Program-made: the position numbers and the translations under genes
In this document: piece after piece, positions 1 through 64,000 of the stretch
How positions within the stretch are numbered: position 1 is the stretch's first letter
How the letters are laid out: each line of letters opens with the position of its first letter
Notes under the pieces: generated by a model
Seen by the model: the letters and a program-made list of their open reading frames with translations, nothing else
What the model was told of the DNA's origin: nothing
Databases searched by the model: none
IMG/VR virus record: IMGVR_UViG_3300032246_001368
Coordinates: 47,584-111,583 of that record
DNA length: 64,000 bases
Strand: one strand, 5' to 3'
Source of the DNA: a virus

Positions 1-1
1 A

Positions 2-3000
2 GCAGGTAAAAGAGGAGCTTACATTTATAGCACAGGGGATTTGGGAATTGAAGTACAAAGCACAGCTCGTACAGCTATTAGTGCTTATGGAGATTATATA
101 GGCGTAGAAGCTACAAGTGAGACTATAGCTATTTCTGCCAATGCTCCTTCTTTTGGTATTATAGTTAGTTCTGCATCAAGAGCAATTTCGGCTTATGGTG
201 GATTAATTGGTTTAGAAGTAGGATCTCGTAATATAGCCCTTAGTGCTGCCGCTAACAATATTGGTGCTGTAGTATTTTCTCGTAATATAGGGTTAAGTGC
301 TCTTGCCGATTCTGTGGGTATTTCTACTGCCTCGCCAAATATTGCATTAAGTGCATTTGGAACCAGAATTGGTATAGCCGCGACATCACCAACCGTTGCA
401 TTAAGTGCTTTCGGTAATGGTTTAGGAATTACAACTTCTTCCCCTAATGTTGCATTAAGTGCTTTTGGTAATAATATTGCTATAGCATCTACATCACCAA
501 ATATTTCATTAAGTGCATTCGGTAATAATTTAGGAGGCACTATATCATCTCCTAATATTGCGTTGAGTGCATTTGGTAATAATATTGGTATATCTACAAC
601 ATCTCCCAATATCTCTCTAAGTGCCTTTGGTAATAATATAGGTATCTCTACCTCATCTCCCAATATTGCATTAAGTGCATTTGGTAATAATATAGCGTCA
701 GTATTAAATTCTCCCAATATAGCATTAAGTGCATTCGGTAATAATATCGCCGGTGTGTTCCTTAGTAATACAGTATGTCTATCAACTAATGGCGGAATTA
801 CAGATGCTTACCCGGTTAAAAATAATCCTTACTACGGACCAAATTATATATCAAAAAATGTTTTAAATAACAGAACTGGTATCTTTACAGAAAATCCGTT
901 ATCAGCATTCCATGTTACTGGTGGATCTCTTTTTGATGGTCATATGACTATTACCGGCAACCTTTCAGTTGCCGGTGATCTTACACGTTTTGATACATAT
1001 GTTTATATAACTAGTAGTGTTGAAATCAATGTACAAAATAATTCAAATACCACACCAGCATTGTATGTAATAAATAGAGGTAACAATAAAGTTATAGCTG
1101 CTTATGATGGTGATGTCAATAATCCAGGTCTTATAGTAGATGGCGATTCATCGCGTCCGGGATATGTTGGTATGGGTGTAACAAACCCTGAAGTACGATT
1201 AGATATTTATAATAATGCTACAGGCACACCACAATCAGCATCGGCTGCTACTGGTACAGTGGTGCATGTATCTCAAGCTGATGCGTCTCCAAGTAGAATA
1301 TTAGTAGATTCTTTCGGTGTAGCATCAGCAGCCAGACCTTCATTTACCGGAAGACATAGTAATGGTACAGCTGCAGCACCTACCGCTGTACAGGGTAATG
1401 ATGTTCTTTGTGAATTTACAGGACAAGGCTATGGAACATCTGCATATAGTACCACTTCAAGAGGTAGAATGAAAATCAATGCTGATGAAGCATGGACTAA
1501 TTCAGCACAAGGAACTTATCTATCTTTTGAAACTACTCAGCGTGGTGGTCTTATCACGTCAGAGGTAATGAAAATTTCTAGCAACGGTTTCGTTGGTATT
1601 AATACAACAGTACCTAATGAAAGATTAACTGTTGCAGGTAGTATCAGTGCTCAGAATAATCTTTCAGCGGTTTACATTCACGTAGCCCCTGGCATGAATG
1701 TAAATTATCCTTCATATCCCAATGTGAGAGCATCCTTTGTTTCCTTTATAGACGGATATGCTCAGGTAAATGCTCAGAATTTAAATTCTGGCAATGCAGC
1801 ATCTACAGATATCATTCTCACAAGTGATAACGGATCAGATACAGCCAATTATCTTGATCTTGGTATTAACAGCAGTACATATAACCAAGCCGCATTTAAT
1901 ATAACTGGAGTAGGTGACGGTTATTTATATGTACAGAATAATGATTTAACAATCGGTACCGCTGGTGCCGCAGACACAACCAATGATCTTATCTTCCATA
2001 CTGGAGGAACGACAACTTCACAAGAAAGAATCCGTATTACCAAAACTGGTGTTACTACAATTAACAATGTTACAAATGCTAATGTATCTATTAATAACGC
2101 TTCTTCAGGAACAGGTACCACCAGCATACATAACAATACTACCAACACTGCAGCATTAGCAATAGGAAATACAGCCGCTCCTGCCACTGTAGGTGCTAGC
2201 ACATTAGGTATAACCACAACCGGTCAAGTAGACTTAAATTCAAGTACAGCAAAAACTTCTAACATTAATACTGGTAGCGGTGCTGTTACAACAACTATTG
2301 GTAATGCAGGTACAGTAGCTATTAACGGAACAACAAACGTTACAGGTACCACAACAATTGCTGGTAATTCTACAATCGCCAACACAGCCGGTAACACTTT
2401 AACAATAGGTAATAGTACAGGAGCAGTAACAGCCAATGCTAGTACATATGGATTAACTGCTGCCAGCACCTTAGATTTAACAAGTGGTGGTACTTTAACC
2501 ATTAATGCCACAACTGGAAGAACATCGAACATTAACACCGGTAGTGGTGCGGTAACAACTACAATAGGTAATAATACAGCTTCTAATGTAACAGTAGTAA
2601 ACAGTCAAAGTGTAACTGCTCCTAATCAAACATATGTAGATGGTACATCTGTTATAACAGGGTCATTAGGTGATGCCAGATATGGTCAACAACTTAAATA
2701 TTTCCGTACTTCAGATTTAAGTCGCTTATCTACAACAACTCTTGCTAATGATGATGTATTAATCATTCCTGCGGCTTCTCTATTAGCTAATAAAACATAT
2801 TCAATAGAATGTGTTCTTAATTTCTCAAGTGCTGTCATAACTAATGGTGCTAGAATAGCCTTTAGTGATGCTAGTGGTAGTGTTACCAATGTTTCTATAA
2901 CAGATATATATGGTGCTAATGGTACAGCAAGTGTTGCTGGTTATACCTCTTTTGTTGCTGCAAATAATACCACTATTGTAGTCACAGGAACAACTCCTAT

Positions 3001-3139
3001 AACATTTACAAGAAAAGGAACTTTCAGAACAGGAGCTTCACCCGGCAATATAACTCTTCAATGGGCTCAAGGTACAAGTATAGCCACAAATACCACTCTT
3101 AAGGCTGGTAGTTATTTAGCCGCAACACTTTTAGGATAA
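2..3139 (+). CDS. Tail-fibre-like virion protein with N-terminal 18-aa tandem repeats (5'-partial)
   Basis: Frame is open from base 2; repeats SPNIALSAFGNNIGISTT; fibre-type motifs GFVGINTTVPNERLTVAGSISA and ERIRITKTG; Thr/Gly-rich. Confidence 0.75.
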   Translation, partial: AGKRGAYIYSTGDLGIEVQSTARTAISAYGDYIGVEATSETIAISANAPSFGIIVSSASRAISAYGGLIGLEVGSRNIALSAAANNIGAVVFSRNIGLSALADSVGISTASPNIALSAFGTRIGIAATSPTVALSAFGNGLGITTSSPNVALSAFGNNIAIASTSPNISLSAFGNNLGGTISSPNIALSAFGNNIGISTTSPNISLSAFGNNIGISTSSPNIALSAFGNNIASVLNSPNIALSAFGNNIAGVFLSNTVCLSTNGGITDAYPVKNNPYYGPNYISKNVLNNRTGIFTENPLSAFHVTGGSLFDGHMTITGNLSVAGDLTRFDTYVYITSSVEINVQNNSNTTPALYVINRGNNKVIAAYDGDVNNPGLIVDGDSSRPGYVGMGVTNPEVRLDIYNNATGTPQSASAATGTVVHVSQADASPSRILVDSFGVASAARPSFTGRHSNGTAAAPTAVQGNDVLCEFTGQGYGTSAYSTTSRGRMKINADEAWTNSAQGTYLSFETTQRGGLITSEVMKISSNGFVGINTTVPNERLTVAGSISAQNNLSAVYIHVAPGMNVNYPSYPNVRASFVSFIDGYAQVNAQNLNSGNAASTDIILTSDNGSDTANYLDLGINSSTYNQAAFNITGVGDGYLYVQNNDLTIGTAGAADTTNDLIFHTGGTTTSQERIRITKTGVTTINNVTNANVSINNASSGTGTTSIHNNTTNTAALAIGNTAAPATVGASTLGITTTGQVDLNSSTAKTSNINTGSGAVTTTIGNAGTVAINGTTNVTGTTTIAGNSTIANTAGNTLTIGNSTGAVTANASTYGLTAASTLDLTSGGTLTINATTGRTSNINTGSGAVTTTIGNNTASNVTVVNSQSVTAPNQTYVDGTSVITGSLGDARYGQQLKYFRTSDLSRLSTTTLANDDVLIIPAASLLANKTYSIECVLNFSSAVITNGARIAFSDASGSVTNVSITDIYGANGTASVAGYTSFVAANNTTIVVTGTTPITFTRKGTFRTGASPGNITLQWAQGTSIATNTTLKAGSYLAATLLG

Positions 3140-3179
3140 TATAGTCTTTAAAATTGAAACTTTACATTAAATATTATTA

Positions 3180-3833
3180 ATGGCATACTCAGCTACTGTA
3201 TCATTAACCTCTACAAATTTTATATCCTTAAGTGGGGTATCACCTTTTGAGTTGACCATAGACCCAAAAAATATTGATGTGCCTAATAAAATAAGACGCA
3301 TTGAATATGATTTTGATGACGGCACAATCATTACACAATCCTTGTTTGGCCCAGAAGTTGTAGGCTCCACGGAAACCAATGATCCTAGAAATTTTTCCAA
3401 AACAAATTTTTATAATCTTGTTGATGAATACAGAAAAACATTTACAGTAAAAACAAAGGTATATCAATTGGGTTTCGAATCTCCTACAATTTTTACAATA
3501 TCTCTCAACCTTACAGTACCTACACTAGAGGGATTAGATGGAGGATATTTTGAAAAATTACATTTAATATCCACACGTATGTTTGGACCTAATAATGATA
3601 TGGTCTATGTTTTCGAAAGTGAAAACCCTTATTATATTTTACCGGTTTTAGTTAATTGGAAATCCAGACCTATAGAACCTATTATACCAATTATAAATAC
3701 TCCATACAGACCTTACAAATTATTAGCACCTTTTGAGGATGAAAGAAGTACCTCTATAGGAACTAGTGGACAAATAGATACAGTAACGGATACACCCGCA
3801 CCTCCGGGAGTAACAGACACAGGAGTATATTAA
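3180..3833 (+). CDS. Putative virion structural protein (PKD/Ig-like)
   Basis: IEYDFDDGT PKD-like motif; TAAATA motif upstream; structural operon context. Confidence 0.55.
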   Translation: MAYSATVSLTSTNFISLSGVSPFELTIDPKNIDVPNKIRRIEYDFDDGTIITQSLFGPEVVGSTETNDPRNFSKTNFYNLVDEYRKTFTVKTKVYQLGFESPTIFTISLNLTVPTLEGLDGGYFEKLHLISTRMFGPNNDMVYVFESENPYYILPVLVNWKSRPIEPIIPIINTPYRPYKLLAPFEDERSTSIGTSGQIDTVTDTPAPPGVTDTGVY

Positions 3834-3834
3834 T

Positions 3835-4584
3835 ATGAGTAACTATAACACTGTATTATCACCAGGCGAACTCTGGTTAAGAAACGCGGCAGGGGTTTTA
3901 GACTCTGCTAATAATTCATTATCGACTGTCTTCATAAAATATAAAGATGCCAATGCTAATTTTTATTCAGAATTATCATCTAATAATATAACTAGATTTG
4001 ATGTTTTTTATGATTGTATTTTCGTTGAAACACGTTCTGGTTATATCTTTGAAAAAATATACATAGAAGATTCTACCATTAAACCTTTCAATTATAGAAA
4101 TAATTTCACACAAAGAGCTCGTGCAGCAGTAGATTATTGGTTTGATGAAAGAAAAAATAGAATTCATTTTACTCAAATACAAACATTAACTCAAACCCAA
4201 AGCGCTTTTGATTTTTATCTAGATATTAAAACATTTGATTGTTATGAGAGTTCTATAACAACTTCTAGTATTAACCAAGTACATCTAGCCTTTTTAAAAT
4301 CTTTCAATTGGTCTGTATCTTGTTATCAATTAGAAACTCCTAAAATAACATATAACCCTGATAACAAATATTATAATGTGTCTTTTGTCTTTAGAAACTC
4401 TTCTGAAGAAATGTCTTTAGCCAGTATTAATTTATTCGAAGAATCTAATTTAAAAATCAAAGAAATAAACACCTATATACCATTTGCAGAATTGGATAAT
4501 AACAATTCATTCAATATAGAAATAACCTCCGGTCCTTTGTATGATATATTAGTATCAACAAATTACAATATCATATTAAGCTAA
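3835..4584 (+). CDS. Hypothetical virion protein
   Basis: 249-aa ORF tightly coupled to neighbours. Confidence 0.6.
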   Translation: MSNYNTVLSPGELWLRNAAGVLDSANNSLSTVFIKYKDANANFYSELSSNNITRFDVFYDCIFVETRSGYIFEKIYIEDSTIKPFNYRNNFTQRARAAVDYWFDERKNRIHFTQIQTLTQTQSAFDFYLDIKTFDCYESSITTSSINQVHLAFLKSFNWSVSCYQLETPKITYNPDNKYYNVSFVFRNSSEEMSLASINLFEESNLKIKEINTYIPFAELDNNNSFNIEITSGPLYDILVSTNYNIILS

Positions 4585-4627
4585 AAATAGTAGAGGTATA
4601 TTTGTACTTTCTTTCTAAATATTATAA

Positions 4628-7600
4628 ATGTCCTCACCTATTTATTCCCAGCCACTTTCTTCGATTTACTGGCTACCGATAGAATTTAATATAGTAGGAG
4701 AGGAATTTTCTACAGTTAATACACCATTACTATTCAGTAATGGAATGTCGTTTAATCTCCATGACTGTTTAAAGGATTATAATGACGTTTCCTTTAATAG
4801 AAGAACTGGAATGTTCTTAACAAACATATATAACTATAATTCTATATTAAAAAATAACACATCACCGAATTACAAAGAAGACCTCACAGAAATAAAAAGT
4901 CCTTTAGCTACATTAGATTCCTTAATAATATCATTATCCACAGGTTCTAATGGGTTATTCAAATCTGATAGATACGAAGTAAGTTCTGAAGATAATTTAA
5001 CCTTCACATTTAATTCTGATGATAAAGTATTAATAGAAGCCCCTGATAAAACAGTATTGACTGGAACATCCACTGGTCAAGGAGGTCTTTCTTTCCAATT
5101 AAAAATATCGCCTCCAGACAGCAGTCAATTATTCGATTACTTGTTAGGCCCTGACACGATAGTACTATTTAAATCTGGTACATCATTTTCTCAGATAGTA
5201 GAAAGAAATGGAAATGCCTATCAACTTTCAACCATTAATTATGGAATAAATACGAATCTCCCAGAGACAGTAATTTTTAAACTTGCATCTTATACAGGTC
5301 AAGGTGAATTGTTACCTGACATAAAAAATAGTACACTCATAAGATATTTAACCAATCCACTATCAGACCAAAAATCACTAAAAGTAGATTCTGATATATT
5401 ATCAACCGGATATGCACAAAATTATCTTGGAGTATTCCCTTATGAATACCCACAGATAAACGACAAAACCGCTAGTTATGCATTACAAATGCATGGTCTT
5501 AAAAATTATCAAACACCTGAATACAATTATAGTTTCGGACAGGAATATGTAGCAGGTCAAAAGGGTATAAGGAGAATCTATGATAGAATATTCACCGGTA
5601 CCAATCAAGAAAAGGGTTTGAATAATGTATATCTAGGATTCCAGGCAAATACATCTCAAATAATATTTAAAAGAGATCTAGATACTCCTTTCTATTTTCC
5701 TCCTTCAACTAAAAGAACTGCTTTGAGTTCTGCTGGTATAATTGAAGATGGGGGAATTGCTAGTGGTTCACCTTATACCTCTGATAGAATTTATATAAAA
5801 CAAATAGATTATACAGAAAAAACGCCTGGAGTGCCTCAACCACCTTCAGTTACTCGTTATAGCAATGTCTGGCTTTGTTCTTGGTTATCAGGAGACAATA
5901 ACGGAAATGCCGCTTGGATGGATCGTTTTTACAATTCTGCTTATTATACAATAGATCAAGCTCTTTCAGCCAAGTCACTATTTTATCATCATAAAACAAT
6001 AGCAGACCAAGAATTTACATTTGATGTTCCTTCTACAATGGTTTTAGAACCTGGTGTACTCTATAGATATCACAGGGTAGGTCCTAATGTTAGTTCTTCA
6101 TTCGTAACTCATTTAGATGCAGACCCAGGCAATGCTTTGGGTTCTAAGGTATTACATATCAGTGCTTGGGACTCTTCGCCTTTACAAGATTTATCAAAAT
6201 ATAATAATGACGGATTAATATTCTTTAACAACTCACAAAATTTAAAAGATCAATACTGGATTTTAGACGGAACTAATCATGCCGTATTCCCAGCTAAAAA
6301 TTCTTTATTAGAATCAACAAGAATGACAGTATCTTTATGGATCAACGTCGATGATTGGGCTAATATAAATGGCGGACAAATCTTTGGTAACTATTATGAT
6401 AGTGGTTTTGGTTTAATAAATGATTCCGCCTTAACAGCACCGTTATTTTCTTTAGTAAATAATATATCATCAGCATCCTACGATATAAATTATAGACTCA
6501 ATGTAGTAAACTCAAATAACATTCCTTCATTACCGTTGAGTAATAATAACATTGTAGTACGTTTACCCGATTTTAGTACATGGGTATTTGATTCTTATAA
6601 TATAATAGGTAGAAAATTCAATACATACGGACGTATAGAACATACAACATCTCCTTCAGTATCAGCTTTTATATATAACATAGATCAAGTAGAAGTAGAC
6701 GGAAATGGCAATTTATTCATATTCGATATTGCTAATCACAAATTAGTAAAAACAGATTCTAACGGAAATTATATAACAAATTATTCTTTAGTGTCCAGTG
6801 CAAAACGTTTCGAATTAGATTTAGAGAATACGGTAATCCCTATTTACGGCAATGCGTCCGTAATAGACAATTCAAATAATATTTGGGAGTCTATAGGTAG
6901 CAATCTCTATAAGAATAGAGTTATATATGCAAATATAGGACCTATACAACAATTAAGTTGTGATGCAAGTAATAACATATGGATATTACACGACCAAGAT
7001 AGTGTTACAAAATTAAATGCAGATTCGGGAGTATTTGTTTTTAACTTAAGAATAGGTGAAAATTCAGACTTATCTATTAATTCTTGCAACAAACCCACTA
7101 CACAGACAAGATTTTTAAATTTCTTAAGAACACCGAATCTCAATCAAACATTATGTTCTTCTTCAAAATCTTCAACAGAAGATTTGGCAGTATTAATTGA
7201 CAATGATAATGACCAAGTATATATATTAGATGTAAGTGGTAATCTTTTGACAAAACTCAATTTAAATACATTAAGCAATGGTGATTCTTCAGACTTTGTA
7301 GCTAAGGGAGATTTTTCAGGATATCAGTATCTAAGAAAGTATAGTGCATTGACTAAAAACTTAAGTTGGAAATTTAAAATATCCAATCCTGATGGTTCTA
7401 ATAGCCAATACCTTTCTTTAAATTATGGTGTAAGTTCATTACCCAATGGATGGCATAATTTTGCTTTCGTATTTGATTCCACAAAAGGCATAGCCGAATA
7501 TTATATAGATTCGTTGAAAGTAGACCAAGTGGATTTCACAGCCAACAAATACCAACTCTATTATGACTATAGGTCTTCTTTACTCTTAGGCGCCGCTTCA

Positions 7601-7978
7601 ATGAAGAATAGTACTTTAAATGATATTATTGGTATAGATGATGCTTATAAATTCATAGGTAAGGTTGCGGATCTTCGTATGTATAATAAGTCTTTATCTC
7701 CGGGTGAGATCGAGCAAATATACTTTGCAGCTCCCTTCAATGAAGGTAGACAAGATTTAGCCTGGAATACTTCCGTAGGTAATTGCAACTTCATTGAAGA
7801 AATTCAACATTGGTTCCAAATGCAATTACCAGGTAGTAAAAGTAAATATTATAACATTAATATACACAATCTTAATGTGACAGATGAAATTAAAAAATTA
7901 ATAGAAAATGCTTTGAAAAATAATATTCAAAAGATATCTCCGGCTCAAGCCTCTCTATATAAAATAAATTGGATGTAA
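4628..7978 (+). CDS. Large virion protein with LamG/ConA-like domain interrupted by beta-propeller-like repeats
   Basis: MTVSLWIN ... GWHNFAFVFD ... FIGKVADLRMYNKSLSPGEIEQIY; intervening D-x-x-G/N-N-L/I-W/F repeats. Confidence 0.7.
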   Translation: MSSPIYSQPLSSIYWLPIEFNIVGEEFSTVNTPLLFSNGMSFNLHDCLKDYNDVSFNRRTGMFLTNIYNYNSILKNNTSPNYKEDLTEIKSPLATLDSLIISLSTGSNGLFKSDRYEVSSEDNLTFTFNSDDKVLIEAPDKTVLTGTSTGQGGLSFQLKISPPDSSQLFDYLLGPDTIVLFKSGTSFSQIVERNGNAYQLSTINYGINTNLPETVIFKLASYTGQGELLPDIKNSTLIRYLTNPLSDQKSLKVDSDILSTGYAQNYLGVFPYEYPQINDKTASYALQMHGLKNYQTPEYNYSFGQEYVAGQKGIRRIYDRIFTGTNQEKGLNNVYLGFQANTSQIIFKRDLDTPFYFPPSTKRTALSSAGIIEDGGIASGSPYTSDRIYIKQIDYTEKTPGVPQPPSVTRYSNVWLCSWLSGDNNGNAAWMDRFYNSAYYTIDQALSAKSLFYHHKTIADQEFTFDVPSTMVLEPGVLYRYHRVGPNVSSSFVTHLDADPGNALGSKVLHISAWDSSPLQDLSKYNNDGLIFFNNSQNLKDQYWILDGTNHAVFPAKNSLLESTRMTVSLWINVDDWANINGGQIFGNYYDSGFGLINDSALTAPLFSLVNNISSASYDINYRLNVVNSNNIPSLPLSNNNIVVRLPDFSTWVFDSYNIIGRKFNTYGRIEHTTSPSVSAFIYNIDQVEVDGNGNLFIFDIANHKLVKTDSNGNYITNYSLVSSAKRFELDLENTVIPIYGNASVIDNSNNIWESIGSNLYKNRVIYANIGPIQQLSCDASNNIWILHDQDSVTKLNADSGVFVFNLRIGENSDLSINSCNKPTTQTRFLNFLRTPNLNQTLCSSSKSSTEDLAVLIDNDNDQVYILDVSGNLLTKLNLNTLSNGDSSDFVAKGDFSGYQYLRKYSALTKNLSWKFKISNPDGSNSQYLSLNYGVSSLPNGWHNFAFVFDSTKGIAEYYIDSLKVDQVDFTANKYQLYYDYRSSLLLGAASMKNSTLNDIIGIDDAYKFIGKVADLRMYNKSLSPGEIEQIYFAAPFNEGRQDLAWNTSVGNCNFIEEIQHWFQMQLPGSKSKYYNINIHNLNVTDEIKKLIENALKNNIQKISPAQASLYKINWM

Positions 7979-7979
7979 T

Positions 7980-8765
7980 ATGGCCACAGTAACATTACCT
8001 ATCAAATCAGACGAGACTTGTTCTAATATATTTTTATTAGATGAACGTCTCTGTTTAGATGTTTCTCTGGATGTTATTAATTTTAATTTTAACCAATTAC
8101 AATCCAATTTAAATGTTATTAACAATTATGGACAACAATGGAATAATTTGTTCACAGTATTTGCTAATAATAGTTCTAGATGGTTTACTTCATCAACTAA
8201 TGTTTATTCTCTCAGCTCTAAATGGGTTAATACATATCAAACAATTAATTCTTTAAGTGCTACTTGGTGTAAAGAATTTTCTTTATATTATCCCACTATC
8301 TTAGAAATCAATTCATGGTATGCTTTAAATACCAATGCCAAGAACAGTATAGCAACTAACTGGTTGAATTTAAACTTCCCAGCATCATCCTTCCCAAAAA
8401 ATCAAATCATATCCTTTTATATAAATTTATATCAACAGAAGCCATTTACTTTTAGTTTCATGAGATCCCTCTATGAACCATGTACACCCAATGGTGGAGG
8501 AGCATCTGTTAGTTGTGGTCAGTGCCCAACACCTTCAAGAGGATGCAATCATCACGGAGGAAGGGCTGGTTATGGACCATGTACAAATGCTTATGATGGA
8601 TGTTCTAAACAAACAACTGGATATGGTACACAATCATTTTCTTGTAGAGCAAATGGATATAAAACATTAGTGATTGGTAAGACCCAAAATTATGTAGACA
8701 CTAGCACCGCTAGAGTTATAAGACTAAGGTTTCAAAATATCAATAATAACTGGAGCGCAATATAA
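7980..8765 (+). CDS. Virion protein, paralogue 1 of triplet, Cys-rich insert
   Basis: Shares W..F/I..YP and WL.xNFP motifs with the next two ORFs. Confidence 0.6.
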   Translation: MATVTLPIKSDETCSNIFLLDERLCLDVSLDVINFNFNQLQSNLNVINNYGQQWNNLFTVFANNSSRWFTSSTNVYSLSSKWVNTYQTINSLSATWCKEFSLYYPTILEINSWYALNTNAKNSIATNWLNLNFPASSFPKNQIISFYINLYQQKPFTFSFMRSLYEPCTPNGGGASVSCGQCPTPSRGCNHHGGRAGYGPCTNAYDGCSKQTTGYGTQSFSCRANGYKTLVIGKTQNYVDTSTARVIRLRFQNINNNWSAI

Positions 8766-9544
8766 TGCCTTATAATATTACCAATATACAATCAAATACT
8801 ACTATAGGAGACTCACTCTCTTCTATGAACAGTAATTATGCAGTTCTTGAGACCTGGGTCAACAATATTCAATTAAGTGCTACGAATCTTTGGATACCAC
8901 TTACAGAATTCTATAATGCATATTCAGCATTTTTTAAATCTGCAAATACCACGAGCCAGCAATATTCAGCTTCTTGGGTAAGCATGTCTACCACCGTAGA
9001 AACCAATAGTGCCAAGTGGATAAAACCTATAACTATTTTTTATCCCCAAATATTTCCGTATCCATTTACTAACAATAATACAAACACCGTATATAATTGG
9101 CTAACAAATAATTTCCCAGTATCAGGTACTACAGTTACCAAACCAAGTTACGTAGAAAATCAACAAATCATTATTTATGCACATACATATACACAGAATG
9201 TACAACCTGACACGGTATATAACCTCATGGATATGGCACAATGTTCAACCTACGATGGTAATATTTGTGCATATTGCACAACTAGTTATTATGGATATGT
9301 ATATTGCAGTAATGGAGATTTCTCATGCGGAGGATCTTCTTCATGCAGTCAATGTGCCACCGTCAATTGTTATTATACCGGATACCCGTATGTCAATTTA
9401 ACAAATAGAGGTAGATCAGCTCAAAGTTATATATCAGCTGCCGTGACGATGGGCTTCTCCGAAAGACAAGAAGTCAAACAAATCAAAGCAATATCCTATA
9501 AAGTAAAAAATTGTAATTGGGTATTTGATAAATTTATAAACTAA
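8765..9544 (+). CDS. Virion protein, paralogue 2 of triplet, Cys-rich insert
   Basis: IGDSLSSMNSNY N-terminus typical of fibre proteins; TAATG stop/start coupling. Confidence 0.6.
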   Translation: MPYNITNIQSNTTIGDSLSSMNSNYAVLETWVNNIQLSATNLWIPLTEFYNAYSAFFKSANTTSQQYSASWVSMSTTVETNSAKWIKPITIFYPQIFPYPFTNNNTNTVYNWLTNNFPVSGTTVTKPSYVENQQIIIYAHTYTQNVQPDTVYNLMDMAQCSTYDGNICAYCTTSYYGYVYCSNGDFSCGGSSSCSQCATVNCYYTGYPYVNLTNRGRSAQSYISAAVTMGFSERQEVKQIKAISYKVKNCNWVFDKFIN

Positions 9545-9545
9545 T

Positions 9546-10184
9546 ATGGCTACAAATAATTTAACATTTGAAATTTTTAATGAAGACTACGTAGGTGATT
9601 CTATAGGCAAACATAATTATAATGCTTTATCACTTGACACGTCAATTTGTAATTTGTCGTCTATGTTATTTAATGATGCGGATAACATATATGTTACGCT
9701 TGCAGATTTAGCATATAATATTAACAAATTTAATCAAACCGCTAGTTTGTTTGTTGATCCTTCACGATATGATACATGTTCTTCTGCTACATCATTATTA
9801 AGTTCTTACTGGAGCCAACATGAATTTTCTGTTCATTATCCTATTAACATATCCACTATTAATAATTTAGCAATCGACGCTCCGGTGTATAATTCCCCAG
9901 AAGCAAGATTAACCTCTTTAGCACTTGCCTATCTTAATGCTAATTTCAAGGCGAATGTCTTTACACAAGGGACCAAAGCTAATGTCATATTCTTTTTGTA
10001 TAATGTAGGTATTAATCCATCAGATCCAAATAATTTAATGCATGTATCATTCTCCCCAGAAATATCATTTGTTAACAGGTATATGTCAGCGTCTTATAAA
10101 AGGGATGACGCCCATTTTACAAATGGTAAAATAATAAAATTCGTGCAAACCAATGGTACCTGGGTTAAAATAAGTTCATTATAA
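9546..10184 (+). CDS. Virion protein, paralogue 3 of triplet
   Basis: VGDSIGKHNYN ... YW...SVHYP ... YLNANF. Confidence 0.6.
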   Translation: MATNNLTFEIFNEDYVGDSIGKHNYNALSLDTSICNLSSMLFNDADNIYVTLADLAYNINKFNQTASLFVDPSRYDTCSSATSLLSSYWSQHEFSVHYPINISTINNLAIDAPVYNSPEARLTSLALAYLNANFKANVFTQGTKANVIFFLYNVGINPSDPNNLMHVSFSPEISFVNRYMSASYKRDDAHFTNGKIIKFVQTNGTWVKISSL

Positions 10185-10630
10185 TGTTAGTACTTTTTAA
10201 CAAAGATAAGCAATTTATAGGATTTAGTCCGGATCTTCCACAAGAAGCTCTGGAAAATTTTTATACCAAAGAAGTACCAGAGTCACAAGCCGATTTTACT
10301 AAATGGAGGTGGGATGGGGATTATGAATCTGGGAGAATGGTATCGATAGTAGAGGATGGATATCCGATAGAAGAATTAGAGTTAGAAAGACAATTATTTG
10401 AAAAGATAGATCAAAAATATCCATTGGGAGTACAGTTGGTTAATATTATCAGACAATTGAAATTACTATCTAATGAAGGAGAAGCCGATTATAGATTTAC
10501 GGATATGGCAGACACAATATTAGATGCAGTGGAAAAACATGATAGTAGAATTAAATATTATCAGTCGCGTAACAAACTTTTAAATAAAGAAGATGCACAA
10601 CAACAATTTACAAACACTTTCGGAAAATAA
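10184..10630 (+). CDS. Hypothetical protein (possible tail-fibre assembly chaperone)
   Basis: Acidic 148-aa ORF directly after fibre genes; KYPLGVQL motif reminiscent of tail assembly chaperones. Confidence 0.45.
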   Translation: MLVLFNKDKQFIGFSPDLPQEALENFYTKEVPESQADFTKWRWDGDYESGRMVSIVEDGYPIEELELERQLFEKIDQKYPLGVQLVNIIRQLKLLSNEGEADYRFTDMADTILDAVEKHDSRIKYYQSRNKLLNKEDAQQQFTNTFGK

Positions 10631-11060
10631 AAACCCAAGCCTTAAATGTAGATATGCTAAAGGACTAGGAGATTTAGTGGCATGTATTTTACACGGGCCC
10701 CTTTCTTGGTTAACATTTGCTATCACCAAGAAAAGAATACCTTGTTCTAAATGCTCTTTAAGAGCAGAAGCCCTTAATACGTTAGTACCCATTCCTTTTT
10801 GGAAATTATTTTACGATAGTATAGATGAGTTGTTAAAGGATTTATCACAGGAAATGGTTAGTGCTGGTTATAAAGTATCTTTAACAGAAGATGGAAAGGG
10901 TATTAGTTCATCTAAATTCTCAGAGACTCTACCTCCTTTACAATCCTCACACATGCCTAATATACCTTCAAGTGATATAGAAGATTATAATCTCATCAGT
11001 AGCGGAGATAACATAATGGGAGATTTTATTGTTAGAGTTCAAATTTTTAAACGTAAATAG
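10593..11060 (+). CDS. Hypothetical protein (GLGD ... C-x2-C motif)
   Basis: KGLGDLVA ... PCSKCSLRAEALN, a recurrent phage motif. Confidence 0.55.
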   Translation: MHNNNLQTLSENKNPSLKCRYAKGLGDLVACILHGPLSWLTFAITKKRIPCSKCSLRAEALNTLVPIPFWKLFYDSIDELLKDLSQEMVSAGYKVSLTEDGKGISSSKFSETLPPLQSSHMPNIPSSDIEDYNLISSGDNIMGDFIVRVQIFKRK

Positions 11061-11064
11061 TTCC

Positions 11065-11529
11065 ATGGATATTCAAGTCATAGCAGTAACCCCTATAGAG
11101 TGTTCTTTAGACACTACAAGAGAATTCGGAATACTTCTCTCCAAAGCCATTTCAATCATTCATATGGTTCATTGGTATGCACCTAATTATGATGCGCATG
11201 TTATTTTAGGTGATTTGTATGAGACTCTTGATGGGTTATTTGACAAGCTTCAAGAAGAGATCATAGGAACATCCAAGCTTCAAAACCAACAATTTCCTTC
11301 TCTCGGTCCAGTTGTTCTAGACCTAGACTATATTAATCAATATAGATCAGAAGGTAATAATGTCATGGGCACATACACCAAGACATATCAAACAATTGTT
11401 AATATACTGTCCTCATTAGAATTTACTTCTTATGTTGATAATGTTCAGTCAGGCCTCAATAACACTAAGGAAGATATCCTTTCCTCGTTTAATAAGGCCA
11501 ATTATCTGTTGTCTTTAGTTAAGATTTAA
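11065..11529 (+). CDS. Ferritin/Dps-like four-helix protein (DUF5856-like)
   Basis: HMVHW...YDAHVILGDLYETLDGLFDKLQEE; start moved to the ATG after TAAATA. Confidence 0.7.
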   Translation: MDIQVIAVTPIECSLDTTREFGILLSKAISIIHMVHWYAPNYDAHVILGDLYETLDGLFDKLQEEIIGTSKLQNQQFPSLGPVVLDLDYINQYRSEGNNVMGTYTKTYQTIVNILSSLEFTSYVDNVQSGLNNTKEDILSSFNKANYLLSLVKI

Positions 11530-11599
11530 ACAGTTACGAGATAGTCTCGTGCATCTACCTTAGATTGGAGAGATCTAATCTATAGATTTAAGATTTACC

Positions 11600-11632
11600 A
11601 ACGAGCCTTCTCTAATAATGAGAAGACTCGTT
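11600..11632. terminator. Hairpin between convergent genes (possible bidirectional terminator)
   Basis: AACGAG-C-CTTCTC / GAGAAG-A-CTCGTT inverted repeat. Confidence 0.5.
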
Positions 11633-11635
11633 AGA

Positions 11636-14600
11636 TCAACTAAATGTGACTGTCAATTCCACACCACCACAATACCCATAGATATCATATCCGGTTATTC
11701 TAAATGTTTCTTTAGGGCCTACAGTAATTGAGTAATTAATAGGACCAGCAGCACAAGTAGCGGTTTCTCCACCTGCTCTCAACCAGATATTCCCACCAGT
11801 ATATTCTAATAAGGCATCATCATCTGCACTACCAACTATTGTTACATTAGAGGTTCTATTAAAAGGATTAATGAAAACTTTACTTGCAATGAAATTATAA
11901 GGAGGTTGACATCCAGTGCCTGGGTATATACAACCATTATTTTGAATTAAATATTGAACCGCGGCGGGAGGTTCATTATCCAATATGCAATAATACCCTA
12001 ATTTATCACCATCGGTCGTAGTCACTAATGTAGAATTACATATAGCGCCTGAACCCACACATTCACACCAGGTAGGGCTTGATGCATATCCATAATATTC
12101 TACAGTACTAGGATCACTCGAAGTAGGAGTTGCACAGCCAGCGCAACCAGTTATAGATGTATCACCTGCTCCGCCCGGGCCGTCCGGTATAGATGGTACA
12201 CACCCACCGTTGATATAATACCAAGGATTATCACCTAATCCCTGACATGCAGATACAGACACTAATGTCGAATCTGCACATGGACCTGAAAGCTTATATA
12301 AATTAGTTTTATATAAACCATAATCATTACCGAATATATCACTACTCCAATGATCTAATACACCTTTATTGATTAATAATTTTTCTATTCTCTTGAGATA
12401 AGAAGAAGATAATAATTCATTTCTAAAAGTAAGAGGATATTTTTCTGGTGAATTCCAAACGCCTGGATCAGCTGGGTTCCAGAATTGGAAATTATCAGCT
12501 TCGCCTTGTCTAAAGAGACCGTGTATATTTTTACCCATTATTTCATATCTAGATTGATATGGTGTAAATTTTTGATTCTCTTGAGTGCCTATTATAACTC
12601 CAGCCTTGATACCAGCACTATAAGGCTCCATAACCCATCGATTGTCTATATCGGTAATAGTTACCGGAGTTATCTGATCCTTTTTAGTAAGGCCTCTATT
12701 ACGAGGTCCATACTTTTGTGTATCAAAGAATATTCTTTCTGCACTTAGAGAATCTATACTCTCTAATGTACCGCCATCTACTTCAATAGTATAACCTCTT
12801 CCTCTGTAAGAGGAGGCGCCTAATTTCTCTGGTAACATATACTCACCTAATTGTCTTTCAGAAACAGTCAATTGGGGATATGAAACAGTAGCTACTGTAG
12901 GGTAAAATTTATTATCTAAATTCGCATAAGGTTCTGAGGGTGAAATGATAGCACCAGTATTAAAGACTACGAAAGTCGAAGGACATCTTGAAACATAATA
13001 TAAATTTTGTTGATAGTTAAATGCATTACGTGCAAAGTAATTGTAACGAGAAGGTCGGAATTGTGAGAAGCTTTCTAATAAAATATCACTATCCTCATCA
13101 GATCCATAACCAATAAGATCTAAAGTTCCAGTTCTTAATATATCTGCTAGATTGGAATAATCCTTATAGAAAACCATTTTCTTCCAACGATTGGATGAAA
13201 GAGTTACTTCTAATGAAACTGGTTGATTCCAATCAAGAGTCTTATAATCCTTTCTTGAATATTGAATAAAGTCACCATTTGTTAATACTAACGGTGAAAT
13301 CTCTGGTTGATGGACCGGTACATAATCATCAAAGAATCTTACTTGTCCACCGAAAGATGAAGTCTCTTTATTGAATTCATTGTTAGTGTCAGGAGAATTA
13401 TAAACTTTGCCCCAGAAAGGTTTAGCACCAAAGGAAGAACCTTCTGCAGAGGTTATAAAGGTATTGCTAGTATAATCCCAACCATCTAATTTAAAATTAG
13501 CCGTGAATGAAATTGCTGGTTGTGTGAAGCTAGAACTATTATTTGGTGATATATAACTAATACCGTCCCTGTGAACATATATCAAATAGTCTCCAGGATA
13601 TATATTCATATCAGATATATCATCAGTTGATACCCAATCACCATTAACACCTCTTACAGCTTTATACCAGGTTGCTGCAAAGTTACCACAACCTGCGATT
13701 CTTCGAGATATAAGTTGTGAGAATGTAGGTTCATCACCATCCCCAGAAGTAAGATATCTTTGAAGATTAAAATAGGTAGATGGAGATGAAGCCATCTCTT
13801 CCATCAAGGTATTGTTGACAGACAATAAACCAATATCAACAGTATTAATTTCTACACCCTTATTGGTTAATATTTTAGCACGAGGAAGTGCTGCACCTAT
13901 ATTTTCATTTTCAGCTCCGTCACTGAATATAACAATTTTTTTATTACACCCTTCTTGTGGATTGTTTAAAATCTTAACTGCTTTGGACTGAGATATAATA
14001 GTAGTATTTAAATTTTTACAAAGATCAAAGAAATTAAAATTGTTAACAGTAGCACTAGTAGGGATCTGATTGTAAAGAATAGAATCAGCTAATATTAAAG
14101 CGTTTTCTATATTCGTTCTAAAATTAGGATAACCACTATCGATTTGTATTTGACTTATATATAAATCAATAGTAGCCGGATCATTAGACAGATATGTTAT
14201 AGTAGATGCTTCATTGTCAAAAGTAATAATAGATATCTGAGCAGACACACCGCCGGTGCTTAAAATAGCATCAGTAATATTCTTTAAAGAATTTTTAACA
14301 CTTTGTAGATCTAAACTTTGTGATTTACTGATATCAATGATTAATACTACATCCATACACCCCGAGGCATTACAATTACCCTTTATTCTTTTATATGGAT
14401 AATTGACAACAATATAAGGAGAAGCAATTTCTGTAGTCTTAGCCACATCTTTTCTTAAAGAAGAACGATAATAGGTATAACGTCTTCCAGTTTTAAAAAC
14501 CATGCGTGAACCGTCTCCGGTTTTCCATTTACCCGGGCCCCATCCTATTTCCTTATCTCCGTCTCCTCCCGTCTGTAATTGATAGAAAGCAAACTGAGGA

Positions 14601-16804
14601 CTATTGAATGGAGTATATCCTCTAGTATCAGTCCAGCTGTTTATCGCAAAGTCAGCTCCTAAACCATCCGGATCAGCAAAAAGATAATCAGCAACTCCAT
14701 TATAATCTAAAAGATTCTCTCCAGCATGCCCTATAGGAGAATACTTTAAAGAACGGCATGTACATGTCTTCCAAGCATCTAAAGAATTAATGGGTGTAGG
14801 ATTTAAATAATCTTGATTACTGTAATAATCATGAGGAAGGTTTTTACCATATGCACAATCAGCACTATGCTCATAGTATTTTATAACTTCATCTGCATAG
14901 GTATCTTCGTCCATCCATATAAAGGATATCTTATCAGACGGATCAACCTTTATAGATAAAGCACCTTGTATAGGTCCATCAATAAACTGAGCACATTTAA
15001 TAGCCGGTGTGGAGTAGACCGGAATACTATTCGTAAATAAATCTAAATTGGTAATTGAACCTGAACCAAGCCAAGCCGCTTCTACCGGTTCTGACGTACG
15101 ATTATTAAGTCTGTATATAACATCTGAGGAATTGAAGTCAGTTCCTGCTATGGCACCTGGTACGGTATTGGAAGGATTAGTATAAGATAAACCTAACGGC
15201 AAACATTGATCCTTTTTGATAGTAATGGGTATATTATTAACTTCATCAAATACTTCTATAGGCCAATATATTTGATTAGATCCTTGAGCCAAAGGCAAAT
15301 CAGTTCTATCAAATTTGAAAGCATATGCTTGTTCGGTTTCACCTAAGAGCGAATCACTGTATATAGATAATACACTATTACTACTCAGTCTCTTAGTAAG
15401 AACATCAGCTTCATCAGAAAATTTAGCAGCGAATGCTCCAGAGTCTATTAAATTAGTTTGGTTAATATATAAAGGCTTACTAGCAGAAATGGGCAATGAT
15501 TGTGTATAATACTGTTCTAGGATGAGTCTTTGTATGCTTCCATCCAACGTATTGAATAGAGGAATATAACTTTGATCAAAAGTATAACCACCCCAACTTA
15601 AATTTTTTGAATTTAAATTAAAACCCACATAAGGAAAGATAAACTCTTTTATTAAACCAGGCTTGAATGATATAGAAACATTAGCACTTGTATTTAAAAG
15701 ATAAGTTCCTTTTAACCAGGCTCCCTCTATCGTACCATTTTTCTCTGTAAAGATTAAATCCGAATTAGAATACTCAGTCCCTGCCGTAGCACTACATGCT
15801 ACAAAATTAGAATCGTTTATATAAATTGGAGAGAATATATCATTGAATAAAGTAGTATCAAATACTCTATCTCCGCTCGGCCACAAGAACCAATTATTAC
15901 CAGGTTCCATTCCTATGTTTAATACTTGATCTGGTACATTATATTCACTTAAACGTACAGCAGTTAATCCATAAACAGTCTCCCCAAGATATTTTTGGGC
16001 AGCGGCTGTTTTATTATAAACATCTTGAAAAGCCGTTGAAGATAATGAAGCAGTTGAAAGGGTGGGTATAGATGTCAAATATTGTTTAAATATTTGTGAT
16101 AAAGGAGTCTCTGCTACCTTAGGTAAAAATCTAGTAGCAAGTATTGCATTGATTTCCTCTTCTGTTAAAGGGTCTCCCTCATCCACAAAAGGTATTTCAT
16201 TTTCTACATCTGATAGACTAACATATTCATTTATATTAACTGAAGGATCGGAATCGTGATAAGAAGAAGGATCATATAATTCCTCAACCTCTATGAAGAA
16301 ATTATCCTTTACTGATGTCAAATCAGGGAATACACTTTGAACCACCAATGCAGGTACCTGTACCGTAGAATCTTCTTTCTTCGTAAATCCCTTTAATACA
16401 TATTCATAAAGGAGTCTCTCAAGACCTTGACTCGAACCTACTAAATTATATTTAAGCTTGGCTCTCTTTACGGATTCTCTTTTGTTTGAAAGTGTCTTAG
16501 CTATTTCTTTTAATTTCTTAGCAAAGAAAGGTATTGCAAATACCAATTCTTCATCATTATTATAATCTATTTCATTAAGAAAACGATCCTTTTCGTTTTT
16601 ACCAAATAGAAAGCTTAAATCTTTAACTAGTTGTATATAATCCTCTTTGGAAGATTTGACTTGTTGTTTAGCCTGTTTCTGATTATACCAAGAAGTTAAA
16701 TATTCGGTATAAACTCTCTGAGCGGTACCAGGAATTAAGGTATCTTGATAACTTAACCACTCATTATAGGTTAAAGGTGAGACTGTAGACAGAGGAACTG
16801 ACAT
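11636..16804 (-). CDS. Giant virion protein with von Willebrand factor A domain and Cys-rich C-terminus
   Basis: MIDAS-like DVVLIIDISKSQS, TNIENAL, IVIFSDG; TAAATA upstream. Confidence 0.7.
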   Translation of the reverse strand: MSVPLSTVSPLTYNEWLSYQDTLIPGTAQRVYTEYLTSWYNQKQAKQQVKSSKEDYIQLVKDLSFLFGKNEKDRFLNEIDYNNDEELVFAIPFFAKKLKEIAKTLSNKRESVKRAKLKYNLVGSSQGLERLLYEYVLKGFTKKEDSTVQVPALVVQSVFPDLTSVKDNFFIEVEELYDPSSYHDSDPSVNINEYVSLSDVENEIPFVDEGDPLTEEEINAILATRFLPKVAETPLSQIFKQYLTSIPTLSTASLSSTAFQDVYNKTAAAQKYLGETVYGLTAVRLSEYNVPDQVLNIGMEPGNNWFLWPSGDRVFDTTLFNDIFSPIYINDSNFVACSATAGTEYSNSDLIFTEKNGTIEGAWLKGTYLLNTSANVSISFKPGLIKEFIFPYVGFNLNSKNLSWGGYTFDQSYIPLFNTLDGSIQRLILEQYYTQSLPISASKPLYINQTNLIDSGAFAAKFSDEADVLTKRLSSNSVLSIYSDSLLGETEQAYAFKFDRTDLPLAQGSNQIYWPIEVFDEVNNIPITIKKDQCLPLGLSYTNPSNTVPGAIAGTDFNSSDVIYRLNNRTSEPVEAAWLGSGSITNLDLFTNSIPVYSTPAIKCAQFIDGPIQGALSIKVDPSDKISFIWMDEDTYADEVIKYYEHSADCAYGKNLPHDYYSNQDYLNPTPINSLDAWKTCTCRSLKYSPIGHAGENLLDYNGVADYLFADPDGLGADFAINSWTDTRGYTPFNSPQFAFYQLQTGGDGDKEIGWGPGKWKTGDGSRMVFKTGRRYTYYRSSLRKDVAKTTEIASPYIVVNYPYKRIKGNCNASGCMDVVLIIDISKSQSLDLQSVKNSLKNITDAILSTGGVSAQISIITFDNEASTITYLSNDPATIDLYISQIQIDSGYPNFRTNIENALILADSILYNQIPTSATVNNFNFFDLCKNLNTTIISQSKAVKILNNPQEGCNKKIVIFSDGAENENIGAALPRAKILTNKGVEINTVDIGLLSVNNTLMEEMASSPSTYFNLQRYLTSGDGDEPTFSQLISRRIAGCGNFAATWYKAVRGVNGDWVSTDDISDMNIYPGDYLIYVHRDGISYISPNNSSSFTQPAISFTANFKLDGWDYTSNTFITSAEGSSFGAKPFWGKVYNSPDTNNEFNKETSSFGGQVRFFDDYVPVHQPEISPLVLTNGDFIQYSRKDYKTLDWNQPVSLEVTLSSNRWKKMVFYKDYSNLADILRTGTLDLIGYGSDEDSDILLESFSQFRPSRYNYFARNAFNYQQNLYYVSRCPSTFVVFNTGAIISPSEPYANLDNKFYPTVATVSYPQLTVSERQLGEYMLPEKLGASSYRGRGYTIEVDGGTLESIDSLSAERIFFDTQKYGPRNRGLTKKDQITPVTITDIDNRWVMEPYSAGIKAGVIIGTQENQKFTPYQSRYEIMGKNIHGLFRQGEADNFQFWNPADPGVWNSPEKYPLTFRNELLSSSYLKRIEKLLINKGVLDHWSSDIFGNDYGLYKTNLYKLSGPCADSTLVSVSACQGLGDNPWYYINGGCVPSIPDGPGGAGDTSITGCAGCATPTSSDPSTVEYYGYASSPTWCECVGSGAICNSTLVTTTDGDKLGYYCILDNEPPAAVQYLIQNNGCIYPGTGCQPPYNFIASKVFINPFNRTSNVTIVGSADDDALLEYTGGNIWLRAGGETATCAAGPINYSITVGPKETFRITGYDIYGYCGGVELTVTFS

Positions 16805-16897
16805 TAATAATATTTAGAAACAAAGGTTCAATTATCGAGTATTAAATTGTAAACTATATTTTTACCCAAACCAGCGTTTGATTTTAATAGTATCTGA

Positions 16898-17419
16898 TTA
16901 GGATAAGGGCACTATAAAGGTATTTGTGGCGGGACAACCGTTATAAATTATATTGCCTTCACCGTTTGTAACTGTAACCCAAGGAACATTTGAATGACAA
17001 AGGTCATAAGCACACTCTAATTGTAAATTCAATACCCCGGTACTGTTGACTGTATCATAAAATTCTGAATTCTTGTCAATATTTAAAGATAACACTGTAT
17101 TTCTGTCTCCACCATCACTGTAATTATTCAAATCTACAAGGCCTATATTAATACCCTCCACCATTAGATAAAATTGAGCTTGATCACATTGGTGTCCGCC
17201 CGGACACGGGCCAACGGTATTACTATACTGTACATTTATTTCCATACCCCATAAATGATAAGGATCTGCTTTGCCGGTTTCTGAAAGAAAGGAATAATCA
17301 GTAGTTGATGTTGATACATTACACCCTATGGAACCTGTTACGGTTATAGGAAATACTCCGTTTATAGTACTAGTACCTGCTAGATAGGTGTTTAATTTGA
17401 CGATATCAGATGAAGCCAT
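16898..17419 (-). CDS. Cys-containing putative virion protein
   Basis: CPGGHQCDQAQF ... CAYDLCH; adjacent to structural genes. Confidence 0.55.
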   Translation of the reverse strand: MASSDIVKLNTYLAGTSTINGVFPITVTGSIGCNVSTSTTDYSFLSETGKADPYHLWGMEINVQYSNTVGPCPGGHQCDQAQFYLMVEGINIGLVDLNNYSDGGDRNTVLSLNIDKNSEFYDTVNSTGVLNLQLECAYDLCHSNVPWVTVTNGEGNIIYNGCPATNTFIVPLS

Positions 17420-17454
17420 TGTATTAAATAATTATGGTATAAGTATAAATAAGC

Positions 17455-17646
17455 ATGGATACATTTACAAGCAATCCTATATCTTCCTTTCAAACTGGAT
17501 TTGAATCTAACGTAGTCAAGAGCATTGCCGGCAACGTAGCATTAAAAATACCTTTGCCTCATATACCAATGCATAAAAGAAAAATAAGAGACATAACAGA
17601 TTCAATAGAAAGAATAGTAGATCTTTTAACTAAAATTAAAGATTGA
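17455..17646 (+). CDS. Hypothetical protein
   Basis: TAAATA motif just upstream of ATG. Confidence 0.5.
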   Translation: MDTFTSNPISSFQTGFESNVVKSIAGNVALKIPLPHIPMHKRKIRDITDSIERIVDLLTKIKD

Positions 17647-17676
17647 TTTTTTCCTACATCCCATTATTATTAAAGG

Positions 17677-18447
17677 ATGTCTAATAATAAGGTCAAGATA
17701 GAGTTCATAGCCAGTAACCAAGAATTATTGGCTATAGCACCTAAACCTTACCCATCAGCTAATAAATTACCTTCATGGTATAAGAACACCTCTTCTTACG
17801 TAGGTGGTATACAATCCGTAGATCAATTCAATGATCCTTCATCAACTATAAAGAAGTGCATGCCGGTTTTTGATATCATGACAGCAGGGTATCATATTCC
17901 ATTGCATTCAGATGTATGGGTTGAGAATGCAGGGGACATGAACATTAGTTTTAGATGGTCTTGGGATACTATCGAAATTGTTAGTGTGCATCCCTCAGAA
18001 CAACATTCAACCTATCCTATACCTCCAGGATATCACGACACGGCATTCAAATGGATCAGTCCTTGGATTATAAAGACTCCACCAGGTTGGTCTTGTATCT
18101 TTACACATCCTTATCATTATGATGATCTTCCGTTCAGATCGTTTTCAGCTCTAGTAGATACTGACAAGCATCCAGCACCTACCCATTTTCCATTCCTCTT
18201 GAAGAAAGGTTTTAACGGTCTTATTCCTTTAGATACTCCTATGATTCAGGTCATTCCATTTAAGAGAGAGACATTTGCAGCAGAATATTCTTTCGATGAT
18301 GGGTCTCATAATACTCTCTGGCAAAAAGCTCATACAGTATTTTTTGATAGATATAAGAAATTTTTTAGATCACCTAAGACATACGAAAACGTAAAACCAA
18401 AAGAATCTAAATGTCCTTTTGCTTTTATGCATAACCCTAATAAATAA
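17677..18447 (+). CDS. Conserved phage protein (DUF6065/dUTPase-fold-like)
   Basis: TIKKCMPVFD...GY, PWIIKTPPGWSCIFTHP, VDTD, PMIQVIPFKRE. Confidence 0.6.
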   Translation: MSNNKVKIEFIASNQELLAIAPKPYPSANKLPSWYKNTSSYVGGIQSVDQFNDPSSTIKKCMPVFDIMTAGYHIPLHSDVWVENAGDMNISFRWSWDTIEIVSVHPSEQHSTYPIPPGYHDTAFKWISPWIIKTPPGWSCIFTHPYHYDDLPFRSFSALVDTDKHPAPTHFPFLLKKGFNGLIPLDTPMIQVIPFKRETFAAEYSFDDGSHNTLWQKAHTVFFDRYKKFFRSPKTYENVKPKESKCPFAFMHNPNK

Positions 18448-18453
18448 ACTCAC

Positions 18454-18636
18454 ATGACACATCAAACCATAATAAACATTCCTTTAGGAATTTCATTCGC
18501 TCAAAGAGAAACCCATATCAATAGAGAAATTGATAAGATCCAAAGAGAATTCGTAAGCAAAGGTTTGCGCGTATCTTCTTTTGAGGTGACTAATAAGTCT
18601 GATCAAAAGGCCACCGTATTATTTCATTACAATTAA
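18454..18636 (+). CDS. Hypothetical protein
   Basis: ORF in operon. Confidence 0.55.
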   Translation: MTHQTIINIPLGISFAQRETHINREIDKIQREFVSKGLRVSSFEVTNKSDQKATVLFHYN

Positions 18637-18676
18637 AAGGTTGACAAAACCTAAAAATTCATTATTATTGAAATTT

Positions 18677-19114
18677 ATGAATAAAATTAACATATCATCT
18701 ATACTTGCAATTGCGGTCCTCTATATTTGCAAATATACACTTAGAGTATTTCCAGGATCATCTAGTCTTGTTAAACTCTCAGCATGGGCAAGACTTCATT
18801 ATCATTTGAGTCAAGATGAAGAAGCAGCAATCCAAGCTGATTATTATAATGATTCCGAAAGTGATGTTATTAATCTTTTCAGAGAGCTTAAATATCTAGC
18901 AGACGAAGGTCATTGCTTTCATGGTGATTATCTTCTCAAGAGAATAAATTTCTTGGCCAATGAAGGTTTAAATATCACAGACTCTGCAAGCTTTCAAGAA
19001 TATCGTAAGCTTAACTTAGATGAGATTAATAAGATTATTCAGGCTTCTAAGCCAAAGATCAAGAGAGATAAGAAAGGTAAGTTCGTTCCTAAGAAGAAGA
19101 ACCTAAAGAAGTAA
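18677..19114 (+). CDS. Hypothetical membrane-anchored protein with basic RDKKGKF tail
   Basis: TTGACA at 18641 lies 36 nt before this ATG. Confidence 0.6.
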   Translation: MNKINISSILAIAVLYICKYTLRVFPGSSSLVKLSAWARLHYHLSQDEEAAIQADYYNDSESDVINLFRELKYLADEGHCFHGDYLLKRINFLANEGLNITDSASFQEYRKLNLDEINKIIQASKPKIKRDKKGKFVPKKKNLKK

Positions 19115-19129
19115 TTAACTTAAGGATAG

Positions 19130-19399
19130 ATGGACCTTCTTTCATTATTCCTAGCAGATAACCAAGATAGCCACACTCTTAATGTTTATGAAGAGTGTGG
19201 CAAGTATCTGAGAACAATAGATAAAGATCTCCTTTCAGATAGAATGCAAGCCTTATCTAAGGACAGGCAAGATTTATTAGATCTTACAGTCTTAATAAGA
19301 GATAGTAATAAAGAAGAAGCTTTGATCAGCTACAATAACCTAAGTGATGCTGCTAAGGGAAAGTTATTACCTTCTGTGACAGAATATATATTGGGTTAA
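19130..19399 (+). CDS. Hypothetical protein
   Basis: ORF in operon. Confidence 0.55.
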   Translation: MDLLSLFLADNQDSHTLNVYEECGKYLRTIDKDLLSDRMQALSKDRQDLLDLTVLIRDSNKEEALISYNNLSDAAKGKLLPSVTEYILG

Positions 19400-19479
19400 T
19401 ATTTTCCTTGAGTTTTCCCAATAATGGGGATAATATTAAAAGTGAAAGATAACAACAACACAAACACCTAATAAATAAT

Positions 19480-20289
19480 ATGGACACATACACACTTAAT
19501 CAAGCAATCCAGATGGCACCAGCAATTGCCGCAACGGAACCCTCACCGATCGTTTCTGATCGATATAGCTTCATCAACACCGGAGAGTTCCTCGAGAAGG
19601 CAATTGATTCGGGTTGGACCATCCGCGATGTTCGTCAGGGCAGGAACCGTTATGGAATGCATAAGGTTGACCTTATCCAGACTCAGTATGCAGATAGCAG
19701 CACGGTTGGAGAGGGTATGCCTCAGATCAGTATTATCAATAGCCATGACCGTTCCAAACGGTTTCAGGTTATGATGGGCTTCTTCCGCTTGGTCTGTTCC
19801 AACGGTCTTGTGGTTGCCACAGGAGCTAATCTTAATATCCGAGCCATGCACCGCTTTGGTGATGATAAGCTCTCCACGCTCATGAGTACCATGGAGCAAG
19901 GTATTAAGCAGTTCAGCGTCATTGGTCAGAAGGTTGATCAATTCCGTGATCGTGTTCTTTCACAGGAAGAGAAGAATGCATTGGCTCGCTTTGCCCATTA
20001 CATCCGCTTCCGTTATCGCCAGAACCTCCCATCATCCATTAAGCCAGACGCTCTTCTCGGAGTCCGCAGAGATGCAGATCAGGGAGACGATCTTTGGAAG
20101 GTCTACAACACCATCCAAGAGAACATGACCCATGGTGGTCATAACCTCGGAAAGGGTCTCACTCGTCTCGAAGATGACACGAGGTTCAATAGCGAGTTTT
20201 GGGTTGGAGCAGAGACCGCTCTCACCACTCGAGGAGCAGACTTTGAGAGGACCCTCAAGACTCTTTTCCCTAAGAAGGAGAGGGCATAA
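19480..20289 (+). CDS. DUF932 family protein
   Basis: SDRYSFINT, INSHDRS, GFFRLVCSNGLVV, RRDADQGDDLWKVYNTIQEN. Confidence 0.85.
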   Translation: MDTYTLNQAIQMAPAIAATEPSPIVSDRYSFINTGEFLEKAIDSGWTIRDVRQGRNRYGMHKVDLIQTQYADSSTVGEGMPQISIINSHDRSKRFQVMMGFFRLVCSNGLVVATGANLNIRAMHRFGDDKLSTLMSTMEQGIKQFSVIGQKVDQFRDRVLSQEEKNALARFAHYIRFRYRQNLPSSIKPDALLGVRRDADQGDDLWKVYNTIQENMTHGGHNLGKGLTRLEDDTRFNSEFWVGAETALTTRGADFERTLKTLFPKKERA

Positions 20290-20293
20290 TCAT

Positions 20294-20425
20294 ATGGCAG
20301 GCAAAGGACCAAGGCAAAGACCTACAGACATGAAAAAGTACAAAGAGAATTATCCTCTACCTTCAAATAAGAAGGTAGAGGGGTTTGTACGAGTAAAAGG
20401 AAAACAAACCAAAGTTTACAAATGA
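20294..20425 (+). CDS. Small basic hypothetical protein (MAGKGPRQRP)
   Basis: ATG just after DUF932 stop; recurrent phage GKG.R.RP motif. Confidence 0.5.
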   Translation: MAGKGPRQRPTDMKKYKENYPLPSNKKVEGFVRVKGKQTKVYK

Positions 20426-20596
20426 GCGAAGATAAATGTGCAAGAGAAGCTAAAACAATTGCTAATCAGAGAGCAGTCATTCAAGGACAGAGAGAACGTA
20501 TAGATGAATTGGAACATGAGCTTAAAGAACTTAAAGAGCAAATTGTGAATAATGAAGGTTGAACTTTCCCATTAAACTCTCTATCATATATACATA

Positions 20597-21145
20597 ATGA
20601 AGAACACAATCAAATTAATTGCAGTCGCCGCAGCAATGTCTTTCACCGGATGTGCCTATTACGGCCCACCTCCCATTGGTGGAGGTTGCGATAACCCCGG
20701 AGCATACGGTACAGGTGGTGTATATGGTGGAGGATATTATCCAGTATACGGGGGTTATGGTGGAGGATATGGTTGGGGGCAATGGGGTGGTTGGGGTGGC
20801 TGGGGATTAGGATATGGAGGTTACGGAGGTGGTGGCTATGCCAATAATAGTGGTAATACCACAGTTAACCGTACGGTTAATGTAAGCAATAGTGGTAACA
20901 CAACAGCCACCTATACAGGAGGTAACCGCACTTATACCGGTGGTACCTATAACCGCAGCACTACAGGAGGTTCTTATAACCGTAGCTATAGTGGCGGTAC
21001 CTATAACCGTAGCTACAGTGGTGGTTCTTATAATCGCAGCTACGGCGGCGGTTCATATAATAGAAGCTATAGCGGCGGAGGAGGAGGAGGTTATCGCGGT
21101 GGTGGTGGTTATCGCGGAGGCGGTGGTGGTGGATATCATCATTAA
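20597..21145 (+). CDS. Gly/Tyr-rich putative lipoprotein
   Basis: Signal peptide with lipobox FTG-C; GG(S/T)YNRSY repeats; RGG tail; own promoter. Confidence 0.65.
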   Translation: MKNTIKLIAVAAAMSFTGCAYYGPPPIGGGCDNPGAYGTGGVYGGGYYPVYGGYGGGYGWGQWGGWGGWGLGYGGYGGGGYANNSGNTTVNRTVNVSNSGNTTATYTGGNRTYTGGTYNRSTTGGSYNRSYSGGTYNRSYSGGSYNRSYGGGSYNRSYSGGGGGGYRGGGGYRGGGGGGYHH

Positions 21146-21380
21146 TATATGTTTCAAAAATTTAAACATATCTTTTGGATTACGTTATATTTTTTAAAAC
21201 ACTCACCAGAGATTATATATCTTTTAATATATAGAGAATTGTTAATAATCCGTTTGTTTATATATAATATATTTAATTTATGAATGACTCTAAAGCTTTA
21301 TTAATATTATTGATAGTTGTTTCAGCTGCTATTCTATATAAATTTTGTGAGTTGTTTTTACAATATCGATAAGTATTTTT

Positions 21381-22358
21381 GTGACTCGTAATTTCAATTT
21401 AAAAACACAAAGAATTCTTCTTGAGGTCAGCGCATTGCAATTGACGCCAGAAGAAAATGATCTAGTTAAAAATGCTCTAGAAGAATATAAAGAATTAAAA
21501 ACTCTAATGGACGAAGTTGGAGTTACAGATCCTAATAAAATTACAAGAACCCAAGCACAAGAATTATCAGCTTATAAGATAGCAGGTAGATCAGTTGTCT
21601 TTAAAAGATTTTCAGTAGGTGGAGATACATTTTACGGTATCCAATTGAGTAGTATAAAACATCTTGATCGTAGTAAAAAGGAAGGTAGACAAAATACCAG
21701 CGCCCTTGTATACGTTAATTTTGCACAACCTCTAGAAGATCTGTCAGCGGTGTTTTATGAGGTAGATAAACAATTCGGTGTAACACAACCTACTATAGTT
21801 ATCAATGACATTTATGTTGGTGGTAAGTTAAAAGATCTTTATGCTTTAGTATCTCATGAGCTACTTCACGGAGTCCAAACATACAAGAAACATTCCCCGG
21901 GTTATGAACAAGCTATAGATGATATACGCAATAATTTAGAATGGGACAGAGTTGATTACTATACAGACCCAGGCGAGCTAGAAGTTCAAATAGGTGAAGT
22001 GGCTGGTAATATTAATCATTATGTAGAAAATGAATATAGAAAGTATCAACAATTGAACAAGACAGAAGGATACCCAGAAAAGGGTTGGAAAGCAAAAAGA
22101 GATCTTATTCTTTTAGAACTTAAGAATTTTCTTTCTTCGCCTCCAGAAAATTATTTTGAATATAAAGAATTAAAGATACCTCCTTATCTTAAAAGAAGTG
22201 ATGAGTTCTTAGAGACCATTGCCGGTCTTTATGGTGCTTCTAAAGAAACAGAGAAGGGATTCGAGAAAAAGAAATGGTCAGCGCCTTGGAAAAGATTACA
22301 AGCGGTTCTTTTTAATACCTATAAAAATTTAGAAAAAAAGTACCCAGTTAGAGATTAG
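21381..22358 (+). CDS. Putative zincin metallopeptidase
   Basis: LVSHELLHGVQ (HExxH) plus downstream YY.DPGELE; TAAGTA upstream. Confidence 0.6.
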   Translation: MTRNFNLKTQRILLEVSALQLTPEENDLVKNALEEYKELKTLMDEVGVTDPNKITRTQAQELSAYKIAGRSVVFKRFSVGGDTFYGIQLSSIKHLDRSKKEGRQNTSALVYVNFAQPLEDLSAVFYEVDKQFGVTQPTIVINDIYVGGKLKDLYALVSHELLHGVQTYKKHSPGYEQAIDDIRNNLEWDRVDYYTDPGELEVQIGEVAGNINHYVENEYRKYQQLNKTEGYPEKGWKAKRDLILLELKNFLSSPPENYFEYKELKIPPYLKRSDEFLETIAGLYGASKETEKGFEKKKWSAPWKRLQAVLFNTYKNLEKKYPVRD

Positions 22359-22394
22359 ATTAATTAATAGCCTTAATATTTCCTAAGTATTTAG

Positions 22395-22802
22395 GTGAAT
22401 AAACAACCCTCCGCGGAGTTCATCCAAGAAAAGGTATTAGCAAATTTCCAAGCTGAGGCCAAAAGATTTTATAGTAATTTAGAAGAAGAGTATCTTGAAG
22501 ATCTACGTACCAAAATGAGAGATGGTACTATAGAGGTTGATGAAGATACCATTAAAGAGGTGGCCATAGAACAGGCTGCAAAGTATGAAGACTATATAAA
22601 GAAAAGTAAAAAGGTAGAAAACTTTGTTAAAAAATATGTCAATGATACCTTTGACCTGGTCTGTGATAGTTTAAGCGAAGGCATGATAGAACAAGAAGAA
22701 GCTGAAGTAGTATTCTCCACTCTCAAATATATACTAACAGCCGGGAAGATCTGCACTGATGAAAGTTCTCAATTAAAAAATAAAAAGTTGAATAAAAAAT
22801 AA
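22395..22802 (+). CDS. Hypothetical protein
   Basis: TAAGTA motif before GTG start. Confidence 0.55.
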   Translation: MNKQPSAEFIQEKVLANFQAEAKRFYSNLEEEYLEDLRTKMRDGTIEVDEDTIKEVAIEQAAKYEDYIKKSKKVENFVKKYVNDTFDLVCDSLSEGMIEQEEAEVVFSTLKYILTAGKICTDESSQLKNKKLNKK

Positions 22803-22821
22803 ACCTCTTTATATTATATTA

Positions 22822-23019
22822 ATGAAGTATATCACTTACATAATATATTGTGTGTTAATGTATTCACTAACTTTCCTACCGTTCTTTTATGTAATTTTTT
22901 GGAAGGATGCAAGTCCTTGGTGGTTCATTCTTGCTGCTACAATGGCAAATTGTGTTATATCTCCTACTGGATGGGGATTAACAGAACAAACCAAATCTAC
23001 GACAAATGGCTCAGAATAG
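22822..23019 (+). CDS. Small membrane protein
   Basis: Two hydrophobic segments, SPWWFIL; promoter upstream. Confidence 0.55.
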   Translation: MKYITYIIYCVLMYSLTFLPFFYVIFWKDASPWWFILAATMANCVISPTGWGLTEQTKSTTNGSE

Positions 23020-23188
23020 TTTTGGACCGTTTGGACAAGAGTCTACGTTCAGTAAAGAGGATCCTATAGAGCTTAATAGATGGTATCAAATGTATAGAAA
23101 AATGGTTTTGAAACTACCAGAAGAACGTAAAATCAAACGTAAAAAAAGATCGGGCAATTCCAAATATTAAGCTTTAATATATTTGGAT

Positions 23189-23440
23189 ATGAATTGCAAA
23201 TCCTGTTATAATCCAATTGAAACGGAGCGTCTTATGATTCTCTCTAACACAGTACTTTGTTCGTCTTGTGCACGATTACATAATGTAAAGCCTCGTAAAG
23301 GTATTATGTGTTATGATCATAAGACAGGAGCGGATATCCAAATCGTATCACATGATTATTTTGAAGCTAATAAGAATTACTTTATACCAATCGGAGCTAG
23401 GTCGGCTGTAAAGAATTTTAGTAAAAACGTTTGTGCTTAA
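23189..23440 (+). CDS. TraR/DksA-like C4 zinc-finger protein
   Basis: CKSCYNPIETERLMILSNTVLCSSCA matches the C-x2-C...ERL...C-x2-C finger; no DksA coiled coil. Confidence 0.6.
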   Translation: MNCKSCYNPIETERLMILSNTVLCSSCARLHNVKPRKGIMCYDHKTGADIQIVSHDYFEANKNYFIPIGARSAVKNFSKNVCA

Positions 23441-23791
23441 ATGAAACATCTAATAGCCATAATATTAATCGTACTAGTACCGTTTGTAATATTTCGATCT
23501 TTACAAAATAACAGTATCAAATTTAGATACAATCCTACTTTATCTGAAGGGCATATTATTTCTCAAGAGAAGAATCTTATTAATAAGATTTTAAAACAAA
23601 CCAAATAATGAAAATAGTTCTGCAACGCTGGTCTGGAAGTAATTGGTACGAAGTAATGCTTTCTCCTTTTAACAACCATTCAGAGGTTGAAAATTATTTA
23701 AAAAAATATTGGTGGCATTTTAGCGCAGAATTTCCGTATAGAATCAAGTAAAAATACTTTTTAAGTACCCCAAGTGGTCCTAAGTATTAAT

Positions 23792-24031
23792 ATGGTTTCT
23801 ATTGATCATCTGACTGAAAAATGGGTAGAATTCCACAAGAGCCCTGAAGAAGCACAGTCTGCCTTAGATAAACAGGTATCAAAACATAATAAACAATTTC
23901 GTATTGTAAAGGCATCAAAAGAGATCATGGAAAAAAGATCTTTTGATTCTAAAAAATTAGTTAATAAAGATACTAATGAATTAATTTTTCCTTATAAATT
24001 CACTATAGTTAAGGCGTTAAAGGATAAGTAA
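23792..24031 (+). CDS. Hypothetical protein
   Basis: TAAGTA then ATG. Confidence 0.55.
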   Translation: MVSIDHLTEKWVEFHKSPEEAQSALDKQVSKHNKQFRIVKASKEIMEKRSFDSKKLVNKDTNELIFPYKFTIVKALKDK

Positions 24032-24036
24032 TAGAA

Positions 24037-24417
24037 ATGAACAAGAAAGACATTGATTTAATCTCCGAGGCTTACAACAAGGTAGGCAATATTAAAGAAT
24101 CCTTTAACTATATGGATTTAGCAAAAGAAATTCTCCACGCAGCTGAAGAACATATCAATGAAGGTGTAAGACATACCTTCTCAGAAATTTGGTCTGGAAG
24201 TAAAGATTATGATATGGTCTTAGAGCGTTATGTTGATGGCCTTCGTGATTTAGTAAACATTGCCGAAAACTTAAAGAGTGGTAAAATTGAAAAGGTAAAA
24301 TCTCTTTATAAGGGTTTAGACCAGGTCATTAAAGATGAACTTCCTAAATCATTCTTGGTTCTTGTATCCCAAGCAGAAGACACATCAACTGAGGAAGAAG
24401 TAACACCAGCTGAATAA
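24037..24417 (+). CDS. Hypothetical protein with L-x-EAY leader (putative head internal protein)
   Basis: MNKKDIDLISEAY; TAAGTA upstream. Confidence 0.55.
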   Translation: MNKKDIDLISEAYNKVGNIKESFNYMDLAKEILHAAEEHINEGVRHTFSEIWSGSKDYDMVLERYVDGLRDLVNIAENLKSGKIEKVKSLYKGLDQVIKDELPKSFLVLVSQAEDTSTEEEVTPAE

Positions 24418-24425
24418 TAATTTCT

Positions 24426-24674
24426 ATGAATCACAGGAATCTTTCTGAGGCTTATAGTTCAATTGTTAAGAGTCAGCATTCTAATGTTTTAGAAAATGGT
24501 GATGCCTCTGAAGTAATGTTTAAAGATTATTTCAGCGTACCGGGAAGAGCTGAGGCTGCTCTTCAACAGATTAAATGGGGATTTGATTATTATAAAAAGA
24601 ATTCCAATGCAACTAGCTTACAAATATTTTTAGATAATCTTGATACATATCTAGCACCTAAAAAAGATCTGTAA
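24426..24674 (+). CDS. Hypothetical protein with L-x-EAY leader
   Basis: MNHRNLSEAY. Confidence 0.55.
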   Translation: MNHRNLSEAYSSIVKSQHSNVLENGDASEVMFKDYFSVPGRAEAALQQIKWGFDYYKKNSNATSLQIFLDNLDTYLAPKKDL

Positions 24675-24675
24675 T

Positions 24676-24924
24676 ATGGCATACATTAAACATTTTGGTG
24701 GTCAGGATTATAAAGTCATCGACGGATCCAAATCCTATGGACCGTTTGATAAAGTCGAAGCGGAGAACTTTTTAAAAGATCTTGAATTGGAAAATAAACC
24801 AGTCTCTCATGAAGACGGGTTAGAATTTTTTAAAAATCTAAGAAATCAAATTAAAAACCTTCCCCCAAGAGAGGAAGGTTTTAATTTTAAGAATCATTTC
24901 TTAGACTCTCAACGTCTTTCCTAA
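24676..24924 (+). CDS. Hypothetical protein
   Basis: Coupled ORF. Confidence 0.5.
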   Translation: MAYIKHFGGQDYKVIDGSKSYGPFDKVEAENFLKDLELENKPVSHEDGLEFFKNLRNQIKNLPPREEGFNFKNHFLDSQRLS

Positions 24925-25986
24925 GCTACATACTGTAGCCTTGGTTCCGTGAACCACTATAGGTTCCACGCCTATAACTTCTTCTGTGTAGTTAATTAAG
25001 GAGAATCCGTTCTGCCAATTGCAACATGGAGCATAGTCCGGATCCATTTTACAAGCACAAGCATTTTCATAGTTAGTATTAAAAATATCTTCTCTATGTC
25101 CTGCTGCAGGTATTCTCTGACAGGTCATGCCCATACGATGTGTATGGTTGGTCATAGTTGAAGTCATCTTCTTTTCCCACTCTCCTCGTGCAGACATAGC
25201 ACCAATCTTTCTCACAACTGTTCCGTGATATACAAGGAAGTTAGTAGGAAGAACTACTTCGTCCACAAGCTTGATTCGGCTCCAGCTTTCCTTAGGAAAG
25301 AAAAGATTCTCATAAGAAAGTTCATCCTTAGCAATCTCTGCTAATTCGCCAAGTTGAGCACTGAGATATCTCCAGAGTCTACCCTCTACAGAATTACCTG
25401 AATGGTTCGCATTGGTTTCATAAATCTCTGATTGGAATGGTTCTGTAACATCATGGAGCATTTTTAAGAACTTGTGATAGGCTTCTCTCTCCTTAATCAA
25501 ACTCTGCTTATATCTAGCATCCTTTGGATATTTGCTGACTGCAAACAGGTCCATAGTATCGCCATTAAGAATAACCTGACGAGGCTTAGTCTCTTGTACA
25601 GTTTGAAGGAATAGCTCTAATGTGTTCCAATCCTCTAATCCAAAGTGTATATCACCAATGACAGCTGCTATGTTATTAGGTTCTTGATATACCTTAGACC
25701 TGATAGGTGCTGGATATATAATAGGAGCCAATTCTTCAATAGAGAGTTTAGGATTAGAAGCAATAGGATCTAGGGGAACATATACATCTTCATTATCAGA
25801 TTCTTCTGTAAAGTATTCGTCAACTGTAGTAGTAACTATACGATGATTTCGACTGGTAACCCAATCAAATATAGTTGACCTAGGAACACCTAACATATTA
25901 GATATTTCAGACTTAGATTTGCCTTGTTGGAAAAGCTCCTGTGCTAAGGATTTTTTCTGATCGCGTGTGAGAATGTTATTAGACAT
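24901..25986 (-). CDS. Calcineurin-like metallophosphoesterase with N-terminal HTH
   Basis: GDIH, LNGDTMD, ANH, HG, HTHR motifs; GKSKSEISNMLGVPRSTIFDW HTH; TTGA 35 nt upstream of this ATG. Confidence 0.8.
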   Translation of the reverse strand: MSNNILTRDQKKSLAQELFQQGKSKSEISNMLGVPRSTIFDWVTSRNHRIVTTTVDEYFTEESDNEDVYVPLDPIASNPKLSIEELAPIIYPAPIRSKVYQEPNNIAAVIGDIHFGLEDWNTLELFLQTVQETKPRQVILNGDTMDLFAVSKYPKDARYKQSLIKEREAYHKFLKMLHDVTEPFQSEIYETNANHSGNSVEGRLWRYLSAQLGELAEIAKDELSYENLFFPKESWSRIKLVDEVVLPTNFLVYHGTVVRKIGAMSARGEWEKKMTSTMTNHTHRMGMTCQRIPAAGHREDIFNTNYENACACKMDPDYAPCCNWQNGFSLINYTEEVIGVEPIVVHGTKATVCSLGKTLRV

Positions 25987-26083
25987 TGTTTTTATATTAA
26001 CCAAACTTTTCCATATATCAAGTATTATTTTTAAAAGCCTCTTTTAGGTTGATCTTTCCCTAATTATTAGATAATATATTCAT

Positions 26084-26713
26084 ATGAAGAATAACTCATC
26101 CACACTTACAGAAGCCTACTCCTCTATCTATAAAGAGGATATCACCACCGAGACAGGTGCAGAACACACCCAAGAGCTCATCACCCAGCTTCTTGATTAT
26201 CTCAGCAAGGGTCAGACCATTGCATCTTTTCTTTATAAGTCTAAGGGTCTTGGTGAGACCGCTCTTTACAATGTTCATTTGAATGTTGATTATAAGAAGG
26301 CCAAGGAAGAAGATTATAAGAGGCTTGAAGACTATCAGCCAGAGACAGAGTTGGAGACTCAGGCTAAGGAACATCTTCTTAACCTTTATCGCAATCCTAA
26401 GACTCGTACTCAGAAGCAGATGGATACCTATACCAATTATGGTAAGGGTATTCGTGTTAACAACAATAACGGATTGTTGCATCTCTTCGGTTATAAGATC
26501 AACAAGAACACAGTTGCAGACGGAGTAGAGAAGAAGGATACACGTAAAGTGCTTACCAAGGCTTGTGATGACCTTAAAGCCAAACTCAACTTCATGCATC
26601 AGAAGATTCGCGATTTCATTCTCGATCCTCAACACATTTCCGGTCTAAAGGCCCAGGGTAATATGATTGAGTTCCAGCAGGATGATGACGGTGCCAGCAC
26701 CGGAGGAGCTTAA
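26084..26713 (+). CDS. Hypothetical protein with LTEAY leader
   Basis: Own TTGATCTTTCCC promoter 35 nt upstream. Confidence 0.6.
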   Translation: MKNNSSTLTEAYSSIYKEDITTETGAEHTQELITQLLDYLSKGQTIASFLYKSKGLGETALYNVHLNVDYKKAKEEDYKRLEDYQPETELETQAKEHLLNLYRNPKTRTQKQMDTYTNYGKGIRVNNNNGLLHLFGYKINKNTVADGVEKKDTRKVLTKACDDLKAKLNFMHQKIRDFILDPQHISGLKAQGNMIEFQQDDDGASTGGA

Positions 26714-26721
26714 ATCATTTA

Positions 26722-27693
26722 GTGAATTTTAAAGAATTCTTTAAAGAAGCCAAATACCTTCCTTCCAGGGCAGCAGGACGCATATACAAGGCGCCTAAAA
26801 CCTGGAAGGATGTATTTTATATTGAAAAGGATACTGCAGAAGAACCTGTAGAGAATTATAAATTTACAGAGAATAAAACAGATAATACTATAGCACGTCT
26901 TTTTGGTTATATAAAGAAAGGTAATGTGCACGCGGCTAGCGTCTTTGATCCTCTCACAAAGACTACATCTGATTTAAAATTATTCCTCTTCCATTTATCT
27001 AAATCGAGAAGAGACTTAGAAAGAAAATCGAATGATCCTATCACATTAAGACTGAGAAGGGAATATTATGATTCGGTTGTAAACAATACATCTTCTATAG
27101 TAAACAATTTATTGATAGATGATCCCGATGCAACTGTTTTATATATACATTCTAAATCACCCTTCAATCAAGAAGTCAAAGACAAAGTAGGTACAACTAA
27201 TAAACATTTAATATCTAAAAACACTTTAGGAGATCTTGTAGAAAGATATAAGAAAGATCCTTATTGCGTTGATAAATTAGTTTCTTCTAAGAATACATCA
27301 GTCGCTAGAAAGAATATAGCCAAAGATGCTTTAATAAAGCTTTTAGATCTGGTTAAGGATAATGAACAATTAAAAGAAGAACCCCTTTCTGTAGAAAGAT
27401 TATCAAAGCTCATTACGAATAATCATCTTATAGATTTAAATAAAGTATCTCCAGGAGACAAACAATTCGCCTCTCATTCAAATTATCTTCAAGTAGCATT
27501 TGTTCCTGAAGGGTTTTTTAATTTTAATGATATAACAATAGAAAATAAATCTGTTATAGTTGTAGATGATAATATTAATACCAAAGCAACCTACGATGAA
27601 ATTAATCAAAAGATTTTAGAAAAATACGGACATAAAAACATTGCATGGGTCGTTGGAGTTATTCCGAATGAAGTATTACAAAGTATAAAATAA
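26722..27693 (+). CDS. Phosphoribosyltransferase-like protein with capsid-targeting-like leader
   Basis: C-terminal VIVVDDNINTKAT resembles the PRPP-binding loop; N-terminus MNFKEFFKEA. Confidence 0.55.
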   Translation: MNFKEFFKEAKYLPSRAAGRIYKAPKTWKDVFYIEKDTAEEPVENYKFTENKTDNTIARLFGYIKKGNVHAASVFDPLTKTTSDLKLFLFHLSKSRRDLERKSNDPITLRLRREYYDSVVNNTSSIVNNLLIDDPDATVLYIHSKSPFNQEVKDKVGTTNKHLISKNTLGDLVERYKKDPYCVDKLVSSKNTSVARKNIAKDALIKLLDLVKDNEQLKEEPLSVERLSKLITNNHLIDLNKVSPGDKQFASHSNYLQVAFVPEGFFNFNDITIENKSVIVVDDNINTKATYDEINQKILEKYGHKNIAWVVGVIPNEVLQSIK

Positions 27694-27694
27694 T

Positions 27695-28294
27695 ATGAAA
27701 TTTAAAGAATTCTTAAAAGAAGCCAGAGCAGTCACTCCGGACATCAGAGATCATAATTTAGTTATTCTCTATGGATTACCTGCATCTGGTAAGTCAGCCG
27801 TACTTAAATTTGGTTTAATTAATCTCCCCAACATTCAGGTATTAACATCTGATAAATGGACAGAGTTATTAGGTCGCAAGGAAAGAAAAGACCTGTCAAA
27901 CCCAGAACACACGAGTGAGTTACATCATAAAGTATCTCCTAAGTTTGATGCACATAGATACAATGCTACTCATGTACGTAACAGATCTAATATAGTAATA
28001 GAAAGCATTGGAAGGAATTATCAAAAGCTTTTAAATCTTATAACGAAATCTCAAGCTGATGGATTTAGAATTGTTTTGGTCTGGGTTAAAGTAGATTTAG
28101 AAACATCCATCAAAGCCAACAAAGTTCGCAACAGAATGGTACCTGCGGAGGCTATAGAAGTTTCTTATAAGAATACAAAACAACACTTTAAACAATTGGT
28201 TGATAAAGTAGAAGAAGCCTGGATTATAGATAATACAACACACCCCGACTTTAATGATTTTAGAAGTTCAAATTACATTTCACGAATAAAATGA
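27695..28294 (+). CDS. Zeta-toxin/AAA_33-like P-loop kinase with capsid-targeting-like leader
   Basis: GLPASGKS Walker A, LETSIKANKVRNRMVP lid; N-terminus MKFKEFLKEA. Confidence 0.75.
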   Translation: MKFKEFLKEARAVTPDIRDHNLVILYGLPASGKSAVLKFGLINLPNIQVLTSDKWTELLGRKERKDLSNPEHTSELHHKVSPKFDAHRYNATHVRNRSNIVIESIGRNYQKLLNLITKSQADGFRIVLVWVKVDLETSIKANKVRNRMVPAEAIEVSYKNTKQHFKQLVDKVEEAWIIDNTTHPDFNDFRSSNYISRIK

Positions 28295-28479
28295 GAGACC
28301 AAGAAGTAACTAAAGAAGAATTGATTTTAATATTAAATGAATTAAAAGCATTTGAAGGCAGCTTACAAGAATTAATATCTCATAAAGATACTAGCAATCT
28401 TATGAGAGAATGGATTGTAGCATGGGGACCATTCTGTGAATACTCTAATGATATAACAGAATATTACCCCACCTTGTAA
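28291..28479 (+). CDS. Hypothetical protein
   Basis: ATGA-coupled ORF. Confidence 0.5.
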   Translation: MRDQEVTKEELILILNELKAFEGSLQELISHKDTSNLMREWIVAWGPFCEYSNDITEYYPTL

Positions 28480-28557
28480 AAATCTAAAGGAAAGATAGTG
28501 GTTATTAAGTAATTACTAATAAGTAATGATAAGGTTATTAGTTTAACCTTGCAAGGT

Positions 28558-29379
28558 ATGGCATATACGACTACTCAACTCACCACTATAGAAGCAGAAT
28601 TAAGGGCTAACTCTAAAGTATCTCCATATGTTTTGTTAACTCCTACTGGTGGAGTGAGTGTTCTAACACAAGGTTGGTTAAATTCTCTCAGTGCCAATAT
28701 AACTCCTACTAGTGTAACCTCACAATTTTACCCTTCAGTTATTCTAGGATCGTCGTTTACGTATATAGCCCCTACAACTACGACTACTACTACTACTTCC
28801 ACCACACCGACTACTACTACCTCCACATCTACATCTACAGATACAACAACCACAGCAGTCACTACCACTTCATCGATAGATGGAGGATCGCCTATTGATG
28901 GTCAGCTTTTACCATCTGGTTCAGGTTTATTTGGTTGGTTATCTTATATTTACGAAAAACTTACAGGGACCATTAATGTAAGTGTTGAGAATAATCCGAT
29001 AGTAGAAGTAGATTCCGGTTCTCCAGTTACCACAGAATCATTACCCTCAGGGTCAGGAGTAATCGGTTGGTTGTCATATCTTTATTCAAAAACAGCTACT
29101 GAAGCAAAAGCCACCACAGCAGTCATATCCAGGTTCAATGCAGTGGTAAGCACACAGATTTGTGCACAAAGTGATACAAGGGTTTCTTTAGTAGTATATA
29201 ATATAGGACCAGCCAATCTTTATATATCCCAAGGTGATACTGCTTGTAGCTTAACAAATTTTACATATTGTTTATTGGCAGGAGGTACCTTTTCTGCAGA
29301 GCCTCGTGAAGTGGGATTAGAATATAGAGCGTTCTTCCCTACAGGCGGAAGCTACGCTCAAATTACAATAGGAACTTAA
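28558..29379 (+). CDS. Putative virion protein with Thr-rich linker and duplicated LPSGSG.IGWLSY motif
   Basis: Poly-Thr stretch; internal duplication. Confidence 0.55.
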   Translation: MAYTTTQLTTIEAELRANSKVSPYVLLTPTGGVSVLTQGWLNSLSANITPTSVTSQFYPSVILGSSFTYIAPTTTTTTTTSTTPTTTTSTSTSTDTTTTAVTTTSSIDGGSPIDGQLLPSGSGLFGWLSYIYEKLTGTINVSVENNPIVEVDSGSPVTTESLPSGSGVIGWLSYLYSKTATEAKATTAVISRFNAVVSTQICAQSDTRVSLVVYNIGPANLYISQGDTACSLTNFTYCLLAGGTFSAEPREVGLEYRAFFPTGGSYAQITIGT

Positions 29380-29381
29380 TC

Positions 29382-29621
29382 ATGATATCCCAACCAGCAG
29401 CAACTTATAGTACAGTAGTAACATCTAATTTTGTTACAGTTAATAATGCCTACAACGGTTTTAGCATACCGGCATTTGATGCCAAGATATTAGGTCTTAG
29501 TTTAACCAACAACATTACAAGTGTAACATTTAAAACTGGAGGTCTTACAGGAACTACAGTAGCTCAATTAGTTTATACTTTCGATGCGAATAGTAATATA
29601 ACATCTGTAGTAAGGTACTAA
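29382..29621 (+). CDS. Small putative virion protein
   Basis: FKTGGLTGTTVAQLVYTFDANSNITSV, a recurrent phage structural motif. Confidence 0.55.
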   Translation: MISQPAATYSTVVTSNFVTVNNAYNGFSIPAFDAKILGLSLTNNITSVTFKTGGLTGTTVAQLVYTFDANSNITSVVRY

Positions 29622-29630
29622 ATAATATAT

Positions 29631-31334
29631 ATGGCAAACATCAAAGCAATAGCAAATGGCAATTGGTCAGCCACATCTACATGGTCAAATTCAACTATAC
29701 CTGGAGCAGGTGATGTGGTTTATTCCAACAACTTTGCCATAGTAATCGATGTCGATGCAACTGCAGATACTATTAGAAACGATGCAGCAAGTGTAACATT
29801 TAACAACGGAGATACGTCTTGTGTTGGTGGGGGTGTTTATACTTTAAACACTGGTAAAAATTTAACCGCTAATTTATACTGTGCTAATATAGGAACCGGT
29901 GTAGGGCTCAATAAAGGAATGGTTCTGACATCTGGCACAGGCAATTCTATCATCACTGGTAATTTATCAACAGCTAATGCCAATCTAAATCTAAGATGTC
30001 TGTATATTGAAACTAATTGCACTATACGAGTTATTGGAAATGTAACATCCAATCCAAACACCAGCTCAGGCAATACATATTCCTGTATTTTTCTTTCTGG
30101 CGGAGGCAATTTATATATAGGAGTTTCTGGAACACCAACAACAATTACAGCTGGTGGATATTCCACTTGTTATGGTATACAAATGACCAATGCGATGGGA
30201 ACACTTAACATCGTTGGAAATATATATGCAAATTCAGCAGGAGCCGCGGGTATATATGATCCAAGTTACGCTGTAAATTTTGTTCTTACTGGCAATATAT
30301 ATGCAGTAGGTAGTGCATACGGGGCGCAACTAAATAGTGCAGCCACAGCTGTTATAACCGGTAATATATATAATTCCGGTAATCTGTATGGTTTTTATGG
30401 ATGTTCTTATATAAAATTAACGGGTGATATAGTATTAACCGGTACAGGTGTTGGAGTGTATATAAATGGTAGTAATACAATCCCCAACGAGATAACTGGT
30501 AATATTAGTATAGCGGTCGGAGGGCAATCCGGTTTTTGGAATAATGGTTCTACGCCCACAATTTTTACCGGAACCATAACCAATTATGGTACGGTATATG
30601 GGTTATTTAATAATACGGGAGCTCTTACGGTCAATATACCCGGTTCCAGTCCGACCACCTATGACGGAACCGCACAATCATTTGGCACTGCAACCAATGC
30701 AAGTGTGTTGGGATTGGGCCCTGGTACATTGACATTTAATGGCAATATTGCAGGTGGTGGAGTTGCAAATAATTCATATGGAATACATACATTATCTAAT
30801 ACTCCTATGACCATTAACGGGAATGTATCTGCGGCTGGTTCCGCTGGAATATATTGCAATGCTAATCCAGCATACATTACAGTAACTGGTAATGTATGGG
30901 GCGGAACTGCAACAAATGCTCACGGATTGCGTATGGACGGCACTCCCACAGCAATTACCATTAATGGAAGCGTGTCAGGCGGAAATGTTAATGGAGCATT
31001 GGCTCATGGAGTTTATGTTGCTGGCACTACTACGAATATTGTAGTATATGGAAATATATCTGGTGGCCTTGGTGGTAATGGTATTAATAATCCTACAAGT
31101 ACAGCTACCCATGAATTCAGAGGAAGCTACTTCTCATCTGGTCCTACAGGCTTTGCAGCCTTCTGTGTTCCTAAATTTATAACATCGTCAACCCCTCCCT
31201 TGGCTAATAATCGATTTGCTGTAAACGGAAACTTCTCAGCACCTACCTACGTAGATTACTATACAACAGATAATCCAAATGTGGGTGCAACATCAATTAC
31301 TCAGGTAACCCCGAAATATGTAATATCTATTTGA
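29631..31334 (+). CDS. Beta-helix fibre/adhesin-like virion protein
   Basis: GNWSATSTW...PGAGDVV N-terminus; (I/V)TGN(I/V) repeats. Confidence 0.65.
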   Translation: MANIKAIANGNWSATSTWSNSTIPGAGDVVYSNNFAIVIDVDATADTIRNDAASVTFNNGDTSCVGGGVYTLNTGKNLTANLYCANIGTGVGLNKGMVLTSGTGNSIITGNLSTANANLNLRCLYIETNCTIRVIGNVTSNPNTSSGNTYSCIFLSGGGNLYIGVSGTPTTITAGGYSTCYGIQMTNAMGTLNIVGNIYANSAGAAGIYDPSYAVNFVLTGNIYAVGSAYGAQLNSAATAVITGNIYNSGNLYGFYGCSYIKLTGDIVLTGTGVGVYINGSNTIPNEITGNISIAVGGQSGFWNNGSTPTIFTGTITNYGTVYGLFNNTGALTVNIPGSSPTTYDGTAQSFGTATNASVLGLGPGTLTFNGNIAGGGVANNSYGIHTLSNTPMTINGNVSAAGSAGIYCNANPAYITVTGNVWGGTATNAHGLRMDGTPTAITINGSVSGGNVNGALAHGVYVAGTTTNIVVYGNISGGLGGNGINNPTSTATHEFRGSYFSSGPTGFAAFCVPKFITSSTPPLANNRFAVNGNFSAPTYVDYYTTDNPNVGATSITQVTPKYVISI

Positions 31335-31364
31335 TTTATCATACTGGTATATTATTATATATTA

Positions 31365-31622
31365 ATGACAATAGAAGAAGAGAATCAATATTACAAAACA
31401 TTAATACAAGAAGTATCAGACGCTATGGACCGGAATGCTTTGATCTTGTATAAGTGGGAAAAGGTTGCGGAGAAATTAGTTAACCACTTAGAACCTTATC
31501 TTAAGTGGCCTGAGGATAAAGAAATGCTTGAAGTATATTCTACGCTTAAAGATTACCACTCTTTAAAGAATGAGATAAGAACAAATAAATCTAAAAGCTC
31601 GTTGACATATCCCGAAAAATAA
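31365..31622 (+). CDS. Hypothetical protein
   Basis: Leaderless-type promoter upstream. Confidence 0.55.
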   Translation: MTIEEENQYYKTLIQEVSDAMDRNALILYKWEKVAEKLVNHLEPYLKWPEDKEMLEVYSTLKDYHSLKNEIRTNKSKSSLTYPEK

Positions 31623-31630
31623 TATACTAT
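31602..31630 (+). promoter_or_regulatory. Sigma70-like promoter of ncRNA operon
   Basis: TTGACA-17 nt-TACTAT. Confidence 0.7.
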
Positions 31631-31642
31631 AAATAAATAAGA

Positions 31643-31656
31643 ATTGATCTTTGATA
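31643..31656 (+). promoter_or_regulatory. boxA-like antitermination site
   Basis: ATTGATCTTTGATA, identical to the 14-mer upstream of tmRNA; resembles rrn boxA (TG(C/A)TCTTT). Confidence 0.6.
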
Positions 31657-31672
31657 GTACATTTTAAAAATT

Positions 31673-31781
31673 TGACCGTTCGCAGGCTCGATCGAAAGAG
31701 CTACCGTACGTGTGCGTGACTAGGTTGCTCTGAAAGGCCTTCATCAACCGGTGCACAAGGATGGATTAACCACCCCGGTCA
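31673..31781 (+). ncRNA. Unidentified structured RNA, element 1
   Basis: Closing stem TGACCG/CGGTCA; inner stems GGCTC/GAGCT, GTGC/GCAC, GGTTG/CAACC; GC-rich island. Confidence 0.55.
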
Positions 31782-31790
31782 TAATAATTT

Positions 31791-31887
31791 GATTACTGCG
31801 TACAGTCCTCGGTAGTAGCAATACTAGTCCGAAGCCGCGGGTAAGGGCGAAAGCCTTAGACTTCCTAGCTCCGATAGGCCAGTAATC
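31791..31887 (+). ncRNA. Unidentified structured RNA, motif A copy 1
   Basis: GATTACTG/CAGTAATC closing stem, GCAA and GAAA tetraloop hairpins; homologue at 59234-59307. Confidence 0.7.
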
Positions 31888-31898
31888 ATTAAATTAAT

Positions 31899-32286
31899 AC
31901 TCTCTAGTTTTAGGAATTATTCTAGAGAGGGGTAAGGACGAGTTGCTTGTTGGTATGTTAGTAGTCCTTATTCAAGTTAGGGGAGCCAAAAACCTATGGT
32001 AAGCTTTGATCCTAGCATATTGATTAAACACAAGCTGGACGGTTAGTATAGGCTCCACGCCCGAACGTCGTTAAGGAAAGAACAAAATCCGGAATAAAAT
32101 CTTTCAATACCAATAATTTCTTTAGTAATGCTACCATCGCACGTCTCAAGTCGTGTATAAGTCGGGTCGGACCGTAAAAATGCAGAGAGAATAAAGAGAA
32201 AAAGCAGCGCCCTGTGTAGGTTGCAAACTACCGAATGAGTTGGAGTAACCCCTCCCACCATGTAGTCCTCGACGGAGGAGCAGGGA
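31899..32286 (+). ncRNA. Unidentified structured RNA(s), elements 3-4
   Basis: Stems CTCTCTAG/CTAGAGAG, TAAGGAC/GTCCTTA, GGAGCC/GGCTCC, GCACG/CGTGT, and CCCTG/CAGGG enclosing three hairpins; no credible ORF. Confidence 0.5.
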
Positions 32287-32331
32287 CATTTTCTTATTGA
32301 ATTTCCAACAACAACATAATATAATATATAC

Positions 32332-32730
32332 ATGATTAGCACCACAATACCTTACGAATACAATGACGGCGGATTTAAAGACTCAGGCATTCAGGATACT
32401 AACAATTGTACTATCGTAGCGTTTGCTATTGTTACGGGTATGGAATATAGTACAGCAGACCAAATTGGCGTTAAGACCAAGAGAGTTCGTCGTCGAGGCC
32501 ATTGGCCAGAGAAGATGGTGAACTATTCTAAAAGGGTATATGGTCTTAGATTTAGGAAGTTTAAATTTGCTTCTATAACCTTACAGAAGTTCCTTAAGAA
32601 GTATCCCACCGGAAGGTATTATGTTGCTAATAAGGATCATTGCTTTGCTATCATTGATGGTGTGGTTCAAGACCATGCTATGCTGGTCAGACCCTTCCAG
32701 ATTATCAAGAACGCCTGGCAGATAATTTAA
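32332..32730 (+). CDS. Conserved phage protein (papain/C39-like Cys-His-Asp)
   Basis: NNCTIVAFAI ... HCFAIIDGVVQD. Confidence 0.55.
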   Translation: MISTTIPYEYNDGGFKDSGIQDTNNCTIVAFAIVTGMEYSTADQIGVKTKRVRRRGHWPEKMVNYSKRVYGLRFRKFKFASITLQKFLKKYPTGRYYVANKDHCFAIIDGVVQDHAMLVRPFQIIKNAWQII

Positions 32731-32731
32731 T

Positions 32732-33091
32732 ATGAGCCAGAATCTTAAATTATATTTTGTTAGGTTTATACCTAAGAAGGGTGGAGTAGGAGAATTCTAT
32801 AAATTTGGATACACACATCATTTTGACTTTATGAAGAGATTCCAAGAGGACAAATATAAAGATTGGTATATTAGTCCTATGACATCTGCATATGGTCCTG
32901 AGGATGAAGTATTAAAAGCTGAAAAAGAACTACTTAAAAAATATCCTAAGAACATTTACATTCAAGAAAAGATTAGCGGTGTGACAGAAATCTTTGTACC
33001 CAAAGACCAAAGAGAGATTCAAAACATATTTGCATATTTCAGTGCAAAAAGAAATGAGTGGTATGAAAAAAGAAAAGCAGATATTACTTGA
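32732..33091 (+). CDS. GIY-YIG/T5orf172-like nuclease-fold protein
   Basis: LYFVRF...FYKFGYT...RF...E...GVTEIF. Confidence 0.5.
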   Translation: MSQNLKLYFVRFIPKKGGVGEFYKFGYTHHFDFMKRFQEDKYKDWYISPMTSAYGPEDEVLKAEKELLKKYPKNIYIQEKISGVTEIFVPKDQREIQNIFAYFSAKRNEWYEKRKADIT

Positions 33092-33122
33092 TTTCCTATA
33101 ACAATTTACATATTATATATAC

Positions 33123-33599
33123 ATGAAAAAAATTGTAATCAATAAACAATTCGGCGGATTCGGATTATCCCCAGCGGGTCTTAAACGTTGGTGCGAACTC
33201 CAAGACAAAGAGTGTTACTTCTTTAAGAGGACAGATTTGAGTCCAGAAGGTTCGTATGAGCCCATTACAGAAGAAGAAGCTAGAGAACAAAAACTATTTT
33301 GGAGTGCCTTTAATGTTCCTAATCCAAATGAAGTACTGCCAGATCAATCCAATTTCTATGAAATGTCTTTAGAAGAAAGAGCATCTTCCAATGCAGAATA
33401 TGAGAAATACAGAGTAAGCGACAGAGACATACCTCGTGATGACAAGTATCTCATTCAAGTAGTTAATGAACTTAAAAAGAATGCTAATGGTTTTGCTGCA
33501 GATCTTAAAGTGGTTTCTATTCCAGATGATGTTGATTGGGTTATAGAAGATTATGACGGATCAGAACACATTGCCGAAGTCCATAGAACCTGGTGTTAA
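33123..33599 (+). CDS. Conserved phage protein (KIVIN..GGF.LS family), paralogue A
   Basis: Close paralogue of 34536-35000; ends IPDDVDW.I..YDG.E. Confidence 0.7.
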   Translation: MKKIVINKQFGGFGLSPAGLKRWCELQDKECYFFKRTDLSPEGSYEPITEEEAREQKLFWSAFNVPNPNEVLPDQSNFYEMSLEERASSNAEYEKYRVSDRDIPRDDKYLIQVVNELKKNANGFAADLKVVSIPDDVDWVIEDYDGSEHIAEVHRTWC

Positions 33600-33602
33600 A
33601 AA

Positions 33603-33848
33603 ATGAAAATCCTATTATCACTCTTGTTATTACCTTTTGTAGGTTGTACGACAGTATATAAAGTAGATGAGAAAGGTGTATGTAGAGCACCAAGTGGCCA
33701 GGTAGTTAATATTGAAGATATTGAGCCATGTTGCTTTGATAGGTCTTCAGAGTCTGTAGGAGACCCATCAACTTATACCAAGTCAACAATGACTGATATG
33801 AAGTATTGGTTGAGGACACAGGGTGGTTCAACAGCGTATGGTTGGTAA
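33603..33848 (+). CDS. Putative lipoprotein
   Basis: MKILLSLLLLPFVG-C lipobox. Confidence 0.55.
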   Translation: MKILLSLLLLPFVGCTTVYKVDEKGVCRAPSGQVVNIEDIEPCCFDRSSESVGDPSTYTKSTMTDMKYWLRTQGGSTAYGW

Positions 33849-33849
33849 T

Positions 33850-34086
33850 ATGAGCATTTTTATACCAAACACAGCTATACCAGCAAAAAAATACTTCTGC
33901 TTTAACTTGCTGAACAATAAGCTTGTTATTGGCTTTTGGGGTATTCCTGATGCTTTGTCTTTTAAATTTCCAAAGTTGACTACTTTTAATTGTACAGCCT
34001 ATTCAAAGTTTGGAATTAGATGGAAGAAGCTTTTATTTGAGATTGTTTGGAATAAAAGACATAATTCTCTTGACACCTCCTCCTAA
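33850..34086 (+). CDS. Hypothetical protein
   Basis: Ends inside promoter repeat (LDTSS*). Confidence 0.5.
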   Translation: MSIFIPNTAIPAKKYFCFNLLNNKLVIGFWGIPDALSFKFPKLTTFNCTAYSKFGIRWKKLLFEIVWNKRHNSLDTSS

Positions 34087-34104
34087 AGCATATAGAATAA
34101 GATT
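34070..34104 (+). repeat. Dispersed promoter-cassette repeat TTGACAC(C/T)TCCTCCTAAAGCATATAGAATAA (other copies at 34494, 36052, 36361, 61335, 63759; partial at 61126)
   Basis: Near-identical ~30-nt copies, each preceding an ATG. Confidence 0.85.
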
Positions 34105-34491
34105 ATGAAAACAAATAAGTTTGAGTTACTTAAGTCTCCTTTATTGCACTTTAAGTGGATAGGGTTTAAAGACATTATTACTACTAAAGTAGTGTTCAAT
34201 TGTTACTATATTAGGTATTCTAATTTTTTAACAATAGCACTTGGGCCTATAGAATTTGGTTTTAGAATGCCTTGGTTAAAATACAATATCTGGATAAAAG
34301 GATATGAAGCTGGATATAAAGATGGATGGGATTCTGGTGTAAAGGCTGAGTGGATAATTGTTAAAGATCTAGAGGAAGTAGAAAAACAAAAAGTTAAAGG
34401 TGCAGATAGAGAGCTGGAAATGAGACTTGAAATTAAAAAGCAATTAGCTAATGCACAATGCACTATTGTTGATACTAGAGAGTTTAAATAA
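34105..34491 (+). CDS. Hypothetical protein
   Basis: Flanked by promoter repeats. Confidence 0.6.
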   Translation: MKTNKFELLKSPLLHFKWIGFKDIITTKVVFNCYYIRYSNFLTIALGPIEFGFRMPWLKYNIWIKGYEAGYKDGWDSGVKAEWIIVKDLEEVEKQKVKGADRELEMRLEIKKQLANAQCTIVDTREFK

Positions 34492-34535
34492 GCTTGACAC
34501 CTCCTCCTAAAGCATATAGAATAAGGTTATAAATA

Positions 34536-35000
34536 ATGAAAATTGTAATTAATAAATGTCATGGTGGATTTGAACTGTCACCTGTTGGTCTTAAAAGATA
34601 TACAGAACTGAAAGGTATTAAATGCTTCTTCTTTGGTATGAACATTAAAGATAATGAATACATTCCTTTAACTATTGAGGAAGCATCAGAAACATCATTT
34701 TGGACAGCTTTTAGTGTTCCTAATCCAGAAAAAGTTTTACCAGACCAATCTAAGTTTTTTCAGTTGTCACTGGAAGAGAGAAAGGCATCTAATAGGCTGT
34801 ATGACAAATACAGTATTAGTAAAGGAAATATTAAAAGGAATGATCTTTATCTCATTATGGTTGTTGAAGAGTTGGGTGAAAAGGCCAATGGGAGGCATTG
34901 TGAACTGAAAATTGTTGAAATACCAGATGATGTTGATTGGGAGATTACTGAATATGATGGTTTAGAACAAATCTCTGAGAAACACAGAATATGGAAATAA
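34536..35000 (+). CDS. Conserved phage protein, paralogue B of 33123-33599
   Basis: MKIVINKCHGGFELS ... IPDDVDWEITEYDGLE. Confidence 0.7.
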   Translation: MKIVINKCHGGFELSPVGLKRYTELKGIKCFFFGMNIKDNEYIPLTIEEASETSFWTAFSVPNPEKVLPDQSKFFQLSLEERKASNRLYDKYSISKGNIKRNDLYLIMVVEELGEKANGRHCELKIVEIPDDVDWEITEYDGLEQISEKHRIWK

Positions 35001-35004
35001 GATT

Positions 35005-35463
35005 ATGAACACAGAAGAATTTAACAAAGCAATTAAACCATTATCAGATAAATGGACAGATGATTTAGTCAAAGATGGATTAATCTATAAAAGCAAAACT
35101 CCTAGAACAGATGAAGCTGAACCTAAAATACAATTTATTAAAGGTGGTTGGGTTAGATCAGATTTTGCAAGAGAACTGGAACTTGAATTAAATGCTCTTA
35201 AAAAAGAACTAGATAACTCAAAGTTTGGTTCTCAATGTAGTGTTCATGAACTTGAATATGATAGAAAGACTCTTATAAAGGAAAATGAAGTACTTTGGTC
35301 TAGACTTGATAAAGAGATGGAAGCAGAGCAATTACTCGGAGCAGTAATTCAGATTGCAGAAGATCTGATTGAAGCATGTGGAACAGTTGAACCCTATAAA
35401 TTCGCACAAAAAAAGAAATCACAACTCGACCAGATAAAAGCAACCCTAAAAAATGTAGAATAA
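35005..35463 (+). CDS. Coiled-coil hypothetical protein (TPRTD ... FARELE motif)
   Basis: Recurrent phage motif. Confidence 0.55.
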   Translation: MNTEEFNKAIKPLSDKWTDDLVKDGLIYKSKTPRTDEAEPKIQFIKGGWVRSDFARELELELNALKKELDNSKFGSQCSVHELEYDRKTLIKENEVLWSRLDKEMEAEQLLGAVIQIAEDLIEACGTVEPYKFAQKKKSQLDQIKATLKNVE

Positions 35464-35645
35464 GATTATGAATGATAAAGAATCAGTCTATGTGACAATT
35501 AAATTTACTGAAAGTAAACCACTCAAAATTATGAAATTTCTTTTAAAGGGAATATTTGAAGTCTTTAAAGGAATTGGGTTAATTTTTACATATAATTCAA
35601 AATAATTTTCTTGCATTGTCCTAAAATTTCTAATATACTGATAGT

Positions 35646-36050
35646 ATGAAAATTAAAGCTGTAATCAACTACCCACTTATCACCGAAGATTCAAAGGGAA
35701 ATGTAGTCTATCGCAAGGACTCAAATGGGTTTGAAATTTGGCAGGAATATGATGAGAATAATAATAGAATTCATCGCAAGGACTCAAATGGGTTTGAAAT
35801 TTGGTATGAATATGATGAGAATCATAATATAATTTATCGCAAGGACTCAAATGGGTTTGAAATTTGGCAGGAATATGATGAGAATCATAATATAATTTAT
35901 CGCAAGGACTCTGAAGGATTTGAAGATTGGACTTGGTATGATTCAGAAGGATATAAAATTCCTAATCCGAACCTAGTAACAGAAGTCACTTTTGATGACA
36001 TTGCTAAGAAGTTTGGTGTTGATGTAAAAAATTTGAAGATTAAGAAGTAG
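35646..36050 (+). CDS. Protein with 21-aa YD-like tandem repeats
   Basis: RKDSNGFEIW(Q/Y)EYDEN x3-4 (63-nt unit); C-terminal VTFDDIAKKFG. Confidence 0.7.
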   Translation: MKIKAVINYPLITEDSKGNVVYRKDSNGFEIWQEYDENNNRIHRKDSNGFEIWYEYDENHNIIYRKDSNGFEIWQEYDENHNIIYRKDSEGFEDWTWYDSEGYKIPNPNLVTEVTFDDIAKKFGVDVKNLKIKK

Positions 36051-36089
36051 CTTGACACCTCCTCCTAAAGCATATAGAATACATAAATC

Positions 36090-36359
36090 ATGAAAAGAAA
36101 AATAGTATATAGAATTGCAGAACTTGGTGGGTATTATTATCCACAACAAAAACTTAACCAAGGATTATTTAATAAATGGGAATGTATGTTCAGAAGCATA
36201 CCAGAATTTTATTTGCCTAGTGGTGATAATGTATTACCAGTTATAAAATTTAAGACTGAAAAAGAAGCTATGGACTTTATTATAATTCTTAAAGATGGTG
36301 AAGATGAAATTCTAAATGTTGTTTGGACTGATTGTACTTGTGATTCTTGTAAAGAATAG
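36090..36359 (+). CDS. Hypothetical protein
   Basis: Between two promoter repeats. Confidence 0.6.
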   Translation: MKRKIVYRIAELGGYYYPQQKLNQGLFNKWECMFRSIPEFYLPSGDNVLPVIKFKTEKEAMDFIIILKDGEDEILNVVWTDCTCDSCKE

Positions 36360-36395
36360 CTTGACACCTCCTCCTAAAGCATATATAATAGACTT

Positions 36396-36608
36396 ATGAA
36401 TAAAAAAGCTATCGCCGAACATTTTCTCAACCCCAACCAACCCAACCCCATACCTATGCCTCCTACATCCTTTCCTATTGCTAAAGCCACAGCCTTGAAT
36501 CTTTTCAAAGTATTTGGTTATACATACACAATCTTCTGTGTAATCTATGTCACTCTTTCTATATTATTCTCTACTGCCTATCAGATCGGTAAATTCTTTA
36601 GCCATTAA
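36396..36608 (+). CDS. Small membrane protein
   Basis: ATG 35 nt after repeat TTGACA; one hydrophobic segment. Confidence 0.55.
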   Translation: MNKKAIAEHFLNPNQPNPIPMPPTSFPIAKATALNLFKVFGYTYTIFCVIYVTLSILFSTAYQIGKFFSH

Positions 36609-36798
36609 TTGTGACCCGACGAGAATTTAAAAAGAAACATAATGCTCTGACCAAAGAGCTACAAAAGATGCTTGATGGTATTATAAAAGCCAACGAGCAT
36701 ATTAACAATCTCAGGCATCACGAGAATCTTATCCTAAATAAGATAAGAGAATTAGAGGATACCTATTATAAATAATTTTATAACTCCTTACAAATCAT

Positions 36799-37044
36799 AT
36801 GAATACAAATCACAAACTATTTAAACGACCCGCTGTTGGCATTAGTAAAAAGTGTTACAAGATCCTAGACGAAGGTATGGTGGCTCTACAAGGCAACTGC
36901 CCGTTGACCCTGTTACATCGTAAGTTCCTACTGCATAACCTGATTAATAAATCTTATCAACTTGGTTATGAAAGAGCACTCAAGAAGTATAAGATCAAAC
37001 AAGAGACCGTCTGGAGTCGTATCCTCAGGTACTTTTCTTTCTAA
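36799..37044 (+). CDS. Hypothetical protein
   Basis: ORF in + strand run. Confidence 0.5.
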   Translation: MNTNHKLFKRPAVGISKKCYKILDEGMVALQGNCPLTLLHRKFLLHNLINKSYQLGYERALKKYKIKQETVWSRILRYFSF

Positions 37045-37093
37045 TATCCCTTATTAGAGGGAGGTTCCCTTCCAAAGCCTTTATAATAAGAAC

Positions 37094-37513
37094 ATGAACA
37101 ATGAATTAGAAATGATTATTGCGGCTCGGGACCTAGCATTTGAGTCGCATAAGGGACAGTTTAGAAGGGACGGTAAGACTCCTTATTTCAATCATGTGGC
37201 GGCGGTATCTCTTATGGTTGATCCTAACAACCCAGATAATGTTACCACGGCCTTCCTCCATGACATCTTGGAAGATACCCCTTTGTCCTCTAAGACCCTG
37301 AGCGACATGGGATTCCCAGACCGTATTGTAGAGGCCGTATTGCTTCTCACCCGGTTCGATCATGATCCTTATATGGACTATCTTAAGGGTATTAAGGCCA
37401 ATCCTATTGCCCGTGCCGTTAAGATTGCCGACATGAAACACAATCTCAGCTGTGATCCTACCGTCAAACAAAAGGAAAAGTATGCCAAAGGCCTCGAATA
37501 TCTCCAGTCCTAA
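37094..37513 (+). CDS. HD-domain (p)ppGpp hydrolase-like protein (small alarmone hydrolase/Mesh1-like)
   Basis: HKGQFRRDGKTPYFNH, LHDILEDT, VKIADMKHN. Confidence 0.8.
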   Translation: MNNELEMIIAARDLAFESHKGQFRRDGKTPYFNHVAAVSLMVDPNNPDNVTTAFLHDILEDTPLSSKTLSDMGFPDRIVEAVLLLTRFDHDPYMDYLKGIKANPIARAVKIADMKHNLSCDPTVKQKEKYAKGLEYLQS

Positions 37514-38036
37514 GAAGACCCTAAGAGACTACGAAGAGCTCTTTCAACCCGATTATACCCCAAAGGACCTAGAGTCTCTTGGGGTATTTGATGAGCTCTA
37601 CTATAGGACCAAACCTAGACTGGCCAGCTGGGGACACTGGAAACCTGAATGGCTCCATCCTGAAGACAAGTATGGATTCCTCGAATGGTATACCAAGTAC
37701 TACTATGGTAGGCGAATGGCAGACGATGAAAGACAGCTAAAGCGTTGGTACGGATATAAGGTAAGAGCCAGCGGACTCCTGAGATATAAGCCTACTCCCC
37801 GAAGCGCCTTTGCTCTAAGAAACTGGGCCATCAATCCCCTGCTCCAATTACCTAATATCCAAGATCGCGATATATTACATGCCAAGATGGAAGCCTATAA
37901 GGCAGAGATCTATAGTACCATAAAGCCCGACAGAGACTATCAGTACGACTTTAAACTCCATGGCTTCAATGTAGACAGAATAAGAATGCAGTATGAGAAG
38001 CCCTTCGATTCCTATATGAACAAGGTATCTTCCTAA
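37482..38036 (+). CDS. Conserved protein of unknown function (D.YG..EWY..YY.GRR..DDERQ..RW family)
   Basis: Motif recognised from large DNA viruses and some bacteria. Confidence 0.55.
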   Translation: MPKASNISSPKKTLRDYEELFQPDYTPKDLESLGVFDELYYRTKPRLASWGHWKPEWLHPEDKYGFLEWYTKYYYGRRMADDERQLKRWYGYKVRASGLLRYKPTPRSAFALRNWAINPLLQLPNIQDRDILHAKMEAYKAEIYSTIKPDRDYQYDFKLHGFNVDRIRMQYEKPFDSYMNKVSS

Positions 38037-38338
38037 GTATTTTTATATCATGGAAACCCCCGACCTCTATAAGCTAGTAGAAACATTAAGAAAGAACAAC
38101 AAGACCGATCAATATATAATAGAAGTATTGGTTAGTATCATCAAACAGTATATGACGGCCGGGGGATCTTTATCAGATATTATCAACTACCAATTCTATA
38201 TGGCTAATAAAGAATCAAGGTAATATAAAGATAGTTAATAGTAATAATTTAATAGCACACCCCGATTTAATACAACATGATGTTCTATTAACGCGTTTTT
38301 ATTATCAAACCTCAGTAGAAATACCCCCTTTTATTAAC

Positions 38339-38393
38339 AAAAAGTTATTAAAAATAAAGAAAAAGTTATTAAAAATAAAGAAAAAGTTATTAA
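38339..38393. repeat. 21-bp tandem repeat AAAAAGTTATTAAAAATAAAG (about 2.6 copies)
   Basis: Direct reading; lies in a long A-rich intergenic region. Confidence 0.85.
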
Positions 38394-38803
38394 TTCCCGG
38401 GAACTAATATTAGTAACAATATAGTATATATAAGAAGAAAACATATATAGAACTACTGTATTGTAGAATACAATATAGTTAATAACATACTTTATATAGA
38501 GAGAATAAAGAAAATACATAGATAATCTCTATAGAACAACTCTTTAATAGGCCTTTATAATACCTTAGGGAGAACAAAGGAATCAGAAACAAGGGAAAGT
38601 AATAAGAAGACTATATAAAGGATCTAATAAGGTCTAAAGGGGTATAATAAGAATCCTAAGGAATAAAGGGTTAATAAAGTGTATAAACCTTCCGCCCCCC
38701 AATTTTTCCCACAGACCAAATTAATTTTATAGGAATTTTTGGGAAAGGGCAAGCAAAAAAGCAGGATATTAGGGAACACCCACCCAGCACAGGGGGTATT
38801 CAG

Positions 38804-38887
38804 TAACGACCGGTTGTTAACTTTTTAACGACCGGTCCATATCTTTTTTAACGACCGGTTGTTAACTTTTTTAATGACCGGTCGGTA
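38804..38887. repeat. Four phased TAA(C/T)GACCGGT sites (22-23 bp period)
   Basis: Copies at 38804, 38826, 38849, 38872. Confidence 0.85.
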
Positions 38888-39109
38888 TAGAACGCGCATA
38901 CCTATATACTAATATACCCCCTGAGGAAACTCACGCCAAAAATTGAGGCTTGACCTTTCCAGAGAATTCCTATATACTTCCCTGGGTGCAGCCGGCATTT
39001 GGGGTCCAGTTCAATTATATAGGATAATAGGGGAAAGGTCCCGCCTCAAAGGCGCTAGGAATCAGAGCAGCCTCGGTGGCTTGCGTATCAGTCATACGCT
39101 CCATTTTTA

Positions 39110-39697
39110 TTATACTTTTAGTATAGAGGAATTAGAGGGAAAGGTCCCGCCCTTTTTACAATTATCTTCGCCCCAAAGAGGTTGTAGGTTAGTATAATGG
39201 AAACACTCTTTCTTTTGGGACTCTTCAAATAGATTAAACATACAACAAGGCTTGATATGATCTACATGCCACACCCCATAGTTATCCCAAGACATACCCT
39301 CTGTGAATTGTGACTCTAGGTGTTTCTTTAAAAAGGATAGGGAACAACCCACTAGGTCCTCGGTTCTAAGGGTGTTTGATTTCTGTTTAATAACCTGTCT
39401 CAGACGATGTCTAAGGCCCTTTCTAAGTCTATAGGTTATATTGGTTTTATTTAATTCCCTTTCTTTCTCTTTAACATAGGGTCTATTGCGGTAAGCTTTT
39501 CTATATCCCTTACGGTTAGGGGATCGTTCTCTTTGGTATTCTCTTAGTTTCTCCTTATTATTCTTTTCATAGAGGGAATGATAGGATTTCTTACACACCT
39601 TACACTTACTCATATAGCCGGTTACATTTCTTCTGTCTTTAAAAAATTCTTCCACCGGCTTTTCTGTCTGGCAATTACCACAAAATTTTGTTATCAT
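39110..39697 (-). CDS. HNH homing endonuclease
   Basis: HLESQFTEGMSWDNYGVWHVDHIKP ... CFHYTNLQPLW..DN; N-terminal Zn finger; TAAGTA upstream. Confidence 0.85.
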   Translation of the reverse strand: MITKFCGNCQTEKPVEEFFKDRRNVTGYMSKCKVCKKSYHSLYEKNNKEKLREYQRERSPNRKGYRKAYRNRPYVKEKERELNKTNITYRLRKGLRHRLRQVIKQKSNTLRTEDLVGCSLSFLKKHLESQFTEGMSWDNYGVWHVDHIKPCCMFNLFEESQKKECFHYTNLQPLWGEDNCKKGGTFPSNSSILKV

Positions 39698-39906
39698 AAT
39701 AGTACTTATCCCCAACCCTCATTTAATCAAGACAAGTGCCAGTCCCCTACCCTCGGGGTTCTATCCCCTGTTAGCCCTGAGTCACGATCGAGGCTCTCGT
39801 TGTTTTGATTATGTATATAGTATATCTGATTATGGGGGAAACCTCCAGCCTATAGCTTTCCCAGAATCTTCTTTTCTTTTCCCACAATCGCTATTATAAT
39901 AAGGGC

Positions 39907-40116
39907 ATGAAAAACAAAAACACACCTATTGAAGGTTCTATCATGGAAGGCGTCTCTGTTCGTACTGGTGTTCACAAGTATGATGATAAGAATAGGACGG
40001 TAGTAGAATTGACCTTTAATAGTTACAATTGTTCCTATGTTCAAGTTATTGACCTAGTAACCGCGGCGAGTCTTATTAAACAGCTTAGGGAACAAGGTAT
40101 TAGCCAGGCTGATTAG
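39907..40116 (+). CDS. Small early-type hypothetical protein
   Basis: TTTCCC box + TATAAT, leaderless ATG. Confidence 0.6.
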   Translation: MKNKNTPIEGSIMEGVSVRTGVHKYDDKNRTVVELTFNSYNCSYVQVIDLVTAASLIKQLREQGISQAD

Positions 40117-40153
40117 TCTTGAGATTACCCCCAATAACCTATATACTAATAGT

Positions 40154-40327
40154 ATGAACAATAAGAACACCGTAAAGGATATCGTCGATCATCTGGAGTC
40201 CAAGGATATGTCCAAGGACTTCATCATTGGAACCCTGATGGCCATGCTCGATGGTCTCACCTATGAGTATAGTGGGACCGCGCAGCAGACCATCGATAGT
40301 TACATCAACCGCTACGTCAACAACTAA
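40154..40327 (+). CDS. Small early-type hypothetical protein (57 aa, not in ORF track)
   Basis: ATG 35 nt after TTGAGA; MNNKNTVKDIVDHLE... Confidence 0.6.
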   Translation: MNNKNTVKDIVDHLESKDMSKDFIIGTLMAMLDGLTYEYSGTAQQTIDSYINRYVNN

Positions 40328-40333
40328 TAGGGA

Positions 40334-40369
40334 TTGACCTTTCCCCCTAAACCCTAGATAATAATAACA
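40334..40369 (+). promoter_or_regulatory. Representative leaderless sigma70-like promoter with TTTCC(C) box (about 25 copies in window)
   Basis: TTGACCTTTCCCC...GATAAT...ATG; similar at 32297, 33088, 40119, 40799, 41287, 42068, 42617, 42998, 43178, 45466, 46467, 46826, 47244, 48371. Confidence 0.8.
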
Positions 40370-40795
40370 ATGAAAAACACCACCTCGTTTGATCTCGACA
40401 CCATCTCCTCTTACGATAGCCTCCAGAAGGCTGCTAGGGCTCGTTGTAAACATACTAGCAGGGAGGGCAATGTAGGCCTTACCTTCTCTATCTTTGAAAG
40501 CGCTTATGGTTGTCCTATTAAGGGAGACTGGGTAGTTCGCCATCCTGATATCTTTGATGAGGGAGCGGTATTCGAAGGCAAGTGTGTCTTTGTTACCGAT
40601 TACTGGAGGGTATCTGAGAATGAGGTATTCAGCGAGCCTATGGAGAATCCTACCTGGAGCGATATCATTAGCGAATGTAATCGCCAGCTCATTGATCCAG
40701 AGGACGGTAGTACCGCTTGCCTCTTCCTTGAAGGCTTCTATGAGCTCGAGCCTAAAGACGGATGCCGAGTATTTGATATCTGTTGGGGCTCTTAA
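40370..40795 (+). CDS. Early-type hypothetical protein
   Basis: Own promoter; ENPTWSDI ... FLEGF ... WGS motif. Confidence 0.65.
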   Translation: MKNTTSFDLDTISSYDSLQKAARARCKHTSREGNVGLTFSIFESAYGCPIKGDWVVRHPDIFDEGAVFEGKCVFVTDYWRVSENEVFSEPMENPTWSDIISECNRQLIDPEDGSTACLFLEGFYELEPKDGCRVFDICWGS

Positions 40796-40833
40796 GAGTT
40801 GATCTTTCCCCCATAATCCATTATACTAATAGT

Positions 40834-41085
40834 ATGAAAAATAAAGCATACCAATTCACCGAGATGTCCGAAGAAGAGCGTTCCATGCATCTCTTCTATA
40901 CGATCGAAGGAATGATCGAAAGCCTCCAGGAGATTAGCAATGAGATGGATCCTGAGTCTCCTACCGGATGCAGTCGCCTAGCCCTCATATCTGATATGGA
41001 AGAGAAGATAGAGGCTCTTTACAATCGAGTTCATAAGGACTTTATCTCTAACAAAACCAAGAACGCAATCGCCTACTCTATCTAA
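40834..41085 (+). CDS. Early-type hypothetical protein
   Basis: ATG 35 nt after TTGATC. Confidence 0.6.
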   Translation: MKNKAYQFTEMSEEERSMHLFYTIEGMIESLQEISNEMDPESPTGCSRLALISDMEEKIEALYNRVHKDFISNKTKNAIAYSI

Positions 41086-41087
41086 AC

Positions 41088-41279
41088 ATGACCTATCGCC
41101 AATTCATTAAGCAGATGCAAGACCAGTACGAAGAGCATCTGGACGATCAAATGAAGCTGCAATCGACGCACGACAATGCGCTATACAGCGTTTTCTGCGG
41201 CCGAGTGGCACAGAGTGACGCCCCTTACGATGACATCAAAGCTGATGATCTCATCATGATGATCGACAATTACAATTGA
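41088..41279 (+). CDS. Hypothetical protein
   Basis: Coupled ORF. Confidence 0.55.
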   Translation: MTYRQFIKQMQDQYEEHLDDQMKLQSTHDNALYSVFCGRVAQSDAPYDDIKADDLIMMIDNYN

Positions 41280-41401
41280 TTGGGGGTTGACCTTTCCCCG
41301 GTAATCCCTTATTATATATACATGCTTAAGAAACACCACGGAGGTATAACCCTACGGTTTACCCGGAAATCCATTCGAGCAACCCTAACCCTTTCCTAGT
41401 A

Positions 41402-42070
41402 ATGAAGAAGAAGAAACCTAAGAAGCTTTCCCGGAAACAAGCCATTGCCGATTCCCGGGTACCTGTAAAGATTTCCCGGAAACGTATCCCTAAGAGCGAG
41501 CGTATCAATAAGGCTAACCAGTTCGAATACCTAGGAATCAATACCTGGGTAAAGACTTTCCAGGGAACTAACAAGTTTCCCCACAATAAGATTACCTGTG
41601 CTGAGTGTAGGCATAATACGGTTTCCATGTTTGGTAACCAGTTAGCCAATTACCTGGTAAAGTATAATGGAGATGTCTATAAGCTCCTCACAGAGTTTAA
41701 GTGCCGGCTATGTCGTTCCCTGGATAAGGAGAACATCAAGATCAAGGAGCCTAAGGTAGAGAAGGAAAAGAAAACCCAGGAAAAGGTATTCCTTTCCCCG
41801 GAAGAATGGGAGGCTCGTAAGGAGGAGGTCCGTAAGACCCTTCCTAAGATGAACCCTAACTACGAGACCGTTCAGATCGATCTTACTAAGGATAAGAAGA
41901 TGTGTTCCCAGGTAACCGCTATGGCATGCTACCGTCCAGACATCTTCCTTGATCGTGGATGTGCCGAGTGTGTCCTGGCTAAGAACTGTGCCTGTCCTAT
42001 TAAGGATCTCAATCGTATTCCAGATAACCGTCCAAGGAAATTCAAGCGAGCAGTGACGAAAGCCGCTTGA
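41402..42070 (+). CDS. Basic Cys-rich (putative Zn-binding, nucleic-acid-binding) protein
   Basis: CAEC, CRLC, C..ACYRPD..CAEC..CAC; Lys-rich. Confidence 0.6.
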   Translation: MKKKKPKKLSRKQAIADSRVPVKISRKRIPKSERINKANQFEYLGINTWVKTFQGTNKFPHNKITCAECRHNTVSMFGNQLANYLVKYNGDVYKLLTEFKCRLCRSLDKENIKIKEPKVEKEKKTQEKVFLSPEEWEARKEEVRKTLPKMNPNYETVQIDLTKDKKMCSQVTAMACYRPDIFLDRGCAECVLAKNCACPIKDLNRIPDNRPRKFKRAVTKAA

Positions 42071-42101
42071 CATTTCCCAGGAACTATACTATTATTCTTA
42101 T

Positions 42102-42329
42102 ATGCACGTATGGCAATCTAAACAAGTCTTGAAAACAGCTAGCACCTATCAGGTACCTAGTCACGTCAAGAACAGGACCAAGTCTATCTCCAATGAAGAT
42201 TGGGAGAGGCAGGTTAAGGAATTCAAGTACAACAAGTTAGTCGTACTCGATAAGGTACCCAAGGCAGTCAGAAAGCCAAGGGAGGACGGTAAACAAACAA
42301 ACAACACAGAAAGGAAAAACAGACAATGA
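42102..42329 (+). CDS. Hypothetical protein
   Basis: Promoter immediately upstream. Confidence 0.5.
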   Translation: MHVWQSKQVLKTASTYQVPSHVKNRTKSISNEDWERQVKEFKYNKLVVLDKVPKAVRKPREDGKQTNNTERKNRQ

Positions 42330-42565
42330 CGACAATGACATCTAATAACACGATCGTTCGTAGCATCAGTGACCTCACCGGCACCGCAGTCTCCAGCCGC
42401 ATTGGCAAGACCGCAAAGCTTGAGTTGGTCTCCGAGAGCATCAACGAGAGCCGTTACGAGATTCTTGGCATCGTTGGCCGTAGTAACAATGTCATGTTGC
42501 GCCCACGTTTCTATAACGTTCGCAATAAGGCAGGTCAGTTCACTACTCGCCGCCGTAGCCGATAA
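42326..42565 (+). CDS. Basic hypothetical protein (RNKAGQF tail)
   Basis: ATGA-coupled; followed by terminator. Confidence 0.55.
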   Translation: MTTMTSNNTIVRSISDLTGTAVSSRIGKTAKLELVSESINESRYEILGIVGRSNNVMLRPRFYNVRNKAGQFTTRRRSR

Positions 42566-42576
42566 TCCCAATCGTT

Positions 42577-42615
42577 AAAAGGGATCTAGTAAAATAAAAC
42601 CTAGATCCCTTTTTT
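42577..42615 (+). terminator. Intrinsic terminator
   Basis: AAAAGGGATCTAG / CTAGATCCCTTTTTT. Confidence 0.75.
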
Positions 42616-42651
42616 CTTGAACTTTCCCACTCAATCCCTTATTATATATAC

Positions 42652-42903
42652 ATGATTGATTCAAACCTGTATCGTAAGATTGAAATGGCTGGTGAGGCTC
42701 TCTTGAATGATTTCGAGTTGACTCATCCGGATATGAGTGGTGATCAGATCCGTACAGATCTTCTTCTTGATCATGCAACTAAGATCATGCATATGAGTGT
42801 AGATAATGATCTCCTCGAAGGGATTATCGATAAGGATCGCGAAGACGATCCTGAGCACAAAGCTCTTCTCCTAACCTCTGGAGCATATTTCGTAACCCTC
42901 TAA
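42652..42903 (+). CDS. Acidic hypothetical protein
   Basis: ATG 35 nt after TTGAAC. Confidence 0.6.
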   Translation: MIDSNLYRKIEMAGEALLNDFELTHPDMSGDQIRTDLLLDHATKIMHMSVDNDLLEGIIDKDREDDPEHKALLLTSGAYFVTL

Positions 42904-42911
42904 CCCTTTAT

Positions 42912-42989
42912 GCCTCGGTAGTCCAATTGGCAGCAGACAAGCGACTTAAAATCGCTCCAGTGCGGGTTCGAATCCCGCCCGAGGTACCA
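42912..42989 (+). tRNA. tRNA-Leu(TAA), short variable loop
   Basis: Acceptor GCCTCGG/CCGAGGT-A-CCA; anticodon arm AGCGA-CTTAAAA-TCGCT; GGTTCGAATCC. Confidence 0.85.
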
Positions 42990-43369
42990 CTTTCAGATTG
43001 ACCTTTCCCACCAATTGCTTTAATATATAAACAATGAAACACCTCCTACACCTCCTTGGTTACACTCAACGTAAGCCTTCACTCCTCCTCATGCACATGT
43101 GTGACGTTACTCACAGCTCCTGGATACAGGATCTCTATCGTACCAACCGCATTAACGATTATCTTATTAAGTAAGAGTTGAACTATCCCACTAAACGGAG
43201 TATAATAATATTATGATCATTGAATTCACCCCTGGCAAGATGCCAAAGAGTAAAGAAGCTTTAAAGGATATTATCCTCGAGGCAGTCAAGAAGTCTTCAA
43301 CGAACCCTGAGACCGTTAATGCCGGCCGACAGTCCCAGGATAACAATACAAAGGCCGGCGTTCCTCATC

Positions 43370-43588
43370 ATGCAAACTAAAGTCACACTCACGGATCTAA
43401 TTCGTAACATCTTAAATACAGAACAGGAACTATCCGTAAAAGATATCCTTACTAAAGTACAAGAGACTATTGCAGGAGAGCAACTAACCATACAGGCCGA
43501 CTACCGTAAGGTATATCGTCACCTGCGTACGTGTGCGACTAAGACGGCACGAGGTCAGTTCTCCCTCACCGAGACCTCTGCCTCCTAA
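43370..43588 (+). CDS. Winged-helix-like small protein
   Basis: LTDLIRNIL...ELSVKDIL...VYRHL...RGQFSL. Confidence 0.5.
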   Translation: MQTKVTLTDLIRNILNTEQELSVKDILTKVQETIAGEQLTIQADYRKVYRHLRTCATKTARGQFSLTETSAS

Positions 43589-43611
43589 AGGTAAGTCTCG
43601 GCAACAATACT

Positions 43612-43705
43612 ACTGGGTTAATGTAATTGGAAGCATCGACAGACTTATAATCTGTGTTCGCCAGATTAGCGACGAGCGAGGGTTCGATTCCCTCACCCAG
43701 TACCA
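43612..43705 (+). tRNA. tRNA with TAT anticodon (Ile) and long variable arm
   Basis: ACTGGGT/ACCCAGT-A-CCA; ACAGA-CTTATAA-TCTGT; variable-arm stem TCGC/GCGA; GAGGG-TTCGATT-CCCTC. Confidence 0.8.
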
Positions 43706-43726
43706 ATTTCAAAACAAACAAATTAT

Positions 43727-43900
43727 ATGGAAGATACAAACACATCAAAAGAAGCAAAGGTATTCCAACTCTGCCAAGACCTGGAAGACATGAGAGACCG
43801 TAAGAAGGCATCTGGTAAAGCCTTTAACGATGAGATCAAGCGTATTCAAGCTGAGATCAAGGATCTAATTGATCCAACGGAACCTGAAGAGGCTCCTTAG
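43727..43900 (+). CDS. Small coiled-coil protein (57 aa, not in ORF track)
   Basis: MEDTNTSKEAKVFQL...IQAEIKDLI; fills gap between tRNAs. Confidence 0.55.
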   Translation: MEDTNTSKEAKVFQLCQDLEDMRDRKKASGKAFNDEIKRIQAEIKDLIDPTEPEEAP

Positions 43901-43907
43901 TAATTTC

Positions 43908-43980
43908 GCCCTTGTAGCTCAATGGTCAGAGCAGATCCCTCATAAGGATTAGGTTGGGGGTTCGAATCCCTCCGGGGGCA
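43908..43980 (+). tRNA. tRNA-Met/Ile2 (CAT), no encoded CCA
   Basis: GCCCTTG/CGGGGGC-A; GATCC-CTCATAA-GGATT. Confidence 0.85.
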
Positions 43981-43987
43981 CACTTTA

Positions 43988-44017
43988 GCATCTATCGTTC
44001 AACGGATAGGACAGGGC
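43988..44017 (+). pseudogene. 5' half of interrupted tRNA (probably Arg)
   Basis: GCATCTA acceptor strand + D arm GTTC-AACGGATA-GGAC + GGGC; pairs with 3' half at 44633-44669. Confidence 0.75.
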
Positions 44018-44027
44018 AAGACTTTAC

Positions 44028-44101
44028 GTGCCAGTAGCTCAATCGGATAGAGCAACGGTTTTCTAAACCGTAGGTTGCAGGATCGTACCCTGCCTGGCAC
44101 A
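44028..44101 (+). tRNA. tRNA-Arg(TCT), atypical T loop, no encoded CCA
   Basis: GTGCCAG/CTGGCAC-A; ACGGT-TTTCTAA-ACCGT; T loop ATCGTAC. Confidence 0.8.
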
Positions 44102-44590
44102 GTCTTTCAATAATCCATTATCAAACTCCCAATGGCAATTAGGACATAAAGGAATAACATTCTCTATAGAATTAATATCCCTCAATAAAGCATCGTCATT
44201 GAAAGAAGATATAGGTTTGATATGACAAAGTTCTATGTGCTTATCATACCCACAATTCAAACATTTATTACCTAAAAGAGGTTTTAACCAAGACCTAGCC
44301 ATTCCTCTTATATGTACATATATAGATGATTGATGCAAACCTTTTAAACATTCTCTAGATTTATAGTATCCCAATGTTCTGTCTTTATAAGATTCTTTCA
44401 AAGAACTTTTATATTCTTCCCAATGTTCTTTACATAAACTAGAATTCCATTTATGAGTAATGTTATCACATCTAGTACATTTCCTTTTACGAATTCGTTT
44501 GGGTGATGTCTTATTGGTATAAGTAGCCGCACAAGACCTTGAACAGAATTTTGGATTTGAAGTTTCTTCTTGACAATTAACACATTTCAT
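44063..44590 (-). CDS. HNH endonuclease with N-terminal Zn-finger
   Basis: KFCSRSCAATYTN; CLNCGYDKHIELCHIKP ... NVIPLCPNCHWEFD; start reassigned to MKCVNC after TAAGTA. Confidence 0.85.
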   Translation of the reverse strand: MKCVNCQEETSNPKFCSRSCAATYTNKTSPKRIRKRKCTRCDNITHKWNSSLCKEHWEEYKSSLKESYKDRTLGYYKSRECLKGLHQSSIYVHIRGMARSWLKPLLGNKCLNCGYDKHIELCHIKPISSFNDDALLRDINSIENVIPLCPNCHWEFDNGLLKDCARQGTILQPTV

Positions 44591-44632
44591 ATAATAATAC
44601 TTACCGTAATAGAACATATTATTTAAAACAAA

Positions 44633-44669
44633 AGCCTCAATGTTGGTTCGATTCCAACTAGATGCACCA
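44633..44669 (+). pseudogene. 3' half of interrupted tRNA
   Basis: AGCCT-CAAT-GTTGG-TTCGATT-CCAAC-TAGATGC-A-CCA. Confidence 0.75.
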
Positions 44670-44673
44670 TTTT

Positions 44674-44745
44674 GGAATCGTAGCTCAACGGTAGAGCAGT
44701 AGACTTTTAATCTATTGGCTATGGGTTCGAGTCCCATCGATTCCA
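44674..44745 (+). tRNA. tRNA-Lys(TTT), no encoded CCA
   Basis: GGAATCG/CGATTCC-A; GTAGA-CTTTTAA-TCTAT. Confidence 0.9.
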
Positions 44746-44826
44746 CTTTAATACAGAGGCATAAAATAATAACGCCGGCCTCTCTATTAACGTGAATTTT
44801 CCCACGTAAAGATTTATACTTATAGT

Positions 44827-45027
44827 ATGAAAAATGAAATGAACCGACACGAGAAGCTTGAATGGCTCTATGAAACCTGTGCCACCAGCTTCCTTCAAAA
44901 CAACCTCATTCAGGAAATGGTTACCTGGATGGGAGAGGATGAGTTCGATAAGTTCTACGAACACCTTTGCCGCAATTGGGAGATTGCTCGAAGCCCAGAA
45001 GAGCTAGCAGAGAAGATGTTTTCTTAA
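44827..45027 (+). CDS. Early-type hypothetical protein
   Basis: Leaderless promoter. Confidence 0.6.
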   Translation: MKNEMNRHEKLEWLYETCATSFLQNNLIQEMVTWMGEDEFDKFYEHLCRNWEIARSPEELAEKMFS

Positions 45028-45087
45028 CGGGGCAAGGGGGGAGAGGTTGTGGTGGCCTTTCCCCCCTAAATCCTAGATAATAAATGT

Positions 45088-45312
45088 ATGAAAAATAAGA
45101 AAACGTTCGAAGAAATCATGACAGAGTACAGGGCCCTGGGCGACATGATGCGCACCATGGTTCGTAACACAGCCGTAATGGAGCTGAGAGAGTGGGGCTT
45201 CGAGGAGATCGGTTCCTCAGATGTTAACTGCCAGATCGTCGACCTCTACAACAGCTACGGAGGATTCGACGAGATCGTACGCCACGGCCTCGAACTCGTA
45301 AGGACCCACTAA
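45088..45312 (+). CDS. Early-type hypothetical protein
   Basis: Leaderless promoter. Confidence 0.6.
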   Translation: MKNKKTFEEIMTEYRALGDMMRTMVRNTAVMELREWGFEEIGSSDVNCQIVDLYNSYGGFDEIVRHGLELVRTH

Positions 45313-45500
45313 TATGATCACCATCAAAGTAACCTTATCAAACGGCAACCGTTGGACCACAGGCTTCAACGGGACCCTCCAAGACGCAGAGACCTACTAT
45401 GTCGGTAGGTACTTCGAGACCGCAGACGAGCTTCATTCCCATGAATGCGTCAGAGTCGAATTGATTTGAATTTCCCCCATAAACCAAATATAATAATAGT

Positions 45501-45824
45501 ATGAAAATTAAGAACGCCCGAATGCAGTGGAGTCAATCAATGCGCTCCAAGAAGTCCGTCATGTACTTCTTTCCTACCGGAGAGACGATCCTCGATAATC
45601 TCGCTCAGCGTCGTAAGCGTCCTGTAAAGGAGTTTCGAGCGCTTATACCTCAAGTATGCGCAGCTGTTGGTATTACCAATATGCAAGACCTGAAGTTTAG
45701 CTGGAGCCAGAAGGCTGGATGCTCTTGCGGTTGCTCTCCAGGATTCGTAGTTAAAGGTCTCTATTGCAAGGACATCTTCGTCGATGTTACCATGGAGAAC
45801 GACTTCGAAGGTCTTGGACTCTAA
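45501..45824 (+). CDS. Conserved phage protein (WSQKAGCSCGCSPGF motif)
   Basis: Recurrent phage early-protein motif; own promoter. Confidence 0.65.
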   Translation: MKIKNARMQWSQSMRSKKSVMYFFPTGETILDNLAQRRKRPVKEFRALIPQVCAAVGITNMQDLKFSWSQKAGCSCGCSPGFVVKGLYCKDIFVDVTMENDFEGLGL

Positions 45825-45876
45825 GATTGTTTTTCCCACCTAAACCCATTATACTATAGGAACAATCAAACACCAC

Positions 45877-46143
45877 ATGAAGAACACTGACCCCACACAA
45901 AACTGCACAGACGCCCTTATCCTTTTGGTCAACAATGACGAATGGCTTCACCAGAGCTGGAGGAAGACTCTCCGCGCAGGCAATATGGTCCACGTTAAAG
46001 ATGCCTTGGAAGAGGCTGGATTCACCTACACTCCTTTCCAGTGGCAGGCTCTAGAGTTCGAGTTCGAGGACGAGCTTCAGGCTGAAGAGGATGCACAAGA
46101 GGCTAATGAGTTCTTCGTTGAGCTGTCCACATCAAACAACTAG
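45877..46143 (+). CDS. Acidic early-type protein (L..NNDEWL motif)
   Basis: Promoter upstream. Confidence 0.6.
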   Translation: MKNTDPTQNCTDALILLVNNDEWLHQSWRKTLRAGNMVHVKDALEEAGFTYTPFQWQALEFEFEDELQAEEDAQEANEFFVELSTSNN

Positions 46144-46152
46144 AATAGACTC

Positions 46153-46377
46153 ATGATTAAGAAAGAACACAGAGACAGAACAGTAGACGAACTCGTAGAC
46201 CTCTATCAGAAAGAGCTTGAGGCTCAAGGACTTACAGGAGCTGATAAGTGGGCTCGCTTAGCAGGAATGATCCAGGGACATTTCTCCTTCAGCATGACTT
46301 GGATGGGGACCAAGAAGGACATACAACAATCTCTCAACAATGTGGTAAATGATCTCGAAAAGAAGCTCACAGCCTAA
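46153..46377 (+). CDS. Hypothetical protein
   Basis: Coupled ORF. Confidence 0.55.
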   Translation: MIKKEHRDRTVDELVDLYQKELEAQGLTGADKWARLAGMIQGHFSFSMTWMGTKKDIQQSLNNVVNDLEKKLTA

Positions 46378-46501
46378 ACCTTTAACATAGAACATTTTAT
46401 GAAGAACACCAAAACAGTAATAGCAGCAATCGCAACACTCCTCCTCTGTGCCGCAGCCATTAAGGATTGAATTTCCCCCATAAACCTAATATACTAATAG
46501 T

Positions 46502-46762
46502 ATGAACAATAAGAACACCACATACAAAGGAGAAGCAGCAGTCCTCAAGTACCAAGAGATGGTAGAAGAGATCGCAGCCCTAGGCGAGAGCTACATCCTC
46601 ACCGAGATCGAGATCAAGAACAATACATTCAAGCAAGAGCCTAACCTCTACAAGCGCATGGCCCTCCTAGGAGAGATCACGATGCTTGAGAAAGCTCTCA
46701 AGGCCATCAAAGACATAGAGGCTGCAGACAAGTATCTTCTAAGTCAGACAGATAAGAGCTAA
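46502..46762 (+). CDS. Early-type hypothetical protein
   Basis: ATG 35 nt after TTGAAT. Confidence 0.6.
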   Translation: MNNKNTTYKGEAAVLKYQEMVEEIAALGESYILTEIEIKNNTFKQEPNLYKRMALLGEITMLEKALKAIKDIEAADKYLLSQTDKS

Positions 46763-46860
46763 TAACATTTCATAGCGGGTGGGTCGAGGGAGGAGACTTG
46801 TGGTGGGTCTCCTCCCTCTTTGCTGTTGAGATTCCCCCATAAAGGTCTTATAATAATAGT

Positions 46861-47235
46861 ATGAAAATTGAGAACACCACACCTACTGAAGCTCAAATCG
46901 AACTCGCCGGCTACCTCCTCACGCGCGAGACCATCTTCATCGAAGAGTGTGAGGCCGATATCAAAGCCGGCAAGACCGTCTGGTATGGAGTCGCCAGCAC
47001 GAGCCTAGAGGACATCATGGGTCTTACCCCCTACCGTAGCGGCTATAAGGACATCGCCGAGTATGAGTACCAAGAGGACCTCATTGAAGCTAAGGAGGCT
47101 CGTAAGAACTGGTACTGCGATCAACAGGATGCCTGGGAAGAGGAACAAAAGAAAGAAGAGGAAGCTCACCAGAAGGCCCTCAGAGAGTATGTAAAGACTG
47201 AATACCAACCACTAGGAGTCCCAGTCCTAGTGTGA
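46861..47235 (+). CDS. Acidic early-type protein
   Basis: ATG 35 nt after TTGAGA. Confidence 0.6.
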   Translation: MKIENTTPTEAQIELAGYLLTRETIFIEECEADIKAGKTVWYGVASTSLEDIMGLTPYRSGYKDIAEYEYQEDLIEAKEARKNWYCDQQDAWEEEQKKEEEAHQKALREYVKTEYQPLGVPVLV

Positions 47236-47278
47236 TTGGGGTATTGCCTTTCCCCCTTACAGCTTATATAATAATAGT

Positions 47279-47515
47279 ATGAACAATAAGAAATACGATG
47301 AACGTCACGGAGGCCCTTACGATCGCGGACACGCCGACAGCTACTACCGTCGCTCCAGGGAGCCTCACTACTACATGGCTGGCACTGGAGGCTCCCCACG
47401 CATCGAGGAGGCCAATATGACGCCAGAGGAGATCGAAGCCTACCATGCCGGCTATGATGCCAATGAGGCCGAGGGAGACTTCAAGGACTATGGATGGGGA
47501 GGAGGCCGCTACTAA
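47279..47515 (+). CDS. Conserved small phage protein (RHGGPYDRG.ADSYY.R family)
   Basis: Recurrent motif, MTPEEIEAYHAGY. Confidence 0.7.
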   Translation: MNNKKYDERHGGPYDRGHADSYYRRSREPHYYMAGTGGSPRIEEANMTPEEIEAYHAGYDANEAEGDFKDYGWGGGRY

Positions 47516-47522
47516 GGGTCTT

Positions 47523-47652
47523 AGCGACCGGTTGTTACCAAGCTCAAGATAACAACCGGTCGTAATAGCAACCAGGGGTAATACGATACCGACCGGTATT
47601 AAAGGACCCCGGACGTTCAAATTTGGTATATAGGGTAACGACCGGTCGGTAA
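47523..47652. repeat. Four GACCGGT-core sites arranged as two inverted pairs
   Basis: CGACCGGTTGTTA/TAACAACCGGTCG and TACCGACCGGT/ACCGGTCGGTA. Confidence 0.8.
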
Positions 47653-47745
47653 CCCGGGGGGGCGATCTCGGGTACCCGGGGTATAGGTATATGAGGTTAT
47701 ATAAGGTTATATAAGGATATACAAAGATCCGCGCTAAATAGTATC

Positions 47746-47874
47746 ATGACCAATAAATTTGATACTGTATACGAAAAACAGATGCATTGCTGGAAGGGGT
47801 ATAAGAAGAAAGGTACTAAGAAGCTTTCCTCTGGGAAGACCGTTAATAACTGCGTAAAGAAAGATTCTAAGTAA
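47746..47874 (+). CDS. 42-aa protein with CWKGY...NCV motif (not in ORF track)
   Basis: MTNKFDTVYEKQMHCWKGYKKKGTKKLSSGKTVNNCVKKDSK; TAAATA upstream. Confidence 0.65.
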   Translation: MTNKFDTVYEKQMHCWKGYKKKGTKKLSSGKTVNNCVKKDSK

Positions 47875-47917
47875 ATTGTTCTTGTCTTTCCTTTATAGAT
47901 TCCTTATAATAGAGGCT

Positions 47918-48103
47918 ATGAAGAAAACAACTATTAAGTTCCGCGACAACAAGTATCCATTCATGACTACTCTTATTGGTGGTACCTTTAAGATGAATGC
48001 TCTTATGGGTGTTAATACCTTTAGGAAGCTGAAGGCCTTGGGTATGCGTTATAGTCAGCATAAGATGGCCAATGGAAAGATCCTGGCTGTCCGTACTGCC
48101 TAA
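47918..48103 (+). CDS. Small basic hypothetical protein
   Basis: Promoter upstream; hairpin downstream. Confidence 0.55.
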   Translation: MKKTTIKFRDNKYPFMTTLIGGTFKMNALMGVNTFRKLKALGMRYSQHKMANGKILAVRTA

Positions 48104-48110
48104 TATTAAT

Positions 48111-48148
48111 AGGGGCAGTTTAATATCATGTTGTATTAAACTGCCCCT
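48111..48148 (+). terminator. Stem-loop (terminator-like)
   Basis: AGGGGCAGTTTAATA / TATTAAACTGCCCCT. Confidence 0.6.
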
Positions 48149-48160
48149 CTATTAACTCAC

Positions 48161-48367
48161 ATGATTGATTCTAAACGTATAGCTGTTAAATTAGGTCACT
48201 TCTCTTGTGGAAGGGGTATCTTTGATAGAGAGGGTAAGAAGTATGTAAATCCTCATACCTCTGGAGATGATGTGTATCTTGAAGATCCTACTAACTACAA
48301 GTATATAAAGTATGAGAATGGTAAATTTGTAGATAGTGATGGATTTGTTATCTATATAACCTTTTAG
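48161..48367 (+). CDS. Hypothetical protein
   Basis: ORF in + run. Confidence 0.5.
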   Translation: MIDSKRIAVKLGHFSCGRGIFDREGKKYVNPHTSGDDVYLEDPTNYKYIKYENGKFVDSDGFVIYITF

Positions 48368-48405
48368 TTATTGCCCTTTCCCTTATAATTTAATATTATA
48401 TATAC

Positions 48406-48813
48406 ATGCTTAAAAGAGACCATTGGACCATAGAGGAGGCAGAAGATATTCTTTTAGGGAATACTATTGCCTATACCAAGAGAAACGGAGTCGCTATTGA
48501 TGATCCAGAGTTCTATAGGAACATGGATCGTAATAAGGGTATCTATAAGATTGTTAATGATATTAAGAACTCTGAGAAGTCTATTTGGACCAATGATGAG
48601 ATTATAGACCATATTGATAATAATCAGTTTAAGATGGATGACTCTTGGACCAAAGAGGAATGGGACTCTAAAGGACGATGGAATCAAGGTCTAGAACAAT
48701 GTGCTATTCAATTTGGAAGCTTTAAAGAGGATCCAGAAGAGTCTTATAGTGCTATGGCCTATGATGTTTTAACCAAGCGAATTTATGTTATTTCCCCACC
48801 TCTTCCACAATGA
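48406..48813 (+). CDS. Hypothetical protein
   Basis: ATG 35 nt after TTGCCC. Confidence 0.6.
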   Translation: MLKRDHWTIEEAEDILLGNTIAYTKRNGVAIDDPEFYRNMDRNKGIYKIVNDIKNSEKSIWTNDEIIDHIDNNQFKMDDSWTKEEWDSKGRWNQGLEQCAIQFGSFKEDPEESYSAMAYDVLTKRIYVISPPLPQ

Positions 48814-49013
48814 GAACATTTAATACCAAGAACAAAGAAGGACATCCTATTACGTTTAAAGGAATCAAGTATCTCTTCCTTATTGATGATCAGGGAGTAG
48901 GCATCAGGAGAGTCGATAATAAGGTTCCTATGCCAGAGGACATTACTTCTCTTACTCAATATCTCTTTGAAGAAGGATTTGCTAACCCGGAGGACTTTAA
49001 AAATGAAGAATAA
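48810..49013 (+). CDS. Hypothetical protein
   Basis: ATGA-coupled; YLFEEGF motif. Confidence 0.55.
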   Translation: MRTFNTKNKEGHPITFKGIKYLFLIDDQGVGIRRVDNKVPMPEDITSLTQYLFEEGFANPEDFKNEE

Positions 49014-49248
49014 CGCAACGTTTGTTGATACAACCAATTGCGACATCTTTTGGTTTGATGTAAAGCTATATGGTGCCTATGAAGGCAAATATCAGGCCAT
49101 GATGATTAAGAATGCAGATAAGGAACATTGGGCAGCTCGAGATTATTTTAATCTTTATGTTTGGGCCGGAACGAGTAAGAAAGTTTTTATTACTAACGAA
49201 GATATTATTGATCTCGTTTACCAGGCTATAAACGACCCAGAATTTTAA
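49003..49248 (+). CDS. Hypothetical protein
   Basis: Overlap-coupled ORF. Confidence 0.5.
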   Translation: MKNNATFVDTTNCDIFWFDVKLYGAYEGKYQAMMIKNADKEHWAARDYFNLYVWAGTSKKVFITNEDIIDLVYQAINDPEF

Positions 49249-49393
49249 TATATGATTATCCTATTGCTCCTTTTTGTTATAGCTATGTATTATAAAGACA
49301 AGGGTCCTCTATAATTTTATACCCCCCTGTTCAAAAAATTTTTTTGGCGAGGCGGGTGTTTATGACTATAGGCGCGCGGCCAAGGATAAGTAA

Positions 49394-49804
49394 ATGATAA
49401 CCATGAATAATAAAGATTCTCATTTACTCGCAGAAGCCTATACCCTTGTCTTAGAGGCCAAGAAGAAACTCACAGCCAAGCAGAAGGAGCTCGCCGCCGC
49501 TGCCGAACCTTATGACAAGATCACCAAGGCCGATATTATCACCATGGCCAAGAAGAAGTCTCTCAAAGAAGATGCTGCTGGTATCGAGGATCAAGAGGAA
49601 GAACATTGTGATGCAGCTGAGCATGGTTGTGATTGTGACGGATGTAACGAATGTATTGCCAATCAGAAAGAAGAGGTAAAAGAAGAGGCTCCGGTTCCTC
49701 ACACCGTTAATCTCAATAATGGAGATACCGTTTCTTGGAAAGGTTCCTCATATAGAGTAGAAGACGTCATGGGTGGTACTTTTAAATTAATCCCGGTTTC
49801 TTAA
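49394..49804 (+). CDS. Putative head internal protein (LLAEAY leader, Cys cluster)
   Basis: KDSHLLAEAY; DKITKAD motif; GCDCDGCNEC; TAAGTA upstream. Confidence 0.55.
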   Translation: MITMNNKDSHLLAEAYTLVLEAKKKLTAKQKELAAAAEPYDKITKADIITMAKKKSLKEDAAGIEDQEEEHCDAAEHGCDCDGCNECIANQKEEVKEEAPVPHTVNLNNGDTVSWKGSSYRVEDVMGGTFKLIPVS

Positions 49805-49836
49805 TTTAGAGGGGTAAAAAAGTCTAAGTATTCTAT

Positions 49837-50277
49837 ATGGAATACTTGAACTATGGTTGCCGAAGGACCCTAGAAAAGGATCTTCCTTTTTGGAAGATAA
49901 TTTATTCAGATCCTGACACATTAAAAAACATGAATAGTTCTCCCCTCATAGAGAACTATTCTGATTTTTGGCTATATATCAATAGTGTTGAAAGATATGT
50001 AATATATGAGACCCTGAAAGATAAAGATGATAATCTCATAGGAGGATTTAGTCTTTACGACCGTAAGAACAAAGAATCTTCTTTCGGTATAGTTATACAT
50101 CCTTTATACAGAGGACACGGACTCGGAAATGTGCTTATAGATTTCCTCTGTGATACAGCAAGAGGATGTGGTATCAAGACTCTAAAGGCAGATGTATATT
50201 CTGATAACAAGGCATCTTTATCCTTGTTAGAAAGGAATGGTTTCCGTGCTATGACCTTACTTGAGAAGCACCTTTAA
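49837..50277 (+). CDS. GNAT family acetyltransferase
   Basis: IHPLYRGHGLG motif A; DNKASLSLLERNGF. Confidence 0.8.
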   Translation: MEYLNYGCRRTLEKDLPFWKIIYSDPDTLKNMNSSPLIENYSDFWLYINSVERYVIYETLKDKDDNLIGGFSLYDRKNKESSFGIVIHPLYRGHGLGNVLIDFLCDTARGCGIKTLKADVYSDNKASLSLLERNGFRAMTLLEKHL

Positions 50278-50623
50278 GTTTTAACATATACTTAATTTCT
50301 TCTACGATAGTAACGTCTTCTCTAGTATAGATCTTTATATCTCCTTTACTAATATCATGTTCGTCAATGTTAGTAATGGTGTATATATAAAATTCTGGAT
50401 TTGTTTGGAGTTGATTGTGACTAGCTTTTTCAAGCCATCGACCCTCTAGTCTCCTTTTGGTGGTAGCCTTAACCTCGATGTATCGGGTTTCATTACCACT
50501 ACCAGTACACAGATCCCACCCACATCCCTTTACTTTGGGTTTGCAAATTTCTCTTCCCTGGGACTTTTCATAGGCAATAACCAAATCAGTACCAATCCTT
50601 TCAATATCTAAATTCTTAATCAT
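50249..50623 (-). CDS. DUF3883/NOV-C-like PD-(D/E)XK nuclease
   Basis: GCGWDL ... RYIEVKAT. Confidence 0.65.
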   Translation of the reverse strand: MIKNLDIERIGTDLVIAYEKSQGREICKPKVKGCGWDLCTGSGNETRYIEVKATTKRRLEGRWLEKASHNQLQTNPEFYIYTITNIDEHDISKGDIKIYTREDVTIVEEIKYMLKLKGASQVRS

Positions 50624-50673
50624 GTTTATATTATACTATAGAATATTAGGTGTTACCCGCCTAAATATAGGAT

Positions 50674-51105
50674 ATGTTATCGTTTAAGGAATATTTTGAA
50701 GAGGCTGAATTAGCTCAAAGAACCGGTCATAAAAGTTTTACAGGTAAGGTGTTTGTTTATTTTAATATAAACCTTTCTGCTAAATTAAAAACTCCTATGT
50801 TTTCTATACAGGATACAAGCACCGGGAGAGTGATTGGACACGAGACCACCTTCATGGTGAGAGATGCAATATTCAAGGTCTTACAATCAGGAAATGAAAG
50901 AGTAAGAAAGGAAGGTAAGAAGAATGTCCATGCGGGTGTTGTTGGATACTTGGTACATGAAGAACCACGTGTTCTTCCTACTCCGGTGACCTATAATCCT
51001 TACAAATATAAAACCTTTATAAACATGATAGACGAAAGTCCTGCGCTTGCGGCTGATTTAGTATCCTTTAAGGATAAGAAGCTTACCGCAGAAAATGTAA
51101 AATAG
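50674..51105 (+). CDS. Conserved phage protein with capsid-targeting-like leader
   Basis: MLSFKEYFEEA; ERVRKEGKKNVHAGVVG; TYNPYKY. Confidence 0.65.
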   Translation: MLSFKEYFEEAELAQRTGHKSFTGKVFVYFNINLSAKLKTPMFSIQDTSTGRVIGHETTFMVRDAIFKVLQSGNERVRKEGKKNVHAGVVGYLVHEEPRVLPTPVTYNPYKYKTFINMIDESPALAADLVSFKDKKLTAENVK

Positions 51106-51134
51106 AATATACTTTAGACTAATTATTATAACAT

Positions 51135-51521
51135 ATGAATAAAGACCAATTTAATTTACAAGAAGCTTACAGCAAAATTTATCTCAAAGAAGATGAAGAT
51201 TTCCATGATCAAATAACTCCATCAGCACACGAGAGAGCCGAGTCAGTTTATGGAGAAGAGATTCCTCCGGTAGAAGGAGAAGACGAAGAATGGGGTGAAG
51301 GTTCTGATGATACTCTCCCTCCAGCATCTTATCCAGTGGATGAAGATGAGGACGAGGGTGATGAAGATCTTACTGAAAAGAAAGAGAAATTTACTATCAA
51401 TACACCTACACAAGCCCAGTTAATTTCCAAAATGAGATCTCCAGTGCACAAGCCCACCATGCAAATCAAACCTAAAAAGGGTATCTATAATCGCCAACAA
51501 TTTAAAAACAATCATGAGTAA
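51135..51521 (+). CDS. Acidic protein with LQEAY leader
   Basis: MNKDQFNLQEAY; basic PKKGIYNR tail. Confidence 0.55.
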   Translation: MNKDQFNLQEAYSKIYLKEDEDFHDQITPSAHERAESVYGEEIPPVEGEDEEWGEGSDDTLPPASYPVDEDEDEGDEDLTEKKEKFTINTPTQAQLISKMRSPVHKPTMQIKPKKGIYNRQQFKNNHE

Positions 51522-51957
51522 ATTTCAAAGACTCTATGAATCTCTTCTTACAGAGATGCCTCATATTTCTTTTGAAATAAAGGGGAAACATTTTGACTTT
51601 GATTTGGAAATGGAAAAGCATCAGAAGGATTGGTTTGGATTGGTGCGTTTAATGCATAATGTTTTATCGTCCAATTCGATAGAAGACAAGTATAATAATG
51701 TTTTAACTCTTAATACAAGAGAAGAAAAGGAAGCCTTTGTAGAGGCATTACGCCACAATCCTACTTTCAATGCCTTTTTGAAAAGATTTTACAATAAAAC
51801 TTTTGATGATCTTATAAATGTTGAAAGAGGTAATCCCAGATTAAATGTTTCACATAAGAACAATACTTCTCCTTTAGGGCCAGTATTATCTAAAGACTTC
51901 AGTCCTAATGCCAGAGCAGCTGGTGGAGGAGAAACCTCCGGGCCTACTTCTGGTTAG
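51514..51957 (+). CDS. Hypothetical protein with FQRLYESLLTE leader
   Basis: Leader motif; coupled ORF. Confidence 0.55.
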   Translation: MSKFQRLYESLLTEMPHISFEIKGKHFDFDLEMEKHQKDWFGLVRLMHNVLSSNSIEDKYNNVLTLNTREEKEAFVEALRHNPTFNAFLKRFYNKTFDDLINVERGNPRLNVSHKNNTSPLGPVLSKDFSPNARAAGGGETSGPTSG

Positions 51958-51976
51958 AGAGGTAAATATAAATACA

Positions 51977-52405
51977 ATGCGTACAAAAGATTCCATTCTT
52001 TTAGAAGATGCTTACGTAAAGGCTCGTGTCTTACAAGAAGCAAGATTTCGTGATATAGCTGCTGCTGCTGCCTTAGGTCTCTCAGCTGCTAAGGCTGGTA
52101 TGACTCCAGATGATTTAGCTGACAAGCACGGAATGAATCCTCCTATTGTTCAACAAGCAGTTAAACATGAAGAACCAGTAGAAAGCAATTATCATAAAGC
52201 CAAGGTAGCTTATGATAAGGCGGTTAAAGAAAGAAAAGCTGATGAATCACTTTTAAAGGATATAGCATTGGATACAGATTTATCAAAAAGATTTGCAGGT
52301 CATTTAGTTTTACAAGGTCTTAATGTTCCTGATATTATCAGGAAAGCATCTGATGGTTATGCTGACGAGTTTAAAAGGGCAGCTTCTAGTCAAAATTTAG
52401 AATAA
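51977..52405 (+). CDS. Hypothetical protein with LLEDAY leader and Ala-rich hydrophobic segment
   Basis: Start reassigned to MRTKDS after TATAAATA. Confidence 0.55.
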   Translation: MRTKDSILLEDAYVKARVLQEARFRDIAAAAALGLSAAKAGMTPDDLADKHGMNPPIVQQAVKHEEPVESNYHKAKVAYDKAVKERKADESLLKDIALDTDLSKRFAGHLVLQGLNVPDIIRKASDGYADEFKRAASSQNLE

Positions 52406-52454
52406 AGCATTACAGAAATGGGGGCATGTTGCTGTAAATAATAGCAATAGTTTT

Positions 52455-52682
52455 ATGACTCTCAAAGAAACACAAGAATTAATTGACAATACTCAAGCAG
52501 TATTAATTAAAGATTTTATTACAGTTCACCATCGCAAGCCAGAAGGTAAAGAACTCCTTCAACATTTGAAACATATCTTCAAAGAAGGTTACCAAGAAGA
52601 TATTTTAGAAAATTCTTTAGGCGAAGAAGTAAATTGCCCTAACGATTATTATAAACTTTTATTATTAGTAGCTGCTTCCTGA
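52455..52682 (+). CDS. Hypothetical protein
   Basis: TAAATA upstream. Confidence 0.5.
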   Translation: MTLKETQELIDNTQAVLIKDFITVHHRKPEGKELLQHLKHIFKEGYQEDILENSLGEEVNCPNDYYKLLLLVAAS

Positions 52683-52803
52683 TAATTTATTTTTTAATAA
52701 TATTGGCAAGTAATATCCAGGTTGTTATAAAAGAACCTGCAACAAGTTTTAAAAAGAAACAAATATCCACACTCATGATAATACTTATGAGATAAAGGGG
52801 GTA

Positions 52804-53505
52804 TTAAAATGAGATTTCCGTTGCGTAGAATTTTTTAAAGTCTTCCAAAGATAATTCTTTATCAAAGAGATTTAGTCTATAATCAGATATCTTTTGTAAG
52901 TGTCCGCTATAGCGTAAAGTCTTAAAGGCTAAATTGCCTATGGAATATTCTCCACCTTCTTTTAACCCATTGGTTCTTAAAAGTTTGATTTCATCTCTTA
53001 TAACTTTAAAATCTTCTAACGGAGCCTTACGAACGATCATATCATCTATTCTATTTTGAAATTCATGTGCAATTTTTAAAACCTCTGGATCATCTAAAGT
53101 ATTAGTAGGTTCGCGAGGTTCTACTAACCATTCATTTTTAACTAAATCATAGATGGCTTTATTCTCATATTCTGTCTCTATATCTTTTAAGTTGACTTCC
53201 ACTGGATAACCCTTTAAAGTTATATTATGTCTTTCATTAAATTCTTTGCTTTTGGTAGCGAAATAATCAAGAACCGTATCCTTATATGAGTCTTCTTTTG
53301 GTTCTGCTATAATATGAAGATCCCAATCACTCTCGGCTCTCCATTGATACGAACAGAGAGACCCGGTCAAGATCACGTGTTTAATTTTTATAGGGCCTAC
53401 AATGTCATCCAAAAATTCTTTAGATATCTGTAATAGTTTTTGTCTTATCTCTGGAAGAAGAACATTATCTTCTCCCCAAATTCTTGGATTTAATTTCGAT
53501 TCCAT
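52804..53505 (-). CDS. Pol-beta superfamily nucleotidyltransferase
   Basis: LTGSLCSYQWRAESDWDLHII (GS...DxD); start after TAAGTA. Confidence 0.75.
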   Translation of the reverse strand: MESKLNPRIWGEDNVLLPEIRQKLLQISKEFLDDIVGPIKIKHVILTGSLCSYQWRAESDWDLHIIAEPKEDSYKDTVLDYFATKSKEFNERHNITLKGYPVEVNLKDIETEYENKAIYDLVKNEWLVEPREPTNTLDDPEVLKIAHEFQNRIDDMIVRKAPLEDFKVIRDEIKLLRTNGLKEGGEYSIGNLAFKTLRYSGHLQKISDYRLNLFDKELSLEDFKKFYATEISF

Positions 53506-53616
53506 TGATAAATTACTTATTGCCATTTCCTCTAAAACACTTTATTTTCATCTAAAGAATTTATTTTTAATATGAATAATACAACCAAATCGCCATTTAC
53601 GTGGTAAATAGTAAAA

Positions 53617-53823
53617 ATGGTAATTAAAGCTAAATACCTTACTGCTATCATTTTACTCGCTATTTTCTGTAGCTCTCTCATTTACGAGATTACAGGGGGT
53701 AGTAACAGTTTTTCTTTTATACTATCTGGTATAATAATTGGTTCAGCATTAGGAGTATCTACCTATTGTGCAGTAGTTCATTATGGTTCAAAAGTAATGT
53801 CAAAATTTTTTAAAGATGTTTAA
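53617..53823 (+). CDS. Small membrane protein
   Basis: Two hydrophobic segments. Confidence 0.5.
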   Translation: MVIKAKYLTAIILLAIFCSSLIYEITGGSNSFSFILSGIIIGSALGVSTYCAVVHYGSKVMSKFFKDV

Positions 53824-54028
53824 AATAGATGATTACATCACCAAAGAGGGTGATAGGTTTTTTGTAGATATTGAAGACCGAAAGAAGGGTCCTGAGGTTG
53901 GTATTGAACAAGGTGATATAATCAAATTTACCTATGAAGGTAAAAGATATATTTCCAAAGTAATAAAATTTGGTAGCGAGCCAGGTCTTTTTGAGTTGAT
54001 AAATGTTAGAAGTGTAGTTAAGATTTAA
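53816..54028 (+). CDS. Hypothetical protein
   Basis: Coupled ORF. Confidence 0.5.
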   Translation: MFKIDDYITKEGDRFFVDIEDRKKGPEVGIEQGDIIKFTYEGKRYISKVIKFGSEPGLFELINVRSVVKI

Positions 54029-54036
54029 TTCTTACT

Positions 54037-55011
54037 ATGACAGATATACATTCTATCAGATATGGGTATTACAACAATCCAATACTAGGATATAATGATG
54101 TTTACCTTTTACCAGGGTATTCAGAATTAGATTCTAGGAGTGAGGCTAATACTTCAATTGAATTTGGTAATCGAATATTCAAACTACCTATTACCCCTTC
54201 TAACATGGGTACAGTTATCAACGAGAAGTGGTCTAAATGGCTTTCAGCAAATGATTATTTTTATGTGATGCATCGTTTCGATAAGTGTACAGTTCCATTT
54301 GTTCGTAAAGCTAATATAGAAAGATGGAAGACTATTAGTATCAGTACTGGTGTTAATGAAGATACTCTAGAAGAGTTAATTGATATTTCTAAAAGAGGAT
54401 TGACAGTTGATTACGTCACTATCGACGTTGCACACGGACATCATAAGAAAGTTAAAGAACGTATTAAATGGGTCAAAGAACTTTTACCTGATGCCTTTGT
54501 AATTGCTGGAAATACAGCAACAGCGGAAGCAACTCTAGCATTAGAAGAATGGGGAGCAGACGCAACAAAGTGTTTGATAGGAACCGGAGCAGCCTGTAGT
54601 ACAAAATATCAAACAGGTTTCCATGTACCTGCTTTTAGTTGTTTGAAAGAATGTAGTTTAGTTGCTAAGAAACCTGTTATAGCTGATGGCGGTGCTCAAT
54701 ATTATGGGGACATTGCCAAAGCATTAGTTGCAGGGGCTTCCATGATCATGTCTGGCCACTTCTTTGCATCTTGTTCAGATTCTCCGGCACCAGAGATAGA
54801 CGGCAAGAAAATATACTTTGGTAATGCATCCGCAGCTGCAAAGGGACAAAAGAAACACGTAGAAGGTTTCGAGTTGCAAATTGAAAATAGTAACTTAAGT
54901 CTTGAAGAAAGATTAAACGAAATCAAAGAAGCCTTACAGAGTTCTATAAGCTATGCAGGTGGAAAGGATTTAAATTGTTTTAATAAAGTAAAATATGTCA
55001 CAACAAAATAA
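54037..55011 (+). CDS. guaC: GMP reductase
   Basis: YVMHRFD, TIDVAHGH, IAGN, IGTGAACST, IADGG...GDIAKAL, LQSSISYAGG; IMPDH/GMPR barrel lacking CBS domains. Confidence 0.85.
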   Translation: MTDIHSIRYGYYNNPILGYNDVYLLPGYSELDSRSEANTSIEFGNRIFKLPITPSNMGTVINEKWSKWLSANDYFYVMHRFDKCTVPFVRKANIERWKTISISTGVNEDTLEELIDISKRGLTVDYVTIDVAHGHHKKVKERIKWVKELLPDAFVIAGNTATAEATLALEEWGADATKCLIGTGAACSTKYQTGFHVPAFSCLKECSLVAKKPVIADGGAQYYGDIAKALVAGASMIMSGHFFASCSDSPAPEIDGKKIYFGNASAAAKGQKKHVEGFELQIENSNLSLEERLNEIKEALQSSISYAGGKDLNCFNKVKYVTTK

Positions 55012-55201
55012 TAACCCAGAATTAATTGAAGAATATCTTTATCTTGTCATAAGCAAAGATAAGGATGAGTTAGGTAACCCTCACATGGAGGTTGCCCAAT
55101 ACCGTAAAGGAAAATTTTATTTCTTTGGATGGCAAACACCAGAACCTATAGAAATTTTTGAATCTTGGAAAGAATTAGTAGTCTCTTTAAAGAATGAATA
55201 A
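54995..55201 (+). CDS. Hypothetical protein
   Basis: Coupled ORF. Confidence 0.5.
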   Translation: MSQQNNNPELIEEYLYLVISKDKDELGNPHMEVAQYRKGKFYFFGWQTPEPIEIFESWKELVVSLKNE

Positions 55202-55430
55202 GAAACAAAAATTGCAGCTATGTAATACTACCATTATTTGGTTGAGTAAAGAAGTAGCTGAAGTTTCTTATATTATAGAAAGACTAAAAAAGACATCTCA
55301 TATCAAAGGATATACTGTAGGTCAATATAGTATGGATGATATTGATATATTAGAGTATAAATTAAAAGAATTGAATTGCCGTTCCGACTTTGAATCCCGT
55401 AATATTAAAAGAATAAGAGATGAATACTGA
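55194..55430 (+). CDS. Hypothetical protein
   Basis: Coupled ORF. Confidence 0.5.
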   Translation: MNKKQKLQLCNTTIIWLSKEVAEVSYIIERLKKTSHIKGYTVGQYSMDDIDILEYKLKELNCRSDFESRNIKRIRDEY

Positions 55431-55776
55431 ACTTAAAAACCTTACAGATAGAGTACATGCATTGGCACAAAAAGTCAAAGCCACTAATATTCAAGAAGTT
55501 GTCGATGATCCTGAATGGCAAAAACTTCGAGTTTGGCTTAAAGGTAAATGGGCAAATCATGGGCCAGAATGTGTAAAAAGATTGGAAGAGTATTTTGAAA
55601 AGGATAAGACAGATCCTTGGCGGGTACGACGAGTTTTAAATTATGTTACCTGTTCTGGATTTAGAACCGGCGCTATTAAGGAACCTTCAGTTGATGGTCT
55701 CAGAGAAAAGGTGAGGAATACCTGGAATCAATTGTTGGGGGATAAATCAACTCATCGACTTGGCGGTAAACTTTAA
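55420..55776 (+). CDS. Conserved phage protein (WQKLR...RRVLNY..SGFR)
   Basis: Recurrent motif. Confidence 0.55.
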   Translation: MNTELKNLTDRVHALAQKVKATNIQEVVDDPEWQKLRVWLKGKWANHGPECVKRLEEYFEKDKTDPWRVRRVLNYVTCSGFRTGAIKEPSVDGLREKVRNTWNQLLGDKSTHRLGGKL

Positions 55777-55790
55777 GGTAAGTAGACTAT

Positions 55791-56033
55791 ATGTCTAAAC
55801 TTACAGATAGAAGCACGGCTCCTAAAAAATTATCTAAAACAGATAAGAAAGCATTCTGGAGAGCCAAAAAGAAAATAGCTTACCAAGATTTAAAACAAGC
55901 CAAGAAAACTAATAATATTGGATGGGTTAAAATGCTTCATAAGCGTATTAACAAATACAATAGTCACATAGGTGAGTCATTCAATGATAAGGTAAATTGT
56001 ATATTAGAATCAATTGATGTGGTAAAAGGATAA
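55791..56033 (+). CDS. Small basic protein
   Basis: TAAGTA upstream. Confidence 0.5.
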   Translation: MSKLTDRSTAPKKLSKTDKKAFWRAKKKIAYQDLKQAKKTNNIGWVKMLHKRINKYNSHIGESFNDKVNCILESIDVVKG

Positions 56034-56044
56034 GTATATTAGGT

Positions 56045-57757
56045 ATGCCTAATAACTATACACTGAGTAACAACCTTTCTGCTACAATAAATCCTAATGT
56101 AGCGTACTGTAATGCTTGGGTTCCAGTAGAAAATAATGCGGGAAGACTTCTTTACGCAGAGGCTTCATATATTACTAATTTTTCTGATCTTAATATTAGT
56201 CTTTCATCGAGTAATTTAGATATCGGTGCGGTTCATATTATAGATAAAGACACTGGATTAGCAGCAACTATAGCCGATGTTGGTATTGGTGTTGGAGCCA
56301 TGAGAGTTCTTTCACAGGATTTGGAACCATATCATGACACTATTTCAATAGGAGACACAAACGGAAAACTTGCATATGTTACAGCAAGTGCTTTGAACGT
56401 TTTTAATACAAATCCAGTATCTTCAATTACGGTTAGGAATCCAGTTACAGCAGTTAGTATTTTAAATCCTGTAAGCTCTTTTACTCTTTTAAATTCATCA
56501 ATAGAAATATCAAATGATATTGGTAATCCTGTTCCTGTTAATGTTACAAATACAATATTAACAGCACCAGCCCCAACTCAACTTGATGCCTTTGGTCGTT
56601 TAAGAGTTTCTACACCACTTACTTTATTTGATTCTTCTCATCGTTATAGAGACAATAATCTTTGGTCATCACTAACAGCCGTTGGTGGATCTTATACATT
56701 TAACCAAAATCAAGGATTAGTTGATTTAACAGTTAATGCATTATCTGGTTCTTCGGTTATCAGAGAAACTACAAAAGTGTTTTCCTATCAACCAGGTAAA
56801 AGTTTATTAGTTCTAAATACATTTGTATTTGCCTCTTCTGCTACAAATTTAAGACAAAGAGTTGGTTATTATGGTCGAGATAACGGAATTTATTTTCAAT
56901 TAGATGATAATGTTTTAAGCTTTGTAGAGAGATCGTTAGTTACAGGATCAACTCAAGAAACAATTGTTCCAAGATCTTCTTGGAATGGAGATAAACTTGA
57001 TGGAACAGGTGCTTCGGGGTTGACTCTTGATATAACAAAAGCACAAATCCTTTGGATGGATATTGAATGGTTGGGTCTTGGTTCTGTTAGAGTTGGTTTT
57101 ATAATCAATGGTCAATATATTGTTTGTCACACCTTCAATCATGCAAACCTAATTGCATCAACATATATAACAACAGCATCTCTACCTCTGAGATATGAAA
57201 TCACAAATAAAAATGCTACGAGTGGATCTAAAACCATGAAGCAAGTATGTTCTTCTGTAATCTCAGAAGGTGGTTACGAATTAAGAGGATTGCAACAGGC
57301 AATAGGTTTACCAGTAACAGATCCATTAAATCTCCCAACAGCAGGAACATTTTATCCGATAATTTCGTTAAGATTAAAATCAGATCGTTTGGATGGTATA
57401 GTAATCTTAACTGCATTATCAATATTAGGATTAGGAGATTCTACTTATAATTGGCAAGTTAGAGCATCTGGAACTACTAGTGGAGGTTCTTGGGTAAGTG
57501 CTGGTACTGATAATTCAGTTGAATATAATATCTCTGGTACATCTATAACTGGTGGAAGAGTTTTAGCAAGTGGGTACTTTGATAGTAGTAAGAATAATGT
57601 TGGATCAATAGATATTCTTAAAGAAGCATTATTTAAATTTCAGTTAGAAAGAAACGGATTGACAAGTGCTTCTTATGAATTATCTGTTGTTGCCACTTGT
57701 GCAGCTGCTAATAAGACTGTTCTTGCTTCAATGGATTGGGAAGAGATCAGTAGGTAG
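56045..57757 (+). CDS. Virion structural protein (DAFGRLRVS family)
   Basis: QLDAFGRLRVSTPLTLFDS, YQPGKS, DIEWLGLGSVRVGF, SMDWEE. Confidence 0.7.
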   Translation: MPNNYTLSNNLSATINPNVAYCNAWVPVENNAGRLLYAEASYITNFSDLNISLSSSNLDIGAVHIIDKDTGLAATIADVGIGVGAMRVLSQDLEPYHDTISIGDTNGKLAYVTASALNVFNTNPVSSITVRNPVTAVSILNPVSSFTLLNSSIEISNDIGNPVPVNVTNTILTAPAPTQLDAFGRLRVSTPLTLFDSSHRYRDNNLWSSLTAVGGSYTFNQNQGLVDLTVNALSGSSVIRETTKVFSYQPGKSLLVLNTFVFASSATNLRQRVGYYGRDNGIYFQLDDNVLSFVERSLVTGSTQETIVPRSSWNGDKLDGTGASGLTLDITKAQILWMDIEWLGLGSVRVGFIINGQYIVCHTFNHANLIASTYITTASLPLRYEITNKNATSGSKTMKQVCSSVISEGGYELRGLQQAIGLPVTDPLNLPTAGTFYPIISLRLKSDRLDGIVILTALSILGLGDSTYNWQVRASGTTSGGSWVSAGTDNSVEYNISGTSITGGRVLASGYFDSSKNNVGSIDILKEALFKFQLERNGLTSASYELSVVATCAAANKTVLASMDWEEISR

Positions 57758-57771
57758 AATAAGTATTGTAT

Positions 57772-58596
57772 ATGTTTACAATACTAGTTGGTTTAGTAGC
57801 ACTTCTAGTTGCTGGTTGCGCTGCTTTCTTTTCTGTTCAAGGACTCGCAACACTTTACGCTGCAAAGTTTATTGCCGTATGTATAATGGCTGGAAGTCTT
57901 GAGGTCGGCAAACTTGTTGCGGCTTCCTTTCTCCACCGCTATTGGCATACTTGTGGAATACTTTTAAAATTTTATTTAACTATAGCTGTTGTAATTTTAA
58001 TGGGAATTACATCATTAGGTATATTTGGTTTCTTAACAGGAGCATATCAACAGAGTCATACTAAAGTAGAACTTGCGGATGTTAAACAAGAAGCATTAAA
58101 TTCAAAAAAAGATTTTTTAAAAGTTGAAATTGATCAATTAAATACTAGAATAAATACATTAAATGAAGCTAGGAAATCCCAAGAAAAACGATTACCAGGA
58201 CTCTCTTCAAGAGCATCTAAACCCATCTACGACGATATCAAAAGATCTTCTGAAGAAATTACATCAACGAGACAAAGAGTGGAGTCACTCAGTACTGATC
58301 TCTTCAGGGCGAATCAAGAATCAATCAATGAAAAAGTGGAGGGTTCAAAAGAAACTGATATCGGGACTCTCAAATATGTCGCAAAAGCCTTCGGGGTGGA
58401 TATGGATACTATTGTTAAGTGGTTTACTTTGGCTATTGTTTTGGTATTTGACCCTCTCGCAGTTGCATTAATTTTGGCTTATAATAGTTTAATAATATTA
58501 CCAGCAATAAAAGAAATTCTTGAGAATAAACAAGAATCTATACATAAAAGAATAATTAAAAAATTAAGCGGAGCACATTACAGAGATCAAGAATGA
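57772..58596 (+). CDS. Multi-pass membrane protein with coiled coil
   Basis: Three N-terminal TM segments, LE.GKLVAASFL, C-terminal VFDPLAVALIL. Confidence 0.7.
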   Translation: MFTILVGLVALLVAGCAAFFSVQGLATLYAAKFIAVCIMAGSLEVGKLVAASFLHRYWHTCGILLKFYLTIAVVILMGITSLGIFGFLTGAYQQSHTKVELADVKQEALNSKKDFLKVEIDQLNTRINTLNEARKSQEKRLPGLSSRASKPIYDDIKRSSEEITSTRQRVESLSTDLFRANQESINEKVEGSKETDIGTLKYVAKAFGVDMDTIVKWFTLAIVLVFDPLAVALILAYNSLIILPAIKEILENKQESIHKRIIKKLSGAHYRDQE

Positions 58597-58760
58597 AAAA
58601 TATAAAATATACATCAAACAGAAATTATAGAGATTTTAATACAGAAGTAATTAAAAAAAATAATATCTTGTTAAATAAAAAGAAGAGTGTTGTAGGAAAG
58701 ATAAAAGAAAAGGTTGCTTCTTGGTTTAAAATATAATATATTAATAAAAGTCTTAACGAC

Positions 58761-58774
58761 ATTGATCTTTGATA
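58761..58774 (+). promoter_or_regulatory. boxA-like site upstream of tmRNA
   Basis: ATTGATCTTTGATA, same as 31643-31656. Confidence 0.6.
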
Positions 58775-58783
58775 AATAATTTT

Positions 58784-59224
58784 GGGGGCGTACTGGCTTC
58801 GACTTATAATTGAAGTTTGTATTGCATGCAGTAGTTGATCTGTGGCTACTTTAAAACGGATTAAAAAACTAAATGCAAAAGTTATTACTAATGCAGTTAA
58901 GTCAGTCAAGTCATTCTTGACAAATGCTGCTGAGTCCATGTTCGCTTGCGAAGATGAGCTCTGCCTCATGGCTGCTTGACAATAAAAGAGGATCCTATTA
59001 AATCTTTTATTACATAATAGGTTAAGAAGTACTTGTGATTCTTAGGCAAATGAGAGCAAGGGGTGGTATGTGGTCCTTATTCACACATACAGGTAGGACT
59101 CTAAACATAGATAGGTTGGCGACACCTTGTTACCTTTAGTCAACGAAAGTACAAAGTCGTTCTAAGCATGTAGAAGTATAAATAGAACATTATAAACACA
59201 GGGGTTCGACTCCCCTCGCCTCCT
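58784..59224 (+). ncRNA. ssrA: tmRNA
   Basis: 5' GGGGGCGTACTGGCTTCGAC; 3' AGGGG-TTCGACT-CCCCT-CGCCTCC with G3:U pair; tag ORF 58875-58979 ending ...LMAA*. Confidence 0.9.
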
Positions 59225-59233
59225 CTTTACTTT

Positions 59234-59307
59234 GATTACTGCGTTTATCATCCGAGGTAATGCTCGGTCGCGGGTAACGATTCCAGTAAGCCGCCCGGCC
59301 AGTAATC
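59234..59307 (+). ncRNA. Unidentified structured RNA, motif A copy 2
   Basis: GATTACTGCGT ... CCGAG/CTCGG hairpin ... CGCGGGTAA ... TTCC ... GGCCAGTAATC shared with 31791-31887. Confidence 0.7.
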
Positions 59308-59490
59308 TTCAATTTAATAGAACTCGGTGTATCCCTCTCCAAGACTGTTCGAAAGGTCTTGTGATGGTTCTCGGGTCGTCGTAGGTCATAACAAAACTAG
59401 AACATAATTCTGGACGCTGAAGGTTTTTAGGACAAAAAGACTTACATATTTTTTAGTTGATTTATTATAACTTTTATATATTATAAATGG

Positions 59491-60120
59491 ATGGGCATGT
59501 TTGACACAATTAAATCGGAACGAAAGCTTCCTCTTACAAAAGAGATTAAGAAAGCTTTCCCTAATCAAGACTGGACTAAAGTATCTTTTCAAACAAAAGA
59601 CTTGGATAATACAATGGCTGATTATCTTATTAAAAAGAATGGCTTTCTTTATGCTGAAAAAGTAGAAGGTGAGTATGTTCGTACATTGTCTGAAAAGGAA
59701 GAAACAGCGGAGCGTAAGAAGAATCGTTGGTGCTGGCCTTATAAGTTTGTTGAGTCTAGTAGAAGCTTCGTAAAGCAAGAAATCACCCAGACTGTTAATT
59801 TCTATGAATATGATGAAGATGCTGCAGGTAATACTTGGAGTGTTGAATGGGATGCAACGTTTGTGAAGGGTAAGCTTACTGAGATTAAACTCACTAAAGG
59901 CAAGATTGTTGTTACAGCAGAAGTCAACGCTGAGAACGAAAAGAAGTGGCAAGATCGAATGACTGCTTACGAAAAGCATCCTTGGACTAAAACAAAGAAG
60001 ATTCTCAATAAGATTACTTTTAATTATTGGAGAAGGTTCTGGGATAAGGTTTCGAGACTTCTTGGATGGTTAAGTCGCAAGATTGCATCACTTCAGCTTT
60101 TTATACTAAAGAATTTTTAA
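59491..60120 (+). CDS. Conserved phage protein (MGMFD...FQTKDLD family)
   Basis: Recurrent motif; promoter upstream. Confidence 0.65.
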   Translation: MGMFDTIKSERKLPLTKEIKKAFPNQDWTKVSFQTKDLDNTMADYLIKKNGFLYAEKVEGEYVRTLSEKEETAERKKNRWCWPYKFVESSRSFVKQEITQTVNFYEYDEDAAGNTWSVEWDATFVKGKLTEIKLTKGKIVVTAEVNAENEKKWQDRMTAYEKHPWTKTKKILNKITFNYWRRFWDKVSRLLGWLSRKIASLQLFILKNF

Positions 60121-60253
60121 CTTGCACTGTCTAGGGAAATCCTATATATTAAAGGCATGAATTATTTTACTAAGTTAACTTGGATTACTACTATCACCTC
60201 ATGTCTTGCTATTTGGTATCTAGTTATTAAGACGGTAGCATATTTCTATCATC

Positions 60254-61129
60254 ATGCCTAAGATTCTAGCAATTGGGGATATCCACAATAGGTGGGTACA
60301 TGCAGAAGCAATAGCATCTAAATATGATGCTACACATACTATTGTGTTCACTGGTGACTATTACGACAACTTTGATGACACAGCTATTGATGCTGAACAA
60401 ACAGCTCGTTGGCTTAAAGAATCTTTATCTAAGCCTAATCGAATTCATTTGATGGGTAACCACGATGTTAACTATCACTACAAAAATATTCGCCCTGGTT
60501 CTAATCTAGGTGATCAGATCTATTATTGTTCTGGTTATCATCCAGCTAAAGATGATGCAATTAATCGAATCCTGTCTAATGAGGATTGGGATAAGATTAA
60601 ATTTGCTCATAAGGAGAATGGTTTCTGGTTTAGTCATGCAGGTTTTCATCCTAATTGGTTCTCTAGTCCTCCTTATGGAATGGATGATGAGACCATTAAC
60701 ATTAAGCTGAAGAAGATTCAACAGGACTTTGATGCTCGAATCTTTAGTCATGAACTCTGTGGAGCTGGAAGGTGCAGAGGTGGTATGAACAGAGTTGGTG
60801 GTTTGCTCTGGCGAGATCAGAACCAAGAGTCTTATGCTGGTGGTATGTGGAATGATGAGTCTGGTATTAAACAGGTTTGTGGTCATACACCCATGAGAAA
60901 TGGAATTGATGTCGAGGAGCTCCATAATAAGGGACTCTGTATTGATATTGATTGTGGTCTTCAACAGGTTCTTGAGATCGATGAAGATGGTACCTATACT
61001 ATTATTGATACAGAATTTACTAACTTTTATAAAGAACAGGAAGACAAGTTTCATGCTCAGCAAAAGAAAGAAAAAGCAGAACAAAAGCTAAAGTATATAA
61101 TGAGTCAGTCAGGTTGGTCCAAATACTAA
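60254..61129 (+). CDS. Calcineurin-like metallophosphoesterase
   Basis: GDIH, GDYYD, GNHD, SHAG, GHT. Confidence 0.85.
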   Translation: MPKILAIGDIHNRWVHAEAIASKYDATHTIVFTGDYYDNFDDTAIDAEQTARWLKESLSKPNRIHLMGNHDVNYHYKNIRPGSNLGDQIYYCSGYHPAKDDAINRILSNEDWDKIKFAHKENGFWFSHAGFHPNWFSSPPYGMDDETINIKLKKIQQDFDARIFSHELCGAGRCRGGMNRVGGLLWRDQNQESYAGGMWNDESGIKQVCGHTPMRNGIDVEELHNKGLCIDIDCGLQQVLEIDEDGTYTIIDTEFTNFYKEQEDKFHAQQKKEKAEQKLKYIMSQSGWSKY

Positions 61130-61147
61130 AGCATATAGGATAAGATT

Positions 61148-61351
61148 ATGAATGAAGGAACAGTCAAGGAACTTGATAGCATTAGTGATGAAATGCAAAA
61201 TCTTATTGGAGAAGTGTATGATCTTTGGGTTCTTGGTAATATGACAAGACAAGATTATATTAATTTTTTATCTCTATATGCTAAGATGTTTAAAGAGGAA
61301 GCTGAAAAACATCAAGCAATATTGGATTTAGATATTGACACTTCCTCCTAA
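61148..61351 (+). CDS. Hypothetical protein
   Basis: Between partial and full promoter repeats; ends IDTSS* inside repeat. Confidence 0.5.
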   Translation: MNEGTVKELDSISDEMQNLIGEVYDLWVLGNMTRQDYINFLSLYAKMFKEEAEKHQAILDLDIDTSS

Positions 61352-61368
61352 AGCTATAGAATAAGATT

Positions 61369-61665
61369 ATGAATATGGATAACTTTTATGGTAAAGATGT
61401 ATCAGAGGTAAAGAGTACAACAACATCAACTTTTAGATACAATAATGATGCTTTGGTTGATGCAGAGACTATTAATGCCTATATTGAAGAGCTAGAAGAA
61501 GCTGAACTAGAGAAAGATAGGCTTTTGAAAGCTCTTAAATCCTTAGTATGTACTGTTCAAAAAGATGAGATCAATAAGAATCATTTGGATGTAGCATTAA
61601 GAAAAGCTAGAAATGTTATTGCAGACATTGATCCAACTGTTGAAAAGTGTGATTGTTGTTATTAA
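61369..61665 (+). CDS. Hypothetical protein
   Basis: After promoter repeat. Confidence 0.55.
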   Translation: MNMDNFYGKDVSEVKSTTTSTFRYNNDALVDAETINAYIEELEEAELEKDRLLKALKSLVCTVQKDEINKNHLDVALRKARNVIADIDPTVEKCDCCY

Positions 61666-61704
61666 AAGCTTGAAGTGTCCTAAAGAGCCCTATATACTGA
61701 ATGT

Positions 61705-61890
61705 ATGAAAAATAAAAAGAAAGATATGAAGGTCAAGGATCTAGTAAAGAAGCTGTTGAAACTTGATCAGAATAAAGACATTGCCTTTGGTGATGTTAAT
61801 GGAAAGAATCTCTGGTTTGTGTGTATTGATAAAGAACTTCTAAAGGAAACTGGTCAATATTTTTTGATTGTTGAAAAGGAGGAGAACTAA
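61705..61890 (+). CDS. Hypothetical protein (MKVKDLVKKL motif)
   Basis: Promoter 35 nt upstream. Confidence 0.55.
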   Translation: MKNKKKDMKVKDLVKKLLKLDQNKDIAFGDVNGKNLWFVCIDKELLKETGQYFLIVEKEEN

Positions 61891-61891
61891 T

Positions 61892-62326
61892 ATGATAGAA
61901 GGCTGGACTAATAATAATGTATGTGTTAGTAGTAATGATTCTACTTGGGGATCAGTTAGTATAGATATTGCGAAAGTTCCCCAAAATAGAGTAGAAGGAT
62001 TAGAGGAAGCTCTAGAAGATATTGCAGTCTGTGTTAATGATAATAGAAAGAGAGTAGAAGATCTGGAACATAATATTGAAGAGAATGAGTTCGAGTTTGA
62101 TATACACAAAAATGTAACTGAGCAAGTTATTAAAAATAATAAACTTGATTTAGATGTATTCAAATCAGCACAAAACAATTTCAATGAAGATCAAATAGGA
62201 ATTAACCTAGCACATTTTACCCTCATTAAAGAAATTCATAAGACACTGATTATTGGCTTCTGGGTCTTTATAGTATTTTCACTTGCAACTTGGGGATATT
62301 TGCTGTATACTCTTCTTAAACATTAA
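61892..62326 (+). CDS. Coiled-coil protein with C-terminal TM segment
   Basis: Start reassigned to MIEGW. Confidence 0.55.
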   Translation: MIEGWTNNNVCVSSNDSTWGSVSIDIAKVPQNRVEGLEEALEDIAVCVNDNRKRVEDLEHNIEENEFEFDIHKNVTEQVIKNNKLDLDVFKSAQNNFNEDQIGINLAHFTLIKEIHKTLIIGFWVFIVFSLATWGYLLYTLLKH

Positions 62327-62327
62327 T

Positions 62328-62597
62328 ATGTATAATGCACCAGCATCAGTTATAGCAGCATCAAAGAGAACTAAAATTAGAGATGTTCTTTTAGAGCTTT
62401 TAGTTCAGGAAAAGAAAGAAGAGATTACTATTAAGTGTGGTCTGAAGATTCTGGATATGATTATGAATATGGCAGAGTATATAAGATTATCAGAAGGTGG
62501 TTATATAAGTTTGGCTGGATGTGATATTAATGTAGAAAGAGATTTTGAATTAGAACCTTGGAATATTGTGTATGAGGGTAAAGTAATTTTTAATTGA
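62328..62597 (+). CDS. Hypothetical protein
   Basis: Start reassigned to MYNAP. Confidence 0.5.
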   Translation: MYNAPASVIAASKRTKIRDVLLELLVQEKKEEITIKCGLKILDMIMNMAEYIRLSEGGYISLAGCDINVERDFELEPWNIVYEGKVIFN

Positions 62598-62598
62598 T

Positions 62599-62823
62599 AT
62601 GCAACATAAAACAATCTTTGCTAATCCATTTCTTAATAATGAGACTTTAGAATTTGCACCTGTTATAGGTCAAAGAGTTCATTGTACTTGTGTTCATTGT
62701 AATAAAGATATGGTCATTCCAGTACCAAATGAATATGTTGATTGGGAGGATGTAGCATCTTGCGAATACTATGCATCGACAAATCATTTGCTCAGAACTC
62801 TAATTGGAGAAGAAAATGTCTGA
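62599..62823 (+). CDS. Hypothetical protein
   Basis: Coupled ORF. Confidence 0.5.
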   Translation: MQHKTIFANPFLNNETLEFAPVIGQRVHCTCVHCNKDMVIPVPNEYVDWEDVASCEYYASTNHLLRTLIGEENV

Positions 62824-63046
62824 TCTAAAGAAGATTATCATTACTAAAAAGACCTACGACTACGCATGTTCGGATGGATGTTGTTCAGAATATGGTTGGA
62901 CCTGGTATGTAGATGGTGTTGAGGTTCATAGTTCTCCTTGTGAAAGTAATGCTCTACAGGCCATTCTTAAACACTTAGGATTCGATGCTACTATTAACTT
63001 CTGTAATGAGGAAGATGATTTGGATGATCCTTATGCATCACTTTAA
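62816..63046 (+). CDS. Conserved small phage protein (C.DGCC..YG motif)
   Basis: YACSDGCCSEYG. Confidence 0.6.
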   Translation: MSDLKKIIITKKTYDYACSDGCCSEYGWTWYVDGVEVHSSPCESNALQAILKHLGFDATINFCNEEDDLDDPYASL

Positions 63047-63084
63047 TCTTGCCTTGTCCTAGTTTTAGATATAGTATATAGGTA

Positions 63085-63762
63085 ATGAAAGAGTACTTCT
63101 ATAAACCTGTTAAAGTAACAGCTAAAGATCATGATGTACTTTTTCAAGGCTGCTTACATTATGGACATGATCCTAAGTGGGATGAGCCAATCTGGAAGAC
63201 TAGAGGTTATAACAGTTCTAGAGAGCATGAGGAGGGTCTGATTAATAATTGGAACTCAAAGGCTAATAAGGACACTGTTGGATTCCTTCTTGGTGATACA
63301 ATTTTTGGTCATATGGCTGATGAAAGGCTTATGGAGCTCTTTAGGAGGCTTGAGTTTAAGACTCTATATGTTCTTCCTGGAAATCATCAGGCTGGATATA
63401 AGCAGCTCTTAGAGAAGGCTGAGAACAACACCCTCTATATGAGCAATTTCTGGGATCATAATGATGAGAGGGAAATTGTATTTGTTCCAAATTATCTTGA
63501 GGCTGTAGTAAATGGGCAGGCTATTGTTATGTGTCATTACCCTATACTAAGTTTCAATGGAAGTGGAAAAGGGGCTTATCATATCTTTGCCCATGTTCAT
63601 AACAATCTCAATAGATCTGAGCTTGGAAGGCTTTATCTAAAGACAGGATTGAATTATGAGGTCTCTGTAGAGAACTGTCCATCCCCAATTACATTTGGAG
63701 AGCTAAGAGCAGAGATGAGAAAGAGAGTACAAAGCTGTCCTGATCATCATAATGATGCTTGA
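63085..63762 (+). CDS. Metallophosphoesterase (phage type)
   Basis: LHYGH, LINNWN, LLGD, PGNH, CHYP, AHVH. Confidence 0.75.
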   Translation: MKEYFYKPVKVTAKDHDVLFQGCLHYGHDPKWDEPIWKTRGYNSSREHEEGLINNWNSKANKDTVGFLLGDTIFGHMADERLMELFRRLEFKTLYVLPGNHQAGYKQLLEKAENNTLYMSNFWDHNDEREIVFVPNYLEAVVNGQAIVMCHYPILSFNGSGKGAYHIFAHVHNNLNRSELGRLYLKTGLNYEVSVENCPSPITFGELRAEMRKRVQSCPDHHNDA

Positions 63763-63803
63763 CACTTCCTCCTAAAGCATATAGAATAAAGACAAATAAT
63801 AAT

Positions 63804-64000
63804 ATGAAATACAAATTAACTAAAAACACAAAAGAAGTAAATGGTACTACTCTTTACCAAATCCAAGCTCTTAAAGACTTTGGAAATGTAAATAAAGGAG
63901 ATCTTGGAGGTTGGATTGAAAAGGAAGAGAATCTAAGCCACAAGGATAATTGCTGGGTCTATGGTAATGCTTGGGTCTATGGTGATGCTAAGGTCTGTGG
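63804..64000 (+). CDS. Phage protein with hexapeptide (left-handed beta-helix) repeats, 3'-partial
   Basis: MKYKLT...TLYQIQALKDFGNV.KGDLGGWIEKEENLS...WVYGNAWVYGDA. Confidence 0.8.
   Translation, partial: MKYKLTKNTKEVNGTTLYQIQALKDFGNVNKGDLGGWIEKEENLSHKDNCWVYGNAWVYGDAKVC

Follow-up and report, generated by a model that had tools for sequence, protein, structure and literature searches.

We identified a non-coding, promoter-driven locus of several stable-RNA modules in an uncultured T4-like lake phage, and we read it as a stable-RNA operon of the phage, organized much like a tRNA operon, with a probability of roughly 0.72. The window analyzed here is a 64,000-nt stretch from an IMG/VR viral record of 111.6 kb and ~52% completeness. 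Within it, the locus occupies ~680-700 nt and is bounded by two genes, one of 85 aa that stops at 31622 and one of 132 aa with its ATG at 32332. Behind a promoter and a boxA-like leader it contains modules A, B and C, a divergent twister ribozyme (tw) predicted from its sequence, and module D, in the order A-B-C-tw-D. A first-pass annotation had already described a non-coding, promoter-driven, multi-module stable-RNA locus at this place, and this description is borne out. It had also held that none of the RNAs could be assigned to a known family, which does not stand, as the fourth of its proposed modules begins with the twister.

The absence of a credible open reading frame was upheld under the four genetic codes that were checked. 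Under code 11, no frame of at least 30 aa is present on the + strand from 31623 to 32331, and no credible one appears at the locus when TAG or TAA is read as Q or under code 4. The sole long frame is a 100-aa ORF with a GTG start on the minus strand (32043-32345). A blastn search of the RNA locus against 50,697 phage GenBank records returned no match, and the 567-aa protein encoded upstream, used as an anchor, has no relatives in IMG/VR.

The locus opens with a sigma-70-type promoter on the + strand, TTGACA-17-TACTAT (TTGACA 31602-31607, TACTAT 31625-31630), which agrees with the consensus at 10 of 12 positions. It had been noted before as consensus-like and proves to be the top-scoring site of the region; relatives also have a promoter at this place. 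A T4-late-like TATAAATA (31628-31635) overlaps its -10 element. The boxA-like element ATTGATCTTTGATA (31643-31656, + strand) is found 13 nt past the -10, within a conserved leader, AAGAAUUGAUCUUUGAUAGUACAUUUU. As the first-pass annotation had observed, the same 14-mer precedes the tmRNA: exact copies are located at 31643 and 58761, the second 10 nt upstream of the tmRNA at 58784. The core GATCTTTRAYA occurs three times in the window, against 0.27 expected. Across related loci we counted 30 distinct copies of GATCTTT(G/A)A(T/C)A, of which eight precede a tmRNA, 13 a module A, A' or G (A' and G being further module types of the relatives), and six a tRNA gene; these 27 of 30 are at most 25 nt upstream, and the other three look like chance matches within coding sequence. 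The suspected tie between this leader and stable-RNA genes is thus confirmed, and it supports the view that the boxA-like element serves as a dedicated stable-RNA leader, which this group of phages would employ solely for tmRNA, tRNA and the RNAs described here.

The rrn-type boxA of E. coli is UGCUCUUUAACAA. Like it, the phage element has, shortly past the transcript start, a U-rich core, CUUU(G/A)A, and is thus a boxA-like sequence early in the transcribed leader of untranslated stable-RNA operons. One leader variant, GAUCUUUAACA, present in two of the relatives (L004 and L019; L numbers denote related loci throughout), closely matches the E. coli boxA core. Unlike the rrn boxA leader, that of the phages is phage-encoded, and no boxB or boxC was identified. 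By analogy with rrn operons, the element could load Nus factors onto the transcribing polymerase.

Single-sequence folding energies are not unusual compared to those of shuffled sequences (z = -0.2 for the whole region, -0.06 to -1.6 for the modules), so the case for RNA modules rests on comparison with relatives. At gathering thresholds, no Rfam model matched the RNA locus, and modules A-D matched none of the 4227 families of Rfam 15, even at E values up to 10. Likewise, no match to A, B or D was obtained with the hammerhead, hatchet, pistol, twister-sister, HDV-like and hairpin ribozyme models at E up to 10, and none with the GOLLD and ROOL covariance models, whether at gathering thresholds or, with permissive filters, at E up to 10. 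The permissive Rfam list comprises twister-P1 and three chance-level matches only. The strong match across the region that, by the first-pass annotation's own criterion, would have refuted its reading was not found; the one weak match, to twister, spans 73 nt, and the other ~550 nt match nothing. A literature search found no publication on these RNAs, an absence that is not proof of there being none.

The comparison with relatives confirms that the locus is built of separate folding units. Three of the module borders proposed from the sequence were right within 1-2 nt (31673-31781, 31790-31888 and 31898-32104). The fourth unit, drawn as a single module at 32130-32286, is in fact two, the twister at 32117-32199 and module D at 32208-32287. 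Covariation among homologues, by which the first-pass annotation had proposed to judge the RNAs, is strong for A and C and extends to all three pairs of the twister P4; for module B the evidence from compensatory base changes is thinner.

Module A (31673-31781, + strand) is a 109-nt multi-helix RNA closed by UGACCG/CGGUCA. In alignment A4, which contains six homologues, 99.5% of cells are paired, with 10 compensatory pairs and at most 45% in slid controls, figures that are flattered by the derivation of the structure from the same six sequences. Two relatives have an optional extra hairpin. Module B, in its long form (31790-31888, + strand; 99 nt), appears to consist of a 9-bp closing helix, an arm capped by GCAA and another, variable arm capped by GAAA. 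The closing helix and core are invariant (CUGCGU, CGCGGGUA, UUCC, GGCCAG), one arm is either long or short, and a second ranges from absent to ~60 nt at one fixed site. A second, short copy of B is found at 59233-59308 (+ strand), 10 nt 3' of the tmRNA. P2 and P3 of this module show compensatory differences between the long and short forms; its inner fold is tentative because it derives from only seven sequences. A strict search pattern for B recovered only four already-known contigs, and a loose one with 15 fixed bases gave 120 chance matches and zero real ones. An HDV-like or hatchet ribozyme was considered for this module and rejected, its upstream P1 strand not being conserved and neither model matching.

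Module D (32208-32287, + strand) is an 80-nt, cloverleaf-shaped RNA of four helices, closed by CCCUG/CAGGG at 32210-14/32281-85. Five homologues each fold alone to the same four-helix shape with differing helix sequences, and a CUCGACGGAG hairpin is invariant. Its shape notwithstanding, D is not a tRNA: ARAGORN and Rfam make no tRNA or tmRNA call at 32208-32287, the loops are 4-8 nt long, and there is no T-loop motif.

Module C (31898-32104, + strand) is a double-pseudoknot RNA of ~207 nt. Alignment A2, of 14 distinct homologues, contains five nested helices, H1 (31900-07/31922-29), H2 (31930-39/31964-73), H3a (31976-81/32011-16), H4 (32038-46/32066-72) and H5 (32077-81/32100-04), and two pseudoknots, PK1 (31911-14/31993-96) and PK2 (31945-50/32030-35), all on the + strand. 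In this alignment 94% of cells are paired, against at most 51% in slid controls, and 22 of the 51 pairs have changed on both sides. The clearest covariation is that of PK2 (GCUUGU/ACAAGC, UCCGU/ACGGA, GUCUG/CAGAC, GCUCG/CGAGC). Some G.U pairs are invariant (e.g. columns 144/178), which supports the + strand reading of C, as they would be A.C mismatches on the opposite strand. The H5 loop is palindromic (UCCGGA, 32088-93, + strand) and stays self-complementary as its letters change (UCCGGA, UCUAGA, ACUAGU; three variants only), which favors self-pairing over a tetraloop and suggests that module C may pair with a second copy of itself. A long-range GGAGCC/GGCUCC pairing within C is possible; it shows no compensatory change, and two of its six pairs vary uncompensated in a few sequences. 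Within module C, UUUGAUCCUAGC resembles the 5' end of 16S rRNA; we dismissed this likeness because C homologues do not conserve these letters, which pair in H3a instead.

Judged by its sequence, the unit at 32117-32199 (+ strand) is a genuine but divergent twister ribozyme of type P1, with predicted activity. P1 is formed by 32117-24/32192-99, P3 is absent and a P5 insert is present; P1, P2 and P4 follow in canonical order around two internal loops, and the minimum free energy fold forms P1, P2, P4 and P5. The Rfam model RF03160, at permissive settings, aligns over its full length (model 1-68) to 32122-32194 with 21.9 bits, and the homologue in L019, in which P3 is retained, scores 40.7 bits (E 4.5e-8). 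Both remain below the gathering threshold of 67.2 bits; the window element does so owing to paired compensatory substitutions in each of its two pseudoknots. The core nucleotides are kept: the cleavage site has its UAA and the P4 loop its CAAG, AAA precedes the 3' strand of P2, and GAG is likewise present. The capital letters of the consensus are departed from at four pseudoknot positions and in one U.U of P2, and nowhere else. The P4 loop is GUCUCAAGUC (consensus GUCCCAAGCC), the 3' internal loop is GAGAG (consensus GAGGG), and the junction past P2 is AC (consensus GC). Under what we take to be the canonical pairings, both pseudoknots joining the P4 loop to the internal loops can form: T1 as CUC/GAG instead of CCC/GGG, with C to U paired with G to A, and T2 as AC/GU instead of GC/GC, with G to A paired with C to U. 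In L163, CUC faces GGG, a U.G intermediate of T1. The search pattern consisted of the three conserved blocks of the twister, so most core columns are invariant by construction, and the pseudoknot argument draws on the Rfam consensus, the canonical T1/T2 pairing taken here, and this one intermediate.

The pattern found 13 IMG/VR and 24 metagenome stretches, which reduce to 17 distinct sequences. At positions that it does not fix, P4 occurs as CAC/GUG, CCG/CGG, UGG/CCA and AGG/CCU, all three pairs having changed on both sides. P1 likewise varies (UUUCUUUA/UAAAGAAA, UUUUCAU/AUGAAAA, UUUUG/CAAAG, and UCUC/GAGA and CUG/CAG in two unrelated contigs), and the P3 and P5 arms come, go and alter in sequence. 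The cut is predicted to fall between U32126 and A32127. The twister is always placed past the last stable RNA of a block, and is followed either by a terminator or by D and further tRNAs. In L022 it begins 15 nt past a tRNA; in the window it is separated from module C by a linker (32105-32116, + strand) in which relatives keep an ACC(A) motif.

The type-P1 twister (RF03160) was reportedly described in 2014. The phage element shares its order of P1, internal loop, P2 and P4, its core letters, and its optional P3 and P5, and differs from the consensus in its setting, a phage stable-RNA operon in which module C, a tRNA or other modules immediately precede it. A comparable setting is known from theta ribozymes, minimal HDV-like ribozymes found beside phage tRNA genes and proposed to trim 3' trailers without host RNases (PMC10879173). 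In both cases a small self-cleaving class, here predicted from sequence, is located directly 3' of a phage stable RNA. Unlike the theta ribozymes of gut phages, the twister belongs to another ribozyme class and to T4-like phages of lakes, its predicted cut leaves a tail of 9-22 nt instead of a mature end, and the RNA upstream of it is usually not a tRNA.

The arrays of the relatives differ in their complement of modules and, with one exception, stand behind the same promoter and leader as that of the window. In addition to A-B-C-tw-D we found A-B-C-tw-E, A-C-tw, A'-B-C-tw, A'-C-tw, G-tw-E and, in one lineage (L160/L169), A-C with no twister. Other arrays include tRNA genes, namely tRNA-C-tw, tRNA-A-B-C-tw, tRNA-A'-tw-D-tRNA, tRNA-A'-C-tw-D-tRNA, tRNA-G-C-tw-E and A-B-C-tRNA-tw; L022 has a tRNA inside the array. 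The exception is F-tw, which is located 3' of a tmRNA and an ORF and lacks the shared promoter and leader. That tRNA genes replace or separate modules in the same slot and behind the same leader is expected from a tRNA-operon-like polycistronic precursor, and in this respect the earlier proposal of such a precursor is supported.

At least eight module types (A, A', B, C, D, E, F, G) are interchangeable. In the comparison with L006, the arrays with and without B differ exactly at the repeated ~10-nt AU-rich linker, from which we conclude that the modules are cassettes, interchangeable with tRNA genes. In the syntenic L002, the promoter, leader, twister and downstream gene are kept and all else is replaced. 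One contig carries a deletion that joins the 5' part of A to the 3' part of C. Patterns for the modules matched 22 IMG/VR stretches for C, nine for A, four for B and four for D (plus one chance match). Module C and the twister variant were absent from the genomes of 185,579 bacterial and archaeal species in GTDB (one genome each); on present data, only uncultured phages have the module family, and most of these come from lake metagenomes.

We propose that the strong promoter and boxA-like leader would give rise to an untranslated transcript of ~650 nt, which would fold during its synthesis into five independent domains, A, B, C, the twister and D, each with its own terminal helix. Module C is the conserved core. 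The domains would be joined by linkers, mostly AU-rich and ~10 nt long (8-12 nt flanking the twister); host endonucleases probably cut the AU-rich ones, much as they do tRNA spacers. Self-cleavage between U32126 and A32127 would fix the 3' end of module C, with a 2',3'-cyclic phosphate and a tail of 22 nt that includes the linker 32105-32116, and would leave the twister-D piece with a 5'-OH. At least one processing step is probably autocatalytic, given the twister at the start of the fourth module; the presence of C without a twister in L160/L169 indicates that cleavage is not obligatory. The most likely role of the twister would be to form, without RNases, the 3' end of the stable RNA that precedes it; the theta ribozyme study proposes this role for phage tRNAs (PMC10879173). 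RtcB, Ro60/TROVE and RNA ligase families were not found in the 111.6-kb record, which says little, as only ~52% of the genome is represented.

The products of the operon, A, B, C and D, would be small stable RNAs analogous to the species 1 and 2 RNAs of T4, perhaps acting in trans; that they accumulate as four separate molecules seems to us somewhat better than an even bet. We are more doubtful, while regarding it as a serious possibility, that module C, perhaps together with A, B and D, constitutes a new class of phage RNA, an RNA-only machine. On that reading the locus would encode either a self-pairing double-pseudoknot particle freed by its built-in twister, or one or more new classes of ribozyme.

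An alternative to a processed operon is a single ornate RNA of the GOLLD/ROOL kind, ~600 nt long, in which A-D and the twister would be domains of one uncut, homo-oligomeric molecule, conserved in its 3' core and variable toward the 5' end. In GOLLD, the 3' region is conserved and the 5' region less so, and the RNA adjoins tRNA genes and can contain tRNAs (PMC12286853). The arrays resemble GOLLD and ROOL in being phage-borne, beside tRNA genes and pseudoknotted, in the constancy of C against varying 5' modules, in the tRNA within the array of L022, and in a loop palindrome of C that, remaining self-complementary through changes, might mediate self-association. They differ in the lack of any match to either model at E up to 10, in a core of only ~207 nt, and in having separable cassettes: B occurs past the tmRNA, A'-twister without C, and D behind other sequence (L158). 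Moreover, each module has its own closing helix, no covariation was seen between modules, and a predicted self-cleaving ribozyme is located inside the array. We consider a single ornate RNA unlikely. Still less likely, in our view, is that A, B and/or D are processing devices, whether new self-cleaving classes or structures recognized by RNases, with no action in trans and with the sole role of releasing neighbors such as C, tmRNA and tRNAs. Self-cleaving ribozymes, twister among those reviewed, do tend to cluster (PMC6765202); B begins 10 nt past the tmRNA and ~9 nt past A, a tRNA-Trp gene directly follows module D in three relatives, and invariant cores with freely varying peripheral arms would suit such devices. 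Against this, no model of a known ribozyme class matched at E up to 10, the tmRNA has no following B in most relatives, and the window locus would consist mostly of devices, with C as their only cargo.

The position of the array upstream of the 132-aa gene at 32332 raises the question of whether it is a long structured 5' leader, of the riboswitch or attenuator type, that controls this gene. The two are on the same strand, and in L002, L025 and L167 the slot flanked by the 85-aa and 132-aa genes is conserved. However, the 132-aa gene has its own promoter, TTGAAT-17-TATAAT (32297-32334, + strand), with its ATG 7 nt past the -10, so that it would be leaderless; this promoter sets the 3' limit of the RNA locus. 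We found no canonical terminator at the end of the locus in the window. L002 and L167 share the separate-promoter arrangement for the gene 3' of the array, and in both a strong terminator stands between the array and that promoter. The array also precedes unrelated genes and tRNAs, and a 5' leader is close to refuted. It is scarcely conceivable that the region holds no functional RNA at all, being either decayed coding sequence or a real gene on the minus strand. The 100-aa frame that could suggest such a gene spans the twister and D, where relatives carry unrelated sequence instead, and has no Pfam match, and the substitutions are compensatory in helices and do not fall at synonymous sites.

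For fifty years, phage tRNA clusters have been known to carry extra stable RNAs, among them the T4 species 1 and 2 RNAs, GOLLD and ROOL. Species 1 and 2 (rnaC, rnaD) are reportedly encoded in the tRNA cluster of T4, and the modules would, by description, resemble them as small stable RNAs made on one transcript with tRNAs by a T4-type phage. No ribozyme accompanies the two RNAs of T4, whereas the phages studied here have at least eight interchangeable module types. The locus thus represents a richer version of these clusters, composed of compact, covariation-supported families outside Rfam that are swapped with tRNA genes, and one dedicated leader would serve the exchanged RNA cassettes and the tRNA genes alike.

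To our knowledge, the functions of twister ribozymes in bacteria and phages are still largely unexplained. A divergent subtype with a fixed place in the array would provide a concrete context, the predicted 3'-end formation of stable RNAs, parallel to that of the HDV-like theta ribozymes of gut phages. It also appears that the Rfam twister model misses sequences with co-evolved pseudoknots. As the modules are short, direct biochemical and structural study is feasible. If they do form an RNA-only machine, T4-like phages of lakes would be equipped, beside their tRNAs and tmRNA, with at least eight RNA cassettes as a shuffled toolkit, by which they may commandeer or safeguard translation or RNA metabolism in the host.

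In the RNA operon, the -10 element of the early-type promoter is overlapped by a T4-late-type TATAAATA (31628-31635), which is present in the related phage contigs L002, L015 and L036 and missing in the relatives L003 and L008. The gene following the operon has a TTGAAT-17-TATAAT promoter (32297-32334) with an ATG only 7 nt past the -10, an arrangement shared with L002 and L167; given this short spacing, the mRNA of the gene would be leaderless.

Within the operon, the tail connecting structured RNA module C to the twister ribozyme contains an ACC(A) motif (32109-32112 in the window) that is kept in most homologues and lies approximately 10-15 nt 5' of the predicted cleavage site. A hairpin with a UAACCC(C) loop is a peripheral arm common to different modules in different phages: it is found at 32243-32258 in the window, as P3 of the L002 twister, as P5 of the L163 twister and as P3 of module D, the cloverleaf-shaped RNA, in L019. 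The stem sequence is not the same in any of these occurrences; the hairpin could be a shared contact or a protein-binding motif.

In five related phages (L161, L162, L024, L026 and L038) the tmRNA gene ends in an encoded ACCA directly after GCCTCC. At the same point the window (59217-59232) has TCTTTACTT instead, followed by the short second copy of module B; the window tmRNA thus has no encoded discriminator A or CCA end. On the 3' side of this module B copy is a conserved RNA module, module F (59311-59440; start AGAACUCGGUG, end GGACAAAAAGACUUACA), that recurs in the related contigs L038, L026, L007, L020 and L035. It is located directly 3' of the tmRNA in L038, and in L026 a twister is found directly 3' of module F.

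Rfam matches to group I introns occur in two related phage contigs, L003 (5756-5988, minus strand, 85.5 bits) and L007 (3301-3525, minus strand, 77.7 bits); the match in L003 adjoins a tRNA gene and is located 5' of the RNA operon. In the unrelated metagenome contig L030 (Ga0310690_10020348), a stretch of about 1 kb holds the variant twister together with a canonical one (GGUCCCAAGCCC with GAGGG) and CUGACGAG, which is hammerhead-like; this looks like the ribozyme clusters in the literature.

In the related contig L025 (Ga0114963_10072323), the final ~60 nt of module C are fused, through a natural deletion, to module A's 5' third, with the twister retained. The RNA array evidently undergoes decay in addition to shuffling.

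What the first reader, a model, noticed from the sequence alone, without database searches (positions are those of the whole stretch)
38804..47652. GACCGGT dyad arrays bracket an ~8.8-kb early-gene/tRNA block
Seen: on the left, four direct copies of TAAYGACCGGT spaced 22-23 bp (about two helical turns) with T-tracts between. On the right, four copies of the same core arranged as two inverted pairs, followed by G/C runs and short tandem repeats. The enclosed DNA is GC-richer, with mostly single-gene leaderless units and all the tRNAs. Established: SPO1 and T5 carry host-takeover genes in a first-injected terminal repeat, delimited in T5 by a repeat-rich injection-stop signal. Inference: the arrays are protein-binding boundaries of a terminal redundancy or first-step-transfer segment, or replication/recombination sites.
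Basis: partly seen in the sequence, partly recalled or inferred. Interest (0 to 1): 0.7.

Follow-up and report, generated by a model that had tools for sequence, protein, structure and literature searches.

The report
Dyad-site arrays flanking early-gene island
Two clusters of one 16-bp palindromic site, conserved in a few related uncultured T4-like phages, sit at both borders of the phage's immediate-early gene island; they are most likely docking sites for a single DNA-binding protein (origin-like or operator-like), and nothing shows that they are genome ends.

Summary
The 8-mer CGACCGGT occurs nine times in the whole 111.6-kb contig, always inside two clusters (38804-38887 and 47522-47651). 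Each cluster holds four 16-bp dyads. A matrix of the eight sites finds nothing else above shuffle level. The arrays are kept in three relatives (G001, L176, L252): 2-4 phased sites on the left, three on the right. They are absent from four more distant relatives.

The phage is a distant T4-like myovirus. The enclosed DNA is a PeSL-like hyperplastic immediate-early island with about 20 sigma-70-type leaderless promoter cassettes, five tRNAs, two homing-type endonucleases and GC3-rich orphan genes.

The left array lies in the longest non-coding stretch of the contig, between divergent early promoters and beside an AT-rich segment. This resembles an iteron origin (lambda ori, T4 oriE) or an operator cluster.

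An 11-bp deletion in G001 destroys the right-hand hairpin but keeps the dyads. This favours protein binding over RNA structure.

It is disfavoured: a relative's large terminase is T4 gp17-type, and the GC-rich zone starts 2.4 kb left of the array.

No binding protein was identified. A 73-aa winged-helix-like protein inside the island is only a lead.

The parts
38804..38887 (.). Left array: four 16-bp dyads in helical phase (22/23/23 bp) separated by T-tracts
   Evidence: Conserved in G001 (4 sites), L176 (4 sites) and L252 (2 sites).
47522..47651 (.). Right array: four dyads with irregular spacing (27/38/49 bp). Sites 1-3 are conserved in relatives; site 4 is specific to this genome.
   Evidence: with alignments. 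In G001 two sites have a CCGCGG centre, and an 11-bp deletion brings sites 1 and 2 to 16 bp apart.
38724..38752 (-). Leftward early promoter (-35 at 38752-38747, -10 at 38729-38724), 51 bp from the array. Its transcript starts with a G-run and runs into AT-rich DNA.
   Evidence: PWM 25.2. Conserved in 4 genomes.
38950..38978 (+). Rightward early promoter, 62 bp from the array. It faces a convergent promoter at 39042-39014 (-).
38224..38700 (.). Non-coding flank: a terminator-like hairpin (38262-38300), three 21-bp AT-rich repeats (38333-38395), a 10-bp CCCGGG-centred dyad (38394-38403), then a variable spacer of 22-26% GC
38888..47521 (+). Immediate-early hyperplastic island: about 25 small orphan genes in leaderless single-gene promoter cassettes and 5 tRNAs. 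Two endonuclease genes lie on the opposite strand (39110-39715 and 44063-44746).
47652..47720 (.). G/C runs and a tandem repeat of a 10-bp unit just outside the right array. The G-run is conserved in G001 and L176.
43370..43588 (+). 73-aa protein with a three-helix, winged-helix-like model. Candidate binder only, not shown to bind.
   Evidence: Homologues occur only in array-bearing relatives.

Best explanation
The two arrays are clusters of binding sites for one sequence-specific dimeric DNA-binding protein, which is not yet identified.

Shown: there are eight near-identical 16-bp dyads and no others in 111.6 kb. They are conserved at both borders of the early island in related phages, with site cores kept better than the left-array spacers.

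Inferred mechanism: dimers bind cooperatively to the four left sites. These sites lie on one DNA face (about 2 helical turns apart) with phased T-tract bends, so the DNA is wrapped into a nucleoprotein complex in the middle of the longest non-coding region of the contig. That region has the anatomy of an iteron-type origin or control hub. The array sits between divergent host-type early promoters. The leftward promoter transcribes a G-run and then AT-rich DNA with three AT-rich 21-mers. This is the layout expected for R-loop or iteron-assisted initiation, as proposed for T4 oriE and lambda ori.

The right array is a second cluster for the same protein. Pairing of the two clusters would loop out the 8.8-kb immediate-early island.

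I rate 'protein-binding arrays' at about 0.7, and within that 'origin-like' only slightly above 'transcriptional operator or insulator'.
For: Specificity.

Dyad symmetry, phasing and T-tracts.

Conservation in four genomes: the dyad cores of left sites 1 and 4 are kept in all four genomes, and sites 2 and 3 largely in the three that have them, while the left-array spacers vary; the left copy number is 2-4.

In G001 an 11-bp deletion (about one helical turn) and 2-bp centre expansions remove the site-1/2 hairpin, but every site remains a dyad. This argues for DNA-level recognition.

This genome's right site 4 shares a 12-mer with its own left site 4 that no relative has. This suggests homogenisation of sites that serve one factor.

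The left array lies in an 885-bp gene-free stretch, between divergent early promoters, next to DNA of 22-26% GC whose repeats are conserved in four genomes.

T4 oriE has evenly spaced direct repeats, depends on an early promoter and lies at a point of transcriptional divergence and compositional shift (PMC3016281, read).
Against: No cognate protein was found. Pfam hits among 145 ORFs of the contig include no Rep, ParB, classical repressor or recombinase, but about half of the genome is missing.

No site overlaps a promoter core.

The right array has neither regular spacing nor an AT-rich flank.

The inter-site DNA of the right array is even more conserved than its sites. That hints at an additional, unexplained element.

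Only three related genomes carry the arrays, so the conservation statistics are thin.

T4-type phages are not known to need iteron-binding initiators, and the role of the T4 oriE repeats is itself unproven (PMC3016281).
Confidence: 0.4

Rival explanations
1. Transcriptional operators or insulators. A phage regulator binds both arrays and, by looping or roadblock, shuts off or insulates the roughly 20 strong early promoters of the island. The logic would be that of lambda OL/OR looping or the phi29 p4 switch.
For: The sites are dyads typical of operators. The clusters lie at both borders of the early island. The left array sits between divergent promoters and next to a conserved face-to-face promoter pair. 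A winged-helix-like 73-aa protein is encoded inside the island and is confined to array-bearing genomes.
Against: No site overlaps a -35 or -10 box. None of the internal promoters has a site. T4-type phages are known to end early transcription by other means. The fold match of the candidate is below the level the tool calls safe (Z 5.6-7.8).
Confidence: 0.27
2. Borders of a long direct terminal repeat or first-injected segment, or a packaging signal.
For: The island looks like the host-takeover blocks in the terminal repeats of SPO1, T5 and Kayvirus: small orphan genes with strong host-type promoters (PMC11598898). [quoted passage not shown] In the T4-like cyanophage S-PM2, a 9.5-kb 'ORFanage' lies next to a zone of 2-3-fold read depth that was read as terminal redundancy (PMC4503421).
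Against: The core genes are T4-type, and the large terminase of a relative is gp17-type. The GC3-rich zone starts 2.4 kb left of the left array. The arrays differ in site number and spacing between relatives. No contig ends at an array.
Confidence: 0.1
3. Recombination sites or ends of a mobile cassette: res-like sites or Tn7/Mu-like multi-site ends.
For: Multi-site ends with about 22-bp spacing are typical of Tn7/Mu elements. An unrelated hit of the pattern scan (L227) was such an end, next to a Mu-type transposase. The composition of the island differs from its surroundings. Gene content between the arrays turns over.
Against: No transposase or recombinase was found among 145 ORFs. The sites are not in mirror orientation at the two ends. 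There is no target duplication directly outside the outermost dyads. The same early-promoter type occurs inside and outside the island. The orientation and position of the island are the same in three genomes.
Confidence: 0.08
4. RNA or single-strand DNA hairpins acting as terminators or transcript-end stabilisers.
For: The left array folds into two 13-14-bp hairpins (-23.5 kcal/mol, z -6.7). Right sites 1/2 form a 13-bp stem 10 nt after a stop codon.
Against: Such hairpins follow automatically from neighbouring palindromes. The left array lies upstream of both adjacent promoters. No U-tract abuts the stems. The right hairpin is lost in G001 while the dyads persist, and no compensatory pair was seen.
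Confidence: 0.06

Closest known systems
T4 oriE repeats ('iterons') and other T4 origins (Kreuzer & Brister review, PMC3016281)
   Same: Both have evenly spaced direct repeats in a T4-type genome, depend on or lie next to an early host-type promoter, and sit at a point of transcriptional divergence and compositional shift. In both the binding factor is unknown.
   Different: The T4 repeats are 12-nt direct repeats, not 16-bp dyads. No second cluster 8.8 kb away is described for T4. Origin activity is untested here.
Lambda ori iterons; two-cluster initiator systems (P4 ori/crr, SPP1 oriL/oriR, R6K) - from my own knowledge, not checked in a paper here
   Same: Lambda ori has four dyad-symmetric sites about two turns apart, with phased A/T-tract bends and an AT-rich flank. 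In the two-cluster systems, distant clusters of the same sites are bridged by the initiator.
   Different: In those systems the initiator gene is adjacent or overlapping. None is recognisable here. The right array lacks regular spacing.
Lambda OL/OR operator clusters with long-range looping (my own knowledge)
   Same: Clusters of 16-17-bp dyads about 23 bp apart lie at the two borders of a gene block and are bound by one dimeric protein.
   Different: The lambda operators overlap the promoters they control and lie 2.4 kb apart in a temperate phage. Here no site overlaps a promoter, and the phage looks lytic and T4-like.
Borders of Kayvirus/SPO1/T5 long terminal repeats
   Same: An early host-takeover-like gene block is bracketed by short inverted repeats (PMC7596081, PMC11598898).
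   Different: Those phages are not T4-type and have proven fixed ends. Here the ends are untested and the terminase type argues for headful packaging.
PeSL promoter-stem-loop cassettes of T4-type hyperplastic regions (PMC2839356, PMC4122927)
   Same: The enclosed island consists of single small ORFs, each with its own early promoter, and its gene content is shuffled between relatives.
   Different: PeSLs describe the internal cassettes, not the dyad arrays. I did not check the PeSL papers for flanking arrays.

Membership tests
Long direct terminal repeat / first-step-transfer segment (T5, SPO1, Kayvirus type) | Doubled read depth and sharp read starts at the borders | not testable with these tools
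Long direct terminal repeat / first-step-transfer segment (T5, SPO1, Kayvirus type) | Packaging machinery of a fixed-end type | tested here: not met
   The TerL of the complete relative G003 matches T4 gp17-type terminases at 32-36% identity across 2614 records, mostly T4-like phages. The TerL of this genome itself lies in the missing half.
Long direct terminal repeat / first-step-transfer segment (T5, SPO1, Kayvirus type) | Block of small early genes with strong host-type promoters inside | tested here: met
   21 of 31 early-promoter matches lie at 38.7-48.4 kb, and the proteins are orphans.
Iteron-type replication origin | Three or more evenly spaced repeats about two helical turns apart | tested here: met
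   The left array has spacings of 22/23/23 bp, with 2-4 copies in relatives. The right array does not meet this (27/38/49 bp).
Iteron-type replication origin | Adjacent AT-rich unwinding region | tested here: inconclusive
   DNA of 22-26% GC with three AT-rich 21-mers lies 0.1-0.5 kb to the left. It is not directly abutting, and it ranks only seventh among the AT-richest 300-bp windows of the contig.
Iteron-type replication origin | Cognate initiator gene nearby, and replication starting there | tested here: inconclusive
   No Rep-like family was found among 145 ORFs. Half of the genome is missing. Initiation itself is not testable in silico.
Operator cluster of a repressor (lambda OL/OR type) | Sites overlap the regulated promoters | tested here: not met
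   The nearest -35 boxes lie 51 and 62 bp from the left array, and no promoter was found in the right array.
Tn7/Mu-type transposon ends | Transposase gene in the element, and sites mirrored at the two ends | tested here: not met
   No DDE or Mu transposase was found in the contig. The orientation of the strong half-site is + + + + on the left and +, -, +, both on the right.
ParB-parS type centromere or sliding-clamp loading sites | 16-bp palindromes plus a ParB-family gene | tested here: inconclusive
   The palindromes are present. No ParB-like nuclease domain was listed among 145 ORFs, but the genome is incomplete and only the top 25 of 37 families were shown.
Intrinsic terminator | GC-rich hairpin directly followed by a U-tract, conserved as a hairpin | tested here: not met
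   The T-run starts 6 nt after left hairpin 1. The right hairpin is lost in G001 and no compensatory changes were seen.

The most novel reading that the evidence does not exclude
The arrays could be loading or anchoring sites from which one phage protein closes the immediate-early island of a T4-like phage into a looped, insulated domain. That would switch some 20 host-type promoters off (or shield them) as one block, a domain-level control not described for lytic phages.
Probability: 0.13. Interest if true: 0.75.

Novelty: new variant of a known kind. Interest (0 to 1): 0.45.

Why it matters
T4-type phages are among the best-studied viruses. Even so, the repeats at T4 oriE have no known function, and no sequence-specific factor is known that marks the borders of their hyperplastic early regions.

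A conserved pair of highly specific site clusters around an immediate-early island gives a concrete handle. A 16-bp bait could be used to fish for the factor, and two small deletions could be tested. The outcome could bear on how such phages start replication, how they control or insulate early genes, and whether some of them have non-random genome ends.

If the arrays prove to be ordinary iterons or operators of a lineage-specific protein, the finding is a useful annotation and no more.

Tried and rejected

Closer relatives known only by protein (P0001, P0004 and others) could therefore not be fetched.

Megablast of the region against 50,697 phage records gave no match.

A loose two-site pattern in IMG/VR gave 118+ unrelated hits. 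The exact 16-mer hit only G001 and three chance sites.

The metagenome scan with the two-site pattern gave more than 120 hits. Nearly all are unrelated tandem repeats: coding repeats of 12/21/24 bp, a Mu/Tn7-like end, and a gatC-amidase spacer. I therefore dropped the idea of a widespread shared motif. Only L176, L252 and L279 are kin.

Rfam gave nothing but tRNAs.

Pfam and PHROGs on island proteins gave essentially nothing.

The protein atlas gave no lead for the 222-aa basic Cys-rich protein.

Foldseek against PDB gave no hit at E<=0.001 for the 73-aa model.

A search for longer direct or inverted repeats between the two flanks found only the dyads and one 16-nt hairpin core.

A de novo search for comparable clustered motifs in relatives G002-G005 found no equivalent arrays.

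Contig ends of relatives cluster near the anchor gene but on different sides. I therefore read them as assembly breaks in a repeat-rich region, not as termini.
Full report
**1. The observation**

The core GACCGGT occurs 14 times on both strands of the window, against 1.7 expected; no shuffle reaches 14. Ten of the 14 lie in two clusters. In the whole contig the 8-mer CGACCGGT occurs nine times, all inside the clusters. The contig is 111,583 bp and is classed by IMG/VR as linear and about 52% complete; the window is its last 64 kb.

Read with its flanks, every copy is a 16-bp dyad (consensus TAACGACCGGTYGTTA).
- Left array: four sites at 38804-38887, with centres 22, 23 and 23 bp apart and T5-6 tracts in the spacers.
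- Right array: four sites at 47522-47651, with centres 27, 38 and 49 bp apart. Sites 1/2 and sites 3/4 form inverted pairs. G/C runs and a short tandem repeat follow.

A symmetric weight matrix built from the eight sites scores them 17.6-30.3. The next best position in 111.6 kb scores 10.7, below what shuffled sequence reaches. The description is therefore accurate and far beyond chance.

**2. The surroundings**

The phage is a distant member of the T4 superfamily.
- Portal, gp23-type major head protein, gp6-like wedge, clamp loader, primase and helicase families are present.
- The head protein is about 35% identical to those of T4-like cyanophages.
- gp15, gp25, the prohead protease and the scaffold protein turn up in Pfam.

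The DNA between the arrays is 40-48% G+C, against 31-38% around it, and it holds all five tRNAs.

It contains a dense family of promoter cassettes. Each has a -35 box, a T3C3-5 motif, a 17-nt spacer, a -10 box and then an ATG 6-7 nt later.

A matrix of this promoter gives 31 hits in the contig and none in shuffles. All 31 lie between window 20.5 and 63.7 kb, and 21 of them lie at 38.7-48.4 kb. The same promoter type thus occurs inside and outside the block.

The proteins are orphans. There are two exceptions on the opposite strand:
- an EndoVII/HNH-like endonuclease at 39110-39715, absent from relative G001 and with a homologue in G004;
One of the 103 window ORFs matches Pfam HNH_2, but the summary does not say which.

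This is the picture of a hyperplastic early region made of PeSL-like cassettes, as described for T4-type phages (PMC2839356, PMC4122927).

GC3 is 0.49-0.72 in most island genes, with a few at 0.36-0.41 (39907-40116, 42652-42903, 43727-43900), against 0.14-0.34 in typical flanking genes. The GC3-rich zone runs from about 36.4 to 48.1 kb, so it overshoots the left array by 2.4 kb. The arrays are not the exact compositional boundary.

**3. Relatives**

A flanking 135-aa protein led to G001 (IMG/VR 3300010334_000034, 106.8 kb). G001 is collinear with this contig over about 100 kb at 66-90% DNA identity.

A two-site pattern scan of metagenome contigs added L176 (13.1 kb, spanning both arrays and the island) and L252 (3.6 kb, left side). 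It also returned L279, which duplicates G001.

Left array in relatives:
- It is present in all of them: four sites in G001 and L176 and two in L252.
- The spacing is 22-23 bp throughout.
- The dyad cores of sites 1 and 4 are invariant in the four-way alignment, while the spacers vary.

Right array in relatives:
- G001 and L176 have three sites.
- In G001 two of these have a CCGCGG centre instead of CCGG.
- An 11-bp deletion in G001 brings sites 1 and 2 from 27 to 16 bp apart.
- That deletion destroys the 13-bp hairpin between sites 1 and 2 but leaves each site a dyad. The alignment fold shows no compensatory pair.
- Site 4 exists only in this genome. It replaces an unrelated 19-bp segment and shares a 12-mer with this genome's left site 4 that no relative has. 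This looks like ectopic conversion between the arrays.

The island between the arrays is GC-rich in G001 too (43-55%). It measures 8.8, 10.4 and about 9.5 kb in the three genomes, with cassette turnover.

Four more distant relatives, G002-G005, include the 218.4-kb record G003, rated 100% complete. They share scattered island genes but have no such arrays. G003 does have its own 7-kb GC-rich block beside tRNAs. The arrays are therefore a lineage-specific addition, not a general feature of the group.

**4. What the arrays are**

Four features together point to recognition of double-stranded DNA by a dimeric, sequence-specific protein rather than to an RNA element:
- extreme specificity;
- dyad symmetry;
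- conservation of the dyad cores rather than of the left-array spacers;
- survival of the dyads when the hairpin is lost.

The strong single-strand fold of the left array (-23.5 kcal/mol, z -6.7) follows automatically from neighbouring palindromes. The left array also lies upstream of both adjacent promoters, so it is unlikely to be a terminator.

*The left array and its setting.* The two short ORFs in this stretch (38334-38519 and 38624-38779, both on the minus strand) look spurious: the first runs into the 21-bp repeats, the second starts upstream of the predicted start of the leftward transcript, and both lie in DNA that varies between relatives. If they are set aside, 38224-39109 is the longest gene-free stretch of the contig. 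It contains, from left to right:
- a terminator-like hairpin;
- three AT-rich 21-bp repeats and a short CCCGGG-centred dyad, all conserved in four genomes;
- a variable spacer of 22-26% G+C;
- a leftward early promoter whose transcript begins with a conserved G-run;
- the four phased dyads;
- a rightward early promoter facing a conserved convergent promoter.

This anatomy is close to that of iteron origins. It is also close to what is written about T4 oriE: evenly spaced repeats, dependence on an early promoter, and a position at a point of transcriptional divergence and compositional shift. The repeats' role at oriE is still unproven (PMC3016281). The anatomy is equally compatible with an operator cluster.

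*The right array.* It has half-integral spacings, which the 11-bp deletion in G001 preserves, and it has no AT-rich flank. It looks like a partner cluster rather than a second origin. DNA between its sites (47565-47586 and 47603-47635) is nearly invariant in three genomes, more so than the sites themselves. I cannot explain that.

My best reading is a nucleoprotein complex at the left hub, origin-like and slightly favoured over operator-like, with the right array as a second cluster that the same protein could bridge.

**5. The factor**

Pfam hits among 145 ORFs of the contig include no Rep, ParB, repressor, recombinase or transposase. The other half of the genome is missing.

Fifty-four ORFs are shared with G001 only. 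One of them, at 43370-43588 inside the island, is basic and is found only in three close clusters in a 5.8-billion-protein set. Its model is a three-helix domain with pLDDT 69. The best structural matches are winged-helix DNA-binding domains (Fur, AsnC, MecI, Orc1/Cdc6, TnsB), with Z 5.6-7.8 and Foldseek E>0.4. This is below the level the tool regards as safe, so the protein is a lead and not a finding.

**6. The terminal-repeat idea**

The analogy is fair. Early takeover genes sit in the terminal repeats of phage K (PMC11598898). [quoted passage not shown] In the T4-like cyanophage S-PM2, a 9.5-kb ORFanage lies beside a zone of raised read depth that was read as terminal redundancy (PMC4503421).

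Four points argue against it here:
- The large terminase of the complete relative G003 is T4 gp17-type. That type is established for headful, permuted packaging.
- The GC3-rich zone does not stop at the left array.
- Site number and spacing drift between relatives.
- All three contigs that reach both arrays run through them.

The decisive read-depth test could not be run. I put this reading at about 0.1.

**7. Other readings**

Transposon or recombination ends are unlikely. There is no transposase or recombinase, the sites are not mirrored at the two ends, there is no target duplication, and the promoter type is native to the genome.

The idea that the motif is a widespread iteron for some common protein was dropped. 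The many metagenome hits are heterogeneous tandem repeats picked out by the pattern.

**8. Verdict**

This is a real, conserved, lineage-specific pair of binding-site arrays at the borders of a T4-like phage's immediate-early island. Its function is unproven. It is most likely an origin-like or operator-like nucleoprotein site, and genome ends are not supported. The interest is moderate: the feature is clean and testable, but its kind (iterons or operators) is familiar.

Noticed in passing
window 38950-39042: Two early promoters face each other about 60 bp apart: + at 38950-38978 and - at 39042-39014. The pair is conserved in four genomes. The + promoter may give a roughly 125-nt non-coding RNA that ends at the hairpin 39083-39099 plus its T-run.
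   Followed up: partly
window 38262-38403: A terminator-like hairpin, three AT-rich 21-bp direct repeats and a 10-bp CCCGGG-centred dyad are conserved in G000, G001, L176 and L252. The 250-300 bp to their right vary freely.
   Followed up: partly
window 47565-47635: DNA between the right-array sites is almost invariant in three genomes, more conserved than the dyads and the neighbouring genes. No promoter, Rfam family or covarying fold was found.
   Followed up: partly
window 39110-39715 (-) and 44063-44746 (-): 39110-39715 is an EndoVII/HNH-like homing-type endonuclease gene on the opposite strand with low GC3. It is absent from G001 and has a homologue in G004.
   Followed up: partly
window 36400-48100: Early-island genes have GC3 of 0.49-0.72, against 0.14-0.34 elsewhere. 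The phage tRNAs (Leu-UAA, Ile-UAU, Arg-UCU, Lys-UUU, Met) read A/U-ending codons. This suggests that immediate-early genes are tuned to a GC-richer host, while later genes lean on the phage tRNAs.
   Followed up: partly
window 47636-47651 versus 38872-38887: Right site 4 is unique to this genome. It shares a 12-mer with this genome's left site 4 that relatives lack, which looks like ectopic gene conversion between the two arrays.
   Followed up: yes
window 41402-42070: This gene encodes a 222-aa, very basic (pI 9.8) protein with 10 cysteines in CxxC-like pairs and a Lys-rich N-terminus. It is 86% identical in G001 and has weak homologues in G002-G004. It is a possible zinc-finger nucleic-acid binder. 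No family or atlas lead was found.
   Followed up: partly
contig 1-47583 (outside the window; loci L139-L141): QueC, DUF366 and a glutamine amidotransferase are present, which may indicate 7-deazaguanine DNA modification. Two TnsA-like endonucleases and a GIY-YIG/NUMOD3 endonuclease are also present.
   Followed up: no
whole contigs G000 and G001: Two independent assemblies cover nearly the same half of a genome expected to be about 215 kb; their ends lie within 8 kb and 2.6 kb of each other. Contigs of three further relatives end within 2-4.4 kb of the 135-aa anchor gene. These are probably assembly breaks in repeat-rich early regions.
   Followed up: partly

Follow-up and report, generated by a model that had tools for sequence, protein, structure and literature searches.

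Phage tRNA regions have long been known for small stable RNAs to which no job is assigned. The tRNA operon of phage T4 encodes two of them, 'species 1' and 'species 2' (rnaC and rnaD), which are co-transcribed with the tRNAs and cut by host RNases. Phages also encode large RNAs with optional domains, such as GOLLD and ROOL, and a tRNA-like minihelix with a U at position -1 and a G1-C pair resembles the substrates of RNase P. Weinberg et al. 2015 are said to have found ribozyme classes through their neighbourhood to known ones.

Several described RNAs come close to the locus studied here in position or architecture. The theta ribozymes are minimal HDV-like ribozymes that lie beside phage tRNA genes, at most 5 nt from the tRNA end (PMC10879173). 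They share with the other HDV-like ribozymes a nested double pseudoknot with the strand order P1-P2-P3-P3'-P1'-P4-P4'-P2' and self-cleavage by a catalytic cytosine in J4/2 (PMC10879173). The hatchet ribozyme is built of helices P1-P4 and cleaves at the base of P1; its conserved bases lie in the linker joining P1 to P2 and in an internal bulge between P2 and P3 (PMC4604424). The manA (RF01745) and wcaG (RF01761) RNA motifs of T4-like cyanophages mostly occupy 5' UTR-like positions (PMC2864571). The motif described below is a small folded RNA of a new, uncatalogued family, with members ranging from 74 to about 140 nt. While the family itself is uncatalogued, an orphan stable RNA in a phage tRNA or tmRNA operon has precedents.

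Two copies of the motif in a T4-like phage

The window, that is, the whole stretch of 64,000 nt that was analysed, forms the 3' portion of a viral record of 111.6 kb with an estimated completeness of 52% (IMG/VR IMGVR_UViG_3300032246_001368). Its virion protein (56045-57757) shows 65-67% identity to proteins of T4-like cyanophages, e.g. those of S-RIM and S-WAM. A first-pass annotation of the window had marked a motif occurring twice, each time in a boxA-led unit and about 10 nt after a closed RNA or a tmRNA lacking CCA. Direct reading confirmed the coordinates and the shared blocks of both copies, which lie on the plus strand (Table 1). Toward the 5' end these blocks are UU, an 8-nt strand followed by CGU, and a central 8-nt block; toward the 3' end they are a U with CC, a loop CCG, GG-C and the complement of the first 8-nt strand. 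A pattern of two blocks, the P1 5' strand with CGT and, after a gap, the 9-nt junction block, has two exact matches in the window, as against none in 100 dinucleotide shuffles. With a covariance model the copies reach 119.5 and 65.8 bits, and no other match turns up anywhere in the 111.6-kb record.

The annotated setting was equally borne out. The closed RNA upstream of copy 1 (element 1) ends at 31780, and the acceptor stem of the tmRNA before copy 2 ends at 59223, with the motif beginning 10 nt later in either case, and an identical boxA-like 13-mer opens both units (31644 and 58762). A sigma-70-type promoter (31602-31630, 10/12) precedes the first boxA-led unit, and no promoter-like site was found adjoining the motif. 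Downstream of copy 2 lies another closed, hairpin-rich module without a family match (59321-59378), followed by a block GGAC...AAAAAGACTTACAT (59395-59450) that is also present upstream of tRNA-Met in L001 and likewise matches no family.

Table 1. Positions of the two motif copies, their predicted structural parts and the adjoining units in the window
Feature	Position	Strand	Basis or remark
Copy 1 of the motif	31791-31887	+	97 nt; direct reading
Copy 1, two invariant U 5' of P1	31789..31790	+	UU in 8/8 members
Copy 1, P1 5' strand (8 nt), pairs with 31880-31887	31791..31798	+	Invariant in 8/8; pairs predicted
Copy 1, outer junction CGU+NN	31799..31803	+	CGU invariant, NN variable
Copy 1, Pa 5' strand, pairs with 31859-31862	31804..31807	+	Compensatory at 3/4 pairs
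Copy 1, P2 long form (4 bp + 2-nt bulge + 5 bp, GNRA loop)	31809..31832	+	Predicted fold
Copy 1, invariant 8-nt strand; C38-G41 may pair with loop 31870-31873	31836..31843	+	Invariant in all members
Copy 1, optional P3 (5 bp, GAAA loop)	31844..31857	+	Absent in short forms
Copy 1, Pa 3' strand	31859..31862	+	Structural alignment
Copy 1, P4 (4 bp, 7-nt loop with CCG)	31864..31878	+	Inner pairs covary versus L019, L022
Copy 1, P1 3' strand	31880..31887	+	Direct reading, alignment
Copy 2 of the motif	59234-59307	+	74 nt; direct reading
Copy 2, UU + P1 5' strand, pairs with 59300-59307	59232..59241	+	Reading, alignment
Copy 2, Pa 5' strand (3 bp), pairs with 59279-59281	59247..59249	+	Alignment
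Copy 2, P2 short form (5 bp, 6-nt loop)	59252..59267	+	Predicted fold, alignment
Copy 2, invariant 8-nt strand; G70-G73 may pair with loop 59291-59294	59269..59276	+	MFE, alignment
Copy 2, Pa 3' strand	59279..59281	+	Alignment
Copy 2, P4 (one A.C mismatch, 8-nt loop)	59283..59298	+	Alignment
Copy 2, P1 3' strand	59300..59307	+	Reading, alignment
Promoter (sigma-70-like, 10/12) and boxA-like leader of the copy 1 array	31602..31656	+	Leader in relatives
Element 1, closed RNA 5' of copy 1	31676..31780	+	With and without motif in relatives
boxA-like leader and tmRNA 5' of copy 2	58762..59224	+	Acceptor stem ends at 59223

A family of eight members in one phage clade

Members were sought by DNA-pattern scans of viral, metagenome and genome contigs followed by the covariance model; as the patterns demanded exact core strings, distant members could be missed. 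This recovered six members in addition to the two window copies, namely L001 (= L023), L019, L022, L031, L050 (= L051) and L036 (= L040). All eight distinct members come from uncultured phage contigs, and each lies in a contig with the same kind of RNA array. The first-pass annotation had proposed such a covariance-model search for homologues with compensatory changes, and the six additional members do bring them, in Pa, P3 and P4 (see below).

The pattern scans of viral, metagenome and genome contigs yielded no member outside a single phage clade and none with an altered P1. The genome-contig scan, covering 596 Gb of prokaryote genomes, gave 46 matches, about as many as expected by chance; the covariance model classed all of them as chance matches, the best reaching 16.8 bits. 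When ten related phage records were searched with the covariance model, one further copy was found, in G005, with none in two near-complete relatives of 199 kb (91%) and 140 kb (100%, with terminal repeats) or in seven further partial records. The members are drawn from a few uncultured T4-like phages of one narrow group, and part of the invariance of the core could be due to shared ancestry.

A gathering-threshold scan of the window with Rfam 15 (4227 models) returned only the tmRNA and five tRNAs. Relaxing the threshold to E<=10, with 97-701 nt around each copy as well as the motif alone as queries, gave nothing on the plus strand of the motif. A match to an existing Rfam family, which the annotation had named as the result that would count against novelty, was therefore found at neither level. 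Similarly, blastn (word 11) with both regions against 50,697 phage records produced no match. Together with the covariation and about 41 invariant bases across eight members, this upholds the earlier proposal of a new non-coding RNA family in which variable peripheral helices surround a conserved core.

Nested helices around an invariant core

MAFFT misaligned the short and long forms, so that the RNAalifold consensus drawn from it was misleading, and cmsearch did not align the short forms consistently either; for this reason a regex-anchored, scripted structural alignment was used. The fold predicted from it, well supported for such a small set, consists of nested helices, with P1 enclosing Pa and P4, and Pa in turn enclosing P2 and P3, and of one pseudoknot between a loop and a junction.

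P1 has the same 8 bp in all eight members, with a ninth possible in seven of them, and is directly preceded by UU in each, though the remaining linker varies. The outer junction is a three-way junction of P1, Pa and P4 with an invariant CGU and two variable bases. Pa, a helix of 3-4 bp, had been overlooked: the bases taken for a 7-nt spacer, along with those before the shared TTCC, form its two strands, with compensatory changes at three pairs in the structural alignment. The first pair of Pa is A-U in every member, the second is G-C in the long forms and U-A in the short ones, the third is U-A and C-G, respectively, and the fourth is either C-G or U-A within the long forms and A.C in the short forms.

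The inner junction bears P2, the optional P3 and the invariant 8-nt strand. P2 is a bulged hairpin of 4+5 bp with a GNRA loop in the long forms and an unrelated 5-bp hairpin in the short forms, which amounts to a wholesale exchange. P3 starts right after the 8-nt strand and is followed by one invariant A. The annotation was right that a GAAA-capped hairpin is optional here, but the feature is more general, being an insertion point that holds 0 nt in three members, 14 in two, 24 in two (L031 and L050) and 54 in one (L036); copy 1 and L001, both with 14 nt, differ by one compensatory pair in the same alignment rows. The annotated TTCC block is indeed present in both copies but is not a single unit, comprising a junction U and the 5' strand of P4. 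The outer two pairs of P4 are invariant C-G pairs, whereas the inner two are U-A/A-U in the long forms and G-C/G-C in L019 and L022 (two compensatory pairs in the structural alignment), with copy 2 having one A.C. A single C after P4 leads into the 3' strand of P1.

The P4 loops differ except for a retained CCG; together with CGG in the invariant 8-nt strand it can form a predicted pseudoknot of 4 bp. Its fourth pair is a U.G from one side in the long forms and comes from the other side in the short forms (C-G; U.G in L022). This CCG/CGG pseudoknot is a weak prediction, since the three central pairs never vary. Compared with the unconstrained MFE, the nested model differs by 1.3-3.6 kcal/mol in four long forms and by 7.7 in the fifth, L036; in the short forms the pseudoknot helix is present in the free MFE itself. 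A competing nested model, in which the junction strand pairs with the 3' part of P4, was discarded: it leaves the double changes in P4 unexplained and has a G.A mismatch in all long forms.

The invariant core comprises about 41 positions in all members, while flanking modules of the same arrays are only 50-91% identical. At a background identity of about 72%, the chance of 41 sites all agreeing in one pair is ~1e-6 by our own arithmetic. The core is therefore strongly constrained, while the inner pairs of Pa and P4, like the hairpins P2 and P3, are free to vary as long as pairing holds.

The same data bear on the possibility that the motif is a DNA-level element, such as a miniature mobile element or a protein-binding or recombination site, with an incidental RNA fold. 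The strands of P1 do amount to a terminal inverted repeat of 8-9 bp, and the motif is present in some arrays and absent from others, leaving clean empty sites, with A/T-rich flanks that are alike on both sides; however, each genome has no more than two copies, these are confined to module boundaries of RNA operons and invariably follow the direction of transcription, and no consistent target-site duplication was found. Further, the internal compensatory changes and the G.U pairs, those in P3 and the pseudoknot being valid for the plus-strand RNA alone, fit RNA rather than DNA, and the optional internal hairpin ranges from 0 to 54 nt. We hence regard a DNA-level element as very improbable.

An optional cassette in stable-RNA arrays

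Related arrays were fetched via the leader and via the terminal twister-like element. The 18-nt leader of the copy 1 array recurs in 19 viral-contig loci. The 5' part of the array plan has this leader, sometimes a tRNA-Met, and a first closed RNA belonging to one of at least three unrelated types; the 3' part has a conserved module 3, sometimes a tRNA-like insert, the twister-like element and a terminal hairpin. Each module is closed by its own terminal helix, and A/U-rich linkers of 8-15 nt separate them. The first-slot RNAs, exemplified by 31676-31780 (type A), L001:~900-1021 (type B) and L042:~9595-9670 (the third type), have no Rfam match, and type A can carry an optional internal hairpin of ~24 nt (L022 and L036). 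The sequence between module 3 and the twister-like element is tRNA-shaped in L019 (minus strand, ~255-150) and L022 (minus strand, ~1150-1045), with D-arm-like and T-arm-like blocks and a long internal insert; ARAGORN makes no call on it.

In arrays of both type A and type B the motif is placed after the first RNA and before module 3, and in the window it additionally follows the tmRNA (copy 2). The linker from the upstream closed RNA to P1 is 8-15 nt in all eight members. Other type A, other type B and the third-type arrays lack the motif, and in them a single A/U-rich linker replaces the linker-motif-linker segment with a clean junction. For instance, L033 has an element 1 identical to that of the window and no motif. 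The slot after element 1 is occupied by short forms in some arrays and by long forms in others. The motif is an optional cassette that is shuffled as a whole unit, and the arrays evolve by shuffling entire RNA modules at the A/U-rich linkers.

The occurrence of element 1 in sister arrays and of the tmRNA gene in eight relatives' loci, in both cases without the motif, indicates that the motif is not needed to mature the upstream RNA; this leaves the 3'-processing element that the first-pass annotation had considered without support. As most relatives make the neighbouring RNAs without the motif, no need for processing is evident, and the fact that its neighbours can do without the cassette speaks against an obligatory processing role.

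The array organisation also allows the motif to be conceived as a portable tertiary domain of a larger RNA, i.e. the ~620-nt array or the tmRNA, for example as a docking or multimerisation module, much as GOLLD and ROOL have optional domains. No terminator or promoter was found between the modules, as befits such a domain. Nevertheless, the modules are closed by their own helices and joined by A/U-rich linkers like embedded tRNAs, they recombine independently, and the motif follows two unrelated RNAs, all of which makes this reading quite improbable.

Possible self-cleavage and comparison with known RNAs

The element at the end of the copy 1 array (32122-32194) resembles the twister type P1 model (21.9 bits, E 0.049, below gathering). 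Strands conserved in this element are found again at 17 viral-contig loci, and compensatory changes distinguish one of its stems in the window from that in L001. Such a neighbour raises the possibility that the motif is itself a new class of self-cleaving ribozyme, cutting at or near its own 5' edge, at the UU/G step, and separating itself from the upstream RNA. The motif is suitably small, with more than one junction and a predicted pseudoknot; its invariant bases lie mostly in the junctions and its peripheral stems are variable or optional. The twister-like element, which is kept in relatives, is part of the same non-coding array, two invariant U precede P1 within otherwise variable linkers, and the sole tmRNA upstream of the motif is without an encoded ACCA. 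Set against these features, no Rfam ribozyme family matches at E<=10, the strand order is not HDV-like and the hammerhead core is absent. The family is also very rare and restricted to a clade, unlike the known self-cleaving classes, and the neighbouring RNAs are made without the motif in most relatives. On balance, we consider a new self-cleaving class unlikely. The wider notion of a self-cleaving or otherwise catalytic RNA that serves as a portable end-forming unit, and that together with the twister would give 5'-OH and cyclic-phosphate ends to the intervening RNA, likewise seems improbable.

Comparison with individual ribozymes points the same way. The motif resembles the theta ribozymes in being a small structured phage RNA just 3' of a tRNA-type RNA, and the first-pass annotation had drawn this positional analogy; it is not supported, since the gap is 8-15 nt in the eight members as opposed to at most 5 nt and the strand order differs from that of HDV-like ribozymes. 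An HDV-like or theta identity is rejected because the 5'-most and 3'-most strands of the motif pair with each other (P1) around all other helices, and there is no HDV match in Rfam. If P1 of the motif were equated with P2 of HDV, then P1 of HDV would fall in the A/U linker, and there is no complementary strand after the first hairpin. The strands of the outer junction (CGU and two nucleotides, U, and C) are not the CUGANGA/GAAA core of the hammerhead, whose three-way junction also has a single base at the cleavage site, and no hammerhead model matches. There is no match to the Rfam hatchet model at E<=10 either, and the nested junctions of the motif differ from the architecture described for hatchet. 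With twister type P1 (RF03160), the motif has in common that it is a small RNA with a pseudoknot and a module of the same array or operon. However, the two have no similarity in sequence or structure, the junction strands differ, the model does not match, and all arrays of this type contain the twister-like element, unlike the motif, which is optional.

Outside the ribozymes, manA and wcaG are comparable as orphan structured RNAs with conserved junction bases in T4-like phages related to this one, but their models do not match the motif at E<=10, and the motif sits between other stable RNAs. By gene organisation, the closest analogues are species 1 and species 2 of T4, being small stable RNAs of unassigned function; there is no sequence similarity to them by blastn of the 50,697 phage records, T4 perhaps being among these. 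The motif shares with tRNA-like phage RNAs a closed terminal helix, a first G-C pair, U at -1, a 12-bp stack of P1 and P4 and a setting among tRNA genes. An identity as a tRNA-like RNA is nevertheless rejected: the P4 loops are of 7 or 8 nt with only CCG common to both forms and no T-loop consensus, the 3' flank is AU(U/A) or UUC with neither CCA nor an alanine-type acceptor, and ARAGORN and the tRNA and tmRNA models make no call on the motif.

Two further identities were discarded. A TTG-started frame is open through the short forms; a coding role is rejected because the long forms keep the same invariant bases, yet reach a stop after 8 codons. Two blocks of the motif resemble what we take to be universal segments of 16S rRNA; these are 7-8-mers expected by chance, their order is not collinear, and no SSU model matches.

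A proposed role for the RNA

The array is organised as a tRNA operon, with closed modules, A/U linkers, true tRNAs (the tRNA-Met genes inside the same arrays) and reshuffling; for this reason we read the motif as an independent small stable RNA, made from boxA-led transcripts, that acts via its invariant core on a partner. We give this reading a probability of roughly 45%. We infer that the motif is transcribed, released at its linkers and active in trans on some partner, as follows. The motif would be transcribed as one bead of an untranslated, boxA-led stable-RNA operon that also holds tRNAs, tmRNA and other orphan RNAs and, in one type of array, would end in a terminal twister ribozyme. The host enzymes that process tRNA operons would cut the A/U-rich linkers on both sides to free the motif RNA. 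The freed RNA may then act in trans, with the core formed by P1, the junctions and the pseudoknot offering a specific binding site for a protein or a small ligand. On this reading the RNA would serve an accessory function for the phage and have no part in maturing the upstream RNA. The full invariance of the 8-bp P1, which is unusual for a purely structural helix, counts against the reading as an independent stable RNA.

A phyletic profile of candidate partner proteins (G000 and G005 versus G001, G002 and G004) returned only a shared accessory block, at 32.7-44 kb of the window, with no RNA-binding domain; the power of this comparison is low because the records are partial. Within the window, no target in trans complementary to the 5' strand of P1 or to the 8-nt strand was found beyond the motif. 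An ORF of 139 aa at 37094-37513 has a weak match to HD_4, a RelA/SpoT-type hydrolase domain (23.4 bits, below cutoff); it is also present in the motif-bearing G005 and absent from G001, G002 and G004.

The motif offers a well-defined case among the orphan RNAs of phages, having a compact fold, about 41 invariant bases, two natural size forms and a stem that tolerates insertions, with relatives that cleanly lack the cassette serving as natural 'knock-outs'. These properties make direct tests easy. Were the RNA catalytic, or a decoy for a host factor, it would provide a new tool and point to a new phage strategy; were it neither, it would be one more orphan RNA of a narrow phage clade.

The 3' ends of the upstream RNAs

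A further alternative is that the motif is a cis-acting 3' appendage, be it a structured trailer by which 3' maturation is protected or timed, or a site of entry for cleavage of the RNase P type. This would account for its constant position 8-15 nt downstream of a closed RNA, and the 8 bp of P1 with the 4 bp of P4 give the 12 bp of a tRNA acceptor/T stack. Additionally, U at -1, a first G-C pair and an A after the helix are seen in seven of the eight members, and the tmRNA upstream of copy 2 is without ACCA. On the other hand, element 1 with the same 3' end occurs without the motif (L033 and L034), as does the tmRNA in eight relatives' loci; the P4 loop has no conserved T-loop, CCA is absent, the tRNA model is unmatched, and the stack of P4 on P1 is broken by one extra base. 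We hence hold such an appendage to be a rather improbable explanation.

The tmRNA itself is recognised by Rfam with 99.7 bits, and after its acceptor stem it has T-CTT where A-CCA is expected. In the eight loci compared with window 59217-59233 (L001, L032, L033, L038, L041, L044, L046 and L053), the acceptor strand is followed by ACCA and then by tRNAs or a gene, never by the motif. Among these nine related loci, only the window tmRNA has a single U for ACCA, and it is also the sole one that precedes the motif. The coincidence of ACCA loss with the cassette hints at some link to the upstream 3' end and counts against the reading of the motif as an independent stable RNA.

Of the five tRNA genes in the window (42912-44746), those for Leu and Ile encode CCA and those for Met, Arg and Lys do not. 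Hence, a 3' processing that is independent of an encoded CCA probably operates on the latter three, and the window tmRNA therefore need not be dead. The trailers of several tRNAs and of the tmRNA start with a similar CUUU(A/C) string. The tag frame of the window tmRNA (58875-58995) appears unusually long, at about 35-39 codons, and by reading ends in ...MAA; the tags of the relatives' tmRNAs are long too and end in LAA.
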